Origin: Polyangiaceae bacterium LLY-WYZ-15_(1-7)
Lineage (GTDB): Bacteria > Myxococcota_A > Polyangia > Polyangiales > Houyiibacteriaceae
Assembly (NCBI GenBank): GCA_031800675.1
Contig: DAPKRU010000165.1
Coordinates: 790-64,789 of the forward strand
Length of the DNA stretch: 64,000 nt
Reading direction: 5' to 3'
This document shows, piece after piece, positions 1 to 64,000 of this stretch. The translations under genes and the position numbers were made by a program. The notes under the pieces are model-generated. The model ran no database searches, was not told where the DNA came from, and saw only the letters and a list, made by a program, of their open reading frames with translations. Position 1 is the stretch's first letter, and the number at the start of each line of letters is the position of its first letter.

Positions 1-530
1 TCGCGGAGGGGCTCACGCAGGCGGTGCAGCGCTCGCAGCAGCGCATGCAGGAGGTCGCCGTGCGCAAGGGCATGCACGGGGACATGGGGAGCACGCTCAC
101 CATGGGCTACCTGAGCTGGCCCATGCTCTACCTGGTGCACGTCGGCGACAGCCGCGCGTACCTGCTCCGGAGCGGGGAGCTCTTCCGGCTCACGCGGGAC
201 CACAACCTCGCCGAGGAGATGGTCCGCATGAACGTGATGACCGAGGACGAGGCGCGCTCGTCCCGCTTCGCGAGCGTGCTGACGAACTCGATCGGGACGT
301 CGGAGAAGGAGATCCGGGTGGAGCTCCATCAGGTGGAGCTGCGCCGCGGGGACAAGGTGCTCCTCTGCACGGATGGGCTCTACGGCGAGGTGCCGGACAA
401 GGACATCAAGGGCCGGTTGATGCACGTGGTGGCGCCGGACCTGGTGGCGCCGTGCGTGCAGTCGCTCATCCAGGCGGCGCGGGACGGCGGCGGGCGCGAC
501 AACATCACGGCCGTGCTCGCGCTCTTCTGA
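1..530 (+). CDS. PP2C-family Ser/Thr protein phosphatase, C-terminal part (5' end lies outside the window)
   Basis: The frame is open from base 3. Motifs HVGDSRAYLL, LLCTDGL and GGRDNITAVL are typical of the PPM/PP2C catalytic domain. Stop at 528-530. Confidence 0.8.
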   Translation, partial: AEGLTQAVQRSQQRMQEVAVRKGMHGDMGSTLTMGYLSWPMLYLVHVGDSRAYLLRSGELFRLTRDHNLAEEMVRMNVMTEDEARSSRFASVLTNSIGTSEKEIRVELHQVELRRGDKVLLCTDGLYGEVPDKDIKGRLMHVVAPDLVAPCVQSLIQAARDGGGRDNITAVLALF

Positions 531-552
531 GGGGCGCTCTCTCGGAAGCCCC

Positions 553-639
553 GCTGTCCCCGCGCGCGGGGAGGCCCCTCGTAGCTGGTCGCCGTGGTCG
601 TCCGAAAGACGCTGCTGTCCCCGCGCGCGGGGAGGCCCC
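553..639. repeat. Two copies of a 26-bp element (gctgtccccgcgcgcggggaggcccc), each containing the 14-nt palindrome CCCCGCGCGCGGGG
   Basis: Identical copies read at 553-578 and 614-639, just downstream of the phosphatase stop codon. Confidence 0.8.
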
Positions 640-717
640 GCCAGGGGCGCGCCGTCCTGCAGCGCCTGCGGAGCGCCCCGGCTCGCGTCAGGCGGTCCGC
701 TGGGGGACGGGCCGCTA

Positions 718-777
718 GGATGCCGTCCGTTCGGATGCCGTCCGTTTGGATGGCGCCCGTTTGGATGCCGTCCGGGT
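718..777. repeat. 15-bp tandem repeat x4 (ggatgccgtccgttY)
   Basis: Read directly at 718-732, 733-747, 748-762 (2 substitutions) and 763-777 (3' end diverged). It ends about 40 nt upstream of the acyl-CoA dehydrogenase ATG. Confidence 0.85.
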
Positions 778-817
778 CGCCGCTGAATGGTGATTCATTC
801 GGGTGTATGCTGTCGCG

Positions 818-1969
818 ATGAAGCAGCGGCGGTACCTCTTCGAGCAGGACGAGCATGCGCAGCTCCGGGCGGAGATGCGGAAGTTCGCGCGGAACGCGAT
901 CGCGCCCCACGCGCACGAGTGGGAGGAGGCCGGGATCTTCCCGCGGGCGCTCTACGCGGAGGCCGCCGAGGCGGGGATGCTGGGGCTCGGCTACCCCGAG
1001 GCGCTCGGCGGGAGCGGCGGGGACTTCTCGCACGTGCTGGTGGCGGCCGAGGAGATCGTGCTCGAGGGGAAGAGCGTCGGTACCTGTGTGGGGCTCGGGA
1101 GCCACGGCATCGCGCTCCCGCCGATCGTGAACTTCGGCAGCGACGCGCAGAAGGAGCGCTTCGTGCGGCCGGTGCTCGAGGGAAAGAAGATCGCCGCGCT
1201 CGGCATCACGGAGCCGGGCGGCGGGAGCGACGTGGCGGGCCTCCGCACCAAGGCGGTGCGGGACGGGGACCACTACGTGGTGAACGGGAGCAAGACCTTC
1301 ATCACGTCGGGGACGCGGGCGGACTTCGTGACGACGGCGGTGCGCACGGGCGGCGAAGGACACGGGGGCATCTCGCTGCTCGTGATCGAGGCGGACACGC
1401 CCGGCTTCTCGGTGGGGAAGAAGCTCGCGAAGACGGGCTGGTGGGCGAGCGATACGGCCGAGCTGGTCTTCGAGGACTGCCGCGTGCCGGTGGCGAACCT
1501 CATCGGCCAGGAGAACGCCGGCTTCGTCGCGATCATGATGAACTTCGTGAGCGAGCGACTGATGCTCGCGGCGCAGTGCGTGGCCATCGCGGAGCTCGCG
1601 TACCGGGAGACGGTGGCCTACGCGCGGGAGCGGCGGGCGTTCGGGAAGACGCTCACGGGCTTCCAGGTGACGCGGCACAAGCTCGCGGAGATGAGCACGC
1701 GGATCGCGGCGGCGCGGGCGCTGACCGGCGAGTGCGTCGCGCGCTCCCTGGCCGGCGAGAACGACGCGGGGCTCGCGGCGATGGCGAAGAACACGGCGAC
1801 GGATGCGTGCAGCTGGGTCTGCGACCAGGCGGTGCAGATCCACGGCGGCTACGGCTACATGCGCGAGTACGTCGTCGAGCGGCTCTACCGCGACGCGCGC
1901 CTCTACCCGATCGGCGGGGGCACGCGGGAGATCATGAACGAGATCATCGCGAAGACGGAGAGCTACTGA
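818..1969 (+). CDS. Acyl-CoA dehydrogenase
   Basis: The 383-aa product is ACAD-like over its full length (GITEPGGGSDVAGLRT, YVVNGSKTFITSG, IHGGYGYMREY, GGGTREIM). ATG at 818; an in-frame GTG at 803 is an alternative start. Confidence 0.92.
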   Translation: MKQRRYLFEQDEHAQLRAEMRKFARNAIAPHAHEWEEAGIFPRALYAEAAEAGMLGLGYPEALGGSGGDFSHVLVAAEEIVLEGKSVGTCVGLGSHGIALPPIVNFGSDAQKERFVRPVLEGKKIAALGITEPGGGSDVAGLRTKAVRDGDHYVVNGSKTFITSGTRADFVTTAVRTGGEGHGGISLLVIEADTPGFSVGKKLAKTGWWASDTAELVFEDCRVPVANLIGQENAGFVAIMMNFVSERLMLAAQCVAIAELAYRETVAYARERRAFGKTLTGFQVTRHKLAEMSTRIAAARALTGECVARSLAGENDAGLAAMAKNTATDACSWVCDQAVQIHGGYGYMREYVVERLYRDARLYPIGGGTREIMNEIIAKTESY

Positions 1970-2020
1970 CGCCGCCGGGCGGGGCTCGCTCAGAGCGCCG
2001 TCTGGCGGTCGCCGCGCCCG

Positions 2021-2212
2021 TCACATCGGGTCTTCGAACTCGTCGGGGGGCGGCGGCTCCTCCATCTCGTCTTCCCCGCCCGTCGTGTAGGTCTCGTCGG
2101 TGGGGGTCGTGCCGTCGTCGGTGCCCTCGGAGCCGCCGTCCCCGCCGCCGCAGGCGACGAAGAGGGGGAGGGCGAGGAGGGTGGCCAGGAGCGTGCGTCG
2201 AAGTCCGGTCAT
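2021..2212 (-). CDS. Small acidic lipoprotein (63 aa), function unknown
   Basis: MTGLRRTLLATLLALPLFVAC-GGGDGG has a signal peptide plus a lipobox-like Cys. The mature part is D/E/T/G/P-rich with no further Cys. Third codon positions are almost all G/C. It lies 89 nt downstream of the DUF2063 gene on the same strand. Confidence 0.6.
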   Translation of the reverse strand: MTGLRRTLLATLLALPLFVACGGGDGGSEGTDDGTTPTDETYTTGGEDEMEEPPPPDEFEDPM

Positions 2213-2301
2213 GTCGTGGGTCTCGATGCGCCAGCGTGGGCGTGGCGGGTAGGTAGGGCGAGACAGCGGCAGCGGCGAGGGGTTCCGCGCCGCGGCCGCG
2301 T

Positions 2302-3060
2302 TCAGGCGCGGCTCCCCAGGAGGATACCGCGGCCGAGGAAGTCCTCCAGCAAGCTGGAGAGGCCGTCGATGAAGCGGGCGTCGATGGCGGTGCCGCGGGC
2401 CTGGGCCACGGCCTGGACGGCCTCGGTCATGGTGCGGTCGCCGGGGATCCACGCGCGGAGGAGATCGCGCGCGAGCTCGTTCAGCTCCATGGTCACGGCC
2501 TGGAAGCTCTCCGGGTCGCGGTAGATGCAGAGGTGGAGCGGCGTGGGCTCGTAGCGCTTCGCCTTCTTGCGCGGCACGGTCCAGCCGACCTCCAGGAGGG
2601 TCAGGGCGGGGCTCACGACGGGCGGGCGCTCGAAGCCGAACTCGGGGGCGAGCGGCGGGAGGTCGGCGTCGTCCGCGGACTTCACGGTCCACTCGGCGAG
2701 CTCGTAGCGGGCCAGGTCCGGGAGCCAGCCCTCCTCGCGCGCCTCGAGGCGCGGGGCGAGGTGCGCCGCGAACTGGGCGGGGACCTCGCGGAAGAAGCGC
2801 GTCGAGGGGGGGGCCTCGGCCAGCCAGGAGACGAAGGCCGCCTCGAAGGCCTCGGGGCCGAGGGCCTTCTTCGTGCGGGGGAGGGCGGCGCCGCAGACGC
2901 GGCGGAGCCGGGTGCGGACCATGTTGCGGTAGATGCGCCAGATGCGCGCGTCGCCGAGGCGGGCGAGCTCTTCGTCGCCGGCCTGGGGCGCGAAGCAGAG
3001 GCGGGTCACCTCGGCCTCGTGCTCGACGAGGCTCAGGCCGCTGAGGGCCGGGGCGGTCAC
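2302..3060 (-). CDS. DUF2063-family protein, the partner subunit type found with MNIO/DUF692 enzymes
   Basis: 252 aa. The GTG start (3060-3058) overlaps the TGA stop (3059-3057) of the upstream DUF692 gene as GTGA. Length and sequence character fit DUF2063, and the pairing with DUF692 is the canonical arrangement. Confidence 0.78.
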   Translation of the reverse strand: MTAPALSGLSLVEHEAEVTRLCFAPQAGDEELARLGDARIWRIYRNMVRTRLRRVCGAALPRTKKALGPEAFEAAFVSWLAEAPPSTRFFREVPAQFAAHLAPRLEAREEGWLPDLARYELAEWTVKSADDADLPPLAPEFGFERPPVVSPALTLLEVGWTVPRKKAKRYEPTPLHLCIYRDPESFQAVTMELNELARDLLRAWIPGDRTMTEAVQAVAQARGTAIDARFIDGLSSLLEDFLGRGILLGSRA

Positions 3061-3938
3061 GCGGCCTCCTCGCCGACCGCGTCGCGGTAGATGGCGTTCA
3101 GACGGCGAACCTCGGCGAGGAGCTCGCCGAGGGAGGGGATGTTGTTGTCGCGCTCGAGGAGCACGGGGCGCGGGCCGGTGCGGCGGAGCGTGTAGTCGAG
3201 GAGCTCGTAGACGCCCTCGGGGATGGGCTCGCCGTGCGTGTCGATGCGCAGGCCGTCGTCGCGCACGAGGTGCCCGGCGACGTGCATCTGGACGACGCGC
3301 TCGGGGGGGACCAGGTCGATCCAGGCCTTTGGATCGAAGCCGAAGTTGCGGCTGTTCACGAAGACGTTGTTCACGTCGAGCATGAGCTTGGCGTCGGCGC
3401 GCTCGAGGACCTCGACGCAGAAGCGCGCCTCGTCGAGCGGGTCGGCGGACATGGGCGCGTAGTAGCTGACGTTCTCGAAGGCGAGCTCGCGATCGATGGC
3501 GTCGCGGACCTCCGTGAAGCGCTGCGTGACGGTGTCGAGCGCCTCGTCCGTGAAGGGGATGGGGAGGAGATCGTGGGCGAAGGCGCCGCCCGCGCCGCCG
3601 AAGCAGAGGTGGTCGCTGTGCCAGGGGGTGTCCACGTCGGCGAGGAAGCGCTTCAGCTGGGCGAGGTAGGTGGCGTCGAAGGGCTCGAGCTGGCCGAAGC
3701 AGGTGGTCAGGCCGTGCGTGAGGACCGGGTAGAGGTCCTGGGCGCGCGCGAGGTTCTGCCGGTAGCGGCCGCCGCGGGCGACGTAGTTCTCCGGGTGGAC
3801 CTCGACGAAGGCGACGTCGTCGGGTTTCGCTTCGAGGAAGGCCTGGGCCATGTCGACGCGGAGGCCGAGGCCGATGCCCTGGGGGATGGTGCTCATGGTG
3901 ATCCGGTCGGCGGGGGCGACCCGCTCGGTGGCCGCCAC
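3057..3938 (-). CDS. DUF692 / multinuclear non-heme iron oxidase (MNIO, MbnB/TglH/BufB-type) family protein
   Basis: TIM-barrel DUF692 hallmarks are present: GIGLGLR, FVEVHPENY, THGL, WHSDHLCF, FENVSYY, LDVNNVFVN and HVAGH (candidate metal-ligand His/Glu/Asp). GTG start at 3938; an ATG at 3896 is an alternative. Confidence 0.9.
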   Translation of the reverse strand: MAATERVAPADRITMSTIPQGIGLGLRVDMAQAFLEAKPDDVAFVEVHPENYVARGGRYRQNLARAQDLYPVLTHGLTTCFGQLEPFDATYLAQLKRFLADVDTPWHSDHLCFGGAGGAFAHDLLPIPFTDEALDTVTQRFTEVRDAIDRELAFENVSYYAPMSADPLDEARFCVEVLERADAKLMLDVNNVFVNSRNFGFDPKAWIDLVPPERVVQMHVAGHLVRDDGLRIDTHGEPIPEGVYELLDYTLRRTGPRPVLLERDNNIPSLGELLAEVRRLNAIYRDAVGEEAA

Positions 3939-4055
3939 CCTAGCAGCCGCGTCGCCTGGTCGTCGCGGGTCCCGGAGCCCTACGCGGCGGGCCAGGGTGC
4001 GTTTCGTCTCGCGGGCGTCGGTCAGGGGGCTGCCTCGTCGGGAGCCCCGAAACGC

Positions 4056-4091
4056 GAAACGCCGCGGCGCTCGAGAGCGCCACGGCGTTTC
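4056..4091 (-). terminator. Strong hairpin between the precursor gene and the MNIO gene (candidate attenuator or partial terminator)
   Basis: On the minus-strand RNA: GAAACGCCGUGGCGCUC-UC-GAGCGCCGCGGCGUUUC. The arms are 17 nt with one G-U pair, and GCGUUUCGGGG follows. It lies 22 nt after the precursor stop. Confidence 0.5.
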
Positions 4092-4112
4092 ACGTACGGA
4101 CGAGTCCGCGGC

Positions 4113-4379
4113 TCAGCCGCAGGAGCCCTCGCCGCAGGACGCCTCGCCGGCGCCCTCGGCCTCGCCGCCGCAGCTGGCCTCGCCGCCGCAGGACGCCTCG
4201 GTGCCCTCCTCGGTGGCCTCGCCGCCGCAGGACGCCTCACCGCCGCAGGACGCCTCGGTGGCCTCCTCGCCGCCGGTCGACGACTCCGCCGCCTCGGGCT
4301 CCTCGCTGCCGCCGCCGCAGCCGAAGCCGAGCGCCGCCGTCGCCATCGCCACGAGCGTGGTCTTGAAAGCCGAGTTCAT
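4113..4379 (-). CDS. Secreted (lipobox-like) Cys/Glu-rich repeat peptide, candidate RiPP precursor for the adjacent MNIO/DUF2063 pair
   Basis: 88 aa: MNSAFKTTLVAMATAALGFGC|GGGSEEPEAAESSTGGEEATEASCGGEASCGGEATEEGTEASCGGEASCGGEAEGAGEASCGEGSCG. GGAGG lies 6 nt upstream of the ATG at 4379. It sits directly upstream of and co-directional with the DUF692 gene. Confidence 0.8.
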   Translation of the reverse strand: MNSAFKTTLVAMATAALGFGCGGGSEEPEAAESSTGGEEATEASCGGEASCGGEATEEGTEASCGGEASCGGEAEGAGEASCGEGSCG

Positions 4380-4645
4380 TGCAACCTCCAGGTATTCGGC
4401 GGCGCCGGTGGCCCGCCATCGCATCGTTTCCACTCACCGCGCCCCCGGCATCGGACCCTCGATGGCCCGCGTCCAGTGACGCGCCGCCCCTCAGCGAGGG
4501 CACGGAGAATGAATTGTTGCGGGACGCTACCCCAAGGCCCTTCGCTTCAGCAAGCGCCAGCACGAAAGGCTTTTCCCGGAGCGCCGCCCCGTCCATCGCT
4601 CCCCCCGTATGCCGGCGGGAGGCGATAGTTTCGCCCGGAGCCTCC

Positions 4646-6205
4646 ATGGAGATCGAGAAATCGACGGACGGCCGCGCCGAGGGACCCCATACACGCTCCA
4701 TGGGGTCGCCCGTCGCGCCGCTGATCGTCTCCGCCCTGCTCGGCGTGCTCGCGCTCGGGGGAGCCGGCTGCGGGGCCGCGGCCCGGGGCTCGGCCGAGCG
4801 ATCGCCCGGCGAGCGGAACAGCGCGGGAGGCGGCGCAGACGGCGGCGGAAGCGGCGCCCCGAGCGGCCGGACGAGCGGCGTGCGCTACCTCGTGCGTGCG
4901 GACGCGGCGCTGACGCGCCTGCGGGTCGAGGCCTGCTTCGATGGAGCGCCGCCCGCTCGCATCGCGCCCGCGAGCCGCGACGCGCTCGGGGCGGCCCTCG
5001 AGGTGCGGGGGAGCGACGGCAGGGCCTTCCCGCTCGGCGCCGATGGGGCGCGGCTGGAGGGGCTCGCGCCCGGCGCCTGCGTGCACTACGCGCTCGACCT
5101 CGAGCGGGCGACCTGGGGCCGGGGCGCGGTGCGGAGCGGCGGCGATCTGCTGCTCGCCCAGACCCACTTCCTCTGGCGCCCGGAGCCGATGCCGCGCGGG
5201 CTGGACGTGCGGCTCCGCCTCGAGCTGCCGGAGGGCCTGCACGCCTCGGCGCCCTTCCTGCGCCCCGGCGTCGACGAGCACGTGCTCCGCCCCTCCATCC
5301 TGCGGGTCATCGGGAACGTCGCCTTCGTCCGGGAGCCGCCGCTCCGCTTCGAGGAGGGCGGCGCCGAGGTCGAGGTGGCGCAGCTGCGCGGGGCGCTCCG
5401 GGCCGACCGCGAAGACGTGAAGCGCTGGATCGCCGAGGCCGTGCGCTGCGTCTCGCTCGTGGACGGGCGCTTCCCGCGGGAGCGGCTCCACGTGGTGGTC
5501 GTGCCGGTCGGGCCGGGCGCGCGGCCGGTGGCCTTCGGCCTGGTCCGCCGAGGGGGCGGGCCCTCGGTGATGCTCCTCGCGCACGCGAACGCCGCGCCGG
5601 AGGCGCTGCTCCGGGACTGGACGGCGGTGCACGAGCTCAGCCACCTGGCGATGCCGCGCATGTACGAGGAGGACCGCTGGCTCTCGGAGGGCTTCGCCAC
5701 CTACTACCAGGAGATCCTGCGCGGGCGCGGGGGCCTGCTCTCGGAGGAGGAGGTCTGGGCGCGCTTCCTCGACGGCTTCGACCGGGGCCGGGCCGTGGGC
5801 ACCTCGCGCTCGCTCTGGCGCGAGTCGGCGACGGTCCACCAGACGGGGGCCTATCGGCGCATCTACTGGGCCGGGGCGGCCTACTTCCTCGCGGCGGACG
5901 TGCGGCTCCGGCAGCGCGGCCGGAGCCTGGACGAGCTGGTGGGCGCGGGCCGGGCGCTCTGGGGGCGCCGCGGGGGGGCCTGGGAGGGGCGCGAGGTGCT
6001 CCGGGCCATGGACGCGCGCCTCGAGGCGCCGACGCTGCTGCCGCTGGCCGAGCGCTGGGGCGACGCCCGCGGCTTCCCGGACGTCGAGGCGCTCCTCGAG
6101 GAGCTCGGTGTGCGACGGCGCGGCGACGGCGTCGTGCTGGACGACGCGGCGCCGCTCGCCGCCGTGCGCCGGGCCCTGCTCCGCGCCCCGCTCAGCGCCG
6201 AATGA
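4646..6205 (+). CDS. Gluzincin-type (M1/M61-like) zinc metallopeptidase, probable lipoprotein
   Basis: HELSH followed by WLSEGFATYY (an HExxH...E gluzincin signature). Signal LIVSALLGVLALGGAGC. ATG at 4646 has GGAG 5 nt upstream; ATG at 4700 is an alternative. It is divergent from the precursor gene. Confidence 0.72.
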   Translation: MEIEKSTDGRAEGPHTRSMGSPVAPLIVSALLGVLALGGAGCGAAARGSAERSPGERNSAGGGADGGGSGAPSGRTSGVRYLVRADAALTRLRVEACFDGAPPARIAPASRDALGAALEVRGSDGRAFPLGADGARLEGLAPGACVHYALDLERATWGRGAVRSGGDLLLAQTHFLWRPEPMPRGLDVRLRLELPEGLHASAPFLRPGVDEHVLRPSILRVIGNVAFVREPPLRFEEGGAEVEVAQLRGALRADREDVKRWIAEAVRCVSLVDGRFPRERLHVVVVPVGPGARPVAFGLVRRGGGPSVMLLAHANAAPEALLRDWTAVHELSHLAMPRMYEEDRWLSEGFATYYQEILRGRGGLLSEEEVWARFLDGFDRGRAVGTSRSLWRESATVHQTGAYRRIYWAGAAYFLAADVRLRQRGRSLDELVGAGRALWGRRGGAWEGREVLRAMDARLEAPTLLPLAERWGDARGFPDVEALLEELGVRRRGDGVVLDDAAPLAAVRRALLRAPLSAE

Positions 6206-7661
6206 CGTCGAGGACGAGCGGCTCGAGGCTCGGGGCGCGCCGGCCGATGGTGAAGGCGCCGGCGACGCGCTCGACCACGGAGGCGACCTTCCGCCGCTGC
6301 TTCGGGTGCACGTGGAGGCGCGCGAGGGGCTGGCCCTTCTTCACCTTCTCGCCGGGCTTGGCGTCGATGGTGATGCCCACGGCCGGGTCCACGTCCTGAT
6401 CGCTCCGCGTGCGGCCGGCGCCGAGGGAGACGCTCGACCAGCCGATCTCGAAGGCGTCGATGCCCGTGACGAAGCCTGCCTTCGGCGCCGGGACCTCGAG
6501 GGTGGACTTCGCGATCGCGAGCCGGTCCGGCTCGGCGACGACGCGCGGGTCGCCGCCCTGGGCCTTCACGATCTTCTCCATCACGCGGATCGCCTCGCCG
6601 CTCGCGATGGCGGCCTCGAGCTTCTTCCGCGCGTCCTTCTCCGAGCGCGCCGCGCCGCCGAGGCGGAGCATCTCCACGGCCAGCGCCATGGTGCAGTCGA
6701 TCAGATCCTCCGGGCCCTCGCCGTGGAGCACGCGGAGCGCCTCGGCCGTCTCGATGGCGTTGCCGACCGTGCGCCCGAGCGGCGCGTCCATGCGGGTGAG
6801 GATCGCCGTGACCTTCTTCCCGGCGAGGCGGCCGACGCGGACGATGCTCTTGGCGAGCTCCGTGGCCTGCTCGGGCGTCTTCATGAAGGCGCCCTTGCCG
6901 ACCTTCACGTCGAGCACGAGCGCGTCGATGCCCTCGGCGAGCTTCTTGGAGAGGATGCTCGCCGTGATCAGCGGGACCGACTCGATGGTCGCCGTCACGT
7001 CGCGGAGCGCGTAGAGCTGCCGGTCCGCCGGGGCGAGCTCGGCGGTCTGCTTGAAGAGGGAGCAGCCGACCTTCTTCAGCTGGGAGGCGAAGCGCTTCGT
7101 GCTCATGTCCATGCGGAAGCCCGGGATCGCCTCGAGCTTGTCCACCGTGCCGCCGGTGTGGCCGAGGCCGCGGCCGCTGATCATGGGGACGGGGACGCCG
7201 CAGGCCGCCACGAGCGGGGCGAGGCAGATGCTGACCTTGTCGCCGACGCCGCCCGTGCTGTGCTTGTCGACCTTCACGCCGGGCACGGACGAGAGGTCCA
7301 TGACCGTCCCGCTGTCGCGCATGGCGAGCGTGAGCGCCGCCGTCTCCTTCGGCGTCATGCCGCGGAAGAACGTGGCCATGGCGAAGGCGGCCATCTGGTA
7401 GTCGGTGACGCCGCCGTCGACGTAGCCCTCGACCAGCTGCTGGATCTCCGCCTCGGCGAGGGCGCCTCCGTCGCGCTTCTTGGCGATGAGCTCCGGCGTC
7501 GTCGGGGACGCGGCGGGCTTCTTCGCGGGCGCCTTCGTCGACGCGCGCCGCGTCTTCGCGGGCTTCTTCGCGGGCTTTTTCGCGGGCTTTTTCGCGGGCT
7601 TTTTCGCGGTGCGCTTCGCGGGCTTCTTCGAGGACTTCTTCGCGCTCTTCTTCGCGGCCAT
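6192..7661 (-). CDS. deoA: Thymidine (pyrimidine-nucleoside) phosphorylase with an N-terminal Lys/Ala/Pro-rich tail
   Basis: KHSTGGVGDK, SGRGLGHTGGTVDKLE and the C-terminal PYNP domain are present. The first ~52 aa are AKKP-type repeats. This is the real gene at the 3' end of the spurious 1789-aa ORF. Confidence 0.9.
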   Translation of the reverse strand: MAAKKSAKKSSKKPAKRTAKKPAKKPAKKPAKKPAKTRRASTKAPAKKPAASPTTPELIAKKRDGGALAEAEIQQLVEGYVDGGVTDYQMAAFAMATFFRGMTPKETAALTLAMRDSGTVMDLSSVPGVKVDKHSTGGVGDKVSICLAPLVAACGVPVPMISGRGLGHTGGTVDKLEAIPGFRMDMSTKRFASQLKKVGCSLFKQTAELAPADRQLYALRDVTATIESVPLITASILSKKLAEGIDALVLDVKVGKGAFMKTPEQATELAKSIVRVGRLAGKKVTAILTRMDAPLGRTVGNAIETAEALRVLHGEGPEDLIDCTMALAVEMLRLGGAARSEKDARKKLEAAIASGEAIRVMEKIVKAQGGDPRVVAEPDRLAIAKSTLEVPAPKAGFVTGIDAFEIGWSSVSLGAGRTRSDQDVDPAVGITIDAKPGEKVKKGQPLARLHVHPKQRRKVASVVERVAGAFTIGRRAPSLEPLVLDVIRR

Positions 7662-7750
7662 GCGCGCGACCCTACCCGACCGGGCGGCCCGGCGGTACTC
7701 CGCGGCGCCGCGGCCCTCCGAGGCCCGCGGCGTCGCGCTCTCCCGCGCGC

Positions 7751-10156
7751 TCAGCGCTTCTTGCGGCGCGTGCGGCGGCGCTTCTTCTGGCCGCCGCCGT
7801 CCTGCTGCGCCTGCTTCTGCTTCGACGGCCGCGTGCGGCGCCGCTTGGGCGCGTCCCCGCCGTCCTGCTCGCGTCGCGCCTGCCGCTTGCGCTGGCCGCC
7901 GCGCCCGCCGCCGCCGCGCTTGCGGCGCTGGCCCTCGCCCTGCTTCTGCTTGGACGAGCGCGAGCGCCGCCGCCCGCGATCCTCGCCCTCCTCGTCGCGC
8001 AGGCCGGCGTCGAGGGGGATGGCGGTGATCTCCCGCTCGGGGACGTTCACGTTCTCGATCCGCACGGTGACCCGGTCGCCCATGCTGAACATGCGCCCGC
8101 TGCGGAGGCCGATGAGCCGGATCCCCAGCTCGTCGAGCTCGTAGTAGTCCTGCAGCCGGTTCACCGGGACCATCGCCTCGACGTAGGGATCGTCGAGGGC
8201 GACCCGGAAGCCGTAGTGGTCCACGGTGGAGACGCGCCCCTCGAACTCCTCGCCGACGCGGTCGCGCATCAGGATGGTCCGGTAGAGCTGCACCACGTCG
8301 CGCTCGACCTGCATGGCGCGGCGCTCGAGCCGGCTCGCCTCGGCGGCCGCCTTGCGCATCTTCGGCAGCATGGTCGCGCCGTCGATGGCCTCGCCGCGGA
8401 GCAGCTTCTTCACCACGCGGTGCACGACCATGTCCGGGTAGCGACGGATCGGCGAGGTGAAGTGCAGGTAGTCCTTCGCCGCCAGGCCGAAGTGGCCGAC
8501 GTCGCCGTTCGTGTCGTAGGAGGCCTGCTGCATCGCGCGGAGCAGCAGGTAGCGGAGCACGGGCGCCTCGTCCCGCCCCTCGATCTTCCGGAGGAACTTC
8601 GAGAGCTGCTTCGGGTCCCGCGCCTGCTCGGCGTCGATGTCGTGACCGAGCGCCGAGGCGAGCTGGGCGAAGGTGCCGATCTTCTTCTCGTCGGGCTTGC
8701 CGTGGACTCGGTAGATGGCCGGCACGCCCTGGCGCTTGAGCTCGCCGGCGACGAGCTCGTTCGCGAGGAGCATCATCTCCTCGACCATGCGGTAGGCCTC
8801 CCGGACGCCCGGGTCGCTGCGGCTCTCGCGGCAGTCGATGGGCTCGACGTTCTCGTCGTCGAGGAGGACCTTCGGCTCCGGGAGATCGAAGTCGAGGGCG
8901 CCGCGGCGGAGGCGGCGCTTGCGGAGCTTGCGGGTGAGCTCGAGGAGCGCGCTCAGGTTGTCGACGCGCTTCTCGGCGGCGGGCTGGCGCGGGCCCTCGT
9001 CCGTGAGATCGAGCGCGCGGGCGACGCCCTCGTAGGTGAGCTTGCCGCGGCTCCGCATCACGCCCTCGAAGAGGCGGTAGTGCTTGACGATGCCGGTCTT
9101 GGAGAGCTCGGCCTCGACGCCCATGCAGAGCCGGTCCTTGTTCGGGACGAGCGAGGCGAGGTGCGAGCTGAGCTCCGGCGGGAGCATGGGGATCGCGCGG
9201 TCGGGCAGGTAGATGCTGCAGCTCCGCGCGAGGGCCTCCTCGTCGAGGCGCGTGCCCGGGCGCACGTAGTGGGAGACGTCGGCGATGCAGATGACGACCC
9301 GGTAGCCGTCCTTCGTGCGCTCGCAGAAGAGGGCGTCGTCGTGGTCGCGGGCGTCGAAGGGGTCGATGGTGCAGAGGTCGACGTCGCGCAGGTCCTCGCG
9401 GCCCTTCTTGTCGCGCTGGGGCACCCGGTCGGGGAAGGCGGCGGCCTCCTCCTTCACGTCCTCGGGGAACTCCTCGACGACGTTCTCGCGGATCTTGATC
9501 TTCGTGACCTCGACGGTCGTCATGCCGCGCACGCCGAGGTTCTCGACGATCTCGGCGGCGGCCAGGTCGTCGGGCCCCTGCGGGAAGCGCGCGAGGCGCG
9601 CGACGATGGCCTGGTCGGAGCCCTTCTTCTTCGGCGGCTTGCCGAGGAGGAGCACCGGCGCGCGGAGGCGCGGGTCGTCGGGCTGGATGACGTACTGCTT
9701 GCCCTGGCGCTCGAGCGTGCCCGTGAAGCGCTCGGGGCGGCGCTGGAGCACGGAGATGACCGTGCCCTCGCGACCCTTGGGCGAGGGGCGGGCGATGATC
9801 TCGACCCGGTCCCCGTGGAGGGCGGCGCCCATGGCGCCGGGCGGGATGAAGACGTCGTCGCCGCCGTCGTCGGTGGAGACGAAGCCGAAGCCCCGCGGGT
9901 TCATGGTGAGCACGCCCTCGATCGTGCCTTCGGCGGCGACGGGGGGCGGCGGGGGCATCTGCTTCTTGATGCGGAAGCGGTGGCCGGGCATCTCGGTGAC
10001 GAGGCCCAGGGCGTGGAGCTCGTCGAGGACGTCGAGCATCTCGTCCTTGCGGGACTTGGCGACGCCGAGGCGTCCGCAGATTTCGGCGACGTGGAGGGCT
10101 CGCGGCGCGCGATCGCGCAGCGCGTCCATCACGCTCTCTCGTTCGATGGGGTTCAT
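7751..10156 (-). CDS. rnr: Ribonuclease R (3'-5' exoribonuclease, RNB family) with a basic C-terminal tail
   Basis: 801 aa with an RNB catalytic core (TIDPFDARDHDDALF, HFGLAAKDYLHFTSPIRRYPD), an S1-like C-terminus, and a K/R-rich tail. Confidence 0.92.
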   Translation of the reverse strand: MNPIERESVMDALRDRAPRALHVAEICGRLGVAKSRKDEMLDVLDELHALGLVTEMPGHRFRIKKQMPPPPPVAAEGTIEGVLTMNPRGFGFVSTDDGGDDVFIPPGAMGAALHGDRVEIIARPSPKGREGTVISVLQRRPERFTGTLERQGKQYVIQPDDPRLRAPVLLLGKPPKKKGSDQAIVARLARFPQGPDDLAAAEIVENLGVRGMTTVEVTKIKIRENVVEEFPEDVKEEAAAFPDRVPQRDKKGREDLRDVDLCTIDPFDARDHDDALFCERTKDGYRVVICIADVSHYVRPGTRLDEEALARSCSIYLPDRAIPMLPPELSSHLASLVPNKDRLCMGVEAELSKTGIVKHYRLFEGVMRSRGKLTYEGVARALDLTDEGPRQPAAEKRVDNLSALLELTRKLRKRRLRRGALDFDLPEPKVLLDDENVEPIDCRESRSDPGVREAYRMVEEMMLLANELVAGELKRQGVPAIYRVHGKPDEKKIGTFAQLASALGHDIDAEQARDPKQLSKFLRKIEGRDEAPVLRYLLLRAMQQASYDTNGDVGHFGLAAKDYLHFTSPIRRYPDMVVHRVVKKLLRGEAIDGATMLPKMRKAAAEASRLERRAMQVERDVVQLYRTILMRDRVGEEFEGRVSTVDHYGFRVALDDPYVEAMVPVNRLQDYYELDELGIRLIGLRSGRMFSMGDRVTVRIENVNVPEREITAIPLDAGLRDEEGEDRGRRRSRSSKQKQGEGQRRKRGGGGRGGQRKRQARREQDGGDAPKRRRTRPSKQKQAQQDGGGQKKRRRTRRKKR

Positions 10157-10300
10157 GTGGTTTCGTGGGGTGGGCCCGCGGGACCGGTCGCGGTCGCGGC
10201 GGCGCAGAAGGGCGCGGCCGACCGGAGGGTCGCCGAGCGGGCGTGATTGGAAAAGGGGAGGGGGGTCGGGGCGTCGCTCCGGGAGCGCGGTGCGCGGATG

Positions 10301-11677
10301 TCAGCGCAGCGCGTGGAGCCCGCCGTCGTCGGCGCCCACGTAGAGGGTGCCGTCGGGCGCGAGGGCGGCCGTCGAGTCGACGTCCTGCCCCAGGTTGTGG
10401 CGCCAGAGGACCTCGCCCTCGGCAGAGATGGCATAGAAGAAGTCGTCTTGCGAGCCGACGTAGATCCGGCCGGCGGCGTCGATGCGCGCCGAAGCCCGGA
10501 TGCGGCCCGAGGTGGCCACCTTCCAGCGGAGCTCCCCGGTGGGGCTCAGCGCGTAGAGGTGGCGGTCGTAGGAGCCGACGACGATGGTGCCGTCGGCGGC
10601 GATGGCGGGGGTGGCGCGGACGTCCTCGCCGGTCTCGTAGCGCCAGCGCTCGCGTCCGTCTGGACCCAGGGCCAGAACGTGGCCACGATCGGTCCCGATG
10701 TAAATGGTGCCGTCCTCGGCGATGGAGGCGCCGCCGTCGATGCTGGCGCCCGCGGGGGTGCGCCAGGCGACCTGGCCCGAGGGCTCGACGGCGAGGACCT
10801 CGCCCTCCGGGGTGCCGACCACGACCTGCCCGTTCGGGTGGAGCGCCGGGGAGCTCCGGATGTGGCTCGCCGTGGGGACGTGCCAGCGGACGGCGCCGGC
10901 CGGGTCGATGGCGTAGACGCCCTCGGCGGCGGCGTAGACGGTGCCGTCCGGGCCGATCACGGGGCTCGCGTCGACCTCGTCGTGGAGGTCGAGGCGCCAG
11001 CGCACCTGGCCCGTGGGGTCGAGGGCGGTGAGCGTGCCGTCGTCGCTGCCGACGTAGACGGTGCCGTCCTCGGCCACGGCGGCGGTCGCGTAGATCTTGT
11101 CGCCGGCCGTGTAGCGCCAGCGGAGGCGTCCGTCGGCGGCGACGGCGGCGAAGCTGCGATCGAGCGAGCCGATGTAGACGGTTCCGTCGGGGCCGACGAC
11201 GGGCGAGGCGAAGACGCGGGCGCGGGTGCGGTGGACCCAGCGCTGCTCGGGGGCCTCGGCCGGGCCCGTGTGGACGCTCCGCCCGTGGTGGCGCGGGCTG
11301 CCCATGAACATGGCCCGGTCCGGCGTCGGCTCGGTCTCGGCGGGCGGGCCCGCGTCGGCGGCCGCTCCGGCGTCCTCGGCCGGGGCCACCGGGCCGGCGT
11401 CCGGCGGGGTCGCCGTGCTCGACTCCGCATGCGTCCCGGTCAGCTCGGCCTCGACCTCGGCCAGGAAGCGGCACCGGCCCTCGTGGCAGATCCGGTCGGC
11501 GCGGCACTCGCGGTCCGACATGCAGGGCACGGGCTGGGTCGGTCCCTGGCGCGCTCCGCACGAGGCGAGGGCGGACGCGAGCGGGAGCGCGAGGACGAGG
11601 GTCCGCGCCAGGCGGGCGACCGGCGCCCGCGGCGCGGTGGCGGGGCGGCCGGAGCCGTTCACGTCCTGAGGCGTCAC
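10301..11677 (-). CDS. PQQ-like beta-propeller repeat lipoprotein
   Basis: Signal ...LASALASC. N-terminal Cys motif CMSDRECRADRICHEGRC. At least 8 repeats of the 'DGT(V/I)Y(V/I)GS.D..l.A....G...W' type. Confidence 0.8.
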   Translation of the reverse strand: MTPQDVNGSGRPATAPRAPVARLARTLVLALPLASALASCGARQGPTQPVPCMSDRECRADRICHEGRCRFLAEVEAELTGTHAESSTATPPDAGPVAPAEDAGAAADAGPPAETEPTPDRAMFMGSPRHHGRSVHTGPAEAPEQRWVHRTRARVFASPVVGPDGTVYIGSLDRSFAAVAADGRLRWRYTAGDKIYATAAVAEDGTVYVGSDDGTLTALDPTGQVRWRLDLHDEVDASPVIGPDGTVYAAAEGVYAIDPAGAVRWHVPTASHIRSSPALHPNGQVVVGTPEGEVLAVEPSGQVAWRTPAGASIDGGASIAEDGTIYIGTDRGHVLALGPDGRERWRYETGEDVRATPAIAADGTIVVGSYDRHLYALSPTGELRWKVATSGRIRASARIDAAGRIYVGSQDDFFYAISAEGEVLWRHNLGQDVDSTAALAPDGTLYVGADDGGLHALR

Positions 11678-11711
11678 GTCGCCTCGGGAGTAGCAGCCGC
11701 GCCCCGCCGCA

Positions 11712-13385
11712 TCAACGATTCGGCGGCTCGTCGGGAGCCGCGGCGGCGTCGTCGTCGCCGGCCGGCGCCAGCAGGAAGACCTCGTCCCCGCGGAGCAGGG
11801 CCACGCGCTCCCCGTCCTGGGAGAGCGCCGCGGCCCGGGGCGGCGGTGCGTCGGTCCAGCCGGCCGGGCGCCAGAGCTCGCTCCGCCCGCGGCGCGTGAC
11901 GAGCACGCCCCAGGGCGTCTCGACGATCCAGCTCTCCCCGTCGGGGGTCACGCGGCCGCCCTGGAGCGGCGCGGGCGGCGGGTCCCCGGTCTCGAGGCGC
12001 ACCGGATCGCCGGCGGGGAGCCCATCGGCCGTGAGCGGGGCCACCCAGCGCGCCCCGGGGCGGCCGACCACGAGCCCCTGCGGCGCCCAGCCGAGCGCGC
12101 GCCAGAGCGTCGACTCGGGCGGCCGGGTGCAGCCCTCGAGCGGGGCCTCGGCGACCGGCCGGCGCTGGGCCGGGGCGAAGCCGGCGCCGGGGCCGACCTG
12201 GCTCGCGGGCAGCAGCTCCGCCTCCACGCCCGCGCAGGTCCGCCGGAGACCGCGGACGAAGAAGCGGCCGCCCGGGTCGCGCACGGGCGCCGGGAGCGCG
12301 TCGGCCGGGGTCACGCCGCCGGCCGGCCCGTGGCGCTCGGCGGTCACGCCCCGGACGATCAGCCCGCCGTCCGCGTCGAAGGCGAGGGCCGTGTGCGTCG
12401 TCGCGGCGTCCGGCGTGCCGCGCCAGCGGGTCAGTCGCGTGGCCTCGATCCCGCTGGCGGCGGCGGCGTCGAGCGCGTCGTCGGGGATGGGCGCGCCCCC
12501 CTCCAGCGCCGCGAGGGCGTCCACGAGCTCGCCGGCTTGGAGCAAGGCCGCGACCTCGGCGCGGCGCGCGCGCTCGCGCAGGGCGTCGGGGCAGGCGAGC
12601 CCCCAGGCGCCCGCGCCGAAGCGGATCCGCGCGTCCTCTCCTCGGCAGAAGGCGGCGGCCAGGCGAGCGCCGCGCGCCGGGTCCGCGTCCAGGGCGGCGC
12701 GGACGCTCGCCTCGGGCTCGCCTGCTTCCCGCGCGAGCCCGCCCGGCCGGTCGAGCCAGGCGAAAGCGACCTCGGCGCCGTGGACGCGAGCGACCAGGCC
12801 GAGGTCCTCGTGGCCGTCCTCGTCGCGATCCTCGAAGACGAGCTCGGCCTCGAGGGGCGCGCGGGTGGAGAGGGTCTCCCGGACGCGCGGGGCCTCGCCG
12901 AGCCCCACCACCCAGCGCACGCGCCAGGGGTCGGCCGCCTCGTCGCCCTCGCAGCGCAGCTCCGCCTCCGCGAGCGCGCTGACCTCCGTGACCGTCCGCA
13001 CGCCCGCCCGGGCCACCGCGCAGCCCTCGAGCTCGAGCGTGCTCAGGGTCGCCGGGGCGAAGCGGTCTCCCTCGCGGCGCGCGGCGGCGAGGCGGAGCTC
13101 GCTCTCGGTCTCGGCCACGACCAGGGCGTCCCGGTCGCCGTCCTCGTCGAGGTCGAGGGCGAGCAGGGCGCGGGGGCTGCCTTCGACGCCGAGGGGAGAG
13201 CCCTCCACGGAGAGCGTCCCGGCGCCGGGCTCGAAGCTGCGCCCCTCCCGGGGGGTGAAGCCCTCGGGCTCCCCGGGATCGTCGGGCGTGGTCTCGCCGT
13301 CCTCCTCCTCGCCGAAGGGGACGCGCCGGTCGTCTCCGCCGCAGGCCGCGAGGAGCGCCAGAAGCGCGAGCGTCGGGAGCCGCAT
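11712..13385 (-). CDS. Hypothetical lipoprotein with DxDxDG-type acidic (FG-GAP-like) motifs
   Basis: MRLPTLALLALLAAC-GGDD lipoprotein signal. Contains DLDEDGDRDALVV and FEDRDEDGHEDLGLV. Sits at the 3' end of the spurious 1305-aa ORF, 35 nt upstream of the propeller gene. Confidence 0.6.
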   Translation of the reverse strand: MRLPTLALLALLAACGGDDRRVPFGEEEDGETTPDDPGEPEGFTPREGRSFEPGAGTLSVEGSPLGVEGSPRALLALDLDEDGDRDALVVAETESELRLAAARREGDRFAPATLSTLELEGCAVARAGVRTVTEVSALAEAELRCEGDEAADPWRVRWVVGLGEAPRVRETLSTRAPLEAELVFEDRDEDGHEDLGLVARVHGAEVAFAWLDRPGGLAREAGEPEASVRAALDADPARGARLAAAFCRGEDARIRFGAGAWGLACPDALRERARRAEVAALLQAGELVDALAALEGGAPIPDDALDAAAASGIEATRLTRWRGTPDAATTHTALAFDADGGLIVRGVTAERHGPAGGVTPADALPAPVRDPGGRFFVRGLRRTCAGVEAELLPASQVGPGAGFAPAQRRPVAEAPLEGCTRPPESTLWRALGWAPQGLVVGRPGARWVAPLTADGLPAGDPVRLETGDPPPAPLQGGRVTPDGESWIVETPWGVLVTRRGRSELWRPAGWTDAPPPRAAALSQDGERVALLRGDEVFLLAPAGDDDAAAAPDEPPNR

Positions 13386-13532
13386 GGATCGGGGGTAGCA
13401 TCGGGCGGGGAGCCGGGCACGCGCCCTCCTGGCGCGGCGGGAGGGGAAGGAGCTGTAAGTGCTTGTCGTTGAAAGCCCGCGAGCGGCGGGGGTACGGTCC
13501 GGCCGACGACGGGTCGCCGTCGGGTGGGTGTG

Positions 13533-15476
13533 ATGCAGCTTCTCTGCCGATTGGGACTGGTCTGTGTGCTCCTCGCGCTCCCGCTGCGCGTGGCGGCGCA
13601 GAGTGACGCGGAGGGCGCGGCGGATGCTGCCGAGCGCGGTGAGGGCGACGCGGACGCGACCGACGCGGATGCTGCCGAGCGCGGGGAGGGCGACGCGGAC
13701 GCGACCGACGCGGATGCTGCCGACGCGGGCTCGACCGACGCGGACGGCTCCGATGCAGGTGCCGACGTGGAAGGCCCCGACGCCGGGGCGGTCTCGCCCG
13801 GGGCCGAAGCGAGCCCGGCGCCCGCCGAGCCCAGGGCGGCCGCGGACGACGTGGAGGAGCCCCATGCCGAAGCTCCCGCCGAGGCAGAGGCCGAGAGCGC
13901 GGACGAGGGCGCAGCGCCCGACGCCCCTGCTGCTCCCGATGCGACCGCCCCCGGTGCGGCCGACCCGGACGCCATCACCATCGAAGACGTCCGCGGCACC
14001 GGTGAGGTGGAGGACGACGAGGACGCAGACGAGAGCGCCGCGCCCGTGCCCTCGCTCCACGGCGAGTACCGCTTCCGCCTGCACCTCATGAACGACCTGC
14101 CGCTCCAGACCCAGGAGCGCACGGGCTTTCCGGACGAGCTCGGACAGAACCTCTGGGCCACGAACTGGCTCCGCCTCACCGGCCGCCTCGACTTCGCCGG
14201 CGGCCGCCTCGCCCTCGTCGGCCAGATCGACCTCCTCGACGGCATGCTCTTCGGCGACGAGACCGTCGGCGTCGACGCCGCCGCGCGCCCCCGCGACGGC
14301 CGCACCGCCTTCGACGCGAGCGGCGTCGACCCCCGGTGGCTCTACCTCGAGTGGACCTCCCCCATCGGTCTCTTCCGCGCCGGCCTCCAGCCCTCCCACT
14401 GGGGCCTCGGCCTCCTCGCCAACGACGGCGCCCACGAGCCCGTCTTCGGCGACTACCGCTACGGCAACCGCAACCTCCGCATGCTCTTCGCCACCCGCCC
14501 CCTCGGCGCGAGCGTGCCCTTCAACGTCGTCCTCGCCGGCGACCTGGTCTATCGCGACCCCATCGCGGATCTGACGGATGGCGAGCGCGCCCTCCAGGCC
14601 GTCCTCGCCCTCCTCTACGGCGAGCCCGAGCGCGGCGTCGGCGCCTACGTCGTCTACCGAAGCCAGCGCTCGGAGGTCGACGGGAGCGGCGCCATCCCGA
14701 GCCAGTTCGACGACGAGCTCGACGTCTGGATCGTCGACCTCTTCTTCCGCTGGGACGTCGAGGACCCCTCGGGCGGGCGCCTCTTCGCGGCCTTCGAGGG
14801 CCTCTACATCCACGGCGATACGACCCTCACGCGCACGGCCGAGCGCTCCACCTTCGACGTGCGCCAGTGGACCTGGGCCGCCCAGCTCGGGCGCGAGAGC
14901 GACGCCTTCGATCTCGTCCTCGAGGTCGGCTACACGAGCGGCGACTCGAATCCGGAGGACGGCACGCAGCGGCGGGCCACCATGCACCCGGACCACCGCA
15001 TCGGGCTCCTGCTCTTCCCGGAGGTCCTCGCCTGGAACACGGCCCGCAGCTCCACGCTGGCCCAGTCGGAGCTGCTCACCGGGCGTCCCTCGCCGGGCTC
15101 CGATCTCCTGCCGACGGACGGCGGCGTGAGCGGCGCGACCTACCTCTTCCAGTACGCGCTCATCCACCCGAAGGACTGGCTCGACCTGCGCGTCGGCTGG
15201 ATCTGGGCCCGCGCCACCTCGGACGTGGTCGACCCCTACCGGGCCCGCGCCGAGTCGAGCCTCGTGAACTACCGCGGCGGCGACCCCTCGAGCCGGGACC
15301 TCGGCCTCGAGCTCGACGCGGCGCTCCTCTTCCACGTGCTCCTGCCGAAGGACATCGAGGTCACGGCCGGCGTGGAGGGCGCGGTCTTCGTGCCCGGCCA
15401 CGCCTTCGACGACGCCGCCGGCAACCGCATGGACACCATGGGCCTCGTCCGCCTGCGCGCGGGTCTGGAGTTCTGA
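13533..15476 (+). CDS. Putative outer-membrane beta-barrel protein with an acidic repeat N-terminus (paralog of 18347-20410)
   Basis: Signal MQLLCRLGLVCVLLALPLRVAAQ. D/A/E-rich region with a 45-bp repeat (13620-13730). Motifs PSHWGLGLLANDG and LFATRPL. C-terminal ...LRAGLEF ends in Phe. An in-frame GTG at 13524 is an alternative start. Confidence 0.65.
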   Translation: MQLLCRLGLVCVLLALPLRVAAQSDAEGAADAAERGEGDADATDADAAERGEGDADATDADAADAGSTDADGSDAGADVEGPDAGAVSPGAEASPAPAEPRAAADDVEEPHAEAPAEAEAESADEGAAPDAPAAPDATAPGAADPDAITIEDVRGTGEVEDDEDADESAAPVPSLHGEYRFRLHLMNDLPLQTQERTGFPDELGQNLWATNWLRLTGRLDFAGGRLALVGQIDLLDGMLFGDETVGVDAAARPRDGRTAFDASGVDPRWLYLEWTSPIGLFRAGLQPSHWGLGLLANDGAHEPVFGDYRYGNRNLRMLFATRPLGASVPFNVVLAGDLVYRDPIADLTDGERALQAVLALLYGEPERGVGAYVVYRSQRSEVDGSGAIPSQFDDELDVWIVDLFFRWDVEDPSGGRLFAAFEGLYIHGDTTLTRTAERSTFDVRQWTWAAQLGRESDAFDLVLEVGYTSGDSNPEDGTQRRATMHPDHRIGLLLFPEVLAWNTARSSTLAQSELLTGRPSPGSDLLPTDGGVSGATYLFQYALIHPKDWLDLRVGWIWARATSDVVDPYRARAESSLVNYRGGDPSSRDLGLELDAALLFHVLLPKDIEVTAGVEGAVFVPGHAFDDAAGNRMDTMGLVRLRAGLEF

Positions 15477-15483
15477 GGCCCCC

Positions 15484-17211
15484 ATGACGACCGAACGCGC
15501 CGCCTGCACCGCGCTCCTCCTCACCCTCGCGCTCTTCGGGGGCGCCTGCGGAGACGACGACGGAGCGACCGGGGACGCGGGGCCGGCGGTCGACGCGGGC
15601 CCGGCGGACGCCGGCGAGCCGCCCTTCACGGTCGACAGCTACTGCCCGGGCGCCGAGGGCTGCCCCGCCGGCGGCGACCCGACGCTCCTCGTCGGCGCGG
15701 CCATGCGCGAGATCACGCCCTCCCTCGAGGGGCGCGACCGGATGACCCTCGACACCAACGGCGACGGCATCTGGGACCCCTTCGACGGCGACGAGTTCGA
15801 GGACGTCGACGAGGACGGGCTCTTCGACCCGGTCTTCATCGCGGGCTTCGGCAGCCCCCGGCCGGCGAGCGACATCCACGACCCGCAGTGGGCGCGCGCC
15901 ATCGTGCTCCAGCAGGGCGAGACGACCATGGCCCTGGTCGCCCTCGACACGTTCAGCATCTTCATCGACGACACGGACGCGATCCGCGCCATGGTCGGCG
16001 ACGAGGTCGACTTCCTCACGACCTGCGCGACGCACACGCACCAGGGGGCGGACACGCTCGGCATCTACGGGCTCGGCGAGAGCTCGAGCGGGGCCGAGCT
16101 CTCCTATCTGCAGCACGTGCGGGAGCAGGCGGCGGCGGCCGTGCGCGAAGCCCTCGAAGAGCTCCGCCCGGCGCACGTCCAGTACGCGAGCTTTCGCTTT
16201 CGGGATCAGCCGGGCGGGACGACGCGCTACGTGAGCGACGCGCGGCACCCGCGGATCATCGACGACGAGGCTCGCATCGCGCGCTTCCTCGACGCCGAGG
16301 ACGAGAGCACGATCGCCACCTTCGTGAACTTCGGCGCGCATGCCGAGTACTGGGGCGACGAGAACACGAACCTCTCGAGCGACTTCCCCCACTTCCTGCG
16401 CGACGCGACGGAGAACGGCGTCGCGGGGCCGGATGGGGAGGAGGTGCCCGGGGTCGGCGGCATGACCGCCTTCTGCCAGGGCGCCATCGGCTCGCAGATC
16501 GGGCCCGGCGAGATCACGCCCGAGACCTGGGAGGGCGAGGCGCTGCCGGACGAGTCGCGGGAGACCATGGAGGTCGTCGGCCGGCAGATGGGCTACTTCG
16601 TGCTGCAGGCCCTCGGTGAGGATGGCGGCAGCGTGACCGACGAGACCGCCGAGCTCGGGTTCCGCCAGCGGCGCTTCTTCGTGGACGTGCAGAATCGCGG
16701 CTTCCACGTCGCGATCCTCAACGACCTCTTCCTCCGCGAGAGCTACGGCTGGGACGAGGATCAGCTGCTGCGGCCGGGCGTGAACGAGCCGGACATCCTC
16801 ACGGAGGTGGCCGTGGTCGACATCGGGCGGCTCCAGATGATCTGGGTCCCGGGGGAGATCGATCCGGCGCTCTTCGTCGGCGGCTACGACGGGACGAGCT
16901 ACACGCCGGAGGACGTCGACTTCATCGACGACGACCTCGAGAACCCGCCGGACATCGCGCTGGCGCCCGAGGGGCCCTACCTGCGCGACCTGGCGCGGGA
17001 GGACGCCGAGTACGTCGGCATCGTGAGCCTGGGCAGCGATCAGATCGGCTACTTCTTGCCGGACTTCGACTACGTGCTGGACGCGCGGAACCCGTACATC
17101 GACGAGGCGCCGGGCGACCACTACGAGGAGACGGTCTCGGTGGGGATCGACGGCTGGGGGCGGGTGCAGCGGCAGCTCGAGCAGCTGCTCGCCTGGACGC
17201 CGGACGAGTGA
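15484..17211 (+). CDS. Neutral/alkaline-ceramidase-like hydrolase lipoprotein (distant similarity)
   Basis: Signal LLLTLALFGGAC-GDDDG. Motif order AMREITP ... WARAIVLQQGETTMALVALD ... CATHTHQGAD matches the N-terminal ceramidase-domain pattern. Starts 8 nt after the preceding stop. Confidence 0.6.
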   Translation: MTTERAACTALLLTLALFGGACGDDDGATGDAGPAVDAGPADAGEPPFTVDSYCPGAEGCPAGGDPTLLVGAAMREITPSLEGRDRMTLDTNGDGIWDPFDGDEFEDVDEDGLFDPVFIAGFGSPRPASDIHDPQWARAIVLQQGETTMALVALDTFSIFIDDTDAIRAMVGDEVDFLTTCATHTHQGADTLGIYGLGESSSGAELSYLQHVREQAAAAVREALEELRPAHVQYASFRFRDQPGGTTRYVSDARHPRIIDDEARIARFLDAEDESTIATFVNFGAHAEYWGDENTNLSSDFPHFLRDATENGVAGPDGEEVPGVGGMTAFCQGAIGSQIGPGEITPETWEGEALPDESRETMEVVGRQMGYFVLQALGEDGGSVTDETAELGFRQRRFFVDVQNRGFHVAILNDLFLRESYGWDEDQLLRPGVNEPDILTEVAVVDIGRLQMIWVPGEIDPALFVGGYDGTSYTPEDVDFIDDDLENPPDIALAPEGPYLRDLAREDAEYVGIVSLGSDQIGYFLPDFDYVLDARNPYIDEAPGDHYEETVSVGIDGWGRVQRQLEQLLAWTPDE

Positions 17212-17297
17212 GGGATGCGCGCGGGCGACCGCGCTTTCAGCGGGGCGTTCGGGAGCGCTCCGAGGATGTGACCCGCGGACGTGGGTTTGGAGGAGAG

Positions 17298-18260
17298 ATG
17301 AAGCTTCGGATGGTTTTGGCGGCGCTCCTGGCGCTGGGTGCGGTCGCGTGCGGCGACGACGATGGAATGATGATGGCGGACGCCGGGCCCTCCGGGCCGG
17401 TGCTCCAGACGGGCGACGGGCCCGATCCCACCGACGCGACGGGCATCGCGATCGACCCGGCCACGGCCGCGCCGGCCGACTACGCCTGCCTCGGCATGGG
17501 CATGCGCCCGACCGGTGGGGAGGACGTCACCTTCGATCTCGAGATCAAGGAGTTCCGCACGGACGATACGCTCGGCGACCTCTGCGTGCGCTTCTACGCG
17601 GACAACATGCCGATGCCCGGCGACACCTGCGATCCCGAGTCGGACCTGGTGACGGACGGCGACGGCGTGGTCGAGGTCACGGCGCCGGCGAACGGCTGGT
17701 ACGCCTACCGCGTCTTCCCCAAGGAGGGCCCCTCGCCCTCGCTGCAGATCGCGGGCTCGGTGCAGATCAACGAGCCGGCGCCGGAGGCGGACGGCGGCAG
17801 CGCCGAGGGCAACAGCGTCTCCCAGGCGACGCTCGACCTGATCCCGACCGTGCTCGGCTTCAGCCAGGTGCCGGGCACGGCCGTGGTCGCGGGCACGGTC
17901 TTCGACTGCGCCGGGGACCCGGTCTACGGCGCCGAGGTGCGCCTCTATCGCGAGGACGGCTCGCCCATCCTCGAGGGCACGGCGAACGCCGACCCGCACT
18001 ACCGCTACTTCGACGGGGACGACTTCCCCTCGGCGGATCAGCCCTACACGCACGTCGACGGGCTCTTCGCGACGGCGAACATCCCGGTGGCGTCGGATGG
18101 CGAGTTCGTCTTCATGGAGCTCTGGGGCCGCCTCGGCGAGAGCGACACGGAGGCGCAGCTGATCAGCTGCGAGCGGCTGCCGGTCTTCGGCGACACGATC
18201 TCGATCGTGAACCTCGAGCCGCTCCGCGCCGACGCGCCGGCCTGCCCGGGCGCGAGCTGA
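17298..18260 (+). CDS. Hypothetical lipoprotein
   Basis: MKLRMVLAALLALGAVAC-GDDDG. GGAGG lies upstream of the ATG at 17298. Third codon positions are G/C throughout. No family recognised. Confidence 0.6.
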   Translation: MKLRMVLAALLALGAVACGDDDGMMMADAGPSGPVLQTGDGPDPTDATGIAIDPATAAPADYACLGMGMRPTGGEDVTFDLEIKEFRTDDTLGDLCVRFYADNMPMPGDTCDPESDLVTDGDGVVEVTAPANGWYAYRVFPKEGPSPSLQIAGSVQINEPAPEADGGSAEGNSVSQATLDLIPTVLGFSQVPGTAVVAGTVFDCAGDPVYGAEVRLYREDGSPILEGTANADPHYRYFDGDDFPSADQPYTHVDGLFATANIPVASDGEFVFMELWGRLGESDTEAQLISCERLPVFGDTISIVNLEPLRADAPACPGAS

Positions 18261-18346
18261 ACCGACGCGGGGGGCGGGCGCGCGAGGGCGTGCCCGCCCA
18301 CCCGTGACCGCCGCGCCGCGGCGCGGATCGAAGGAAGGGTGGAGAC

Positions 18347-20410
18347 GTGAGCATCACGTGGGGTCGAGGTCTCGCGGCGTGGGCGTGCGCGCTCGCGCTG
18401 CTCGTGGGAGGCGCCGCCGAGGCGCAAACGGCGGACGCGGAGCCCGCCGGAGCGGAAGCGGAAGCCGGAGCGGATGCCGGAGCGGATGCCGGAGCGGATG
18501 CCGAAGTGGATGCCGAGGCGGAAGCCGGAGCGGAAGCCGGAGCGGATGCCGAGGCGGATGCCGGAGCGGGGACCGAGGCGGAAGCCGACGCGGACGCGGA
18601 AGCCGACGCGGACGCGGAAGCCGAAGCGGACGCGGAAGCCGATGCGGACGCGGAGCCCGCCGAAGCGGACGCGGAAGCCGAAGCGGACGCGGACGCGGCC
18701 CCCACCCCCGCCGAGACCGCCCGCGCCGCGGAGCCCACCCGCGTCCTCGGCGGCGGCGAGCGCGAGGGCGGCTCCGACGCCTCCGCCGACATCCCCCTCG
18801 AGGTGGCCCTCCACGGCTACTACCGCGCCCGCTACGGCTGGTGGGGGAACGTCCCCGTCTTCCAGCGCCGCATGGACGGCACGCGCGACGCCGAGGACGC
18901 CCACTTCGCCTTCCAGCGCCTCCGCCTCAACCCCCAGGTCACCTACGGCGATCCGGACCGCCCCATCGCCGCCCTCTACATGCAGATCGACGCGCTCGAC
19001 AACGTCGTCTTCGGCGACAACGCGCGCATCACCCGCACCCCCCTCTTCGCCCAGGACCCCTCCTACACGGACTACGAGGGCTTCGACATCGCCGACTCCT
19101 TCCGCCTCGAGCGCGCCTGGCTCGAGGTGCTCATCCCCGTCGGTCAGATCCGCGTCGGCCGCATGCCCTCCCAGTGGGGCCTCGGCCTCCTGGCCCACGA
19201 CGGCAACGGCCTCGGCGAGTGGGGCGACCCGCTCTTCGGCACGACCTTCGACCGCGTCCTCTTCGCGACCCGCCCGCTCACTGTCGTCAACGCGCTCACG
19301 CGCGGGGACACGCGCCCGACGCCGCTCATCTTCGCCCTCGGCTACGACAAGCTCGTCGAGAGCCCGGTCACGAGCGCCGTCGACCCGCCCGCCATCAACG
19401 CCTCCCTCGGGCCCTTCGGCCCGATCGTGAGCAGCCCGGCCGAGTTCAACGAGTCCGCCGGCGGCTTCCGCAGCCTCCGCAACGGCATCCCCTTCAGCAC
19501 CTGGACCGGCGAGAACGACGACGTGAACGAGCTCGTCACGGCGCTCCTCTGGAAGGACGACGACTTCGGCCCGCGGAGCACCGACAGCCTCACCGTCGGC
19601 GGCTACTACGTCTATCGCTGGCAGCGGCGCGGCGGCGCGCTCCGGGACCTCCCGGACGACGCGCAGGCCTCGCGCGTGCACATCATCGACGGCTACTGGA
19701 AGCTCGACTACGGCCTCGGCCCGCGCCTGCCGAGCTTCTACACGGAGGGCGAGATCATCCACATCCGCGGCCGCACCAACACGGTCAGTCTGGCCGGCGG
19801 CTGTGACGACGAGGCGGGCGTCTGCAACGAGACCGAGGCCGACCTCCTGGGCGGCGCCATGCGCGCCGGCGTGCGCCAGGACGGGGAGTACGGCGCCGTG
19901 CTCGAGTGGGGCTTCGCCTCCGGCGACGGGCGCCTCTTCAACGACCCGACCCTGAGCGTGCGCCCGCTCCACCCCGACTACCACGTGGGCCTGCTCATGT
20001 ATCAGGTCGGGCTCTCGACGCTCACGGCCATCGGCCTCGGCGAGGAGATCCGCCCGCTCTGGTCCCGCGGCGGCGTGTGGAACTCCCACTACGTCTTCCC
20101 GCAGGTCCGCTACACGATCCTCCCCGGCATCGAGGTCCACGCCGCCTTCCTCACGGCCTGGGCCCGGGCGCTCCTGCCGACCGTCTACACGAACGAGCGC
20201 GCCGACTTCACCGACACGGCCTGCGGCCCCTTCGAGAAGGACTGCCACGTCGGCTGGGAGGTCGACCTCGCCTTCCGCTTCCGCTGGGGCCAGAACGACC
20301 TCATGCGCTGGGACACGGAGATGGGCCTGATGCGCGCCGGCCAGGCCCTGAGCGGCCTCGGCGAGGAGTTCCTCTGGACGGTCCAGACGCGGATGGCCCT
20401 CGTGTTCTGA
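18347..20410 (+). CDS. Putative outer-membrane beta-barrel protein with an acidic repeat N-terminus (paralog of 13533-15476)
   Basis: GTG start with signal ...LLVGGAAEAQ. About 90 aa of (A/E/D/G) repeats. Motifs PSQWGLGLLAHDG and LFATRPL shared with the paralog. C-terminal ...RMALVF. Confidence 0.65.
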   Translation: MSITWGRGLAAWACALALLVGGAAEAQTADAEPAGAEAEAGADAGADAGADAEVDAEAEAGAEAGADAEADAGAGTEAEADADAEADADAEAEADAEADADAEPAEADAEAEADADAAPTPAETARAAEPTRVLGGGEREGGSDASADIPLEVALHGYYRARYGWWGNVPVFQRRMDGTRDAEDAHFAFQRLRLNPQVTYGDPDRPIAALYMQIDALDNVVFGDNARITRTPLFAQDPSYTDYEGFDIADSFRLERAWLEVLIPVGQIRVGRMPSQWGLGLLAHDGNGLGEWGDPLFGTTFDRVLFATRPLTVVNALTRGDTRPTPLIFALGYDKLVESPVTSAVDPPAINASLGPFGPIVSSPAEFNESAGGFRSLRNGIPFSTWTGENDDVNELVTALLWKDDDFGPRSTDSLTVGGYYVYRWQRRGGALRDLPDDAQASRVHIIDGYWKLDYGLGPRLPSFYTEGEIIHIRGRTNTVSLAGGCDDEAGVCNETEADLLGGAMRAGVRQDGEYGAVLEWGFASGDGRLFNDPTLSVRPLHPDYHVGLLMYQVGLSTLTAIGLGEEIRPLWSRGGVWNSHYVFPQVRYTILPGIEVHAAFLTAWARALLPTVYTNERADFTDTACGPFEKDCHVGWEVDLAFRFRWGQNDLMRWDTEMGLMRAGQALSGLGEEFLWTVQTRMALVF

Positions 20411-20490
20411 GCGGATGCCTCCGATGCTCTGAGCGGATGCTCCGAGCGGTTGTACCGAGCGGGCTCCGAGCGGATGCTCCGAGCGGAGGC
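20409..20490. repeat. Six copies of a ~10-13-nt motif (c)cGAGCGG(a/t)(t/g)g(c/t) in a convergent intergenic spacer
   Basis: GAGCGG cores read at 20409, 20431, 20444, 20458, 20468 and 20481. The array starts inside the stop codon of the upstream gene. Confidence 0.75.
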
Positions 20491-20569
20491 CCGTGGAGCC
20501 GAGGCCCGCACGGCGCGAGGCCGCTCCGTCTCCGGGGCGGCCTCGTCGCTTCTTCGCGCCGGGTGCGCG

Positions 20570-20977
20570 TCAGCTCTGGATGGCGATCTTCTTGGCGGCC
20601 GGGGCCTCGCGCTTGGGGACGCGGAGCTCGAGCACGCCGTCGGCGAGCTTCGCTTCGATGGCGTCGGCGTCGACGGTCTCGGGGAGGCTGAAGCTCCGCG
20701 AGAAGGAGCCGTAGAAGCGCTCGACCCGGCGGTAGCCCTCCTCGTCGCCCTCCTTCGCCAGCTTCCGCTCACCGCGGATGGTGAGGACGTTCTTCTCGAC
20801 GTCGACGTCGAAGTCCTCGGCCTTCATGCCCGGCACCTCGACGTGCAGGGTGAAGCCGGCGTCGTCCTCGTGGATGTCGACGGCGGGGCGGAACTCGGGG
20901 GGCTCGACGGCGCGACGGCCGAAGAGCTGGTCCTGGAGGCGGTTCATCTCGGAGAAGGGGTCCCAACGGGTGATCAT
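20570..20977 (-). CDS. Small heat-shock protein, Hsp20/alpha-crystallin family
   Basis: 135 aa with an alpha-crystallin domain (PAVDIHEDDAGFTLHVEVPGMKAEDFDVDVEKNVLTIRGER...GVLELRVPK). Confidence 0.93.
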   Translation of the reverse strand: MITRWDPFSEMNRLQDQLFGRRAVEPPEFRPAVDIHEDDAGFTLHVEVPGMKAEDFDVDVEKNVLTIRGERKLAKEGDEEGYRRVERFYGSFSRSFSLPETVDADAIEAKLADGVLELRVPKREAPAAKKIAIQS

Positions 20978-21133
20978 GGCGTGCGTGCTCCCTCGGCCCG
21001 GGCGGCCGGTCGGTGGACGGAAGTGGACGGTCCTCGGGGCCGGGCCCCGGAGGCGTGGCGCGGGCCGTCTCGGGCCCCGCCGGAGGTGTCGTCCTGGTGG
21101 TGGGGGTGGCGGCCCCCGACCCGGACGAAACGC

Positions 21134-21161
21134 AAGCTAAGCAGGGGCGTTCGGCTGTCAA
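21134..21161 (-). promoter_or_regulatory. Candidate sigma70-type promoter TTGACA-N16-TAGCTT upstream of hsp20
   Basis: Read on the minus strand: TTGACA 21161-21156 and TAGCTT 21139-21134. It would give a ~150-nt GC-rich leader. This is a sequence match only. Confidence 0.3.
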
Positions 21162-21434
21162 CGGGGTGGGGCCGTCCGGCGCGGGCGGTCGGGTGAGAGC
21201 ACGCACGCCGACCCTTCGGCGCCCTCTGCCGCGTGGCGAGGAGACTGCATGATTCCGTCGTCGTTGACCCTCCCGGAGCCGCTTGCCATGCTGCGCCCCG
21301 GAGGGAGCGGTGGCGCCGGGCGATGAATGTCCGGCGCGCTGGGCCGTCCAGCACACGGGAGAGGTGCGGGCCGCGGGGCCCGCCCGAGACGCTTGCACTT
21401 GGCGGCCCGCGGGCCGCGCACATCGGGAGGACGC

Positions 21435-22523
21435 ATGAACGCGCTGAGGAAGATCACCACCCTGCTCGCGGCCGGGATCCTGGCCACGGGTTGCGTGGTC
21501 GAGGTCGACTTCGAGCCCATCGGCGGCTCGGTCGCCGTGGACGGAGCCTGGACCATCAACGGCTTCACGCCGGACGCGGCGCTCTGCAGCGACGCGGGCA
21601 TCGCCGAGGTCGAGCTCCGCATCTACGAGTCGATCGGCAGCGACTTCTACACGGACGCCACGCTGGTCGGCGACTGCGCCGACGGCGGCTTCCTGACCGG
21701 GCCCTTCCTACTGGCGGACACCTACCGGCTCCAGTGGGTCGCCTACGACGCCTCCGGCAGCATCGTGGCCACCTCGACCTTCGCGAGCGTCACGGCGAAC
21801 GCCGGCGACACCATCGTCGCCGACGTGAACTTCGACGTGGACGTGATCCCGCCCGCGAACACCTTCGCCGCGAGCTGGAGCATCAACGGCACGGCCGCCG
21901 ACAGCACGCTCTGCACGGAGGCCGGCATCGCGACGGTCCGCCTCAACTTCTTCGACGACGCGGGCGGCACGAGCCTCGCCCAGAGCTTCGACTTCGACTG
22001 CGGCGTCGGCGGCTTCGACAGCCGCGACGGCGGCCAGCCGACCATGCCCGAGGGCATGTTCTTCAACCAGTGGCAGGCCCTCGACGGCTCCGGCGCGGTG
22101 GTCGGCGAGACGCTCGCGCCCTTCCCGGAGGCGGACACGACGGCCGTCGATCACATCAACCTCGCCGGACCCGACTTCGAGGTCTCGCTCACGCCGACGC
22201 TCCGCGTGAACTTCCAGTACGAGCTCGCCGACGCGCTCGGCAGCTACGGCACCTGCACGGAGGCCGGGGTGGTCGACTCGAACTACCTCTTCTTCCTCTT
22301 CGATGGCGGCGGCACGATGGTCTCGCTCGATCCGGCGATCACCACCTGCCAGAACTTCGTCGAGTTCCCGGACATCACCCCGGACACCTACGCGGTGGAG
22401 GTCTCGGGCGAGAGCTTCGACGGTGCCATCAAGTGGGGCACGGGCGTGCCGACGAGCTGCGGCGGCCTCATCGCCGAGTCGGGGCTCGAGGAGTACGACT
22501 GCTTCGTGGACATCGTCCCCTAG
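21435..22523 (+). CDS. Hypothetical lipoprotein built from three ~110-aa internal repeats
   Basis: MNALRKITTLLAAGILATGC signal, with GGGAGG upstream of the ATG. Repeats share W(T/S)ING....D..LC..AGIA.V.L with conserved Cys pairs. Confidence 0.65.
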   Translation: MNALRKITTLLAAGILATGCVVEVDFEPIGGSVAVDGAWTINGFTPDAALCSDAGIAEVELRIYESIGSDFYTDATLVGDCADGGFLTGPFLLADTYRLQWVAYDASGSIVATSTFASVTANAGDTIVADVNFDVDVIPPANTFAASWSINGTAADSTLCTEAGIATVRLNFFDDAGGTSLAQSFDFDCGVGGFDSRDGGQPTMPEGMFFNQWQALDGSGAVVGETLAPFPEADTTAVDHINLAGPDFEVSLTPTLRVNFQYELADALGSYGTCTEAGVVDSNYLFFLFDGGGTMVSLDPAITTCQNFVEFPDITPDTYAVEVSGESFDGAIKWGTGVPTSCGGLIAESGLEEYDCFVDIVP

Positions 22524-22547
22524 CGTCGGCCTGCGGCCGGCGCTGAA

Positions 22548-22612
22548 GCGGGATTCGCCGAATCCCGCGGAGGCTCGAAGACGAGGGCGCTTCCCTGGGG
22601 GGCGCCCTCGTC
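22548..22612 (+). terminator. Two consecutive perfect hairpins after the lipoprotein gene
   Basis: GCGGGATTC-gcc-GAATCCCGC at 22548-22568 (9-bp stem). GACGAGGGCGC-N11-GCGCCCTCGTC at 22580-22612 (11-bp stem). No clear U tract. Confidence 0.5.
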
Positions 22613-22698
22613 GCGTTCCGTCTCCCGCGCCGAGCGGCGCCCCCGTCGACCACGGGCTGTGGGTCGCGTTCTCGGGCGTGGGGCGCTAAGCCTCGGGC

Positions 22699-24492
22699 GT
22701 GAGCGCGCGGAAGAAGAAGCGTCGGAAGAAGGGCGGCCCGGCGAAGAAGCCGGCGTCGACCGGAGCGGCGCCGGAGGCCTCGGCGTCGACGAGCGCGCCG
22801 GAGAAGCCGCGGTCGACGGAGAGGGCGTCGAAGGGCACCTCCGGCGACGATGCGGGAAGGTCCGCGGGCGGCATCGGCGCGAAGCGCTGGGTCGACGACG
22901 CCTTCCTGGTGCTCGCGGCCGTGCTGACGTTCGCGCGGGGCGTCCCCCGGGCGCTCATGGAGAGCTGGGACGACCAGCGCTTCCTCGTCGAGTTCGAGCC
23001 GGTCCAGGCGATCTCCCTCGACAACCTGGTGGCCATCTGGAGCGAGCCGCACTTCGAGGCCTACCACCCGCTCCACCTGATGGCCTACTGGCTGGACGTG
23101 CCCTTCGCCGGGCCGAACGGGCCGGTGATCCACGCCGTCAACCTCGCCCTCTTCGCGGGCGCGCTCCTCCTCGTCCGCCGCGTGCTCCTCGGCTGGGGCC
23201 TCGGTCGCCTCCCGGCGCTCCTCGCGACCCTCGCCTACGGCCTCCATCCGGTGCAGGTCGAGGCGGTCACCTGGGCGACGGGCCGCAAGGAGATCGTCGC
23301 CCTCGCCCTCGCCTGCGCCGCCCTCCTCGCCCACCGGCGGAGCGCCGGCGCCTGGGACCGCTGGGCCTGGGCGAGCCGCGCCGCCTACCTCCTCGCGGCC
23401 CTCGCCAAGACCACCGTGCTCCCGCTCCCGCTCGTCCTCCTCGCGGAGGACGTCTGGCTCCGCGAGCGCTCCCTCGGCGAGGCGGTCAAGCACCACGCCC
23501 TCGCGCTCGTCGCCGGGCTCGGCCTCGCGCAGGTCGTCGTGTCCATCTGGGAGGCGAACGAGATGGTGCGCCCGCCGCCCCCGGGCCTCGGTCGGGTCGC
23601 CCTGGTCGGCGCCACCATCACCCACCACCTCGGCACCGCGCTCCTCCCCCTCGACACGAGCCCGGTCTACGCGCTCCACCGCGAGCTCGGCGACTTCTCC
23701 TGGCTCGACGCGGCCGGGCCGCTCGCGCTGGCGCTCCTCTTCTGGCGTGGAGGCCCCCGAGCGCGCTTCTCGGCCTTCGCCTTCGCGGCGCTCCTGGCGC
23801 CGGTCATGAACTTCGTGCCGGTCTACTTCGAGGTGCAGGACCGCTACCTCTCGCTCCCGCTCCTGCCCCTCGCCTTCGGCTTCGGCGCGCTGCTCGAGAA
23901 GATCGGCGAGGCGGAGCCCCGCCGCGTGCTCTTCGGCGCGCCCTGGGTGGGCCTGCTCGCGGCGCTGACGGTGCTCTACCAGGGCGCCTGGGAGAGCGAC
24001 GAGGCGCTCTGGACGCACGCCGCCGAGACGCACCCGGGCTCCTTCTACGCCTGGATGAAGGTCGGCGAGGTGCACCGGAACGAGGGCGAGTACGACTCCG
24101 CGCTCGCGGCCTACGAGCACGCCATCGAGGCCGAGCCCACGCTCCGGCTCGGGCATGCGGGGCGCTTCCAGGCCCTCGCGCTCCGCGACGAGGCGCGCCT
24201 CAACCTGAGCCCTTCGCAGGCCATCCCGCTCAGCCAGCGCTACGTGCAGCACGCCGACGACGCGGTCGCCCTCCGCACGCTCGCCGGGGACATGGTGGTC
24301 GCCGGCTACCGGGAGGCGGCGCTCATGCCCCTCTCCCGCGCCCTCGACCTCGAGCCGCTCCCGCCCGAGCGCCTCGAGCGGGCGGCGGTCCTCCAGCTCG
24401 AGCACGACGCCGAGTGGCTGGTGCGCTTCTACGTGAGCCGCCTCGGCCGGCCGCCTTTCGACGAGCGGCTGCGCCCCTTCATGCCCGAGTGA
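22699..24492 (+). CDS. TMTC-like polytopic membrane protein (GT-C-type O-mannosyltransferase-like N-terminus) with C-terminal TPR repeats
   Basis: GTG start and a K/R-rich N-terminus. Motifs AYHPLHLMAYWLD, IHAVNLALFAGALLLVRRVL and HPVQVEAVTWATGRKE resemble the TMTC/DUF1736 region. The C-terminus is TPR-like (YAWMKVGEVHRNEGEYDSALAAYEHAIEAEP). Confidence 0.65.
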   Translation: MSARKKKRRKKGGPAKKPASTGAAPEASASTSAPEKPRSTERASKGTSGDDAGRSAGGIGAKRWVDDAFLVLAAVLTFARGVPRALMESWDDQRFLVEFEPVQAISLDNLVAIWSEPHFEAYHPLHLMAYWLDVPFAGPNGPVIHAVNLALFAGALLLVRRVLLGWGLGRLPALLATLAYGLHPVQVEAVTWATGRKEIVALALACAALLAHRRSAGAWDRWAWASRAAYLLAALAKTTVLPLPLVLLAEDVWLRERSLGEAVKHHALALVAGLGLAQVVVSIWEANEMVRPPPPGLGRVALVGATITHHLGTALLPLDTSPVYALHRELGDFSWLDAAGPLALALLFWRGGPRARFSAFAFAALLAPVMNFVPVYFEVQDRYLSLPLLPLAFGFGALLEKIGEAEPRRVLFGAPWVGLLAALTVLYQGAWESDEALWTHAAETHPGSFYAWMKVGEVHRNEGEYDSALAAYEHAIEAEPTLRLGHAGRFQALALRDEARLNLSPSQAIPLSQRYVQHADDAVALRTLAGDMVVAGYREAALMPLSRALDLEPLPPERLERAAVLQLEHDAEWLVRFYVSRLGRPPFDERLRPFMPE

Positions 24493-24585
24493 GCCCCTGC
24501 TCCGCGGCTCGGCGGAGCCATTGCTCGCGGCTCAGTCGAGCCCCTGCTCCGCGGCTCAGCCGAGCCCCCGCTCCGCGGCTCAGTT
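24491..24585. repeat. 23-24-bp tandem repeat x4, each unit a small hairpin (GAGCC-N10-GGCTC)
   Basis: Units at 24491-24514, 24515-24537, 24538-24561 and 24562-24585. The array spans the whole spacer between two convergent stop codons. Confidence 0.85.
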
Positions 24586-25296
24586 GAGCCACTTCGGCGG
24601 GTCGTCGTCCTTGCCGCCCTGGATGACCTTCAGGCCGAGGTCGTTCTTGCGTCGCCGGCCGCCGCTCTTCTTCCGCTCGCGCTTCGCCGCCGGGGGCTTG
24701 CTGATCCATTCGGTGAAGAGGATGCCGCCGCCGGTCGCGCCGAGGTCCGCCGCGAGGAGCACGAAGTTCTGCGAGGCGAGGAAGTTCAACAGCACCAGGC
24801 CCAGCACGACGAGCATCATCTGCGTCGGCGACATGGGCATGACGCCGAAGAAGTTCGCCTCCTGGCGGGTCAGGCGCATGGCCCAGGCCCAGGCCATGAA
24901 GGCCGCGAGCGTGAGCGAGCCGAAGCCGTAGAGGACGCCGCCGAAGAAGAGCCCGACGGCCAGCGCCGGGAGGAGCGCCCCGACCGCCCCGAAGAGGAGC
25001 ACCTGGATCGTGCGCGCCCGCCCGAAGGTCTGCTCGAAGGGCGAGACGATGAGCCAGAAGAAGAGGCTCGAGATGAGGAAGGGCATCACGCCGGCCGGGC
25101 CGGGGGGCGTCGCGAAGGGGAAGGTCGCGACCTGCCACACGAGCCGCACGGTCGCCCCGGCGCGCATGTCGAGGGCGAGGAGGGCGAAGAGCTCGCCGCC
25201 GAGCCAGACGTCGCTGATGAGCTGCGCCACGTAGGTGCCGAGGAAGACGACGAGCAGCGTCTTCACGGTCGGCGTCAGCGGCGGGAAGCGAAACAC
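24580..25296 (-). CDS. Rhomboid-like polytopic membrane protein, apparently lacking the catalytic His
   Basis: 238 aa with about 6 hydrophobic segments. GFGSLTLAAF aligns by eye to the rhomboid GxSG helix. AADLGATGGGILF sits where AHxGGxxxG is expected. Basic C-terminal tail. Confidence 0.5.
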   Translation of the reverse strand: MFRFPPLTPTVKTLLVVFLGTYVAQLISDVWLGGELFALLALDMRAGATVRLVWQVATFPFATPPGPAGVMPFLISSLFFWLIVSPFEQTFGRARTIQVLLFGAVGALLPALAVGLFFGGVLYGFGSLTLAAFMAWAWAMRLTRQEANFFGVMPMSPTQMMLVVLGLVLLNFLASQNFVLLAADLGATGGGILFTEWISKPPAAKRERKKSGGRRRKNDLGLKVIQGGKDDDPPKWLN

Positions 25297-25576
25297 CCCT
25301 CCGATGTAGTCGTGGGCCCCGCCCTTGGCAACGGCTGTCCCCGCGCGATCGGCCCGCCCGGGTCGGGGCCAGGGCGCCCTCCTCGGCGGGTGAGAGGAGC
25401 CCCCGCGCCGCTCCGCCGGCTCGCCTTTGAAGCGAACGCCGGCTCCGCCGTCTCACCCCGGGAGAGCCATGCCCTCGGCGCTCCGCCCGTCCACGGGCAT
25501 GGCCATTGCTTGGTATGCTCCTGCCCAGGCCTCCGGGCCGCAGGGTTGGGATGAACGAGGAGAGGAGAGACCCCCG

Positions 25577-25942
25577 ATGAAGAACTTCGCGCTCGCTTTC
25601 GCTCTGGCCGTGGCCGGGAGCGGCTGCATCATCGTCGACGACGACGGCGCCGATCTCTACGAGTCCTGCTTCGACGTGCTCGACTGCGATGGAGAGGCCG
25701 ACCGCTGCCACAGCTTCACGGCCGACTGGCCCGATGGCCTCCGCAGCACGAACTCGATCTGCACCCGCTCCTGCTTCGACAGCTCGGACTGTCCCTTCAG
25801 CAACGGCGATCCCGGCATCTGCGTCTCCTTCGATGGCGGGGCCTTCCTCTGCTACGAGAGCTGCTTCGACGACTTCGACTGCGACCCGGGCTTCGCCTGC
25901 GGCGACGTCGGCACCGGCGACACCATCTGCCTGCCCCGCTGA
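25577..25942 (+). CDS. Cys-rich secreted lipoprotein (tandem paralog 1)
   Basis: MKNFALAFALAVAGSGC-IIVDDD. 13 mature Cys by my count. Shares ...ADRC..(F/I)TADWPDGL.STN.ICT..CFDSSDCP... and the C-terminal CGD(V/I)GTGDT(I/V)CLPR with the next gene. Confidence 0.65.
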   Translation: MKNFALAFALAVAGSGCIIVDDDGADLYESCFDVLDCDGEADRCHSFTADWPDGLRSTNSICTRSCFDSSDCPFSNGDPGICVSFDGGAFLCYESCFDDFDCDPGFACGDVGTGDTICLPR

Positions 25943-25987
25943 GGCGAGGGCGTATCCGAAGCGCGCGCCTGGCCCTATACTCGGGTC

Positions 25988-26455
25988 ATGCGCGCGCTTC
26001 TCCGTTCGGGCCTCACGGCCGCCGTCCTCTCCCTCTCCTTCGCCAGCGGCTGCATCATCGTCGACGACGACGATGACGAGTGCTTCGACGACTTCGACTG
26101 TCCGAGCGGCTTCTTCTGTAGCGCCGGGGGCAGCTGCTTCGCCGAAGACCTCGGCGTGCCGCTCTACGACGCCTGCTTCGTCGTCGACGACTGCGACCTG
26201 AACGCCGACCGCTGCCAGGCGATCACCGCCGACTGGCCCGACGGGCTGAGCAGCACGAACAACATCTGCACCATCGAGTGCTTCGACAGCTCGGATTGCC
26301 CGATCAGCGCCAACGGCCTCCAGGGCACCTGCGCCTCCCTCGGCATGGGCGGCACCTTCGTCTGCTACGAGAGCTGCGTGACCCGCGGCGACTGCGCCGC
26401 CGGCTTCGACTGCGGCGACATCGGCACCGGCGACACCGTCTGCCTCCCGCGCTGA
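25988..26455 (+). CDS. Cys-rich secreted lipoprotein (tandem paralog 2, with an extra N-terminal Cys module)
   Basis: MRALLRSGLTAAVLSLSFASGC-IIVDDDDD. Collinear with 25577-25942 apart from the inserted ECFDDFDCPSGFFCSAGGSCF module. Confidence 0.65.
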   Translation: MRALLRSGLTAAVLSLSFASGCIIVDDDDDECFDDFDCPSGFFCSAGGSCFAEDLGVPLYDACFVVDDCDLNADRCQAITADWPDGLSSTNNICTIECFDSSDCPISANGLQGTCASLGMGGTFVCYESCVTRGDCAAGFDCGDIGTGDTVCLPR

Positions 26456-26494
26456 GCGGGTGGCCTCCGGTCAGCGTCCGGGCCAGCGCCCGGG

Positions 26495-26529
26495 CCGAGC
26501 GACCGTGAACGCGCCTTCGCGCCGAGAAG
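26495..26529. terminator. Perfect 14-bp-stem hairpin between convergent genes (candidate bidirectional terminator)
   Basis: GTGAACGCGCCTTC-gcgccga-GAAGGCGCGTTCAC read directly. A 15-bp x2 tandem repeat (ggcaggtcgacgagc) follows at 26550-26579. Confidence 0.5.
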
Positions 26530-26803
26530 GCGCGTTCACGTCGTCCGGCCGCATCCGGTGGCAGGTCGACGAGCGGCAGGTCGACGAGCCCGAGCCGTGG
26601 TCGGAGCGAGCGACCTCGGGCTGAAGCTCACCCCAACCAGGCGAACGAGCCCGCCTCACCGACGGCCGTACTCGTCGCGCGCTCCGCACCGTCGCGCGGA
26701 CTGCAGCGTCGCGCGGGGCGCTTCCGCCGACGGCGCTCGTTCGCCGCCGACGGTGCTCCGCGGGGTTCCTCTCGCTTCCGCGCTCGGCCCGGAGGCCGGG
26801 CGC

Positions 26804-29737
26804 TCAGCTGAAGGCTTCGTCCATCAGGCGCGACTGCTCGAGCTTGTGGGCCGCGCCGGAGCCGGTGGCCGGGCTCGCGCTCTCGGGGCGGCTCACGCAC
26901 TGGATGTCGCGCTTGCCGAAGATGTCCGGGAAGCGGGCGCGCAGGAAGAACCAGGCGCCCATGTTCCACGGCTCCTCCTGCACCCAGACGAGCTCCGCCT
27001 TCTTCGGGAAGCGCCCCACGGCCGCTTGCAGCTCCTCGGGCCGGTAGGGGTAGAGCTGCTCGACGCGCAGCAGGGCGACGTCGTCGATCTCGCGCTTCTC
27101 CCGCGCGTCCAGCAGGTCGTAGTAGACCTTGCCACTGCAGAGGATGACCTTGCGGACCTTCTTCGGGTCGATGCGCTCGTCGACCTCGCCGATGACCCGC
27201 TGGAACTCGCCCTCGGCGAGCTCGTCCATGGTCGAGACGGCGCGGCGGTGCCGGAGCAGACTCTTCGGCGTCATCACCACCAGTGGCTTGCGCCAGGGGC
27301 GGATCACCTGGCGGCGCAGCACGTGGAAGATCTGCGCCGGCGTCGTGCAGTTGACGATCTGCATGTTGTCCTCGGCGCAGAGGCCGAGGAAGCGCTCGAG
27401 GCGCGCGCTCGAGTGCTCGGGGCCCATGCCCTCGAAGCCGTGGGGCAGCAGCAGCGTCAGGCCGCTGAGCCGGTGCCACTTGTCCTCCGAGCTCGAGAGG
27501 AACTGGTCGATGATCACCTGCGCGCCGTTGGCGAAGTCACCGAACTGCGCCTCCCAGGCGACGAGCGCGTCCGGCGAGTCGAGCGAGTAGCCCCACTCGA
27601 AGCCGAGCACGCCCGACTCGGAGAGCGGGCTGTCGTAGATCTCGAGGCCCGCCTGGTTCTCCGTGACGTGGCCGAGGCGCGTGTAGCGGCGGCCCGTGTT
27701 CACGTCGTAGATGACCGCGTGCCGATGGCTGAAGGTGCCGCGGCGCACGTCCTGGCCCGTGAGCCGCACGCGCACGCCGTCGGCGAGGAGCGAGGCCATG
27801 GCGAGGTTCTCCGCCGTGCCCCAGTCGACGTTCTCGCCCGACTCGAGGACCTTGCGCTGCTTGTCGAGGAGGAAGCGCTTGAGCCGGCTGTGGGGCGTGA
27901 ACCAGTCGGGGGCGGTCGTCAGCGCGTCGAGGAGCTGGTCGAGGCGCTCGCGCTTCACGCGCGTCGCCACGTCGGGCACGTCGCGGTCGCGCCCGCCCTT
28001 GTAGCCGGTCCAGAGGCCGGTCATCGAGACCGGGAGCAGCGCGTAGTCACCGGTGCGCGACTCTTCGAGGGCGTCGTCGAGATCCTTGCGGCGCCGCTCC
28101 GCGATGTCGGCTGCGTCCTGGCGCGTGATCGAGCCGCGCTCGACGAGCCGGTCGATGTAGATCTCGCGGACGGTCTTCTTCGAGTCGACGGCCGCGTACA
28201 TGGTCGGCTGCGTGAAGCGCGGCTCGTCGCCCTCGTTGTGGCCGTACTTCCGGTAGCAGTAGAGGTCGATGACCACGTCCTTGTGGAAGCGCTGGCGGTA
28301 CTCGGTCGCCAGCCGCACGACCTGGGCCACGGCCTCCGGATCCTCGCCGTTCACGTGGAACACGGGGCAGCGCAACATGCGCGTGATGTCCGTGCAGTAG
28401 CGGGTGGAGCGGGAGTCCTCGGGGAGCGTCGTGAAGCCGATCTGGTTGTTGATCACGACGTGGAGCGTGCCGCCGCTCTTGTAGGCCGGGAGCTCGCTCA
28501 GGTTCAGCGTCTCCGCGACGATGCCCTGGCCGATGAAGGCCGCGTCGCCGTGGATGAGCAGCGGCAGCACGTGGCGCCGCTCGGCGTCCCCGCGCCGGTC
28601 CTGCTTGGCGCGCACCCGGCCCTCGACGACCGGGTTCACGAACTCGAGGTGGCTCGGGTTGAAGGTGAGCGTGATGTGGACGTTCTTCCCGGCGGCCGTC
28701 GGGCGGTCGATGGAGTAGCCGAGGTGGTACTTCACGTCGCCGCGGCCGAGGTGGAGCTCCGGGTTGTCGTCGTCGAAGCCCGCGAAGATGTCGCGGACGT
28801 TCATCTCCATGATGTTGACCATCACGTTGAGGCGGCCGCGGTGGGCCATGCCGAGGACGATCTCCTCGACGCCCGACTCGGCGGCGCGCTCGACGAGCAG
28901 GTCGAGCATGGGGATGACGCTCTCGCCGCCCTCGAGGGAGAAGCGCTTGGCGCCGATGAACTTCGTGTGGAGGAACTGCTCGAAGATCTCGGCGTCGGAG
29001 AGCTTCGAGAGGATGCGCATCTGCTCGTCGCGGGTGAGGTCGACGCGGTTGCCCGTCTCCTCCATCTGCTGCTGGAGCCAGGTGCGCGCCTCGCGATCCT
29101 CGAGGAAGGTGAACTCGACGCCGATGGTGCGCGTGTAGGTGTCGCTCAGGCGATCGATGATGTCGCGGAGCGGCGCGGTCGGCGGGCCGGCGAGGTCACC
29201 GGCCGAGAAGACCGTGTCCATGTCCACGTTGGCGAGGCCGTAGCGCTCGAGGAAGAGCTCCTCGGGCTCGGGCTTGTCGCCGAGGCCGAGCGGGTCGAGG
29301 TCGGCGTAGAGGTGGCCACGGACGCGGTAGGCGTTGGTGAGGGCGGCGACGCGGGCCTGGAGCTCGGTCGCGGCCATCACCTCCTCGGAGGGCGGGAAGG
29401 AGGCGCGGGGCTTGGTGCGGCGCTCGACGAAGGGGAGGTTCTCGGCCGTCGGGGGGAGCTTGAAGAGCCCGGAGGGCTCGGCGGGGCCGCCGACGCCCGA
29501 GGGGATCGGGGCGTAGGCGCCGGCGCCGTTGCCGCCCTGACCGTTGCTGCCGTTGCCGCCCGGGACGTGCTCGGGGGGAGCGGGGATGCCGCCGGCGGAG
29601 GTCAGCTGCGGCCACTCCGTCGGGTCCATGCCCTCGAAGTAGCGGCGCCAGGCCACGTCGACGGATTGCGGGTTGCCGGCCCAGCGGAGGAACATCTCCT
29701 CCACGAGCCCCTGGTTGACACCGAAGTCGCGAGCCAT
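26804..29737 (-). CDS. sucA: 2-oxoglutarate dehydrogenase E1 component
   Basis: 977 aa from the ATG at 29737 (MARDFGVNQGLVEEMFLRW...). Full-length SucA-type E1 with a ThDP-binding region (LIHGDAAFIGQGIV, HGFEGMGPEHSSARLERFL). Confidence 0.95.
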   Translation of the reverse strand: MARDFGVNQGLVEEMFLRWAGNPQSVDVAWRRYFEGMDPTEWPQLTSAGGIPAPPEHVPGGNGSNGQGGNGAGAYAPIPSGVGGPAEPSGLFKLPPTAENLPFVERRTKPRASFPPSEEVMAATELQARVAALTNAYRVRGHLYADLDPLGLGDKPEPEELFLERYGLANVDMDTVFSAGDLAGPPTAPLRDIIDRLSDTYTRTIGVEFTFLEDREARTWLQQQMEETGNRVDLTRDEQMRILSKLSDAEIFEQFLHTKFIGAKRFSLEGGESVIPMLDLLVERAAESGVEEIVLGMAHRGRLNVMVNIMEMNVRDIFAGFDDDNPELHLGRGDVKYHLGYSIDRPTAAGKNVHITLTFNPSHLEFVNPVVEGRVRAKQDRRGDAERRHVLPLLIHGDAAFIGQGIVAETLNLSELPAYKSGGTLHVVINNQIGFTTLPEDSRSTRYCTDITRMLRCPVFHVNGEDPEAVAQVVRLATEYRQRFHKDVVIDLYCYRKYGHNEGDEPRFTQPTMYAAVDSKKTVREIYIDRLVERGSITRQDAADIAERRRKDLDDALEESRTGDYALLPVSMTGLWTGYKGGRDRDVPDVATRVKRERLDQLLDALTTAPDWFTPHSRLKRFLLDKQRKVLESGENVDWGTAENLAMASLLADGVRVRLTGQDVRRGTFSHRHAVIYDVNTGRRYTRLGHVTENQAGLEIYDSPLSESGVLGFEWGYSLDSPDALVAWEAQFGDFANGAQVIIDQFLSSSEDKWHRLSGLTLLLPHGFEGMGPEHSSARLERFLGLCAEDNMQIVNCTTPAQIFHVLRRQVIRPWRKPLVVMTPKSLLRHRRAVSTMDELAEGEFQRVIGEVDERIDPKKVRKVILCSGKVYYDLLDAREKREIDDVALLRVEQLYPYRPEELQAAVGRFPKKAELVWVQEEPWNMGAWFFLRARFPDIFGKRDIQCVSRPESASPATGSGAAHKLEQSRLMDEAFS

Positions 29738-29981
29738 GTCTGTGTGTTTCGTCGGGCCGCGGCGTGGGAGGCGGCCCAGTTCGGGTGCGGGTGATCGAGT
29801 CGAGTCGTCGTTCGCGCGGCCGGGGCTCGGCCGGTGGCCCGGCCGTTCGCTGCTTGGTTCGCTTCTCACGAACGATGCAAAGATGGCGCTTTGCTGGATC
29901 TTATCGTCGAGCGGGACGCATTTGTAGGGGGGCGGCGTGTCCTCGGGACTCCTAGCGCTCTCGTCCCCGTCGGTCCACCGT

Positions 29982-31661
<1,680 letters not shown>

Positions 31662-31814
31662 CGCCGCGGAGTATAGGCGGCGCGCGGCGGCAGCGCCTAT
31701 GGCGCCGCCGGCCGCGCGGGGAGGGTCGCGGGCGGCCGCGCCTGCGGCGCTGCCGTCGCTCTTTCTTGGGGAGGGCGATGGGGGGCTTGGGGGGGCGGTG
31801 GGCGGTGGGGCGCT

Positions 31815-32050
31815 GCGGCGGCGAAGGGGGGAGCGGGGGAGATGGGGGCCGGGGAACTGGGGGTCGTCGGTTCGCGTGGCGGGCGCTTCGGACGCATGTG
31901 GCTCGCCCCGGGGAGGCGGGGGCGCGCCGGGTAGCGGGCGGCGGCGAAGGGGGGAGCGGGGGAGAGGGGGGCTGGGGAACTGGGGAGCTGGGGGGAGTGG
32001 GTTGGCGTGGCGGATGGTTCGGACGCGTGTCGCTCGAGGGGGAGGCGTGG
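31815..32050. repeat. G-tract-rich direct repeat, two ~105-113-bp copies about 123 bp apart
   Basis: Copy 1 at 31815-31920 and copy 2 at 31938-32050. Both start gcggcggcgaaggggggagcgggggaga and contain ggggaactgggg and ttcggacgcRtgtSgctcg. Further G-runs lie at 31770-31814. Confidence 0.8.
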
Positions 32051-32129
32051 GCCGCCTCCCGAGCCGGGGCAGGGCTCTTCAACGCACCGTTCCCTCGACG
32101 GTCGGCCCGGCCGGCCCGACACTCTCCCC

Positions 32130-32945
32130 ATGTTGCGCCGCCGCGACTTCCTCCCGCTCGCCGCCGCCGGCCTCGCCGCCTGCGGCACGCCCGCCAGCCC
32201 CACGAGCCGCCGCCGGCGTCCCGCCGCCCCCGCTCCCGCTCCCGAGCTCGCCCCCGTCGCCATCCGCCCGAGCGACGAGCGCGGCTACGCCGACCACGGC
32301 TGGCTCCAGGCGCGCCACAGCTTCTCCTTCGCGCGCTACCGCGACCCCCGCTTCATGGGCTACCGCGGCCTCCGCGTCCTCAACGAGGACCGCATCGCCC
32401 CCGAGCAGGGCTTCCCGCTCCACCCGCACCGGGACATGGAGATCGTCACCTACCTGCTCGAGGGCGCCCTCGAGCACCGCGACACGCTCGGCAGCGGCGG
32501 CGTGATCCGCCCCGGCCGGGCCCAGCGCATGAGCGCCGGCTCCGGCATCCGCCACAGCGAGTTCGCCAAGAGCGAGCTCACGCACCTCCTCCAGATCTGG
32601 ATCCGCCCGAGCGAGCGCGGCATCCGCCCCTCCTACGAGGACCAGCCCCTCCCCCGCGCCGACATGCGCGGCCAGCTCCTGCCCATCGCCGGGCCGCCCG
32701 GCTCGCCCGGCGCCGTCACCATCCACACGGACGCCCGCATCCACGTCGCGCGGCTCGGCCCCGGCCACCGCGTCGAGCACGTCGTCGCCCCGGGCCGTGG
32801 CGCCTGGGTGCAGCTCGCCCGCGGCCGCGTGCGCCTCAACGGCCAGCGCCTCCTCGCCGGCGACGGCGCCTTCACCACCGCCCCCGGCCGCCTCGCCTTC
32901 GACGAGGCCGACGAGGCTGAGCTCCTCCTCTTCGACCTCGCCTGA
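32130..32945 (+). CDS. Pirin-family (bicupin) protein with a Tat-type signal and lipobox
   Basis: MLRRRDFLPLAAAGLAAC has twin-Arg plus LAAC. The pirin core HPHRDMEIVTYLLEGALEHRDTLG is present, with a C-terminal cupin. Confidence 0.88.
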   Translation: MLRRRDFLPLAAAGLAACGTPASPTSRRRRPAAPAPAPELAPVAIRPSDERGYADHGWLQARHSFSFARYRDPRFMGYRGLRVLNEDRIAPEQGFPLHPHRDMEIVTYLLEGALEHRDTLGSGGVIRPGRAQRMSAGSGIRHSEFAKSELTHLLQIWIRPSERGIRPSYEDQPLPRADMRGQLLPIAGPPGSPGAVTIHTDARIHVARLGPGHRVEHVVAPGRGAWVQLARGRVRLNGQRLLAGDGAFTTAPGRLAFDEADEAELLLFDLA

Positions 32946-33068
32946 ACGAACCGAGCGCGTCCGCCTCCGCGCGGAGAGCGCCCCGCTCCCCCCCTCGGCG
33001 CGGAGAGGGTGGCCCTTCCCCCGGTCGGCGCGAGACTGCGGCGTCCCGTCCATCCCGTGCCGTCCAGT

Positions 33069-33125
33069 CCCGTACCGTGCCCCTCGAGCGGCGGGCCCGG
33101 GGTCCGGACAGGGGCGGGGTACGGG
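33069..33125. terminator. Long imperfect hairpin between the convergent pirin and peptidase genes
   Basis: CCCGTACCGTGCCCCT ... AGGGGCGGGGTACGGG: 16-nt arms with 2 mismatches and a ~25-nt loop. Confidence 0.35.
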
Positions 33126-33129
33126 GTCG

Positions 33130-35307
33130 TCAGTCGAGCTCGGCGTCGAAGAACGAGTACATGCGCGCGTAGCGATCCACGAGGTCGCTCGTGCGCGTGC
33201 CCGCGCCGTGGCCCTGCGCCTCGGCGCGGAGGAAGTAGATGGGCGCCTCGCCGCTCGTCGCCTCCTGGAGCGCGGCCGCGAACTTGGTCGAGTGGGCCCA
33301 GTGCACGCGGCTGTCGTGGTCGGCGGTCTCGACGAGCACGGCGGGGTAGCGCACGCCGGCGCGCACCCGGTGGTAGGGCGAGTAGGCGTGGAGGTAGGCG
33401 AGCTCGGTCGGCTCCTCGGCGCTCCCGTACTCGCTCACCCAGAGCTCGGCCGGCGGGAAGAGGTGGTAGCGGACCATGTCGTAGAGGCCGACGTAGGTCG
33501 CCGCGGCCGCGAAGCGCTCGGGCACGCGCGTGATCATCGCGCCCATGAGGAGGCCGCCGTTGCTGCCGCCGGTGATGCCGATGCGATCGGGGCGGCTCAG
33601 GCCGCTCTCCGCGAGCCAGCCGATCACCGCCTCGAAGTCCTCGAAGACCCGCTCCTTGTTCTCGCGCATGCCCGCCCGGTGCCAGGCCTCGCCGAGCTCG
33701 CCGCCGCCGCGCAGGTTCGCCACCGCGTAGACGCCGCCCCGCTCGAGCCAGGCGAGGGCGCTCCGCCGGAAGCCGGGCAGGAGCGAGACGTTGAAGCCGC
33801 CGTAGCCGTAGAGGATCGCGCGCGCGCTCCCGTCCCGGGGCAGGTCGCGCGGCCGGAGCACGGTGACGGGCACGCGGGTGCCGTCGGCGGAGCGCACGTG
33901 CTCGAGCTCGGCGACGTAGCGGTCGAAGTCGAGCTCGGCGGAGACGCTCGTCAGCTCGCGGAGCGCGGGCTCGCCCTCGTCCTCCAGCGCGAGCTCGAGC
34001 ACGCTCGGCGGCTGCAGGTAGCCCTCGAAGCCGAAGCGGACGCGCGGGTCGTCGGGCTCGCCGGCGAGGCCCGCGATGGCGCCCCGGGCCGGCAGCGCGA
34101 CCTCGCGTTCGGCGCCGCCGTCGCGATCGAAGAGCCGGAGCGTGGAGCGGATGTCCTCGACGTAGTGCGCCGCGAGGCCGCCGCGGACGAGGGTCCAGCC
34201 CTCGAGGGGCGCGTCTCGCTCCGGCAGCACCTCCACCCAGGCGTCGCGCTCGCCGGCGCGCGCGAGGGGCACGCGCACGAGCCGGTAGCGCGGGGCGTCG
34301 AGGTTGGTGTGGAGCCAGAGCGCGTCGCCGTGGGCCCAGCCGGAGGTGAGCGCCTCCTCGCCGGTGACGACGGGCACGAAGGGGTGCGCCTCGCTCGGCA
34401 CGTCGCCGTGGCGCCGGTCGTAGACGTGCACGTCGCTGGCCGACCACCCGCGGAAGTCGTTCAGCACGAGCGTGCGGCCGTCGGGCGAGACGGAGGGGAT
34501 GGGGAAGTCGGTGCGCGCCTCGGAGGCCCAGACCCGCGGGTCCTCTTCGGGTGGGGTGCCGAGCCGGTGGAAGAAGACGCGCGGGAAGTAGGCGTCCTCG
34601 TGCTCGGGGTCGTAGTCGGGCTCGCCGGGCTTCGGGTAGCGCGTGTAGTAGAAGCCCGCGCCGTCCGGGAGCCAGGCGAGGTTGCACCACTTGGTGCGGG
34701 GGATGCGGAGCGGGCGGAGGCCGGCGGTCGGGTCGGCGATGCGGGCGCCGACGTCGAGGAGGTGGAGCGTGCTCCGCTCGTCGCCGTTGTCGCTGATGCC
34801 GAAGGCGAGCAGGCGGCCGTCCGGCGAGGGGTAGGCCCAGTCGAGGGCGGCGCGCTCGCCGAAGGTGGTCGGGTCGATGAGCACGTGCTCCTCGCCGGCC
34901 TCGCGGACGACGTAGAGGGGCTGCTCGCGCTCGCCCTCCCGGCGGCTGTAGAAGACGCGCTCGCCGGCGGCGTCGACGTCGCCGAGGTCGCCGATGCGCA
35001 GGAGCTCGCCGAGGCGCTCGCGGAGGGCGGCGTCCGGGCGGAGGGCGGCGGCCGTGCGGGCGCTCTGGGCGGCGATCCAGCGGCGGGTGAGCTCGCTCTC
35101 CTCCTCGAGGGCGCGGTAGGGGTCGCGGATCTCGACGCCGTGGAGGGTCTCGGTGACGGCGCCCGCGCGGGCGGCCTCGTTCAGGGCGTGGAGCTCGGCC
35201 ATGGGCGTGGAGGCGGGCGGGGGCGTGGTGGACGTCGGCTCGGCGGCCGGGGCGCTGCCGGCGCAGGCGACGAGGAGGGCGAGGGCGAGCGGGGCGGCGG
35301 CGCGCAT
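33130..35307 (-). CDS. Prolyl oligopeptidase (S9A family), secreted/lipoprotein
   Basis: 725 aa from the ATG at 35307 (MRAAAPLALALLVAC). DPYRALEE, GGSNGGLLMG (nucleophile Ser) and the ADHDSRV/HG catalytic region are present. Confidence 0.9.
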   Translation of the reverse strand: MRAAAPLALALLVACAGSAPAAEPTSTTPPPASTPMAELHALNEAARAGAVTETLHGVEIRDPYRALEEESELTRRWIAAQSARTAAALRPDAALRERLGELLRIGDLGDVDAAGERVFYSRREGEREQPLYVVREAGEEHVLIDPTTFGERAALDWAYPSPDGRLLAFGISDNGDERSTLHLLDVGARIADPTAGLRPLRIPRTKWCNLAWLPDGAGFYYTRYPKPGEPDYDPEHEDAYFPRVFFHRLGTPPEEDPRVWASEARTDFPIPSVSPDGRTLVLNDFRGWSASDVHVYDRRHGDVPSEAHPFVPVVTGEEALTSGWAHGDALWLHTNLDAPRYRLVRVPLARAGERDAWVEVLPERDAPLEGWTLVRGGLAAHYVEDIRSTLRLFDRDGGAEREVALPARGAIAGLAGEPDDPRVRFGFEGYLQPPSVLELALEDEGEPALRELTSVSAELDFDRYVAELEHVRSADGTRVPVTVLRPRDLPRDGSARAILYGYGGFNVSLLPGFRRSALAWLERGGVYAVANLRGGGELGEAWHRAGMRENKERVFEDFEAVIGWLAESGLSRPDRIGITGGSNGGLLMGAMITRVPERFAAAATYVGLYDMVRYHLFPPAELWVSEYGSAEEPTELAYLHAYSPYHRVRAGVRYPAVLVETADHDSRVHWAHSTKFAAALQEATSGEAPIYFLRAEAQGHGAGTRTSDLVDRYARMYSFFDAELD

Positions 35308-35427
35308 GGCTCGGTCATGGGCGGGGGGCCGCCCGGTCGCAAGCGGGGAGCGGGCCGGAGGCGAGGGGGCGGCCCGGGAGCGCGTCTCGGCTTGCGGGCC
35401 CGGGCGCGGGCCGCATGGTGGTCGCCC

Positions 35428-35817
35428 ATGGCGCGGCTCTTCCTGCTCTTCGCCGCCGGCCACGGGTTTCTCGCCGTGGCCCTCGGCGCCTTCGGCGCGC
35501 ACGGGCTCCAGGGGCGCCTCGCGTCGCTCGAGGACGGCGCGAAGCGGCTCGGGTGGTGGGAGACCGCCGCGCACTACCAGCTCGCCCATGCGCTGGCCCT
35601 CGGGCTCGTGGCGTGGCTCGCGAGCGCGCGGCCGAGCGGGGCGATCACGGCGGCCGGCTGGTGCTTCTTCGGGGGGCTGCTCCTCTTCTCCGGGAGCCTC
35701 TACACCATGACGCTGACCGGCCTCCGCGGGCTCGGCGCGGTGACGCCCTTCGGCGGGCTCCTGCTGCTCGGCGGCTGGGGCTGCGTCTTCGCCGCGGCCT
35801 GGCGGGGGGCGCCGTGA
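35428..35817 (+). CDS. DUF423 (YgdD/TMEM256-like) small membrane protein
   Basis: 129 aa with GAFGAHGL and AAHYQLAHALAL across four hydrophobic segments. Confidence 0.8.
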   Translation: MARLFLLFAAGHGFLAVALGAFGAHGLQGRLASLEDGAKRLGWWETAAHYQLAHALALGLVAWLASARPSGAITAAGWCFFGGLLLFSGSLYTMTLTGLRGLGAVTPFGGLLLLGGWGCVFAAAWRGAP

Positions 35818-36749
35818 GCCTCGGGCCCTTCGAGCAGCCGGCCTGGGAGGACGTGCCCGAGCGGCCGCCCCGGTCGCACGGCTTCTTCCAGCTGCCGGTG
35901 CGGCACGTGACGGCGCGGGTCGAGGGGCGGCCGCTCCGGCTATGCTACCGCGAGCATGGCGAGGGGCCGCCGCTCCTCCTGGTGCACGGCCTGATGACGA
36001 GCGGCTACTCGTTCCGCTACGTGATCGAGCCCCTCGCCGCGCTCGGCTTCCGCGTGCTCGTGCCGGACCTGCCGGGCGCCGGGCAGAGCGAAGCGCCGCC
36101 CGTGTGCTCGCCGGCGGCCCTGACCGCGAGCCTCGGCGCCTTCCTGGACGCGCTCGCGCTCCCGCGCGCGGACGTCGTCGGCAACAGCATGGGCGGCTGG
36201 CTCGCCATGCGCTGGGCGCTCGAGGCGCCGGACCGGCTCGGGCGGCTGGTGAACGTGCACTCGCCGGCCGTCGCGCTCCGGCGACTGCGGCTCCTGCATC
36301 GCGCGCTCGCCGTCCCCGGGAGCCGCGCGGCGCTCGGGCGGCTCGTCGCGCGCGACCCGGAGCGTTGGGCCTTCGCGAACGTGCACTACTTCGACGAGGG
36401 GCTGAAGTCGCGCGAGGAGGCGCGGGTCTACGCGGCGCCGCTCAAGACCGAGGCCGGGCGGCGGGCCTTCGCGAGCTGGCTCGGGGACGGGCTCGCGCCC
36501 GAGGCCTTCGAGGCCTTCGTGGCGACGCTGCGCGCGCGGCGGGACGCGGGCGAGCCCTTCCCGGTGCCGCTCCAGCTCGTCTACGCGCGGCGCGATCCGA
36601 TGGTGCCGCCGGAGGTCGGGGAGGCGCTCCACGCGCTCGTGCCGGGCGCGGAGATGGTCTGGCTCGCGGAGAGCTCGCACTTCGCGCACGTCGACACGCC
36701 GGAAGCCTTCGTCGCCGCCGTCGCGCCCTTCCTGCGCGGCGGCGCCTGA
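35814..36749 (+). CDS. Alpha/beta-fold hydrolase
   Basis: The GTG start overlaps the preceding stop (GTGA). PLLLVHGL, the nucleophile elbow GNSMGG, and the C-terminal SSHFAHVD (His) are present. Confidence 0.85.
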   Translation: MSLGPFEQPAWEDVPERPPRSHGFFQLPVRHVTARVEGRPLRLCYREHGEGPPLLLVHGLMTSGYSFRYVIEPLAALGFRVLVPDLPGAGQSEAPPVCSPAALTASLGAFLDALALPRADVVGNSMGGWLAMRWALEAPDRLGRLVNVHSPAVALRRLRLLHRALAVPGSRAALGRLVARDPERWAFANVHYFDEGLKSREEARVYAAPLKTEAGRRAFASWLGDGLAPEAFEAFVATLRARRDAGEPFPVPLQLVYARRDPMVPPEVGEALHALVPGAEMVWLAESSHFAHVDTPEAFVAAVAPFLRGGA

Positions 36750-36772
36750 CACCGGGTCGAGCCGGCCGGCAG

Positions 36773-36811
36773 GCTCGTCGGAGCCGCTCGTCGGAGCCGC
36801 TCGTCGGAGCC
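36773..36811. repeat. 13-bp tandem repeat x3 (gctcgtcggagcc)
   Basis: Three perfect copies at 36773-36785, 36786-36798 and 36799-36811, in the spacer between convergent genes. Confidence 0.9.
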
Positions 36812-36817
36812 GCCCGC

Positions 36818-37948
36818 TCAGCGCGCGTCGGCCAGCGGGAGGCGCACCGTGATCCGCGCGCCCTCGCCCGGGGGCGAGCTCAGGCTCACCTCGCCCCCGG
36901 CGCGCCGCGCCACCCGCCGCGCGAGGGCCAGGCCCGTGCCCGTGCCGTCCTCGCGGGTCGTGAAGTAGGGCGCGAAGATTCGCTCCTGGAGCTCGAGCGG
37001 CACGCCCGGCCCGTCGTCCTTCACGTGCAGGAGCGCGTCCTCGCCGGCCACCTCGAGCCGCACCTCGATGCGCCCCCTCGGCCGGGCCCCCTCGCGGATC
37101 GCGTGGCCGGCGTTGACGAGCAGGTTCGCCATGATCTGCCCCAGCGACGCCGCCGCCAGCCGCACCGCCGGGCGCGCGTCGAGCGTCAGCTCCACCTCGA
37201 TGGCCTCGCCGAGCTGGGGCGCGAGCAGCTGCACCGTCGACTCGACGACCTGCGCGGCGTCGCACTGCTCGACCCGACTCTCCTCCGGCGCGGAGAGGCG
37301 CGCCGCGAAGCCCACGAGCTGCTCCACGCCGGCGAGCACGGCGCGCCCCTGGTCGACGCAGCGCTCGAGGGGCGTCCGCCCCGGGTGATCGCCGAGCTCG
37401 AAGAGCGCGTCGCGGAGCTGCTCCTGGAGGACCTGCGCGTTGAGGTTGAGCGCGTTCAGCACGTTGTTCAGCTCGTGCGCGATCTCCGACTGGACCGCGC
37501 GCGCCGTGCGGGTCGGCACCTCGCGGAGCAGTTGCCCCTCGAGCTCGCTCACGAGGCGCCGCTCGCGGGCGAGCTTCACGCCCGAGTGCAGCACCTCGAG
37601 CAGCTCCTCGTTCTCGAAGGGCTTGGTGAGGTAGCGGTGCACGGCGCCGCGGTTGATGGCGTCGATGGCCGCCTGCACGTCCGCGTAGGCCGTGAGGATC
37701 ATCCGGAGCGTCCCCGGGTGGCTCCGGCGCACGCGCTCGCAGAGGGCGACGCCGGTCATGCCGGGCATGCGCTGGTCCGCCAGGAGGATCGCGGGCTCGA
37801 GCCCCTCCGCGAGCTGCTGGAGCGCCTCCTCGCCGGAGGCGGCGGTGACGAAGTCGAAGTCGTCCTCGAAGACGTAGGCGAGGGCCATGCGGTTGGCGGC
37901 CTCGTCGTCGACGTAGAGGATCGTCGCGCGCGTCTCCGCGCCGCTCAT
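36818..37948 (-). CDS. Response-regulator receiver fused to a histidine kinase core (REC-HisKA-HATPase)
   Basis: REC (ILYVDDE...LLADQRMPGMTG...KP), H-box SEIAHELNNVL, N-box LLVNAGHAI, and G-boxes DDGPGV / GTGTGLAL. Confidence 0.88.
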   Translation of the reverse strand: MSGAETRATILYVDDEAANRMALAYVFEDDFDFVTAASGEEALQQLAEGLEPAILLADQRMPGMTGVALCERVRRSHPGTLRMILTAYADVQAAIDAINRGAVHRYLTKPFENEELLEVLHSGVKLARERRLVSELEGQLLREVPTRTARAVQSEIAHELNNVLNALNLNAQVLQEQLRDALFELGDHPGRTPLERCVDQGRAVLAGVEQLVGFAARLSAPEESRVEQCDAAQVVESTVQLLAPQLGEAIEVELTLDARPAVRLAAASLGQIMANLLVNAGHAIREGARPRGRIEVRLEVAGEDALLHVKDDGPGVPLELQERIFAPYFTTREDGTGTGLALARRVARRAGGEVSLSSPPGEGARITVRLPLADAR

Positions 37949-39105
37949 GGGAGACCTCCTCCGCGGACGTACTCGCCGCTCTCCTCGACGGCGTCGCTCC
38001 GCGGCAGCTCGAGCCGGAAGGCCGCGCCCACGGCCGGTCGCTCGGCCTCGAGCTGGCCGCCGCTCGCCTCCGCGAGGTGACGGGAGATCGCGAGGCCGAG
38101 GCCCGCGGCGCCCGGACGCGTCGTGAACTGCGGATCGAAGATGCGGGGTAGCACCTCGGGGGAGATGCCGTGGCCCGTGTCCTCGACGCGCACGCGCGCC
38201 CAGCCGTCGTCCTCGTCGACGACGACCCGGATCTCGCCGCGGTCGAGCTCCTGCACGGCCTGCGCGGCGTTCGTGAGGAGGTGGCTGAGCACCTGGGCGA
38301 GGTCGCCGGGATCGATGCGCACCTGGGGCGTCGCGTCGACCTGCACGGTGAGGCGCGTCGTCGGGGCGAGCTGGGTGCGGATCAGGCGCACGGTCGAGTC
38401 GACGGCCCGGGAGAGGTCGAGCGTCGGCGGGCGGCGCGCGGGCGAGAGGGCCGAGAGGTCGCGCTGGAGCGCTTCGAGCTCGCCGACGCTGAGGAGCACG
38501 TCCCCCTGCGTGCGTTCGAGCTCCGCGAGGAGCGCCTTCCGGTGGGCCTCGTCGCTCGAGCGGTGGGCCGCGTGGGTCAGGTCCCGGGCATGCTCCACGA
38601 GGCGGCGGAGGCGGACGACGCGCTCGCCGAGGCCGCTCGCCACCTCCCGCGACGCGGCCCGGGCGCCGGCCCCGGCCCCGCCCCGGAGGAGGCTCTCCTG
38701 GAGCTCCCGCACGCTCCGGGCGGCGTGCACCAGCTCGATGGAGGCCCGGAGCACGTCCTCGAGCTCCTCGTTGCGGATGGGCTTCTCGAGCCAGCGCAGG
38801 ACCTGCCCGCGGTTCACCGCGTCCACGACCGCGTGCAGATCCGCGTAGGCCGTCAGGATGATGCGCAGCGTGTCCGGGCAGAGCGTGCGCGCTCGCTCGC
38901 AGAGGTCCACCCCCGTCATGCCGGGCATGCGCTGGTCGGCGAGGAGCACGGCGTAGCGTTCGCGTTCGAGCATGCGCAGCGCTTCCTCGCCCGAGGTCGC
39001 GATGTCGATCCGGAACGTGTCCTCGAGGGCGTACTGCACCGCGAGCAGGTTGGCGCGGTCATCGTCCACGTAGAGCACCGGGTACGACCGGAGGTCCAGC
39101 GACAC
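37945..39105 (-). CDS. Receiver domain fused to a kinase-like ATPase core whose H-box lacks the phospho-acceptor His
   Basis: The REC domain is intact, and N/G boxes are present (LLTNAAQAV, DTGHGI, GAAGLGLAI). The position aligned to EIAHELNN of the paralog reads EVASGLGE. GTG start at 39105. Its stop overlaps the next gene's start as ATGA. Confidence 0.85.
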   Translation of the reverse strand: MSLDLRSYPVLYVDDDRANLLAVQYALEDTFRIDIATSGEEALRMLERERYAVLLADQRMPGMTGVDLCERARTLCPDTLRIILTAYADLHAVVDAVNRGQVLRWLEKPIRNEELEDVLRASIELVHAARSVRELQESLLRGGAGAGARAASREVASGLGERVVRLRRLVEHARDLTHAAHRSSDEAHRKALLAELERTQGDVLLSVGELEALQRDLSALSPARRPPTLDLSRAVDSTVRLIRTQLAPTTRLTVQVDATPQVRIDPGDLAQVLSHLLTNAAQAVQELDRGEIRVVVDEDDGWARVRVEDTGHGISPEVLPRIFDPQFTTRPGAAGLGLAISRHLAEASGGQLEAERPAVGAAFRLELPRSDAVEESGEYVRGGGLP

Positions 39106-39117
39106 CCGCGGAGCCTA

Positions 39118-41925
39118 TCAGAGCCGGGGGGCAGAGGCGCTGGGGGTGTTCCCGGGGGAGGGGCGGGGGGAACCCTCGGGGAGGGGGAGCACGACGGTGA
39201 AGCGGGCGCCGCCGAGCGTGGGGGAGGCGTCCGCGTCGATGGTGCCGCCGTGGGCGCTCACGATCTCGCGGGCGATCGAGAGCCCGAGGCCCGTGCCCTC
39301 GCCGGCGGGGCGGGAGGTGACGAAGGGGTCGAAGAGGCGCGGGAGGACGGAGGGCTCGATGCCCGGGCCCGAGTCCTCGACGGTGATGCGGTAGCGGCCG
39401 CCCTCGACCCGGCCGCGGATGCGCACGCGCCCCCGATCGCCGACGGCCCGCGCCGCGTTGTCGACGAGGTTCAGGAAGACGTGGTTCAGGTCGCCGGCGC
39501 GCCCCTCGAGCGCGGTCTCTTCGTCCACGTCGGTCTCCACCTCGACGTCGTCCGGGACGCGGGCCGAGAGCAGGCGGACGGCCGCGAGGAGCCCCTGGCC
39601 CGGCTGGAGCGTCCCCTCCTCCTCCCGGTCGACGCGCGAGAGGTCGAGCAGGTCGACGGAGATGCGCTCGATGCGGTTGGCGCAGTCGATGAACACCTCG
39701 AGCATCTCGTCCGTGCGCGCGTCGGCCTTCCCCGTGAGCTTGCGGCGGACGGCCGGGAGGCCGCTGACCAAGGCCGTGAGCGGGTTGCGCACCTGGTGGG
39801 CGACGGACGCGGCGAGGACGCCGAGGGTGGCGAGGCGCTCCTGGTGCGCGAGCCGGTGGAGCATGCCCCGGATGCGGAGCTGCACGTCGAGGCGCGCGAG
39901 GAGCTCCCGGCCGTGGAAGGGCTTGACCACGTAGTCGTCGGCGCCCGCGTCGAAGCCCTCGAGCACCTGGGAGGGCTCGCCGCGGGCCGTGACGAGGAGG
40001 ATGGGGACGTCGCGGAGCTTCGGGTCGGCGCGGAGCGCGCGCGTCAGGCCGAGGCCATCGAGCTCGGGCATGGCGACGTCCGCGACGACGACGTCCGGCT
40101 GGAGCTCGCGGGCGCGCTCGAGGCCGCGGCGGCCGTGGGCGGCGGTGGCGACGCGGTAGCGCGCGGCGAGGACGTCCGTGAGGAAGGCGCGGAGCTCGGG
40201 GTGGTCCTCGACGACGAGGGCGAGCGGGGCGTTCGCGTCCGGGCCGCTGCGCAGCTCCTCGGGCGCGCCGCTCTGGCGGGGCGTGGGCAGGGGCTCGGCG
40301 CCGCGGGCCTCGACCGGCTCCGCGGGGGCGCTCGCGACGATGCGCGGGAGCACCAGCCGGAAGAGGGCGCCGCCGCCCGCGCCCTCGTCGAGCTCGGCGC
40401 GCCCACCGTGGAGGCGCGCGGCCTCTTGCACCAGCGCCAGGCCGAGGCCCGTGCCGCCCCGGCGGCGCGCCGCGTCGCTCGCCTGGGAGAAGCGCTCGAA
40501 GATGCGCTCCCGATCCTCGGCCGGGACGCCCGGGCCGTCGTCCTCCACCTCGAAGACGAGCTCGCCGCCGGCGTCGCGGAAGCGGACCGTGACCGCGCTC
40601 TCGGCGAAGCGGAGCGCGTTGGCGAGCAGGTTGCCGAGGGCGGTCTCCATCCAGGTCGGATCGAGGGCGACCGGCGCGGAGCGCTCGGGCGTCTCGACGG
40701 AGAGCGCGACGCCCTGCGTGACGGCGAGGGCCTGGGCCGGCGAGACGAGCGCGTGGACGAGCTGCCCCGCGTCGACCGGGGCCCGCTGCACCGTGGCCCG
40801 GCCGGCGTCGACCTTCGCCAGGTCGAGGAGCTGGTTGATGAGGCGGAGGAGGCGCTTGGCGTTCGCCTCCATCGTCTCGAGGGCCTGCTCCGGGCCGCCC
40901 GGGGGCGCTTCGCCGCGGCGCAGGGCTTCGAGGGGCGAGAGGAGGAGCGTGAGCGGCGTGCGGAGCTCGTGCGAGACGTTCGCGAAGAAGTCCGTCTTGG
41001 CCTGCGCGAGGTCGCGGACCTCGTCGAGGGTCTGCTGGAGCCGGGCGCTGGTCTCGAGGAGCTCGGAGGTGCGCTCCTTCACCTTCCGCTCGACGCCGCT
41101 CTTCGCCTCGAGGAGCTCGCCGAAGCGCTGCTCGTTGGCGAGCGTGCTCCGCTCGAGCGCGTCCTGCTGCTCGATGACGAGGCGCTGGCTCTCCCCGAGC
41201 TCCTGCCGCAGCTCCCACTGGCGCACGAGGGCCCAGGAGGCGAAGGCGCCGAGGACCGTGCCGACGCCGAGCGCGAGCGGGCCGAGCTCGAGGGTCAGGG
41301 CGGCCGCGACTCCCGCGCCGGCGCCGAGGAGGAGCGCGAGGCGGCTGCGGAACTTCGGGAGGCGCTCGACGTAGCGGATCTCGTAGACGCAGGCGTCATC
41401 ACCCCGGTGCATGCACTCGGGGTGCTCGAGCTTCGCCGGGGGCAGGTCGAAGATGGTCGGGACGGCGGCCATGTTCTGCTGCCGTCCGAGGCACATGAGC
41501 GGGTCCGTCTCCGCCGCGGCGCCGGGCTTCTGGCGGTAGGTCAGGCGCACGTGGCGCGGGCCGACCTGTTCGAAGCCGAGCTCGCCCACCTTGTTGAAGC
41601 GCGGGAGCGAGCGGACCATCTGCTCGTAGGCCTTCCCCGTGTTGCCGAAGGCGCGGATGATGGCGCGGAGCGGGCCCATGTAACGCGCGGTGAACGCGGC
41701 GCGCGCCGCGCGGGCGACGTAGAGCGGGTCGCCGACGGCCTCGTGGAGCGTGCGCACGATGCGCTCCGAGTCCTTCATCGAGAGCCAGGCCGAGGGGTCC
41801 CGGAGGAGCTCGAGCTCGATGCCCTGCTCCTCGAGGAGCTCGCGGACCCGCGCCTCGCCGAGCTGCTCGGCGGCGAGGTCGAGGAAGGGAGCCAGGAAGA
41901 AGGCGTGGAGGTCGGCGCTCTTCAC
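39118..41925 (-). CDS. Hybrid sensor kinase: V4R-like N-terminal domain, TM region, HisKA-HATPase, REC, then a second HisKA-like-HATPase
   Basis: The GTG start at 41925 overlaps the upstream stop (GTGA). Elements in order: N-terminal EHPECMHRGDDACVYEIRY; hydrophobic LALLLGAGAGVAAALTLELGPLALGVGTVLGAFASWAL; SHELRTPL plus DDGPGV/GGTGLGLAL; REC (LVVEDHPE...VVADVAMPELDG...KPF); second H-box SVAHQVRNPL plus DSGPGI/GTGLGLSI. Confidence 0.88.
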   Translation of the reverse strand: MKSADLHAFFLAPFLDLAAEQLGEARVRELLEEQGIELELLRDPSAWLSMKDSERIVRTLHEAVGDPLYVARAARAAFTARYMGPLRAIIRAFGNTGKAYEQMVRSLPRFNKVGELGFEQVGPRHVRLTYRQKPGAAAETDPLMCLGRQQNMAAVPTIFDLPPAKLEHPECMHRGDDACVYEIRYVERLPKFRSRLALLLGAGAGVAAALTLELGPLALGVGTVLGAFASWALVRQWELRQELGESQRLVIEQQDALERSTLANEQRFGELLEAKSGVERKVKERTSELLETSARLQQTLDEVRDLAQAKTDFFANVSHELRTPLTLLLSPLEALRRGEAPPGGPEQALETMEANAKRLLRLINQLLDLAKVDAGRATVQRAPVDAGQLVHALVSPAQALAVTQGVALSVETPERSAPVALDPTWMETALGNLLANALRFAESAVTVRFRDAGGELVFEVEDDGPGVPAEDRERIFERFSQASDAARRRGGTGLGLALVQEAARLHGGRAELDEGAGGGALFRLVLPRIVASAPAEPVEARGAEPLPTPRQSGAPEELRSGPDANAPLALVVEDHPELRAFLTDVLAARYRVATAAHGRRGLERARELQPDVVVADVAMPELDGLGLTRALRADPKLRDVPILLVTARGEPSQVLEGFDAGADDYVVKPFHGRELLARLDVQLRIRGMLHRLAHQERLATLGVLAASVAHQVRNPLTALVSGLPAVRRKLTGKADARTDEMLEVFIDCANRIERISVDLLDLSRVDREEEGTLQPGQGLLAAVRLLSARVPDDVEVETDVDEETALEGRAGDLNHVFLNLVDNAARAVGDRGRVRIRGRVEGGRYRITVEDSGPGIEPSVLPRLFDPFVTSRPAGEGTGLGLSIAREIVSAHGGTIDADASPTLGGARFTVVLPLPEGSPRPSPGNTPSASAPRL

Positions 41926-42770
41926 GACGCGCTCCCCTCCGGGCGGCGCCGGGCGCTCAGGAGGAGCAGGGTGGCCATGGCGAAGCTCCCCGGGGCCGCC
42001 GCCCACTCGCCCGCCTCGGCCCGACCCGCGGCGAGGGCCTCCGGATCGGTCGTCGTCGCGTGGAGGTAGGGGAGAAGGAGCAGCTCGGCGAAGGCCTCCG
42101 GGCCGATGTCGTCGCTCGTGAGCGTCGCCGCCTCCACCTTCACCTCGCTCCAGCCGGCGCCGAGCGCCAGCGCGCGCAGCCGGCGTCCCACGAAGGGGTC
42201 CGCGCCGCGCTCGAGCGTGCGCGCGATCCACGTCTGCCGGGCGGCCTCGCAGCGCCGGGGCGCGGGCTCGCTGACGAAGCTCGCGTGGTCCGTGTCGACG
42301 GCGAGCAGCGCGCCGCCCGGCGCCGTGACGCGGTGGAGCTCGGCGAGCACGGCCGCCGGGTCCGGGACGTGCTGGAGCATCAGCCGCGTGTGCACGGCGG
42401 GGACGCTCCGCGCGGGGAGCGGGAGCCGGTCGGCGCGCGCGACGAGCGCGGGGCGAGGCGCGTGGCGCAGGATCGACCGGTCGACGTCCACGCAGAGCGT
42501 CTCGACGCCGGCGTCCCGGAGGAAGCGCGCCGGGGCGCCGGAGCCCGCGCCGACGTCGAGGACGAAGGGCGCGTCGAGGAGGCCCGCCCGCCGGTAGGCG
42601 CCCTCGTGCATGCCCACCAGCCGCCGCGCCTGCAGCTCGAGGCGGCTCAGCTCGCGCTCCCGATCGGCGAAGCCTCCCAAGGCGTAGCCGCCGCCGGGCG
42701 CGCTCCGGCCGACGTCACCGCCCGCGGCGTCGCCGCCCGCGACGTCTCCGTTCCCGGCGTCTCCGCTCAT
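41922..42770 (-). CDS. Class I SAM-dependent methyltransferase
   Basis: Motif I VLDVGAGSGAPARFL and post-I/II LMLQHVPDP...PGGALLAVD. The ATG at 42770 overlaps the upstream stop as ATGA. Confidence 0.85.
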   Translation of the reverse strand: MSGDAGNGDVAGGDAAGGDVGRSAPGGGYALGGFADRERELSRLELQARRLVGMHEGAYRRAGLLDAPFVLDVGAGSGAPARFLRDAGVETLCVDVDRSILRHAPRPALVARADRLPLPARSVPAVHTRLMLQHVPDPAAVLAELHRVTAPGGALLAVDTDHASFVSEPAPRRCEAARQTWIARTLERGADPFVGRRLRALALGAGWSEVKVEAATLTSDDIGPEAFAELLLLPYLHATTTDPEALAAGRAEAGEWAAAPGSFAMATLLLLSARRRPEGSAS

Positions 42771-45028
42771 GACGCCACCGCGCGCGACTCGGCGCTCCAA
42801 TGGGCCTGGGCGGCTCCGTAGCTCTCCATGAGGAAGGAGACGTAGCGGCGAAGGCCGGCCCGGTTCAACACGTAGACGTTGGCGTCGAAGGCATGCTCGA
42901 GGCCCGCGCGCTCGAACTCGGTCGTCGGCAGCGTGCCGGGGGCGAGGAGCAGGCGCACCGGCTCGGCTCGCTGCAGCCGGAGCGTGCGGAGCGCGTGGCG
43001 CACGGCGTCGTCGTGTTGGCTCGCCGTGGGGCGCTCGGGCGAGCCGTGGAGGGGCAGCAGCCACGTGCCGTCGAGGATGCCGGGGATGCAGAGCGACGGG
43101 GAGCATCGCTCCGTCACCATCGCCATCCGCGCGCGACCTCTGCGCGAGAGGACCGCGAGCTCGCGCCGCCGGACCAGCCCCGCCGCGGCGAAGCGTCGTC
43201 GGAGCCGCGCGAGGGTCAGGGTCTCGGCGTCGAGCCCCAGCCCACGGGCGACGAGGGCGCCCATCTCCCGCGTCGCCGCGTGCTCGATGAGCGCCCGGTG
43301 CCGTCTGCGCAGCCCCACGGTCCGGAAGCCGTCGAGGGTGGGCTCGGCGGGGCGCGTGCGCGGCAGCAGCCAGGCCTGGATGCGCGCCTTGCCGACCGCC
43401 TCGCTGGTCCCCGTGAGCTCCTGGAAGCGCGTGTGGATGCGGTTCATCTTCGCGTTCTCGGCTGCGGCGAAGAAGACCATGTAGCGGCAATCGGGCTTCA
43501 GGATGACGTGGTCCAGGAACGCGAGCAGGAGCGTGCCCGGGGTGCACCCGCGGCGGCGCGGCTGGGCGGCGAGGTGCTGGCCCAGCCAGACCCGGTCCCA
43601 GGCCTGCAGGGCCGTCACGCTCGCGACGGCCTCGCCATCCTCGTAGCGCGCGAGCGTCCGGCAGAGCGACGCCCCCTCGGTGTGGGCGCGCCGCCAGGCG
43701 AGCGCCGCGTCCTCGCCGGCGGCCTCGAGGAGCTGATTCATGTGCGGCATGAGCAGCCCGCGGTCGCGATAGAGGGCGAGCTGGGCCTCGAAGGAGGCGC
43801 CATCGTGCGCCTCGAGGGAAGGGTGTCGGAGCTCCGCGAGCAGGTCGGCGAAGCGCGGGTCCTCCCGACGATGGTTGAACGCGAGGTGCACGCGGCGCTC
43901 CCCCACGTGCCGCACCTGCACGTCACCGAGCGCCGTGCGGAAGTCGCCGACCTCGAGGCGGGCGTCGCGGAGCGGGAGATCCTCCCAGAGGAGGGCGTCC
44001 TCGCGGGCGGGCGCGTCGAAGCAGAGGCCGCCCAGGGAGAGGTCCTGCACGGCCCCGCGCGCCGTGCGGCCCGAGACGGGGTTGCGGTAGTGGAAGACGG
44101 CGTCGCGCTCCTTCGGGATGCGCGCCCGGGTCTCGGCGCGACGACGGCGGCGGCGCAGGACGAGGGGGAGAGCGAGGACGGTGGCGCCGCGGCCGACGCG
44201 CGTGACGCGGGTGACCCGCGTGATCGTCTCGTAGCTCGCCGCGAAGAGGTCGAAGCGGAGCTCGACATGCGGTTCGTCGGGGACCTCGCCCTCGAGGTGG
44301 AGCTCGGCCTGCTCGAGATCGAGGCGCGCGAACATCGAGGGCGCGCCGGCCAGCTGCGCCTCCAGCTGGAGGAGCGAGGCCAGCTCGAGCACCTGCCGGA
44401 TGCGGTCCGGATCGGAGACCAGCTCGTACTCGCCGGGGCTCTCCTCGGAGCGCGGGACGAAGTCGATGCGGACCCAGAAGCGCTGTCGGTTGTGGGGCGA
44501 GTACCAGGGCACCACCTCGCGCACGACCCCGCCGCAGCGTCGGAGCGGGCCTTCGTCCCCCAGGAGCTCGACGGTGCCGAGCTCTTCCCCGGTGTGGAAG
44601 TCGGGGGGCGCGTCGATCACGCAGTGGCCGCGGCCGATCGAGCAGACCGGGAAGGTGTGGAGGTCCCCGCGCTGCGGGCAGGTCAGGTAGAGGGAGCGGG
44701 CCTGGTAGCTGCTGCTCTTCGGCTCGCGCTCGGTGAAGAGGCGCGCGTCGGCGAGGGGGACGCAGACCACGTCCGGGGCGTGGACCTCGGCCGCCGTGCT
44801 CACGAGCGTCCAGCCCCGCTCGGGGGCGTGGATGGAGAGGGGGCCGTCGCTCTCGCCGAGCCCGCGCACCCCCACCGGGTGGAGCACCAGCTGGGCCGCG
44901 CGGCGAGGGCCCTGGATGCGCTCGAGGAAGCCGGAGCAGGCGACGCCGCCGGGGCGCCGGGCGACCACGGGCTCGAGCTCGGCCACCGAGGCGCGAAGCT
45001 GCCGCATGAGCTCGGTAGACCCGATCAT
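42767..45028 (-). CDS. Large PilZ-domain protein (canonical c-di-GMP-binding motif) with unassigned N- and C-terminal regions
   Basis: RRRRRRAETR ... DLSLGG matches the RxxxR / (D/N)xSxxG PilZ signature. I prefer the ATG at 45028, because codons between 45029 and 45115 have many A/T third positions, which looks non-coding for this genome. Confidence 0.7.
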   Translation of the reverse strand: MIGSTELMRQLRASVAELEPVVARRPGGVACSGFLERIQGPRRAAQLVLHPVGVRGLGESDGPLSIHAPERGWTLVSTAAEVHAPDVVCVPLADARLFTEREPKSSSYQARSLYLTCPQRGDLHTFPVCSIGRGHCVIDAPPDFHTGEELGTVELLGDEGPLRRCGGVVREVVPWYSPHNRQRFWVRIDFVPRSEESPGEYELVSDPDRIRQVLELASLLQLEAQLAGAPSMFARLDLEQAELHLEGEVPDEPHVELRFDLFAASYETITRVTRVTRVGRGATVLALPLVLRRRRRRAETRARIPKERDAVFHYRNPVSGRTARGAVQDLSLGGLCFDAPAREDALLWEDLPLRDARLEVGDFRTALGDVQVRHVGERRVHLAFNHRREDPRFADLLAELRHPSLEAHDGASFEAQLALYRDRGLLMPHMNQLLEAAGEDAALAWRRAHTEGASLCRTLARYEDGEAVASVTALQAWDRVWLGQHLAAQPRRRGCTPGTLLLAFLDHVILKPDCRYMVFFAAAENAKMNRIHTRFQELTGTSEAVGKARIQAWLLPRTRPAEPTLDGFRTVGLRRRHRALIEHAATREMGALVARGLGLDAETLTLARLRRRFAAAGLVRRRELAVLSRRGRARMAMVTERCSPSLCIPGILDGTWLLPLHGSPERPTASQHDDAVRHALRTLRLQRAEPVRLLLAPGTLPTTEFERAGLEHAFDANVYVLNRAGLRRYVSFLMESYGAAQAHWSAESRAVAS

Positions 45029-45040
45029 CGCCGCCCAAGA

Positions 45041-45095
45041 TAGCAGCAAACCTGCTACCTCATCGGGGGGTACGGGCTGACCGTTTTGCCCGTAC
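45041..45095. promoter_or_regulatory. Two perfect small hairpins in the relatively AT-rich spacer upstream of the PilZ operon
   Basis: TAGCAG-caaac-CTGCTA at 45041-45057. GTACGGGC-N10-GCCCGTAC at 45070-95. They could be the terminator of the upstream lipoprotein gene, an operator, or both. Confidence 0.4.
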
Positions 45096-45182
45096 CTCGA
45101 AGGGGGTGGCATCAAACTGCCAGCTCGCGCCCGGGGGCACCGACCCGCGGATCGGTGCCCCGAGGAGCGAGACGGGGCGCGC

Positions 45183-45605
45183 TCAGATCTGTCGGACGAT
45201 CTGCTCGACGACGTCCTGGGCGACGCGACGGGCCTTCTTGGTCGTGCCGCCGCGCATGGTCGTCGAGTCGGCCTCCACGCTGCGGAGCACGGCGCCGTCG
45301 GGGGCGACGAGGTCGGCGCGGGCCCGCATGCGGGTCGGGCCGAAGGAGCCGTTGCGGAACTCCGTGATGGTCACGCGGAGGGCCGGTCCCTCACCCGCCG
45401 CGAGGCTGCCGCGGAGCGCCTCGCGCATGTGGCGGACGGCGTCGTAGTCGACGAGGGCCTCGCGTCGGTCCTCGCCGAGGGCGGGGTCGAGCTGGACCTG
45501 GACCTCGGCGACGGAGCCCTCGGCGCTCGGCTGGACGGGGTGGACCTCGAAGCCGGCGCAGGCGACGGAGAGGAGGAGGGGGGCGAAGAGCATCAGACGA
45601 TTCAT
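45183..45605 (-). CDS. Hypothetical small lipoprotein
   Basis: MNRLMLFAPLLLSVAC-AGFE from the ATG at 45605 (the track ORF starts at 45623). 140 aa, no family recognised. Confidence 0.6.
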   Translation of the reverse strand: MNRLMLFAPLLLSVACAGFEVHPVQPSAEGSVAEVQVQLDPALGEDRREALVDYDAVRHMREALRGSLAAGEGPALRVTITEFRNGSFGPTRMRARADLVAPDGAVLRSVEADSTTMRGGTTKKARRVAQDVVEQIVRQI

Positions 45606-45670
45606 GGCCGCGCTCGTCGGCACGTCCGCCTGCTGGTTGCTCCCGGGGCTGCTATCTCTGCGGCCTCGCC

Positions 45671-46735
45671 GTGTTCCCCTTCGCGCCGCCGACGATGCTC
45701 GCCCCCATGGAGGGCGTCAGCCACCCGACCTTCCGCCGCCTGATCGCCGAGCGGGGCGGCGTGGGTGTCGTCTGCACGGAGTTCGTGCGCGTCTCGCGGG
45801 CGCCGCTGAGCCCGGTGGCGCTCCGGCGCGAGGTGGTGAAGGTGCCGGGCGTGCCCCTCTCCGTGCAGGTCATGGGGAACGACGCGGAGAAGATGGCGGA
45901 CGCGGCGCACCACGTGGCGGACGCGGGCGCGGACGTGGTCGACATCAACCTCGGCTGCCCCATGCCGCGGGTCGTGAAGAAGGGCGTCGGCGCGGCGATG
46001 CTGAAGGACCCGGCGCTGCTGGCGCGGGTGCTCGGGGCGATGCGGGAGCGGACGCCGGGGCTCCTGAGCGCGAAGATCCGCGCGGGCTTCGACGACGCGG
46101 AGAACGTCGTGCGCATCGCGAAGACCGTGGAGGCGGCGGGGGTCGACTTCCTGGTCGTGCACCCGCGGACCCGGCGGGACCTCTACGAGGGCGTGGCGGA
46201 CTGGCGCATCGTGCGCGTGCTGAAGGAGGCCCTCGCGATCCCGGTCGTGGGGAACGGCGACGTCTGGTACGCGGCGGACGCGCTCCGCATGGAGCGGGAG
46301 ACGGGCTGCGACGCGGTGATGATCGGGCGGCCGGCCATGCGGAACCCGTGGATCTTCGAGCAGGTCGCGGCGCTGCGCGCCGGGGAAGCGCCCTTCGATC
46401 CGAGCGGGGCGGACCTCGCGGAGTGGCTGCATCGGGTGCGGGCGGTCTACGAGGAGGAGATCGGCGGCAACGTGCCGGGGAAGCTCAAGGAGCTCCTGCG
46501 CTGGATGGGCCGCGCGGTCGACGACGGGGGCGCGTTCCGGCAGGCGGCGCTGCGGGCGCCGGACGCGGACGCCATCCTCGGGGAGGTGGACGCGCGGCTC
46601 CGGCCGCTGGGGCCCGAGGCGCTCGACCTCGACGCGCACGGGCGGCACCGCTTCGAGCGGAGCGGCGCGGCGGAGGGGTCGGGCTCGCGCTCGGGCTCGG
46701 TGGGGGGCTCGGCCCCGGCGCCTCGCGTCGCCTGA
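45671..46735 (+). CDS. dus: tRNA-dihydrouridine synthase
   Basis: LAPMEGVSHPTFRRL, DINLGCPMPRVVKKGVGAAML and VHPRT, followed by MIGRPAMRNPWIF. GTG start. Confidence 0.9.
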   Translation: MFPFAPPTMLAPMEGVSHPTFRRLIAERGGVGVVCTEFVRVSRAPLSPVALRREVVKVPGVPLSVQVMGNDAEKMADAAHHVADAGADVVDINLGCPMPRVVKKGVGAAMLKDPALLARVLGAMRERTPGLLSAKIRAGFDDAENVVRIAKTVEAAGVDFLVVHPRTRRDLYEGVADWRIVRVLKEALAIPVVGNGDVWYAADALRMERETGCDAVMIGRPAMRNPWIFEQVAALRAGEAPFDPSGADLAEWLHRVRAVYEEEIGGNVPGKLKELLRWMGRAVDDGGAFRQAALRAPDADAILGEVDARLRPLGPEALDLDAHGRHRFERSGAAEGSGSRSGSVGGSAPAPRVA

Positions 46736-46855
46736 GGTGGGCGGGGGCGCGGAGGCGGGCCGGGAGCGCGGGAGGCCCGGGCGCCTTCACACTTCTTCAC
46801 GGCTTTCGGTGGAAAGCCCGTGGCGCGGGGGCGGTGAGGGGGGCACACCTTCGGG

Positions 46856-48418
46856 GTGCGCCATCTCCCGCTCCTCCCGCTCCTCGTGCTCGCCGGGGCG
46901 GCCACCGTGCAGCCAGCGCTCGCGCAGCCCGCGAGCTCCCGGCCGGGGCCGTCCCCGCCCGCCGAGCCGTCCGGCGAGATCGAGGTCCACCAGGCGCTCG
47001 CGCGCGCCCTCGAGGCGAACCCCAGCGTGCGCGTCGCCCTCCTCGAGGTGGTCGCGGCCCGGGCGGGGACCCGCGCCGCCGAGCTCGCGCGCGCGCCGAC
47101 CCTCCGCGCCGACATGAGCGGGGCCTACCAGGAGAGCCTCGCGGGCACCGGCGTCGGCGTCACGCGGAACGACAGCCAGACCGTGTCGCTCGGGCTCGGC
47201 CTCGACTGGACGAGCGACGCGGGCACGGTGATCGCCGTGGACGCCTCGAGCGGGGTGCGCTGGCGCTCCACCAACCGGGACCCGAGCACGGACCTGACCG
47301 TCACCATCGGGCCGAACTACGACGTGCAGCTCGGCACCTCGCTCCGCCAGCCGCTCCTGCGCGGCGCGGGTCGGCGGTCCGTCCGCGCCGCCGAGCGGGA
47401 GGCGGCCGCCGCCGAACGGCGCGTGGGCCACGAGCGGGACGTGGAGGTGAGCGCGGTCGTGCGGGACGTGCTCGCCGCCTACTGGGAGCTCTGGTACGCG
47501 GAGCGGGCTCTGGAGGTGCAGCGGGAGGCCGAGGCGCTGGCCGCGCGGCAGCTCGAGGAGGCCCGGGCCCGGGTGGAGCTCGGCTCGCTCGCGCCCGTCG
47601 ACGCGCTCCGCTTCGCCAGCGAGCTGGCCTCTCTCCGGGAGACGCGGCGGAGCGCCGAGGCCAGCCGGGTCCAGGCGCGCGTCGCCCTCGCCGAGCTCCT
47701 CGCCGTCGCCCCCGGGAGCCTCCGCACCGCCGCGCCGCCGCCGGAGGCGCCCGCGCTCCCGAGCCTCGAGGCGCTCCTCGCGCGGGTGGAGGCGACCTCG
47801 CCGACGCTGCTCGCCCTGGACGCCGGCGTGGAGGAGGCCGAGGAGCGGCTCACGGCCGCCCGAGACGCCGCCCGCGCGCGCCTCGACGCGGTGGCCGACG
47901 TCGGCGTCTACGCGCTCTGGGCCACCGACGACGCCCTCGCCGGCGCCCAGCTCCCCGACGGGCGCCCGGCCTTCGTCGCGAGCGGGGGGCTCGAGCTCGA
48001 GCTCCCGCTGGGCTCGGCCGCCGCCGACGCGCGCCGGGACGCGGCCGTCGCCCAGCTCGCGGCGGCCCGCGCCCAGCGGGAGCAGCAGGCCCGGGCGCTC
48101 CGCGCGCGGGTGCGCGAGCGCTTCGAGGCCGTGGCCTCGGCCCGGGACCGGGTGCCCCTCGCCGACGAGACGGCGAGCGTGGCCGCCGAGCTCGGGGAGG
48201 CGGAGCGGGCGCGCCTCGAGCTGGGGACGACCACCAGCGCCGATCTTCTCCAGGCCCAGCAGACCGCCCGGGAGGCCGCGCTGCGGCGCTTGCGGGTGCT
48301 CGTGGACGCGACCGTCGCCGCGCAGGGCCTGGCCCACGAAGCCGGCGCGCTCCTCGATCGCTTCTCTCTGCGCGTCCCCGACGCGGGCGAGCTCGCCGAG
48401 GTCGACGATGTCCACTGA
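46856..48418 (+). CDS. TolC-family outer-membrane efflux protein
   Basis: Signal MRHLPLLPLLVLAGAATVQPALAQ, then two OEP-type repeat halves (ALEANPSVRVALLEV..., coiled-coil Ala/Arg/Glu-rich segments). Confidence 0.85.
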   Translation: MRHLPLLPLLVLAGAATVQPALAQPASSRPGPSPPAEPSGEIEVHQALARALEANPSVRVALLEVVAARAGTRAAELARAPTLRADMSGAYQESLAGTGVGVTRNDSQTVSLGLGLDWTSDAGTVIAVDASSGVRWRSTNRDPSTDLTVTIGPNYDVQLGTSLRQPLLRGAGRRSVRAAEREAAAAERRVGHERDVEVSAVVRDVLAAYWELWYAERALEVQREAEALAARQLEEARARVELGSLAPVDALRFASELASLRETRRSAEASRVQARVALAELLAVAPGSLRTAAPPPEAPALPSLEALLARVEATSPTLLALDAGVEEAEERLTAARDAARARLDAVADVGVYALWATDDALAGAQLPDGRPAFVASGGLELELPLGSAAADARRDAAVAQLAAARAQREQQARALRARVRERFEAVASARDRVPLADETASVAAELGEAERARLELGTTTSADLLQAQQTAREAALRRLRVLVDATVAAQGLAHEAGALLDRFSLRVPDAGELAEVDDVH

Positions 48419-49649
48419 TGTTGCCCGCCCCGGCGCGCTCGCGCGCCTCCGCCGCCTCGCCCTCCCGCTCGTCGTCGTCCTCGGCCTCGGCGGGGGCCTG
48501 ACCTGGTGGCTCCTCTCGCGCGACGCCGAGCGGTCCGCGCCCATCGAGACGGTCCGCGTGGAGCGGGGGAGCATCCGCGAGACCGCCGAGGCGACGGGGC
48601 ACGTCGAGCCGCACGTGCAGGTGGAGGTGAAGTCCGAGATCGCCGGGGAGATCGTCGAGGTGCTCGCACGCGAGGGCGTCACCGTGGAGCAGGGCGAGGT
48701 CCTCTTCCGCGTCGACCGGCGCGACGCCGAGCGGAGCCTCGAAGACGCCCGCGTGGCCCTGCAGCGGAGCCGCGCGGAGCTGGCCCAGGCGCGCGCGAAC
48801 CTCGCCGTCGCCCGGGCGCAGGCCGAGGAGGCCGACGCGGCCCGGGACCTCGCCGCGCGCAGCACGGAGCGGGGCCTCCTCAGCGCGGAGGCGAACCGGA
48901 CGGCCGCCTCCAACGCGGCCGTGGCGCGGGCGACCCAGCTCCAGCGTCGGGCCGCCGTGCAGGCCGGCGTGGCGAGCGTCGCGGCGGCTCGGCTCGCCGT
49001 GCAGGATGCCGAGCAGCGCCTGAGCGAGACGGAGATCGTCGCGCCCATCGCCGGTACGGTGCTCGACGTGGCCGTGGAGGTCGGCTCCATCGTCGCCTCC
49101 GCCACGGCCAACCTGAGCGGCGGCGAGCCGCTGGCGACGCTCGCGGACCTCTCGGACCTGCGCGTGATCGGCGAGATCGACGAGGCGCAGATCGCGCGGG
49201 TCGAGCCGGGCCAGCGTGTGGAGATCCGCGTCGACGCCTATCCGGACCGCGTCTTCGCCGGGCGCGTGGAGCGGGTGGCGCCCCTCGGCGTGGAGGAGGC
49301 GAGCGTGGTGAGCTTCGAGGTGGAGATCGTGGTCGTCGACGAGGAGGCGGCGCGCCTCCGCTCGGGGATGAGCGCGGACCTCTCGATCCTCACGGGCGAG
49401 GTCGAGGGGGTCCTCGTGCCGCTGGTCGCGGTGCGGAGCGAGGGGGGCGAGCGCGTCGTGCAGCTCGCCTCCGGGGAGGTGCGGGCCATCCGCGCCGGCG
49501 CCACCGACGGCCGCTCGCTCGTCGTGCTCGACGGGCTCGAGGCGGGCGACGAGGTGCGGATCACGCCGCTCGCGAGCGGGGCCGCCGCGTCCGGGCAGCG
49601 CGGCGGGAACCCCTTCATGCCGGGCCCCGGCCGGCGAGGGCGGCGATGA
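48408..49649 (+). CDS. Efflux periplasmic adaptor (HlyD/MacA-type membrane fusion protein)
   Basis: N-terminal TM, a lipoyl-like half (VKSEIAGEIVEVLAREGVTVEQGEVLFRVD), a long coiled coil, then IVAPIAGTVLDV. Overlaps the TolC gene by 11 nt. Confidence 0.85.
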   Translation: MSTDVARPGALARLRRLALPLVVVLGLGGGLTWWLLSRDAERSAPIETVRVERGSIRETAEATGHVEPHVQVEVKSEIAGEIVEVLAREGVTVEQGEVLFRVDRRDAERSLEDARVALQRSRAELAQARANLAVARAQAEEADAARDLAARSTERGLLSAEANRTAASNAAVARATQLQRRAAVQAGVASVAAARLAVQDAEQRLSETEIVAPIAGTVLDVAVEVGSIVASATANLSGGEPLATLADLSDLRVIGEIDEAQIARVEPGQRVEIRVDAYPDRVFAGRVERVAPLGVEEASVVSFEVEIVVVDEEAARLRSGMSADLSILTGEVEGVLVPLVAVRSEGGERVVQLASGEVRAIRAGATDGRSLVVLDGLEAGDEVRITPLASGAAASGQRGGNPFMPGPGRRGRR

Positions 49650-50431
49650 GCGAGGCCGTCGCGGCGGTCGGGGAGGGCGCGTCCGACGCGGCCGTCCCCA
49701 CGGTCGAGGTCGAGGGGCTCACGAAGGTCTACCAGGCGGGCGATCCGGACCTCGCCGTGCGGGCCCTCGACGGGCTCGACTTCCGCATCGAGCGCGGCGA
49801 CTCCGTGGCCATCGTCGGCCCGTCCGGCTGCGGCAAGTCCACGTTGCTGCACGTGCTCGGCTGCCTGGATCGGCCGACCTCGGGCCGCTACCGGCTCGAG
49901 GGCCAGGACGTCGCGAACCTGGACGAGGACGCGCTCGCCCGCATCCGCAACCATCACATCGGCTTCGTCTTCCAGTCCTTCAACCTGCTCCCGCGCATGA
50001 GCGCCGTGGAGAACGTCGAGCTCCCCCTGCTCTACGCCGGCGTATCCGGCGGGCGCGAGCGCGCCCTCTCCGCCCTCGCGCGGGTCGGCCTCGCGGACCA
50101 GGCCCACCGCTGGCCGAACGAGCTCTCGGGGGGGCAGAACCAGCGCGTCGCCATCGCCCGCGCGCTCGTCACGCGCCCCTCGCTCCTCCTCGGCGACGAG
50201 CCCACGGGCGCCCTCGACAGCGGCACGAGCGCCGACGTGCTCGACCTGCTCACGACCCTCCACGACGAGGGCACGACCCTGGTCCTCGTCACCCACGACA
50301 TCGCCGTGGCCCGCCGGCTGCGGCGCGCGATCTGGATGCGGGACGGGCGCATCGTCGACGACGGCCCCTCGGGTCCCGTGCTCGACGCCTTCATCGAGGC
50401 CACCGCGGGGGGCGCCGATGCTCCTGCGTGA
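49646..50431 (+). CDS. MacB/LolD-type ABC transporter ATP-binding protein
   Basis: Walker A GPSGCGKST, signature LSGGQNQRVAIARAL, Walker B LLLGDEPTGALD. The ATG overlaps the preceding stop (ATGA). Confidence 0.92.
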   Translation: MSEAVAAVGEGASDAAVPTVEVEGLTKVYQAGDPDLAVRALDGLDFRIERGDSVAIVGPSGCGKSTLLHVLGCLDRPTSGRYRLEGQDVANLDEDALARIRNHHIGFVFQSFNLLPRMSAVENVELPLLYAGVSGGRERALSALARVGLADQAHRWPNELSGGQNQRVAIARALVTRPSLLLGDEPTGALDSGTSADVLDLLTTLHDEGTTLVLVTHDIAVARRLRRAIWMRDGRIVDDGPSGPVLDAFIEATAGGADAPA

Positions 50432-51623
50432 GACCATCCGTACGGCGCTCCGCTCGCTGCTCAGTCACCGCATGCGCACGGCCCTGACCGCCCTCGGCAT
50501 GGTCATCGGCGTCGCGGCCGTCATCGCCGTGCTCGCCATCGGCGAGGGCGCGAAGTCGAGCGTGGAGGGGCACATCCGCTCGCTCGGCACGAACCTGCTC
50601 AGCGTGCGCCCGGGTCGGCGGGTGGCGGGGCCCGTGCGCGTCGGCCGGGTGGACACGCTCGTGCGCGGCGACGTCGACGCGATCGCCGAGCTGCCGGGGG
50701 TCGCGGCCGTGAGCGGCGAGACGGCCGGCTCGGGGCAGGTGAAGCACCGGGAGAACAACCTCTCGGCGACGGTGTACGGCGTGACCGAGGACTACCTCGC
50801 GATCCGCAACCTCGCCGTGGCGCGAGGCATCGGTTTCGGGGAGGCGGACGATCGGCAGCGCCGACGCGTCGCGGTGATCGGGGCCGAGGTGGCGATGGAG
50901 CTCTTCGGGGGGCGTCCGGCGCTCGGGGAGCGCATCCAGATCGCGGGGCAGGGGTTCACGGTGGTCGGCGTGCTCGAGGCGAAGGGCGACATGGGCTTCT
51001 CCTCGCCGGACGAGTACGTGCTCGTGCCCCTCTCCGTGCATCAGGGATCGCTCTTCGGGAGCGACGCGCTCTCGAGCATCTCCGTGCAGGTCGAGCGGGA
51101 GGAGCTGAGCGACGAGGTGCAGGAGCGCATCGAGCAGCTCCTCCGGCTGCGGCATCGGCTGGCGGTCGGGGAGGACGACGACTTCGAGGTGCGCTCGCAG
51201 ACCGAGATGCTCGAGACGATGGGCGCCGTGACCGGGACCTTCTCGGCCCTCCTCGGCAGCGTCGCTGCCGTGAGCCTGCTGGTCGGCGGCATCGGCATCA
51301 TGAACATCATGCTCGTCTCCGTGCGCGAGCGGACGCGCGAGATCGGCGTGCGCATGGCCGTGGGGGCGCGGCGGCGCGACATCCTGATGCAGTTCCTCGT
51401 CGAGTCGATCGTCGTGTCGGTCTTCGGGGGCCTCCTGGGCATCGCGCTCGGGACGGGGGCGGCGCTGCTGATCGCGCGGCTCGGCCAGTGGGAGGCGGTG
51501 GTGCCGACCTACGCCTACACGCTCGCGCTCGGCGTGTCGGTGTTCATCGGGATCGTCTTCGGCGTGGGGCCGGCGCGGAGGGCGGCGCGGCTCGATCCGG
51601 TGGAGGCGCTGAGGAACGCCTGA
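50418..51623 (+). CDS. MacB/FtsX-type ABC transporter permease
   Basis: 401 aa with an N-terminal TM, a periplasmic MacB_PCD-like domain, and a C-terminal FtsX region (GGIGIMNIMLVSVRERTREIGVRMAVGA). Overlaps the ATPase gene by 14 nt. Confidence 0.9.
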   Translation: MLLRETIRTALRSLLSHRMRTALTALGMVIGVAAVIAVLAIGEGAKSSVEGHIRSLGTNLLSVRPGRRVAGPVRVGRVDTLVRGDVDAIAELPGVAAVSGETAGSGQVKHRENNLSATVYGVTEDYLAIRNLAVARGIGFGEADDRQRRRVAVIGAEVAMELFGGRPALGERIQIAGQGFTVVGVLEAKGDMGFSSPDEYVLVPLSVHQGSLFGSDALSSISVQVEREELSDEVQERIEQLLRLRHRLAVGEDDDFEVRSQTEMLETMGAVTGTFSALLGSVAAVSLLVGGIGIMNIMLVSVRERTREIGVRMAVGARRRDILMQFLVESIVVSVFGGLLGIALGTGAALLIARLGQWEAVVPTYAYTLALGVSVFIGIVFGVGPARRAARLDPVEALRNA

Positions 51624-51795
51624 CGAGTGGGCGCGAGGGTGAAGGGGTCGTCTCCTCGGGCCGGGGGAGTGCCGCGCCGCGTCGCGGGGGCTCCCGGGGG
51701 GAGCTGGCAGTTTTCTTCCACACCCATTCGGGGCGTTTCGCGGGAGGGCACCGTCGTCTAGGCTGACCGAGGGTCGGAGACGGTTGGAGGGGGCC

Positions 51796-52386
51796 ATGCT
51801 CGAAGACGAAGAGGGAGAGCGGGACGCGCGGAGGCGGAAGCCCACGGTGCGCGAGCTCGCCGTCCCCTCGGACGCGCCCATTCCCTCGGAGCCGATGGGC
51901 ACCCCGGAGCGCGGCATCGAGCGTCGAGGCCCGCGCTCGTCGCCGTCTTCGCCCTCGGGGGCTTCCTCGTCGCGCTCGTCGTCCCCGCCTCCGTCGGAGC
52001 GCATCCTCCGGGTGGACCGCTCGGCCTTTCCGCTGGTCGTGCTCACGCCCGGCCGGGCGGACGACACGGAGGTCGATGGCTACCTCGCGCTCCTCGACGA
52101 GCTCGCGGCCGGGGCGCGCGACGCCGTGGTGCTGGTGGACCTGCGGCTCTGCCTCGCGATCTCGCCGCTCGTGCGGAGGCGCGTCGCCGAGGCCTTCGGC
52201 GAGCGCGGCGAGGCCTGGACGAAGCGGGTCCTCGCGCAGGCCTTCGTGGCCGCGACGCCGGCGCAGCGGGGCGCCGTGACGGCCGTGCAGTGGATGATCG
52301 AGGGCGCGCCGGACTGCCCGATCTTCGAGGACCGAGCGGACGCCGAGGCGTTCCTGAAGAGCGTCCTCGAGCCGCCCTCGGAGTAG
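51796..52386 (+). CDS. Hypothetical protein (disordered S/P-rich N-terminus, folded C-terminal ~120 aa)
   Basis: ATG at 51796 with GGAGG 5 nt upstream. G/C third positions. No family recognised. Confidence 0.5.
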   Translation: MLEDEEGERDARRRKPTVRELAVPSDAPIPSEPMGTPERGIERRGPRSSPSSPSGASSSRSSSPPPSERILRVDRSAFPLVVLTPGRADDTEVDGYLALLDELAAGARDAVVLVDLRLCLAISPLVRRRVAEAFGERGEAWTKRVLAQAFVAATPAQRGAVTAVQWMIEGAPDCPIFEDRADAEAFLKSVLEPPSE

Positions 52387-52397
52387 AGGCGCGCCCC

Positions 52398-53231
52398 TCA
52401 GCGCGCGGCGCGGAGGGCGACGAGTGTGCCGCAGCCGCCGTTGGCTTCGACGCGGGCCTGCGAGCTCATGCGCACGCGGAGGCCGGCGTCGCTCAGGCGC
52501 GCGTAGAGGGCCTCGTAGCGAGCGCGGGAGATCGGCTGAGCGTCCGAGGTGGGCACCGGGTTGTAAGCGTAGAGGTGCACGGCGAGGCCGAGCGGGGCGA
52601 AGCGCGCGGCGAAGGCGTCGACCTCCGCGTCGACGTCATTCTCGCCGGCGAGGACGAGGTAGGCGAGGGCGAGCTTCTTCTTGCGGCGGCGCGAGAGCTC
52701 GGGGAGGGCGGCGCGGAGCGTGGCGACGAGCTCGGCGAGGGAGGGGCCGCGCGGAACGAGGCGCGCGCGGGTCGGCTCGCGGCCGGCGTGCACCGAGAGG
52801 GTGAGCCCGTTGTGGGGGACGTCGCGGAGCCAGCGCTCGAGGCGGCGGAGTGGGCCGCCGCTGGTGGTGAGGCTGGCGGGCGTGCCGCGCTCCTTGGCCC
52901 AGGCGACGAAGCGCGGCGCGTCGGGGGCGTGGAGGGGCTCGCCGACGCCGGAGAGGGTGAGCCGGCGGAGCGGGCCGTGGCGGGCCTCGACGGCCTCGAC
53001 CTGGCCGACGAGCTCCTCGAAGCGGAGCGGCCGCTGGAGGCCCTGCGCGCCGGAGGCGCAGAAGGGGCAGCCGACGGCGCAGCCGACCTGGGAGGAGACG
53101 CAGAGCGTGTCGCCCCGGTAGAGGACGGCTTCGACGCGTGCGCCGTCCGCGAGGCGCACGCCGAAGCGCCGGTTGAAGCGGCTGACCTCTTCGGACTCGA
53201 GGGTGAGGGGGGGCACGGGCAGGGGGGGCAC
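52398..53231 (-). CDS. RlmN/Cfr-family radical SAM methyltransferase, short form
   Basis: TLCVSSQVGCAVGCPFC combines the CxxxCxxC cluster with the upstream Cys. LSGVGEPL, LTLSVHA and the C-terminal GGCGTL Cys are also present. At 277 aa it lacks the usual N-terminal accessory domain. GTG start. Confidence 0.78.
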   Translation of the reverse strand: MPPLPVPPLTLESEEVSRFNRRFGVRLADGARVEAVLYRGDTLCVSSQVGCAVGCPFCASGAQGLQRPLRFEELVGQVEAVEARHGPLRRLTLSGVGEPLHAPDAPRFVAWAKERGTPASLTTSGGPLRRLERWLRDVPHNGLTLSVHAGREPTRARLVPRGPSLAELVATLRAALPELSRRRKKKLALAYLVLAGENDVDAEVDAFAARFAPLGLAVHLYAYNPVPTSDAQPISRARYEALYARLSDAGLRVRMSSQARVEANGGCGTLVALRAAR

Positions 53232-53380
53232 GGGAGGGGAGGAGAGATAGCAGGTGGAGGCCGAAGGGGCTCGGAGAGGAGCCCTGCCGGATCAGGAGGC
53301 CCGAGAGCAACCCGTGCCCGTGCCCTTGCCCTTGCCCGTGCCCGTCGGAGCAGGAGGCCGTCGAGAAGAGCGCGAGCCCC

Positions 53381-53586
53381 CAGCGTCAGCGCCAGCTGAA
53401 GCGTCAGCCCGAGCCGAAGCGTCCGCGGCAGCCGAAGCGTCAGCGCCAGCTGAAGCGTCAGCCCGAGCCCAAGCGTCGGCGCCAGCCGAAAGCGCCAGCG
53501 TCAGCCGAAAGCGTCAGCCCAAGCTGAAGCGTCAGCCCGAGCTGAAGCGTCAGCCCGAGCCGAAGCGTCAGCCCGAGCTCCAGCGA
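53381..53586. repeat. 18-bp minisatellite, about 11 contiguous units (consensus GAAGCGTCAGCCCGAGCY)
   Basis: Head-to-tail units read directly with no spacers. The last three units are near-perfect and earlier ones are more diverged. Confidence 0.85.
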
Positions 53587-53624
53587 GGCGCGGAGCACCA
53601 CCGAGAGCCGGAGCCGCGGCGGAC

Positions 53625-54216
53625 CTCACGGCCGCGCGCCCCCGCGCGGCGCGGCTCCGAGTGTCCGCCTCGAAGCGCCGGCGCGAGGGGTCGAAAGAGC
53701 GACTCGGCGGCTCCTGGACGACGACCGCCGCGACGCGGCTCGCCGCCTCACGGCTGGGGGAGCGCCCCCATGTCTGCCCCGTAGCCCGGCCCCACGGAGC
53801 CGCCCTCGTGCAGCCACGAAGAACCGACCCGTGTGACGCCGCGGCCACGCGGCGCCGAGCGGCCCACGGCCGCGCTGGTAAGCCAAAGAGAGCGAGCGAA
53901 GCGAGCGGAAGCCGCCACGCGGCGCCAAGCGGCCCACGGCCGCGCTCCCCCGCGCGGCGCGGCTCGGAGCGTCCGCCTCGAAGCGCCGCAGAGAGGGGTC
54001 GAAAGAGCGACTCGGCGGCTCCTGGACGACGACCGCCGCGACGCGGCTCGCCGCCTCACGGCTGGGGGAGCGCCCCCATGTCCGCCCCGTCGCCCGGCCC
54101 CACGGAGCCGCCCTCGTGCACCGCCAAAGACCCGCGTCCTGTGACGCCGCGGCCACGCGGCGCCGAGCGGCCCACGGCCGCGCTGGTAAGCCAAAGAGAG
54201 CGAGCGAAGCGAGCGG
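53625..54216. repeat. Tandem duplication of a ~308-bp noncoding unit
   Basis: tcgaaagagc occurs at 53691 and 53999, giving a 308-bp period. Blocks of ~88 and ~77 nt are identical between the copies, separated by a short diverged patch. Confidence 0.85.
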
Positions 54217-54240
54217 GAATGGCGCGCGCAGCGCCCAGAT

Positions 54241-56040
54241 CTACCCGTGCACGAAGGGGAGGTACTCCGGCTTCCAGAAGCGCTCGGCCACGTACGCGCG
54301 GAGCGTCTCCGCGTCCTCGGTCGGCAGGTCGTCCCGGCCCGCCACCCCGTCCTTCACGGCCTGGGCGACCACCGCCGCCGCGACGCGCTTCGACGTCTCC
54401 TGCAGGTCCTCGATGGGCGGGTAGATCAGCCCCTCGCCCACGTGCTCCTCGGCCGTGTACTCGGCCAGCGCCCAGGCCGCCGCGCGCACCATGCCGTCGG
54501 TGATCTTCGACGCCTCGCTGAGGATCGCGCCGAAGCCGAGGCCCGGGAAGACGAAGGCGTTGTTCCCCTGGCCGATGGGCACGACCTTCCCCTGGAAGCG
54601 CACCTCCCCGAAGGGCGAGCCGGTCGCCACGATCGCCTTCCCCTCGGTCCACGCGAGCACCTCCGCCGGGTGCGCCTCGCTGTTCGCCGTCGGGTTCGAG
54701 AGCGGGAACACGATCGGCCGCTCGGTGTTCTGCGCCACCGCCTGCACCACCGCCTCGTCGAAGGCCCCGGCCCGCCCGCTCAGCCCGAGCAGCACGGTCG
54801 CGCCGCCTTCGCAGATCGTCTCGAGCAGGTCCGGCGCGTTCCCCTCGAAGCGCCAGTCCGCCACCCGCGAGGCCGGCTGCGCGAAGGGCTTCTTGTAGCC
54901 CTCCATGCTCCGCCCCTCGAGGAGCAGCCCCTTCGAGTCCAGCACGAAGACCTTCGCCCGCGCCTCCGCCTCGCTCAGCCCGCTCGTCACCAGCCCGTCG
55001 ACGATCGCGTCCGCCACGCCGATGCCACCGGCGCCCGCGCCGTGGATCACGAAGGTCTGGTCCGTCAGCGCCTCGCCCTTCAGCCGGCACGCGCTCAGGA
55101 CGCCCGCGAGCGCCACCGCGCCCGTCCCCTGGATGTCGTCGTTGAAGCTCGGGACCACGTCCCGGTAGCGCTCGAGCACCTCGAAGGCGGCCTGCTTCGA
55201 CAGGTCCTCCCACTGGATCACCGCGTTCGGCCAGCGGTGCCGGATCGCGTCGATGAACTTGTCGAGGAACTCCTCGTACTCGGGCCCCTTCAGCCGCCGC
55301 TGGCGCACGCCGAGGTAGCGGGGGTCGTTGATCAGGTCGATGCGCTCCGTGCCCACGTCGAGGGCCACGGGCATCGTGTGGAAGGGGCTCACGCCGCCGC
55401 CCACCGTGTAGAGCGCGAGCTTGCCGATGGGGATCGCCAGGCCGCCGTAGCCCTGGTCGCCGATGCCGAGGATCGCCGAGCTGTCGGTCACGACGATCAT
55501 GCGCACGTCTTCCATCGGGTAGCCCTCGACGGTGCGGGCGGCGCGGTCGATGTTGATCGGCGAGAAGCTCAGGCCCCGCGGGTTCTCGTAGAGGTGGCTG
55601 AAGCGCTGCACCGCCTTGCCGACCGTCGGCGTGTAGACGATGGGCATCATCTCCTCGAGGTGCGCGTCGAGGAGCCCGTAGAAGAGCACCTCCTGCCGCT
55701 CCTGGAGCGCGCGCAGGTACTGGTACTTCGCGATGTCCGAGGGCGCCCGGCAGAACCCCTGGTAGACGCGCTCCACCTGCTGCTCGAGGCTCTCCACCTG
55801 CGGCGGGAGCAGCCCGTCGAGCTTCAGCGCGATGCGCTCCTCCTGCGTGAAGGCCGTGCCCTTGTTCGTCAGCACCAGCCGGAGGAGCGCGATGCCCTCG
55901 AGGTAGACCTCGAGGTACTTCCGCCCGCTCTCGTCCTTCTTCAGGTCGAAGTAGGGCGTGATCGGCCGCTCGCGCTGGGGCCGGTCGCTCGTCTTCGTCG
56001 GCACCGCCTCGTGCCGCGTCTCGCTCGTCGTCGCGCTCAT
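54241..56040 (-). CDS. maeA: NAD(P)-dependent malic enzyme (full-length ME type)
   Basis: 599 aa from the ATG at 56040. [49 protein letters not shown] and FPLSNPT are present. Confidence 0.93.
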
Positions 56041-57107
56041 CGCTCGCCCTCGCCGATCTTCGCGGCGACCGCGTCGCCCATCTCGCTCGTCCCCGCCTCG
56101 CCGCCGAGGTCGCGCGGCCGGAGCCCGTCCGCGAGCACGGCGCTCACGGCCTCCTCGATGGCCTTCGCCTCGGCCTCGAGCGCGAGGTCGTGCCGGAGCA
56201 GCATCGCCGCGCTGAGGATGGTCGCCAGCGGGTTCGCCACGCCCTTCCCCGCGATGTCCGGGGCCGAGCCGTGGATCGGCTCGTAGAGGCCCGGGCCGCT
56301 CCCGTCGCCGAGGCTGGCGCTCGGCAAGAGGCCCAGCGTGCCCGTGAGCACGGCGCCCTCGTCGCTGAGGATGTCGCCGAACATGTTGCCGGCGACCACC
56401 ACGTCGAAGCGCGCGGGCTCGGTGACCAGGCGCATGGCCATGGAGTCGACGAGCTGGTGCTCGAGGGTGATCTCCGGATGCGCCGCGGCGACGTCGCTCG
56501 CGACCTTCCGCCACAGGCGCATGGACGCGAGCACGTTCGCCTTGTCGATGCTCGTCACGTGGCCCTTCCGCCCGGCGGCGAGCGTGCAGGCGAGCTCGAC
56601 GATGCGCTTCACCTCGGGCGCCGTGTAGACCAGCGTGTCGAGGGCCTCCTCCGTGCCCTCCTCGCGCGGGGCGCCGAAGTAGATGCCGCCGGTCAGCTCG
56701 CGCACGAAGAGGAGGTCCACGCCCGCGATGCGCTCGCGCCTCAGCGGCGAGGCGTCCTCGAGGCCCGGGAAGGCCTTCACCGGGCGGAGGTTCGCGAAGA
56801 GCCCCAGCGCCTTGCGGATCTGGAGCAGCCCCTGCTCGGGGCGCACCTTCGCCGTCGGGTCGTCCCACTTCGGCCCGCCGACGGCGCCGAGGAGGATGGC
56901 GTCGCTCGCCCGGCAGAGCGCGAGCGTCTCCTCGGGGAGGGGCGCGCCGGTCTGGTCGATGGCCGCGCCGCCGATGGGCGCCTCGCTCATCTCGAAGCCG
57001 TGCCCGAAGCGCTCGCCCACGGCCTCGAGGGCCTTCACCGCCTCGGCGACGATCTCCGGGCCGATGCCGTCGCCCGGCAGGAGCGCGATCTTCTTGGTGC
57101 CGTTCAC
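56037..57107 (-). CDS. leuB: 3-isopropylmalate dehydrogenase
   Basis: [23 protein letters not shown] and [13 protein letters not shown] start with GAGGAAGA upstream. Its stop overlaps the maeA ATG (ATGA). Confidence 0.95.
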
Positions 57108-57169
57108 TCTTCCTCTTCTCCGCGGCCCGCGGCCGCGCGTGCTCTCCTACGCGATTCGAGCGTGGGCGT

Positions 57170-57224
57170 CAGCTCTTCGGCGCCTGCTCTCGGCGTCCGC
57201 TCTTCGGTGTCCGCTCTTCGGCGC
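57170..57224. repeat. 13-14-bp tandem repeat x4 (ccGCTCTTCGGygy)
   Basis: Units at 57170, 57184, 57197 and 57211, in the cimA-leuB spacer. Confidence 0.8.
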
Positions 57225-57270
57225 GTCGCCTCGGGCCTCCGCCACGCTCTCGCCCGCGCCCGGTCGCCCC

Positions 57271-58888
<1,618 letters not shown>

Positions 58889-58896
<8 letters not shown>

Positions 58897-59476
58897 GGCG
58901 CGCCTCGTGGGCGGCGATGGCGTCCTCGAAGCCGAGCAGGTAGCCGAGCTCGTCGACGCCCTGGAGCAGGCAGTGCTTCGAGAAGGGGTCGAGGGGGAAC
59001 TCGACGACCTCGCCGCCCGGGAGCGTGAGGGTCTGCGCCGCGACGTCGATGGAGACGGTCGCCGCCGGGTCCGCCTCGAGGGCCGCGGCGAGCGCGGCGT
59101 GGGCCTCGGCGTCCACGGGGATCGGCAGGAGGCCGTTCTTCAGGGCGTTCCCCTGGAAGATGTCTGCGAAGGAGCGGGCGACGATGGCCTTGAAGCCCCA
59201 GTCGACGAGCGCCCAGGGGGCGTGCTCGCGCGACGAGCCCGAGCCGAAGTTCGCGCCGGCGAGGAGCACCTGCGCGCCCTGGTGCCGGGGCTGGTTGAGG
59301 ACGAAGTCGGGCTTCGGCGAGCCGTCGGCCTCGTAGCGCCAGTCGGCGAAGAGGCGCTCGCCGAGCCCCTCCTTGTCCGTGACCTTGAGGAAGCGCGCCG
59401 GGATGATCTGGTCGGTGTCGACGTTGTCGGCGACCAGCGGGACGACGCGGCTCTCGAGCTTCTCGAAGGGCTCCAT
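58889..59476 (-). CDS. leuD: 3-isopropylmalate dehydratase small subunit
   Basis: 195 aa with [13 protein letters not shown] and [17 protein letters not shown]. Confidence 0.93.
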
Positions 59477-59547
59477 GGGGGCTCTCTCGATTCGGTGCTT
59501 GCGGGGAAGAAGGTTCGCGGGAGGAGGGGGAGGGGGGCCGCGCCGGC

Positions 59548-60981
59548 TCAGCCGAGGAGCGTGCGCGGGTCGGTGATCCGGCCGGTCACGGCGGCGGCGG
59601 CGGCGGTCGGCGGCGAGGCGAGGAAGGTGCGCCCGCCCTTGCCCTGCCGGCCCTCGAAGTTGCGGTTCGACGTGCTCACGGCGTACTGGCCGGGCGAGAG
59701 CTGGTCGCCGTTCATGGCGATGCACATGGAGCAGCCGGGCTCGCGCCACTCGGCGCCGGCCTCGCGGAAGATGCGGTCGAGTCCCTCGGCCTCGGCCTGC
59801 TTCTTCACCTCGTGGCTGCCGGGCACGACCAGCGCGCGCATGCCCGCGGGGACCTTGCGCCCCTCGAAGATGCGCGCCGCGTCGCGCAGATCGCTCATGC
59901 GCGAGTTGGTGCAGGAGCCGATGAAGACCACGTCGATCTTCTGCCCGAGGAGCGGCTTGCCGGGCGCGAGCTCCATGTAGCGGAGCGCCTTCTCGAGCGC
60001 GGCCTTCTCCTGCGCGTCGCCGACGCTCGAGGGGTCCGGCACGGCCTCGCCGATGCCCACGCCCATGCCCGGGTTCGTGCCCCAGGTCAGGCGCGGCTCG
60101 AGGGCGCTCGCGTCGATCGCCAGCTCCCGATCGAAGACCGCGCCCTCGTCCGAGGGGAGCTGCCGCCAGCGCTCCACGGCCGCCGCCCAGGCCTCGCCCT
60201 TCGGCGCCCGCGGCCGCCCCTCGAGCCAGGCGAAGGTCTTCTCGTCGGGGGCGATCAGCCCGGCCTTCGCGCCGGCCTCGATGCTCATGTTGCAGACGGT
60301 CATCCGCCCCTCCATGTCGAGGTCGCGGATGGCGCTCCCGGCGTACTCGAGCACGTGCCCCGTCGCGCCGCCGGTGCCGATGCGCGCGATGAGCGCGAGC
60401 ACGAGATCCTTCGCCGTCACGCCCGCCGCGAGCTGCCCGTCGAGGGTCACGCGGAAGGTCTTGGGGCGCCGCTGGAGCAGGCACTGGCTCGCGAGCACGT
60501 GCTCCACCTGCGAGGTGCCGATGCCGAAGGCGAGCGCGCCGAAGGCGCCGTGCGTCGAGGTGTGGCTGTCGCCGCAGACGATGGTCATGCCCGGCTGGGT
60601 GAGCCCCTGCTCGGGCCCGACGACGTGGACGATGCCGTTGCGTGGATCGCCGAGCGCGAAGAGCTCGATGCCGAAGGCCTCGCAGTTCGCCCGGAGCTTC
60701 TCGAGCTGCGCCGCGGACTGCTCGTCGACGATCGGCAGCGAGCCGTCGGCCCGCCGCAGGGTCGGCGTCGAGTGGTCCATGGTCGCGACGGTCCGGTCCG
60801 GCCGCCGCACCTTCAGGCCGCGCTTCTCGAGCCCGGCGAAGGCCTGCGGCGAGGTGACCTCGTGGATGAGGTGGAGGTCGACGTAGAGGACCGCCGGCCG
60901 CTCCGGCTCCCGGGCGACGACGTGCGACTCCCAGATCTTCTCGAAGAGGGTCTTGCCGGCGCTCTCGTGACTCGTGCCCAT
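59548..60981 (-). CDS. leuC: 3-isopropylmalate dehydratase large subunit
   Basis: 477 aa. [28 protein letters not shown] and GSCTNSR...[10 protein letters not shown] (aconitase-type Fe-S ligands). Confidence 0.95.
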
Positions 60982-61000
60982 GGTTCGTCCCGCGCCGCCT

Positions 61001-62620
<1,620 letters not shown>

Positions 62621-62646
62621 AGCTCTCTCCTCGTGTTCTCGCTCGT

Positions 62647-62739
62647 GCTCTCGAAGGTCTGGCTCGAAGGTCTGGCTCGAAGGTCTCGTGGAAGGGTCCC
62701 GCTCGAAGGGTCCCGCTCGAAGGCCCGCTCGAGGGGCAC
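62647..62739. repeat. 12-15-bp tandem repeat x7 (GCTCGAAGG(g)TCyn) in the ilvC-leuA spacer
   Basis: Units start at 62647, 62662, 62675, 62688, 62701, 62715 and 62727. On the mRNA strand the recurring core is CCUUCGAGC. Confidence 0.85.
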
Positions 62740-62824
62740 GGGCGGCCGGGCGCGAGGCTCCCTCTCCGGCCGCTTCGGGGCGGCCTCCAGCCCATGAGGG
62801 AGCGCGCCCGCCGCGCCCGCGCGC

Positions 62825-63862
<1,038 letters not shown>

Positions 63863-63897
63863 TCAGAAAGATAGAGTCCGTCTCGTCTCGCGCGCGC

Positions 63898-64000
63898 TCA
63901 GGCGGCGCGCACCTTGCGCAGCTGCGGCCGCTCGGCGGCGCGCGTCATCGCGACCAGGCCCGTCTGGACCATCTCGAGGATGCCGAAGGGCTCGAGCACG
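63898..64000 (-). CDS. ilvN: Acetolactate synthase small (regulatory) subunit, C-terminal end (5' part outside the window)
   Basis: The minus frame reads ...VLEPFGILEMVQTGLVAMTRAAERPQLRKVRAA*, matching the IlvN/IlvH C-terminal pattern (FGI.E..RTG.vA..R). It sits upstream of ilvC. Confidence 0.65.
   Translation of the reverse strand, partial: VLEPFGILEMVQTGLVAMTRAAERPQLRKVRAA

Follow-up and report, generated by a model that had tools for sequence, protein, structure and literature searches.

Genes and features of the locus

Within the window, the 64,000-nucleotide stretch of DNA that was analysed, the minus strand carries, in order, a gene for a small exported precursor peptide, a hairpin, an MNIO (DUF692) gene, the gene of its DUF2063/HvfC-type partner and the gene of a 63-aa acidic lipoprotein, with a peptidase gene diverging from the precursor gene. 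The locus is a marine myxobacterial version of the described oxazolin/bufferin type of gene cluster, that is, of the MNIO and DUF2063 clusters grouped in the literature as 'captophorins'. The sequence features named in a preliminary description of this DNA were all found at the coordinates given there, and are listed here with our additions.

4113..4379, minus strand: precursor peptide gene, 88 aa (~100 homologues; lipobox; repeats)
4317..4379, minus strand: signal peptide with lipobox, MNSAFKTTLVAMATAALGFG/C (PROSITE PS51257-type pattern; invariant Cys column)
4116..4269, minus strand: repeat-built core (Tandem Repeats Finder)
4053..4094, minus strand: GC-rich hairpin in the precursor/MNIO spacer (folding; position conserved)
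3057..3938, minus strand: MNIO (DUF692) maturase, 293 aa as called (PF05114, 303 bits)
3057..3060, minus strand: GTGA stop/start overlap of MNIO and partner (same 4-nt overlap in related loci L002 and L081)
2302..3060, minus strand: DUF2063/HvfC-type partner (PME1, with RiPP recognition element), 252 aa (PF09836, PF22106)
2021..2212, minus strand: acidic lipoprotein, 63 aa (conserved downstream of the partner in the closest loci)
4646/4700..6205, plus strand: divergent M61/M1-fold gluzincin lipoprotein, 519 aa (AF2, Foldseek, invariant residues)
4380..4645, no strand: divergent intergenic (promoter) region between precursor and peptidase (short blocks conserved among close relatives)

More than 40 loci keep the succession of precursor, hairpin, MNIO and partner. 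Profile searches place the 293-aa protein in Pfam PF05114 (E 1.5e-90) and find both DUF2063 domains in the 252-aa protein, the N-terminal PF09836 (41.2 bits) and the C-terminal PF22106 (34.9 bits), each above its cut-off; the earlier assignment of the two proteins, and with it the reading of the locus as an MNIO and DUF2063 RiPP system with a Sec-exported Cys-rich precursor, is upheld. The GTGA in which the MNIO stop overlaps the partner start is likewise real and recurs in relatives such as the two named above, and we therefore take the two genes to be translationally coupled. Against NCBIfam, the MNIO scores best with HvfB (285 bits) and BufB (263 bits) but reaches neither equivalog cut-off, and the partner has 90 bits against an HvfC equivalog cut-off of 142. 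An alternative ATG of the MNIO lies at residue 15. By sequence, its best match among solved structures is PDB 3bww (E 1.7e-51), an MNIO of Histophilus somni that belongs to a bona fide RiPP cluster (Gadgil et al.). When the window MNIO was aligned with 80 relatives, the putative Fe ligands (H75, H110, E155, D188, N191, H219, D233, H235 and E262) and D264, equivalent of the FonB catalytic base D249, were conserved in at least 79 of the 81 sequences. At the specificity positions it has R27-V28 and D264-N265 and lacks two hallmarks of Lys-Cys enzymes, the second Arg and the Phe, so its regiochemistry or substrate handling could differ from theirs.

The hairpin at about 4053-4094 has a 19-bp stem and a 4-nt loop (-53 kcal/mol), and the precursor/MNIO spacer as a whole folds with a z-score of -3.2 relative to shuffles. 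About 28 of 30 related loci have a comparable GC-rich hairpin in this place, with another stem sequence and often followed by a T-run, and so the strong hairpin first remarked on behind the precursor gene is a conserved feature rather than a chance one. The T-run of the window hairpin is weak, and a simple scan for terminators therefore passed it over; the hairpin probably acts as a partial terminator or stabilises the mRNA, and so sets the excess of precursor over enzyme.

As the preliminary description had it, DoxX and sigma/anti-sigma genes are missing: no DoxX or sigma-70/anti-sigma Pfam match was found within ~9 kb on either side (in contig L085, which is identical to that of the window). 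Flanking genes of 458, 557 and 647 aa there have no Pfam match at all, so a transporter may be among them. Neither a sigma-70 consensus nor a regulator site was identified in the intergenic region 4380..4645. Nothing within the window itself ties the locus to copper, and no copper gene is present.

The precursor and its lipobox

The precursor ORF (4113-4379, minus strand) starts MNSAFKTTLVAMATAALGFGC and has GGAGG 7 nt upstream of its ATG. It encodes seven Cys residues, of which Cys21 lies in the lipobox and six lie in ExSCG 5-mers. These 5-mers are of the form E[AG]SCG, all Ser-Cys, and form three pairs, two CGGEASC pairs and a C-terminal CGEGSC pair; two of the three are thus spaced Cx5C in place of the canonical Cx4C. 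The core DNA is a repeat of period 57 nt in 2.8 copies (Tandem Repeats Finder), giving a 19-aa unit with two ExSCG motifs and two Cys, comparable to the repeats of 17 residues and two motifs known from Buf_EGKCG/oxazolins. The earlier call of an 88-aa, repeat-built signal-peptide protein is confirmed. The mature 68-aa part has a net charge of -17 and no basic residue.

All of the approximately 100 precursor homologues come from Myxococcota (Polyangia) and carry E[AG]SCG repeats. The window precursor matches none of the curated precursor models, even at E 10, and no DUF2282 or Buf2 match was found for it. Among its homologues, on the other hand, 24 of 34 match NCBIfam NF050137, the HvfA family (oxazolin) model, and six of the ten examined in detail exceed its curated cut-off. 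Searching with a clade profile brings up classical EGKCGEGKCG proteins as well as some in which EGSCG and EGKCG are mixed; the C-terminal EASCGEGSCG outscores 19,999 of 20,000 shuffles against a Lys-type double-motif HMM; and BLASTP aligns the window precursor with NgoA at E 1e-6. The HvfA/oxazolin family (Buf_EGKCG, or 'captophorin Lys-Cys') consists of repeated ExxCG 5-mers in pairs, and these comparisons place the locus with that group. The comparison in the preliminary description was limited to DUF2282, 6/12-Cys and MbnA precursors and overlooked the oxazolins. Its claim of an undescribed variant stands in part: the core chemistry and family are published (NgoA, NedA, the captophorins), and the precursor is largely catalogued at the family level, whereas none of the curated models recognises the window protein itself and we found no paper describing the Ser-Cys myxobacterial precursor clade.

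Among the closest described systems is hvfABC(X) of nontypeable Haemophilus influenzae, which has the same order of precursor, MNIO and DUF2063 partner. HvfA (95 aa, against 88 aa here) likewise has an N-terminal Sec signal and three ExxCG motif pairs towards its C-terminus, the HvfB model is the closest one for the window MNIO, and the chemistry expected to be shared is a loss of 4 Da per Cys, 5-thiooxazoles and one Cu(I) per pair. The differences are several. HvfA has Lys before each Cys where the window precursor has Ser, so that the window peptide is strongly acidic instead of basic; two window pairs are Cx5C; the signal of HvfA is of the SPI type and that of the window precursor a predicted SPII lipoprotein signal; the DoxX gene (hvfX) and the N-terminal disulfide pair of HvfA have no counterpart; the window MNIO and partner fall below the Hvf equivalog cut-offs and the precursor misses the HvfA models; and the hosts are Pseudomonadota and Myxococcota, respectively. 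The bufferins Buf1 (DUF2282) and Buf2 (6/12-Cys) resemble the system in their MNIO-PME1 pair, Sec-exported Cys precursor, thiooxazole chemistry and copper buffering, and ~16% of Buf2 precursors are predicted lipoproteins. Their precursors, however, are folded domains, unlike this low-complexity repeat peptide, and their loci have the sigma/anti-sigma and DoxX genes that are absent here.

The lipobox-like Cys reported at the end of the signal proved to fit the PROSITE PS51257-type pattern, which is found in 104 of 104 family members, with C21 invariant although the residues around it vary. Cys21 is the predicted site of diacylglycerol attachment. This conservation makes it quite improbable that the peptide goes unlipidated, with Cys21 just happening to close an ordinary Sec signal, or serving as a modification or disulfide site, and with a product that is soluble in the periplasm or secreted like HvfA, even though signal peptidase I processes HvfA and most oxazolins, the window lipobox (L-G-F-G-C) departs from the textbook L-A-G-C, and lipoprotein status is here read from a sequence pattern. 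Further arguments for lipidation are the Lys at +2 in 53 of the 104 homologues, a residue associated in Myxococcus xanthus with inner-membrane lipoproteins, and the existence of an oxazolin whose lipidation is established, NedA of Neisseria dentiae (Lipo-NedABC, a 'DAG-RiPP'), an EGKCG peptide with an SPII signal that was found experimentally to be both triacylated and modified. Like the window precursor, NedA has an SPII lipobox Cys followed by repeated ExxCG, and the likeness would extend to modification by a cytoplasmic MNIO and partner before export and lipidation; it differs in its Lys motifs and its betaproteobacterial host, and in that the lipidation of the window peptide is predicted.

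Expected modification and metal binding

The product of the locus is likely to be a peptide metallophore of the thiooxazole type with a lipid anchor, which would make the locus a myxobacterial Ser-Cys member of the oxazolin/bufferin ('captophorin') class. From its genes, motifs, synteny, fold and conserved residues we infer the following course for chemistry, lipidation, metal binding and proteolysis. The precursor transcript would be made in excess, with the hairpin limiting read-through into the enzyme genes or stabilising a short transcript. The translationally coupled MNIO and HvfC-like partner would form a cytoplasmic complex that binds the precursor and performs a four-electron oxidation (-4 Da) on each of the six E[AG]SCG Cys. 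By homology and by the chemistry of HvfA, FonA, NgoA and NedA, each core Cys would become a 5-thiooxazole incorporating the carbonyl of the preceding Ser. After Sec export of the modified peptide, diacylglycerol would be transferred to Cys21 and signal peptidase II would cut before it, leaving a 68-residue polyanionic, membrane-anchored lipopeptide; since +2 in the window precursor is Gly, not Lys, it would probably not be retained in the inner membrane. Paired thiooxazoles could then take up Cu(I), with room for as many as three ions in each molecule, and copper would be buffered or captured at the envelope.

The Ser-Cys-Gly context is a proven substrate type, because all seven Cys of gonophorin NgoA (NgoA/B/C, Neisseria gonorrhoeae) are converted to 5-thiooxazoles, including those of its three (Q/E)GSCG motifs. 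In the fontiphorin system (FonA/B/C), FonBC accepts Ala, Arg or Thr where Lys normally stands, and the residue behind Cys has to be small; these data predict that small or polar residues are tolerated in the Lys position, and the window motifs agree on both counts. The NgoA and FonA precursors differ from the window precursor in mixing Ser-Cys with Lys-Cys, in being basic and in their SPI signals; the specificity residues are R-R and D-F in the gonophorin and fontiphorin MNIOs and R-V and D-N in the window MNIO. This departure from the characterised Lys-Cys and Cys-Lys enzymes is one reason to consider that the same MNIO, partner and precursor logic might yield another chemistry (oxazolone-thioamides or another Cys group), or that the peptide might handle a different soft metal or act in redox processes instead of buffering copper. 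The unreached equivalog cut-offs, the want of both DoxX and copper genes in the window and a mature charge unlike that of Lys-rich oxazolins point the same way, and Gadgil et al. leave it still to be established that 5-thiooxazole is the sole MNIO-PME1 modification. We nevertheless judge this unlikely: every characterised MNIO-PME1 pair makes 5-thiooxazoles, and the HvfA modifications have been reassigned as such; the putative Fe ligands and catalytic Asp are conserved; in NgoA, GSCG motifs undergo the modification known from EGKCG motifs; and the closest relatives of the MNIO and HvfC-like proteins (L003/L005) adjoin a BIM1-like copper acquisition factor.

The adjoining peptidase and acidic lipoprotein

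Both neighbours in the preliminary description, a divergent gluzincin lipoprotein and a tiny acidic lipoprotein, are real. In the gluzincin, H329, E330, H333, E348 and Y407 are invariant and a PDZ domain is absent; its AF2 model has a pLDDT of 90, and the top Foldseek match is 7xyo (E 1e-17), which is MfuP, an M61 peptidase of Myxococcus fulvus. MfuP is a myxobacterial M61-fold zinc enzyme of a class II lanthipeptide cluster, in which it cleaves the modified core peptide as an endopeptidase; identity is ~20%, the RiPP class is different, and the window peptidase is a lipoprotein. The latter is a candidate protease for processing or releasing the lipopeptide and might, more tentatively, trim the modified peptide or free it from its anchor.

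Whether the peptidase and the acidic lipoprotein act with the cluster, or are unrelated neighbours kept by inherited synteny beside a unit of precursor, MNIO and partner only, we regard as evenly balanced. An M61-fold peptidase gene adjoins the MNIO gene in 40 of 80 related loci, and this adjacency persists through four arrangements (upstream divergent; upstream co-directional, in Nannocystaceae; downstream co-directional; downstream convergent) and in a wholly different wider context (L081/L082). The MNIO-adjacent peptidases are, moreover, lipoproteins like the presumed substrate, while distant homologues have SPI signals, and the closest solved structure cuts a RiPP core. Yet the gene is absent from the other 40 loci, among them close relatives (L009, L014, L015 and L022) in which the flanking genes for thymidine phosphorylase and acyl-CoA dehydrogenase are retained; homologues outside Myxococcota do not lie beside MNIO genes; M61 peptidases were not found mentioned in the published MNIO surveys accessible in full text, and none is reported beside the NedA locus. 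The unstudied features of the system are this recurrent protease and the combination of a lipid anchor with an all-acidic Ser-Cys repeat.

The acidic lipoprotein, whose mature part has 43 aa and a net charge of -15, has the conserved motifs TDETYTT and PPEPxYxDP and might have an accessory role or serve as a second substrate. Its gene occurs in just eight loci, a count that favours mere synteny, and lies immediately downstream of the partner in seven of the closest loci and ~1.4 kb downstream in L010; it is retained in L003/L005, which lack the Cys precursor.

Gene organisation and the MNIO/partner pair

Four co-directional genes lie on the minus strand of 2021-4379, and a peptidase gene runs away from them on the plus strand.

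Features of the locus
4113-4379, minus strand: precursor gene, 88 aa, start MNSAFKTTLVAMATAALGFGC, GGAGG upstream
174 nt between precursor and MNIO genes, minus strand: spacer containing a hairpin
3057-3938, minus strand: MNIO gene, 293 aa
2302-3060, minus strand: partner gene, 252 aa, with a GTGA overlap with the MNIO gene at 3057-3060
2021-2212, minus strand: acidic lipoprotein gene, 63 aa, about 90 nt past the partner gene
4646-6205, plus strand: peptidase gene, 519-aa lipoprotein, divergent from the precursor gene

The preliminary description of this sequence was accurate, the genes, GTGA overlap, hairpin and divergent lipoprotein lying where it had placed them. Profile checks bear out its two enzyme assignments. 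The 293-aa protein, taken for a DUF692/MNIO enzyme, aligns over residues 21-283 with positions 1-261 (of 263) of PF05114 (MbnB_TglH_ChrH), covering the whole TIM-barrel domain, at 303.5 bits (gathering cut-off, 25 bits); the 252-aa protein, taken for a DUF2063 partner, matches the N-terminal DUF2063 domain PF09836 (41.2 bits; cut-off, 27.2) and the NGO1945-type C-terminal domain PF22106 (34.9 bits; cut-off, 27). No DoxX, sigma or anti-sigma gene had been seen nearby, and a Pfam scan of L085, a contig carrying an identical copy of the locus, found none of the three within ~9 kb; DoxX (HvfX) was likewise without a match in the related MNIO loci L081-L083. DoxX is frequent, not universal, in HvfA-type clusters.

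A stretch identical to the locus occurs on marine metagenome contigs (e.g. from a Tara Oceans assembly), on which gene callers also called all of its small genes. Very long ORFs overlapping the real genes in other frames or strands, at 380-1843 (minus), 787-2256 (plus), 3234-4628 (plus) and 6192-11561 (minus), were rejected as genes, being the usual artefact of ~70% G+C; one of them, of 1789 aa, runs across the phosphorylase and RNase R genes. The phosphorylase gene itself (6192-7655, minus), downstream of the peptidase gene, is of the thymidine/pyrimidine-nucleoside type with all three Pfam domains. It has an N-terminal extension (~7500-7655) of about 50 aa with Lys/Ala/Pro repeats (AKKSAKKSSKKPAKRTAKKPAKKPAKKPAKKPAK), recalling histone-H1-like tails.

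The curated families nearest to the window MNIO are HvfB and BufB, yet it stays below the equivalog cut-off of each (HvfB equivalog NF003818, 284.9 bits, cut-off 360; BufB equivalog NF050167, 263.2 bits, cut-off 310). A methanobactin-type system was ruled out, MbnB scoring only 38 bits, MbnC being absent and the precursor carrying a Sec signal; the ChrH, ApyH and TglH types were also ruled out, with scores far under their cut-offs.

Ten residues (H75, H110, E155, D188, N191, H219, D233, H235, E262 and D264) are each kept in at least 79 of 81 aligned MNIOs, namely the window enzyme and 80 relatives. The first nine are the putative iron ligands, by reference to the MbnB structures, and D264 aligns with the ERD motif that bears the catalytic base of FonB, D249. 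Substrate choice has been shown to depend on positions where FonB carries Arg-Arg (near the N-terminus) and Asp-Phe, the residues expected of Lys-Cys captophorin MNIOs (FonB/HvfB type); the window enzyme has R27-V28 and D264-N265, lacking both the second Arg and the Phe after the Asp; neither feature is found in any of the 81 sequences. By alignment, the specificity residues of the window MNIO match none of the three published groups. The closest solved structure by sequence is 3bww (E 1.7e-51), a Histophilus somni protein that Gadgil et al. placed in a genuine RiPP cluster.

The partner gene directly follows the MNIO gene in all 80 related loci, and the 4-nt overlap recurs in relatives. Like the MNIO, the partner scores below its curated model (NCBIfam HvfC equivalog, 90.1 bits; cut-off, 142), and a sequence search of solved structures with this HvfC-like protein gave no match.

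The hairpin (~4053-4094) has a 19-bp stem and a 4-nt loop, at -53 kcal/mol. Its position is kept in about 28 of 30 loci while the stem sequences differ, as would fit an element setting the precursor:enzyme ratio. A promoter/terminator scan, designed for T-rich terminators, did not call the hairpin and found no sigma-70 promoter. Upstream of the precursor gene (4380-4645), an alignment of close relatives (A3) shows conserved short blocks (among them GCGAAAC, GCATACG and CTTGG-TAGCGTC, with GAGTGGAACCGAT just before the GGAGG); no recognisable regulator site was found in it.

A Ser-Cys precursor clade and its likely product

Past Cys21 the window precursor lacks basic residues altogether, and its net charge there is -17. 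Each of the six Cys of its mature part lies within an ExSCG 5-mer, and the six form three pairs, one spaced Cx4C and two Cx5C, with EASCGGEASCGGE occurring twice and EASCGEGSCG at the C-terminus. The motifs keep the E, C and G of the oxazolin-family 5-mer E-G-K-C-G, which mostly comes in CGEGKC pairs, with Ser in place of Lys. In the DNA the repeat appears as a 57-nt unit in 2.8 copies, encoding a 19-aa unit with two Cys.

A search of a large protein collection found 103 precursor homologues, and those with names are all assigned to Polyangiales, Sandaracinaceae or 'Myxococcales' MAGs. The homologues share the consensus MNSALKHTIIAMATAAL-x-TA-[AG]-C-KSDDGPE ... EASCGEGSCG ... EASCGEGSCG, and their 5-mers are overwhelmingly of the Ser type (EASCG, 175; EGSCG, 143; EGKCG, 3). 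Most members carry two Cys pairs vs three in the window peptide, and Cx4C spacing dominates (158), the window's Cx5C being the minority form (18). The clade, found in Polyangia of both sea and soil, is of modest size: clustering at 90% identity gives ~100 clusters, and at 50% identity, with a profile E of up to 0.001, there are 96 representatives. A chance low-complexity ORF was ruled out, as the precursor ORF is kept with its synteny in more than 40 loci. Five database homologues (P0200, P0201, P0205, P0209 and P0224) share the signal peptide and first acidic stretch, beyond which their sequence is basic and unrelated; the most likely cause is a frameshift in the gene call, on short metagenome contigs, rather than real variation.

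The clade overlaps the HvfA family, whose model NF050137 (cut-off, 19.5 bits) is matched by 24 of 34 homologues and passed at its cut-off by six of ten examined (20.5-28.6 bits). The window member itself is not captured: an NCBIfam/Pfam scan gave no match even at E 10, NF050137 included. Its link to HvfA was reached solely through its homologues and the clade profile. Only 96 proteins matched that profile among 1.84 billion representatives; weaker matches are classical EGKCGEGKCG proteins and proteins mixing EGSCG with EGKCG or EGRCG. An HMM trained solely on double motifs of the Lys type gives 12.4 bits to the window's C-terminal EASCGEGSCG, a score reached by just one of 20,000 composition-preserving shuffles, and BLASTP aligns NgoA with the window precursor at E 1e-6. 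The gene resembles the HvfA family in organisation as well: lying immediately ahead of the MNIO gene, it encodes a short protein whose N-terminal Sec signal fits a lipoprotein pattern. It differs from the known systems in having Ser-Cys motifs throughout and a strongly acidic peptide.

In H. influenzae the precursor HvfA (oxazolin), 95 aa long and with a signal peptide, contains three AEGKCGEGKCG repeats; HvfBC oxidises each of its six Cys (-4 Da), the product takes one Cu(I) per pair, and the modifications were later reassigned as 5-thiooxazoles. Antoine et al. describe a 'Buf_EGKCG/oxazolin' family of ~2,000 proteins. For a Ser-Cys-Gly substrate NgoA is, by analogy, the decisive precedent, as it combines three (Q/E)GSCG motifs with four of EGKCG and modification was found at every one of its seven Cys. 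FonBC accepts Ala, Arg or Thr in place of the Lys and requires a small residue after the Cys, and the window motifs agree with both rules.

A PROSITE-type lipobox pattern is present in all 104 clade sequences, the window's included, and the lipobox Cys (C21) is an invariant column. With a signal of SPII type by pattern and this conserved Cys, the window precursor is a candidate DAG-RiPP (a RiPP-lipoprotein hybrid), the subject of a PNAS 2026 paper in which NedA, an EGKCG peptide with an SPII signal, was both triacylated and modified at each motif. Some 16% of Buf2 bufferins are predicted lipoproteins. A lipobox is therefore no novelty in principle, but by pattern it is universal rather than occasional in the Ser-Cys clade. 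The +2 residue is Lys in half of the clade, a residue associated with inner-membrane lipoproteins in Myxococcus xanthus, and Gly in the window peptide.

The core pathway that we propose would begin in the cytoplasm, where the MNIO/HvfC complex would turn the six motif Cys into 5-thiooxazoles. The peptide would then be exported by Sec, lipidated on Cys21 and cut by signal peptidase II, and the heterocycle pairs of the anchored product would bind Cu(I). We consider this model probable. The genes, motifs, synteny, fold and conserved residues are direct observations, from which the chemistry, the lipidation, the metal and the part played by the protease are inferred.

The M61-fold peptidase and other neighbours

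The peptidase scores just under the M61 cut-off (PF05299, 18.6-18.7 bits; cut-off, 22), while several of its homologues carry a precomputed PF05299 match. A sequence search of solved structures gave no match, so a fold search was needed. The AF2 model (pLDDT 90) ends after the helical domain, and its top Foldseek matches are 7xyo, 4fgm and 8j9c (probability 1.0, E 1e-17 to 2e-14). H329, E330 and H333 of the HExxH motif, together with E348 and Y407, are invariant in 38 peptidase sequences. As modelled, the protein is an M61/M1-fold gluzincin with a two-domain fold that keeps the zinc-ligand set; the PDZ domain typical of glycyl aminopeptidases had no Pfam match in it.

The gene adjoins the MNIO gene in 40 of the 80 related loci and does so in several arrangements: upstream divergent, upstream co-directional (Nannocystaceae), downstream co-directional and downstream convergent. 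It also stands beside the MNIO gene in loci whose wider context is wholly different. Close homologues are lipoproteins, distant non-myxobacterial ones have SPI signals, and none of those found outside Myxococcota lies beside an MNIO gene. Close relatives (L009, L014, L015 and L022) lack the peptidase, which is therefore not obligatory.

One of the fold matches, 7xyo, is MfuP; this M61 endopeptidase, encoded in a lanthipeptide cluster of Myxococcus fulvus, cleaves the core peptide in its modified form. Gadgil et al. left open whether EGKCG products persist as one polypeptide or are digested, and the peptidase is a concrete candidate for a protease acting on such peptides. A more specific role for this gene, retained next to these clusters across Polyangia, is possible but on balance doubtful: that of a dedicated tailoring enzyme that cuts the modified, tethered repeat peptide, either releasing it from its anchor or splitting it into Cu-binding modules. 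Were this so, the release of the metallophore at the cell surface would be under regulation, and the question of a single or a digested mature product would have its answer.

The 63-aa acidic lipoprotein, with motifs TDETYTT...PPEPxYxDP, is encoded directly past the partner gene in seven of the closest loci and ~1.4 kb downstream in an eighth (L010). A homologue search with it returned one protein, and its conservation was read from the fetched loci instead. It has a weak NCBIfam match below cut-off to the 'lipo-invert putative C-terminal anchoring domain' (E 5e-4), probably a compositional one arising from the signal peptide and the Gly/acidic stretch. A bolder proposal, separate from the tailoring role of the peptidase and less likely than it, is that the MNIO also acts on this lipoprotein as a second, non-Cys substrate.

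Two related loci, from MAGs and the nearest in MNIO and partner among those lacking the precursor, have an MNIO and partner 71-73% identical to the window's and a BIM1-like/LPMO-like copper acquisition factor (PF20238, 27.8 bits) as the divergent neighbour (L003, 5208-5981, minus; L005, ~5069-5794, minus). They are without the Cys precursor and the M61-like gene and keep the acidic lipoprotein downstream of the partner gene. The BIM1-like factor beside these MNIO genes hints at copper, as one independent pointer.

Novelty and related precursor types

The preliminary description had put the locus forward as a candidate for an undescribed variant system, and this stands in part. The window precursor does escape the curated models, and its separation from the bufferin families is upheld, with no DUF2282 or BufA2 match to it and a single touch of BufA2 (E 0.02) among 34 homologues. 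The core is already covered by published oxazolin-type systems, a family that had been overlooked. Three published elements make the core finding not a new system: the maturation of ExxCG repeats to thiooxazole copper binders by MNIO and DUF2063 proteins, the modification of Ser-Cys-Gly, and the lipidation of such peptides.

What the analysis adds is an uncharacterised clade that joins an all-acidic Ser-Cys motif, an apparently obligatory lipobox and an MNIO with off-group specificity residues, and the recurrent M61-fold lipoprotein peptidase beside the cluster. In the literature searched, neither myxobacterial precursors of the EASCG or EGSCG type nor an M61 link to MNIO clusters is described. 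The census of Gadgil et al. counts 74 Myxococcota clusters, and the rows for Sorangium and Haliangium in the per-genome Table S2 of Antoine et al. give 3-5 MNIO genes each with no recognised bufferin/EGKCG precursor, an indirect line of evidence. The Ser-Cys clade lends itself to testing how MNIOs select the Cys they act on, and the failure of curated NCBIfam and Pfam precursor models to find the window member is relevant to genome mining.

Related loci hold further precursor arrangements. In L008 (5196-5444 and 5557-5847) and L010 (~5250-5497 and ~5607-5888) a single MNIO gene is preceded by a tandem pair of precursor genes from this family, one with three or four EASCG motifs and the other with two pairs. 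Polyangia loci of MNIO paralogues carry other lipobox-bearing precursor types (L049, L064, L069, L073; L047, L067, L068; L051, L057, L061, L066, L070, L075-L077, L080). Those of Nannocystis (L049, L064, L069 and L073) have DGSCGA[NK]K repeats spaced Cx7C; others have QAGSCG repeats or are Ala/Pro-rich lipoproteins of 120-180 aa whose only pair, SCGAGTC(G/S), is C-terminal. Of these paralogue precursors, the repeat types have the M61-like gene beside them and the long single-pair type does not.

What the first reader, a model, noticed from the sequence alone, without database searches (positions are those of the whole stretch)
4113..4379. Precursor peptide: lipobox-like signal plus six Cys, all in an SCG context within EASCGGE repeats
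The sequence is MNSAFKTTLVAMATAALGFGC|GGGSEEPEAAESSTGGEEATEASCGGEASCGGEATEEGTEASCGGEASCGGEAEGAGEASCGEGSCG.

Counts, made by hand:
- The 67-aa region after Cys21 uses only G, S, E, A, T, P and C.
- That region has 17 Glu and no basic or large hydrophobic residue.
- It has 6 Cys, each preceded by Ser and followed by Gly.

Interpretation:
- Cys followed by a small residue is the context modified by MbnB-type enzymes.
- The signal ends ...ALGFG-C-GGG, resembling the many xxxC-GG(D/G) lipoprotein signals of neighbouring genes.
- The product may therefore be a membrane-tethered, lipidated modified peptide. As far as I know, that has not been described for MNIO products.
Basis: partly seen in the sequence, partly recalled or inferred. 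Interest (0 to 1): 0.8.

Follow-up and report, generated by a model that had tools for sequence, protein, structure and literature searches.

The report
Lipid-anchored copper-peptide precursor, myxobacterial variant
This is a real small gene for a secreted, probably lipid-anchored, cysteine-repeat peptide that neighbouring iron enzymes most likely turn into a metal-binding natural product; lipid-anchored products of this kind were shown experimentally in 2025-26, so this is an undescribed myxobacterial variant, not a new principle.

Summary
The minus strand at 4379-4113 encodes the 88-aa peptide exactly as written, with 17 Glu and six core Cys, all in S-C-G.

It heads an operon: precursor, hairpin, MNIO enzyme, HvfC-type partner (4-nt overlap with the MNIO gene), small lipoprotein.

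At least 384 homologues exist. Every one that a source names is from Myxococcota. All 104 sequences examined keep a lipobox Cys. Core Cys number ranges from 1 to 6, and the consensus motif is E-[A/G]-S-C-[G/S].

This is the oxazolin/captophorin unit EGKCG with Lys replaced by Ser. 50 of 93 family members hit the curated HvfA-family model, but the window peptide does not.

The enzyme's substrate-reading residues differ from Lys-Cys enzymes: RV instead of RR, and DN instead of DF.

PNAS 2026 (preprint 2025) showed triacylated, MNIO-modified NedA, a lipobox oxazolin.

New leads:
- The subfamily is polyanionic and Ser-Cys, and a lipobox is the rule in Myxococcota.
- The signal peptide is more conserved than the enzyme.
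- An M61-type metallopeptidase is a frequent neighbour.

Verdict: a new variant of a known kind, of moderate interest. Lipidation, the modification and metal binding are all inferred, not shown.

The parts
4113..4379 (-). Precursor gene, 88 aa plus stop. Signal peptide is residues 1-20 (4379-4320). Lipobox Cys21 is the codon 4319-4317. The core, residues 22-88 (4316-4116), has three Cys pairs: 45/51, 64/70 and 82/87.
   Evidence: Translation. Composition and Cys contexts. Cys spacing 6, 6, 5. Family conservation. Called as an 88-aa gene in public assemblies.
4385..4389 (-). Shine-Dalgarno GGAGG, 5 nt upstream of the ATG at 4379.
   Evidence: Read directly from the sequence.
4049..4095 (-). GC-rich hairpin of about 20 bp with a 4-nt loop, followed by UUUCGGGG. 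It starts about 18 nt after the precursor stop, inside the 174-nt spacer before the MNIO gene. It is a candidate partial terminator or mRNA stabiliser that would give more precursor than enzyme transcript.
   Evidence: RNA fold of 4115-3935: -104.2 kcal/mol, z = -4.1, 0 of 200 shuffles fold as well. Hairpins in the same position but with different sequences occur in almost all 28 related loci examined, many followed by U-rich tails. The simple terminator scan did not flag it because the U-tail is weak.
3057..3938 (-). MNIO (DUF692) enzyme, 293 aa, HvfB/BufB-like, with no signal peptide.
   Evidence: PF05114, 303.5 bits over the full length. NCBIfam HvfB 284.9 bits (cutoff 360) and BufB 263.2 bits (cutoff 310). 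PDB 3BWW E 1.7e-51. The substrate-reading sites read RV and DN, against RR and DF in 3BWW.
2302..3060 (-). HvfC-type partner protein (DUF2063 plus NGO1945_C; the RRE-containing 'PME1' partner), 252 aa. Its start overlaps the MNIO stop by 4 nt.
   Evidence: PF09836 41.2 bits and PF22106 34.9 bits, both above cutoff. NCBIfam RiPP_RRE_HvfC 90.1 bits, below the cutoff of 142. Found directly downstream of the MNIO gene in nearly all 80 loci.
2021..2212 (-). Small acidic lipoprotein, 63 aa (lipobox LFVAC|GGG), with no Cys other than the lipobox Cys. It lies 89 nt downstream of the HvfC gene. Whether it belongs to the system is uncertain.
   Evidence: Translation. Called as a 63-aa gene in three assemblies. 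tblastn homologues only in L006, L008 and L010.
4700..6205 (+). Divergently transcribed M61/M1-fold zinc metallopeptidase, 501 aa, with a lipobox signal (LGGAGC|G) and HELSH...E. It is a frequent but not obligatory neighbour, and a possible accessory.
   Evidence: Start and signal. 29 of 35 homologues hit PF05299. H312, E313, H316 and E331 are invariant. AF2 model pLDDT 91.1. Foldseek top hit 7XYO, an M61 aminopeptidase, E 1e-17. Co-occurrence 30/15/3/11. Retained in Nannocystaceae-type loci that lack the housekeeping flanks. Six of seven homologues sampled without reference to MNIO have no MNIO nearby.

Best explanation
The gene encodes the precursor of a lipoprotein-type captophorin (oxazolin-like metallophore), that is, a 'DAG-RiPP'.

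Proposed sequence of events:
1. The operon is transcribed from upstream of 4389. A strong hairpin after the precursor stop probably makes precursor mRNA more abundant than enzyme mRNA.
2. In the cytoplasm, the MNIO enzyme and its translationally coupled HvfC-type partner oxidise each of the six Ser-Cys-Gly cysteines. The cysteines are arranged as three pairs. The product at each is a 5-thiooxazole (called oxazolone-thioamide in the older assignment), a change of -4 Da per Cys, or about -24 Da in total. The lipobox Cys21 sits in a G-C-G context with no Glu-x-Ser ahead of it, and is spared.
3. The peptide is exported by Sec. Lgt adds diacylglycerol to Cys21, signal peptidase II cleaves before it, and Lnt N-acylates it.
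4. The mature product is a 68-residue triacylated polyanion with no basic residue. It is tethered to a membrane facing the periplasm, or beyond. With Gly at +2 it probably goes to the outer membrane. About half of the family has Lys at +2, which marks inner-membrane lipoproteins in Myxococcus xanthus.
5. The heterocycle pairs chelate copper, buffering it at the envelope.

Shown here: the gene is real, the operon architecture, family-wide conservation of the lipobox and the E-[A/G]-S-C-[G/S] motif, the enzyme families, and the sequence link to the HvfA family.

Inferred from published work on homologues: the chemistry, the order of the steps, lipidation and metal binding.
For: Gene and operon.

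Family:
- 104 of 104 sequences match the lipobox pattern, with the Cys at position 21-25.
- 403 of 417 core Cys are preceded by Ser, and 344 are followed by Gly.
- The C-terminal EASCGEGSCG is nearly invariant.

Sampling through the MNIO, independent of the peptide: 45 of 59 fully flanked myxobacterial loci encode a lipobox xCG peptide within 3 kb, and an HvfC gene follows the MNIO gene almost everywhere.

Link to oxazolins:
- EASCGEGSCG corresponds to HvfA's AEGKCGEGKCG, in which all six Cys carry a -4 Da modification (PMC11252979).
- Members P0016, P0025, P0091 and the L009 peptide contain a literal EGKCG.
- 50 of 93 members hit NCBIfam NF050137, the HvfA-family domain. One pure-SCG member scores 25.7 bits against a cutoff of 19.5.
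- The three Cys pairs mirror HvfA's three repeats.

Enzyme specificity sites track the changed motif. FonB Arg16 and Phe250 read Glu1 and Lys3/Gly5 (PMC13097082). The window enzyme has Val and Asn at those sites, and none of the 80 myxobacterial enzymes keeps RR or DF.

Precedent for lipidation together with modification: NedA and DybA are triacylated and MNIO-modified, and the MNIOs in such clusters lack secretion signals (PMC13056109). The MNIO and HvfC here also lack signals.

Chemistry and copper role of MNIO plus DUF2063-partner products: PMC13097082 and PMC12452194.

The +2 Lys rule: PMC3222651.
Against: - The window peptide itself gives no hit to the HvfA-family models. Two of its Cys pairs have a spacing of 6 (CGGEASC), not 5.
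- The MNIO and HvfC proteins score below the equivalog cutoffs for HvfB, BufB and HvfC, so identical chemistry is not guaranteed.
- The lipobox is atypical (G-F-G-C, against the classical L-[AST]-[GA]-C). G-F-G|C also satisfies the -3/-1 rule of signal peptidase I.
- No SignalP or LipoP run was possible.
- No copper-related gene, DoxX gene or regulator lies nearby, so the metal assignment rests on homology alone.
- The peptide is strongly acidic whereas oxazolins are Lys-rich, which might change the metal or the role.
- Unmodified HvfA also binds Cu(I) (PMC11252979), so modification is not strictly needed for binding.
Confidence: 0.7

Rival explanations
1. Same MNIO chemistry, but the peptide is a soluble periplasmic captophorin. 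Signal peptidase I cleaves at or near G-F-G|C and Cys21 is not acylated. Cys21 would then be just the N-terminal residue, or an extra thiol ligand.
For: Most characterised oxazolins and bufferins use SPI signals (PMC11252979, PMC12452194). The window lipobox G-F-G-C lacks the canonical Leu at -3, and its small residues at -3 and -1 would also suit SPI.
Against: A Cys at the end of the h-region is invariant in 104 of 104 family members and also appears in the more distant Nannocystis and Labilithrix precursors. SPI substrates have no reason to conserve Cys at +1. All members match the PS51257-type pattern. A lipobox oxazolin (NedA) was shown to be triacylated (PMC13056109).
Confidence: 0.12
2. 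Lipidated and MNIO-modified as proposed, but its role is not copper buffering. The polyanionic tail and the heterocycles could serve another metal or another envelope function, such as export of metal in outer-membrane vesicles, sequestration of a different cation, or a predation or surface role.
For: The charge is inverted relative to oxazolins: -17 with no basic residue, and the family averages 13.9 acidic against 2.3 basic residues. There is no DoxX, cop/cus gene or metal regulator in the neighbourhood. The source appears to be a widespread marine organism. PMC13056109 itself raises OMV export as a possibility.
Against: All characterised products of MNIO enzymes with a DUF2063-type partner bind copper and are tied to copper stress (PMC13097082, PMC12452194, PMC11252979). 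Charge is not conserved across the myxobacterial precursors: the Nannocystis ones are Lys-rich. This argues that the Cys motif is the functional core, not the acidity.
Confidence: 0.2
3. The peptide is an ordinary small lipoprotein that binds metal through free thiols, and the MNIO/HvfC pair acts on some other substrate.
For: Unmodified HvfA binds several Cu(I) ions (PMC11252979). L003-L005 carry MNIO/HvfC pairs 71-74% identical to the window's without any such peptide within 6 kb. So the enzymes can exist apart from an adjacent precursor.
Against: The peptide sits immediately upstream of the MNIO gene, on the same strand, in most loci across MNIO identities of 75-46%. Its Cys motif is the experimentally modified oxazolin unit with one substitution. 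The enzyme's specificity residues differ from those of Lys-Cys enzymes in step with the motif.
Confidence: 0.05
4. It is a spurious ORF, or a low-complexity artefact of a 75% G+C repeat.
For: Very high G+C, low-complexity composition, an internal DNA repeat, and no Pfam or NCBIfam hit for the window peptide.
Against: A consensus SD and an ATG start. Hundreds of homologues with a conserved frame, start and C-terminus. Synonymous variation at conserved residues. A fixed position upstream of the MNIO gene.
Confidence: 0.01

Closest known systems
Lipidated oxazolin NedA/NedBC of Neisseria dentiae, a 'DAG-RiPP' (PMC13056109)
   Same: - SPII/lipobox signal directly followed by a short linker and repeated E-x-x-C-G motifs.
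- Adjacent MNIO plus DUF2063/RRE partner, neither with a signal peptide.
- Expected -4 Da per motif Cys, with the lipobox Cys spared and triacylated.
   Different: - Motif is E-[A/G]-S-C-G, not EGKCG.
- Six Cys in three pairs, two of them with a spacing of 6.
- Strongly acidic with no basic residue.
- Myxococcota, not Neisseriales.
- In Myxococcota the lipobox is the rule (45 of 59 loci), not a minority.
- No experimental data exist for this peptide.
Oxazolin HvfA/HvfBC of Haemophilus influenzae; fontiphorin and gonophorin; the captophorin 'Lys-Cys' group (PMC11252979, PMC13097082)
   Same: - Three tandem Cys pairs (HvfA: three AEGKCGEGKCG; here the C-terminal EASCGEGSCG plus two EASCGGEASCG).
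- HvfB is the best-scoring enzyme model.
- Operon of precursor, MNIO and HvfC.
- Sec-dependent export.
   Different: - SPI signal in HvfA, against a lipobox here.
- Lys at -1 of the Cys there, Ser here.
- Enzyme sites RR and DF (3BWW) there, RV and DN here.
- DoxX (HvfX) is present there and absent here.
- The window peptide does not reach the NF050137 or NF050188 models.
Bufferins Buf1 (DUF2282) and Buf2, with BufB/BufC (PMC11626156, PMC12452194)
   Same: - MNIO plus DUF2063 partner.
- Sec signal peptide on the precursor.
- Cys converted to 5-thiooxazole.
- Periplasmic copper chelation.
- About 16% of Buf2 members are predicted to be lipoproteins.
   Different: - Bufferins are folded small domains with a fixed Cys pattern, not low-complexity repeats.
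- The window precursor has no DUF2282 hit.
- The BufB model scores lower than HvfB (263 against 285 bits).
Methanobactin MbnA/MbnBC
   Same: An MNIO-family enzyme modifies Cys to give a copper-binding heterocycle.
   Different: - The MbnB model scores only 38 bits (cutoff 325).
- The partner is MbnC, not DUF2063.
- The precursor has a leader peptide, not a signal peptide.
- The product is a secreted chalkophore.

Membership tests
MNIO superfamily (PF05114, MbnB_TglH_ChrH) | Full-length match to the Pfam model above its gathering score | tested here: met
   303.5 bits against a cutoff of 25, covering 1-261 of 263 model positions.
HvfB equivalog (NCBIfam NF003818) and BufB equivalog (NF050167) | Score above the curated equivalog cutoff | tested here: not met
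   HvfB 284.9 bits (cutoff 360); BufB 263.2 bits (cutoff 310). They are the two best models, but both fall below cutoff. The enzyme is a related, distinct clade.
Captophorin 'Lys-Cys' MNIO subgroup (PMC13097082) | Arg-Arg at the FonB 15/16 site and Asp-Phe at the FonB 249/250 site | tested here: not met
   The window enzyme has R-V and D-N, while 3BWW has R-R and D-F. None of the 80 myxobacterial homologues has RR or DF. The catalytic Asp is kept in 78 of the 80; the pattern was not located in the other two.
HvfC / PME1 partner (DUF2063 plus NGO1945_C) | Both Pfam domains above cutoff, and the gene adjacent to an MNIO gene | tested here: met
   PF09836 41.2 bits (cutoff 27.2) and PF22106 34.9 bits (cutoff 27). 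4-nt overlap with the MNIO gene. The NCBIfam HvfC equivalog scores 90.1 bits, below its cutoff of 142.
HvfA-family oxazolin precursor (NCBIfam NF050137, KCGExKCG_twice) | Score of at least 19.5 bits on the domain model | tested here: not met
   The window peptide has no hit at E <= 1 or E <= 0.01. 50 of 93 homologues do hit at E <= 0.01, and one pure-SCG member scores 25.7 bits. The window peptide is therefore a homologue of members, but is not itself recognised.
HvfA-family oxazolin precursor | Repeated E-G-K-C-G units in tandem pairs, each Cys modified | tested here: inconclusive
   The units are E-A-S-C-G and E-G-S-C-G, in three pairs with spacings 6, 6 and 5. A literal EGKCG occurs in a few family members. 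The modification itself cannot be tested with these tools.
DAG-RiPP (RiPP-lipoprotein hybrid, PMC13056109) | Lipoprotein (SPII) signal with a lipobox Cys on a RiPP precursor | tested here: met
   This is a pattern-level test only. A PS51257-type regular expression matches 104 of 104 sequences, with an invariant Cys at position 21-25. SignalP and LipoP were not available.
DAG-RiPP | Diacylglyceryl and N-acyl modification of the +1 Cys on the mature, enzyme-modified peptide | not testable with these tools
   This needs MS of membrane fractions, globomycin treatment and a C21 mutant.
Bufferin Buf1 (DUF2282) | Pfam DUF2282 match | tested here: not met
   No Pfam family at E <= 1 for the precursor.
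Methanobactin system | MbnB equivalog plus MbnA/MbnC | tested here: not met
   MbnB model 38.1 bits against a cutoff of 325. The partner is HvfC-type, not MbnC.

The most novel reading that the evidence does not exclude
The nearly frozen signal peptide (MNSALKHTxxAMATAAL) is more conserved than the enzyme and is under protein-level selection. It may be both the Sec/SPII signal and the leader read by the HvfC-type recognition domain, or a signal tuned to delay export until all Cys are modified. The co-located M61-fold lipoprotein peptidase may then trim the anchored polyanionic metallophore or shed it from its lipid anchor. That would make a 'tethered pro-metallophore with controlled release', a maturation logic not described for MNIO products.
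Probability: 0.12. Interest if true: 0.7.

Novelty: new variant of a known kind. Interest (0 to 1): 0.36.

Why it matters
Lipid-anchored RiPPs were recognised only in 2025-26, and only two have been shown experimentally, both by expression in E. coli. This locus shows that in a whole phylum (Myxococcota, including cultured Nannocystis and Labilithrix and an apparently widespread marine lineage) the lipoprotein route is the normal way of making oxazolin-like peptides.

It also shows a natural Lys-to-Ser change in the modified motif, accompanied by changes at the two enzyme positions published as specificity determinants. That gives a ready-made natural experiment on how these iron enzymes choose their cysteines.

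It offers cultured hosts in which the location, shedding and metal role of a native lipidated captophorin could be tested.

It does not overturn anything.

Tried and rejected
- **Family scans of the window peptide.** Pfam and NCBIfam gave nothing. The link to HvfA came only through homologues.
- **Terminator scan.** The simple consensus scan missed the post-precursor hairpin; folding found it.
- **Second precursor or MNIO in the window.** None found. The motif hit at 52358-52801 is an Arg-rich spurious frame.
- **L003-L005.** These MNIOs are 71-74% identical to the window's, but no xSCG peptide lies within 6 kb. Upstream there is a divergent secreted protein beginning AHAHLHLVAP.... I left this unexplained.
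- **Structure of the M61-like protein.** The single-sequence AF2 model was useless (pLDDT 39.6). An alignment of database homologues worked.
- **Obligatory M61 partner: rejected.** 15 of 45 precursor loci lack the M61-like gene. Six of seven M61 homologues sampled without reference to MNIO have no MNIO nearby.
- **Small 63-aa lipoprotein as a conserved member: not supported.** It has homologues in only 3 loci.
- **DNA-level explanation for the conserved signal: rejected.** The synonymous variation rules it out.
- **Supplementary data.** The supplements of PMC13056109 are not held. So I could not check whether these myxobacterial peptides are already in its list of predicted RiPP-lipoproteins.
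- **Literature.** Searches linking MNIO to Nannocystis, Sandaracinus, Labilithrix or Polyangiales found nothing.
Full report
**1. The observation**

The coordinates are right, but the gene is on the minus strand. The plus strand of the same coordinates is a meaningless Ala/Gly/Leu/Arg frame.

The hand counts are correct. The 67 residues after Cys21 are G19 E17 A11 S9 C6 T4 P1. All six core Cys are in S-C-G.

A GGAGG lies 5 nt upstream of the ATG.

The gene contains an 18-nt repeat nested in a 57-nt (19-aa) duplication. That duplication explains why it has six core Cys where its closest relatives have five.

The window is 70-79% G+C.

**2. The surroundings**

On the same strand the precursor is followed by:
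- a 174-nt spacer;
- a 293-aa MNIO enzyme (PF05114, 303.5 bits);
- a 252-aa protein with DUF2063 and NGO1945_C domains, which overlaps the MNIO gene by 4 nt. This is the HvfC/'PME1' partner that carries the RiPP recognition element.

The best NCBIfam models for the enzyme are HvfB (284.9 bits) and BufB (263.2 bits). Both are below their equivalog cutoffs. MbnB scores only 38 bits. So 'MbnB-type' is imprecise.

Neither enzyme has a signal peptide.

A 63-aa acidic lipoprotein follows. A 501-aa lipobox-bearing HExxH protein is transcribed divergently.

The flanks are housekeeping genes: PP2C, acyl-CoA dehydrogenase, thymidine phosphorylase, RNase R and a BamB-like propeller. There is no room for a DoxX gene.

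Public gene calls on three assemblies that carry the identical peptide give the same five genes. The peptide is listed in 123 blocks of the collection, including a Tara Oceans marine metagenome and the NCBI MAG GCA_031800595.1.

**3. The hairpin after the precursor**

The spacer after the precursor folds into a ~20-bp GC hairpin followed by UUUCGGGG (z = -4.1).

Hairpins in the same place, with different sequences and often with U-rich tails, occur in almost all 28 related loci examined.

I read this as an intra-operon attenuator or stabiliser that raises the ratio of precursor to enzyme. That reading is an inference.

**4. The peptide family**

A single-sequence search found 103 homologues. 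A profile search found 384. Every one that a source names is from Myxococcota (Polyangiales, Sandaracinaceae and similar).

- All 104 sequences match a PROSITE PS51257-type lipobox pattern. The Cys is at position 21-25 and is an invariant alignment column.
- Core Cys number ranges from 1 to 6, with a mode of 4.
- Core Cys contexts are EASCG (175), EGSCG (143), EASCS (42) and EGSCS (14).
- The C-terminal EASCGEGSCG is nearly invariant.

To avoid ascertainment through the peptide, I also collected 80 loci through the MNIO protein. All are from Myxococcota, with 75-46% MNIO identity.

Most encode a lipobox peptide with xSCG motifs just upstream, and an HvfC gene just downstream. Among 59 loci with at least 3 kb on both sides, 45 have such a precursor.

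More distant clades keep the lipobox and the [A/G/D]-[G/A]-S-C-G repeats but change everything else. Nannocystis has a Lys-rich peptide: MNVKHIAATLAILGSASFAVTGC|KKN...DGSCGANKDGSCG. Labilithrix and some Polyangiaceae have Ala/Pro/Lys-rich peptides of 140-160 aa.

So the conserved core of the system in this phylum is the lipobox plus S-C-G, not the acidity.

**5. Relation to known systems**

In HvfA (oxazolin) the modified unit is AEGKCGEGKCG. It occurs three times, and each of the six Cys carries a -4 Da modification that requires both HvfB and HvfC (PMC11252979).

The family's EASCGEGSCG is that unit with Lys replaced by Ser. The window's three Cys pairs (45/51, 64/70, 82/87) mirror HvfA's three repeats.

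A few family members contain a literal EGKCG.

The curated NCBIfam model NF050137 ('KCGExKCG_twice', HvfA family, cutoff 19.5 bits) is hit by 50 of 93 family members. One member with only SCG motifs scores 25.7 bits. The window peptide itself is not hit. The likely reason is that two of its pairs have a spacing of 6 (CGGEASC) where the model expects 5.

The chemistry has since been revised to 5-thiooxazole. The class of products made by an MNIO with a DUF2063-type partner is now named captophorins and is tied to copper detoxification (PMC13097082).

That paper names FonB Arg15/Arg16 (contact with Glu1), Phe250 (contact with Lys3 and Gly5) and Asp249 (catalytic base) as determinants of specificity. 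Aligned to the solved homologue 3BWW, the window enzyme reads R-V and D-N where 3BWW reads R-R and D-F. None of the 80 myxobacterial enzymes has RR or DF.

The enzyme has therefore changed at the positions expected to read the residue that changed in the substrate.

**6. The lipid question**

It is now described.

- PMC13056109 (bioRxiv Oct 2025, PNAS Mar 2026) defines DAG-RiPPs. It shows triacylated, MNIO-modified DybA.
- Closest to this case, it shows triacylated NedA, a Neisseria dentiae oxazolin with an SPII signal and three EGKCG motifs (-12 Da).
- It reports that subsets of bufferins and oxazolins have SPII signals, and that the MNIOs in such clusters lack secretion signals.
- PMC12452194 had already noted that about 16% of Buf2 bufferins have lipoprotein signals.

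For this peptide, lipidation remains a prediction. The invariant Cys argues strongly for it. Against it, G-F-G-C is not a textbook lipobox and would also fit the -3/-1 rule of signal peptidase I.

In M. xanthus, Lys at +2 marks inner-membrane lipoproteins (PMC3222651). In this family the +2 residue is Lys in 53 sequences, Gly in 21 (the window among them) and Ser in 20. Different members may therefore sit in different membranes. This is an inference.

**7. What looks new**

(a) In Myxococcota the lipobox is the rule for this precursor type. The motif is Ser-Cys, which is not one of the three large precursor groups (DUF2282, Lys-Cys, Cys-Lys) listed in PMC13097082. No searchable paper links MNIOs with these genera.

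(b) The signal peptide is unusually constrained.
- In 21 MNIO-anchored loci its mean pairwise identity is 0.75, against 0.65 for the MNIO protein and 0.59 for the core.
- It exceeds the MNIO identity in 87% of pairs.
- 41% of identical-residue codon pairs differ synonymously, so the selection acts on the protein.
- The M61-like lipoprotein's own signal peptides in the same genomes share about 18% identity.
- In HvfA the signal is dispensable for modification (PMC11252979).

What constrains the signal here is unknown. It could be recognition by HvfC, or export timing.

(c) The divergent neighbour is an M61/M1-fold zinc peptidase.
- 29 of 35 homologues hit PF05299.
- The HExxH...E residues are invariant.
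- The AF2 model has pLDDT 91.
- The Foldseek top hit is the M61 aminopeptidase 7XYO (E 1e-17).
- It lies within 6 kb of the MNIO gene in 30 of the 45 precursor-bearing loci, against 3 of the 14 without a precursor (Fisher p = 0.005, not corrected for phylogeny).
- It stays attached, on the same strand, in Nannocystaceae-type loci where the housekeeping neighbours are gone.

The link is not obligatory. Six of seven homologues sampled from the peptidase side have no MNIO nearby. An aminopeptidase would also not be expected to act on an N-acylated terminus. I treat it as a lead only.

**8. Verdict**

It is best described as an undescribed Ser-Cys, polyanionic, myxobacterial variant of the lipidated oxazolin/captophorin kind.

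It works like NedA. It is not formally a member of the HvfA, HvfB or HvfC equivalog families by the curated thresholds.

The chemistry, the lipidation and the metal role are inferred from homologues and need the experiments listed under next steps.

Noticed in passing
window 4700-6205 (+): A divergent lipobox-bearing M61/M1-fold zinc metallopeptidase (HELSH...E). It is a frequent neighbour of the precursor/MNIO/HvfC set across Myxococcota, and lies on the same strand directly upstream of the precursor in Nannocystis. It is absent from a third of precursor loci. Six of seven homologues sampled from the peptidase side are unlinked to any MNIO. It may be a processing or shedding enzyme.
   Followed up: yes
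window 4049-4095 (-), and the precursor-MNIO spacers of L001-L077: A strong GC hairpin directly after the precursor stop codon. It is conserved in position but not in sequence across almost all related loci, and is often followed by a U-rich tail. It is probably an intra-operon attenuator or stabiliser.
   Followed up: partly
window 4320-4379 (-); precursors in L001-L035: The signal peptide MNSALKHTxxAMATAAL is more conserved than the MNIO enzyme (0.75 against 0.65 mean pairwise identity), with abundant synonymous variation. The neighbouring lipoprotein's signal peptides share about 18% identity in the same genomes. The cause is unknown.
   Followed up: partly
window 3057-3938 (-); the MNIO genes of L001-L080: At the two published substrate-specificity sites (FonB Arg16 and Phe250) all 80 myxobacterial MNIOs differ from the Lys-Cys type. 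They read R-x, not RR, and D-[N/Q/G/D/E/R/H], never D-F. The residue after the catalytic Asp seems to vary with the precursor type: N with EASCG, E with the Nannocystis DGSCGxK type, R with KAEGSCSG.
   Followed up: partly
L003, L004, L005 (MNIO at about 6001-6860): MNIO/HvfC pairs 71-74% identical to the window's have no xSCG peptide and no M61-like gene within 6 kb. In L003 the upstream divergent gene (5208-6068, minus strand) encodes a secreted protein whose mature N-terminus would begin HLHLVAPAARDGG. That could be a His-brace-like copper protein; I did not check.
   Followed up: no
window 2021-2212 (-): A 63-aa very acidic lipoprotein (LFVAC|GGGDGG...) with no other Cys, 89 nt downstream of the HvfC gene. 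It is called as a gene in public assemblies, but has homologues in only three related loci.
   Followed up: partly
family P0001-P0103: The residue after the lipobox Cys splits the family: Lys in 53, Gly in 21 and Ser in 20. In M. xanthus, Lys at +2 marks inner-membrane lipoproteins, so subfamilies may be sorted to different membranes. The window peptide has Gly.
   Followed up: partly
L008 and L010; contigs carrying P0005+P0026, P0018+P0027, P0007+P0025: Some genomes appear to carry two different precursor paralogues. In L008 and L010, two different lipobox peptides (MNSTLK... and MTSLSLK...) lie within 3 kb of the same MNIO gene. The P-pairs listed share a reported contig length.
   Followed up: no
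L081-L083 (same locus as the window): The identical 88-aa peptide is listed in 123 blocks of public assemblies, including a Tara Oceans marine metagenome and the NCBI MAG GCA_031800595.1. The source organism seems to be an environmentally widespread, uncultured marine myxobacterium.
   Followed up: partly
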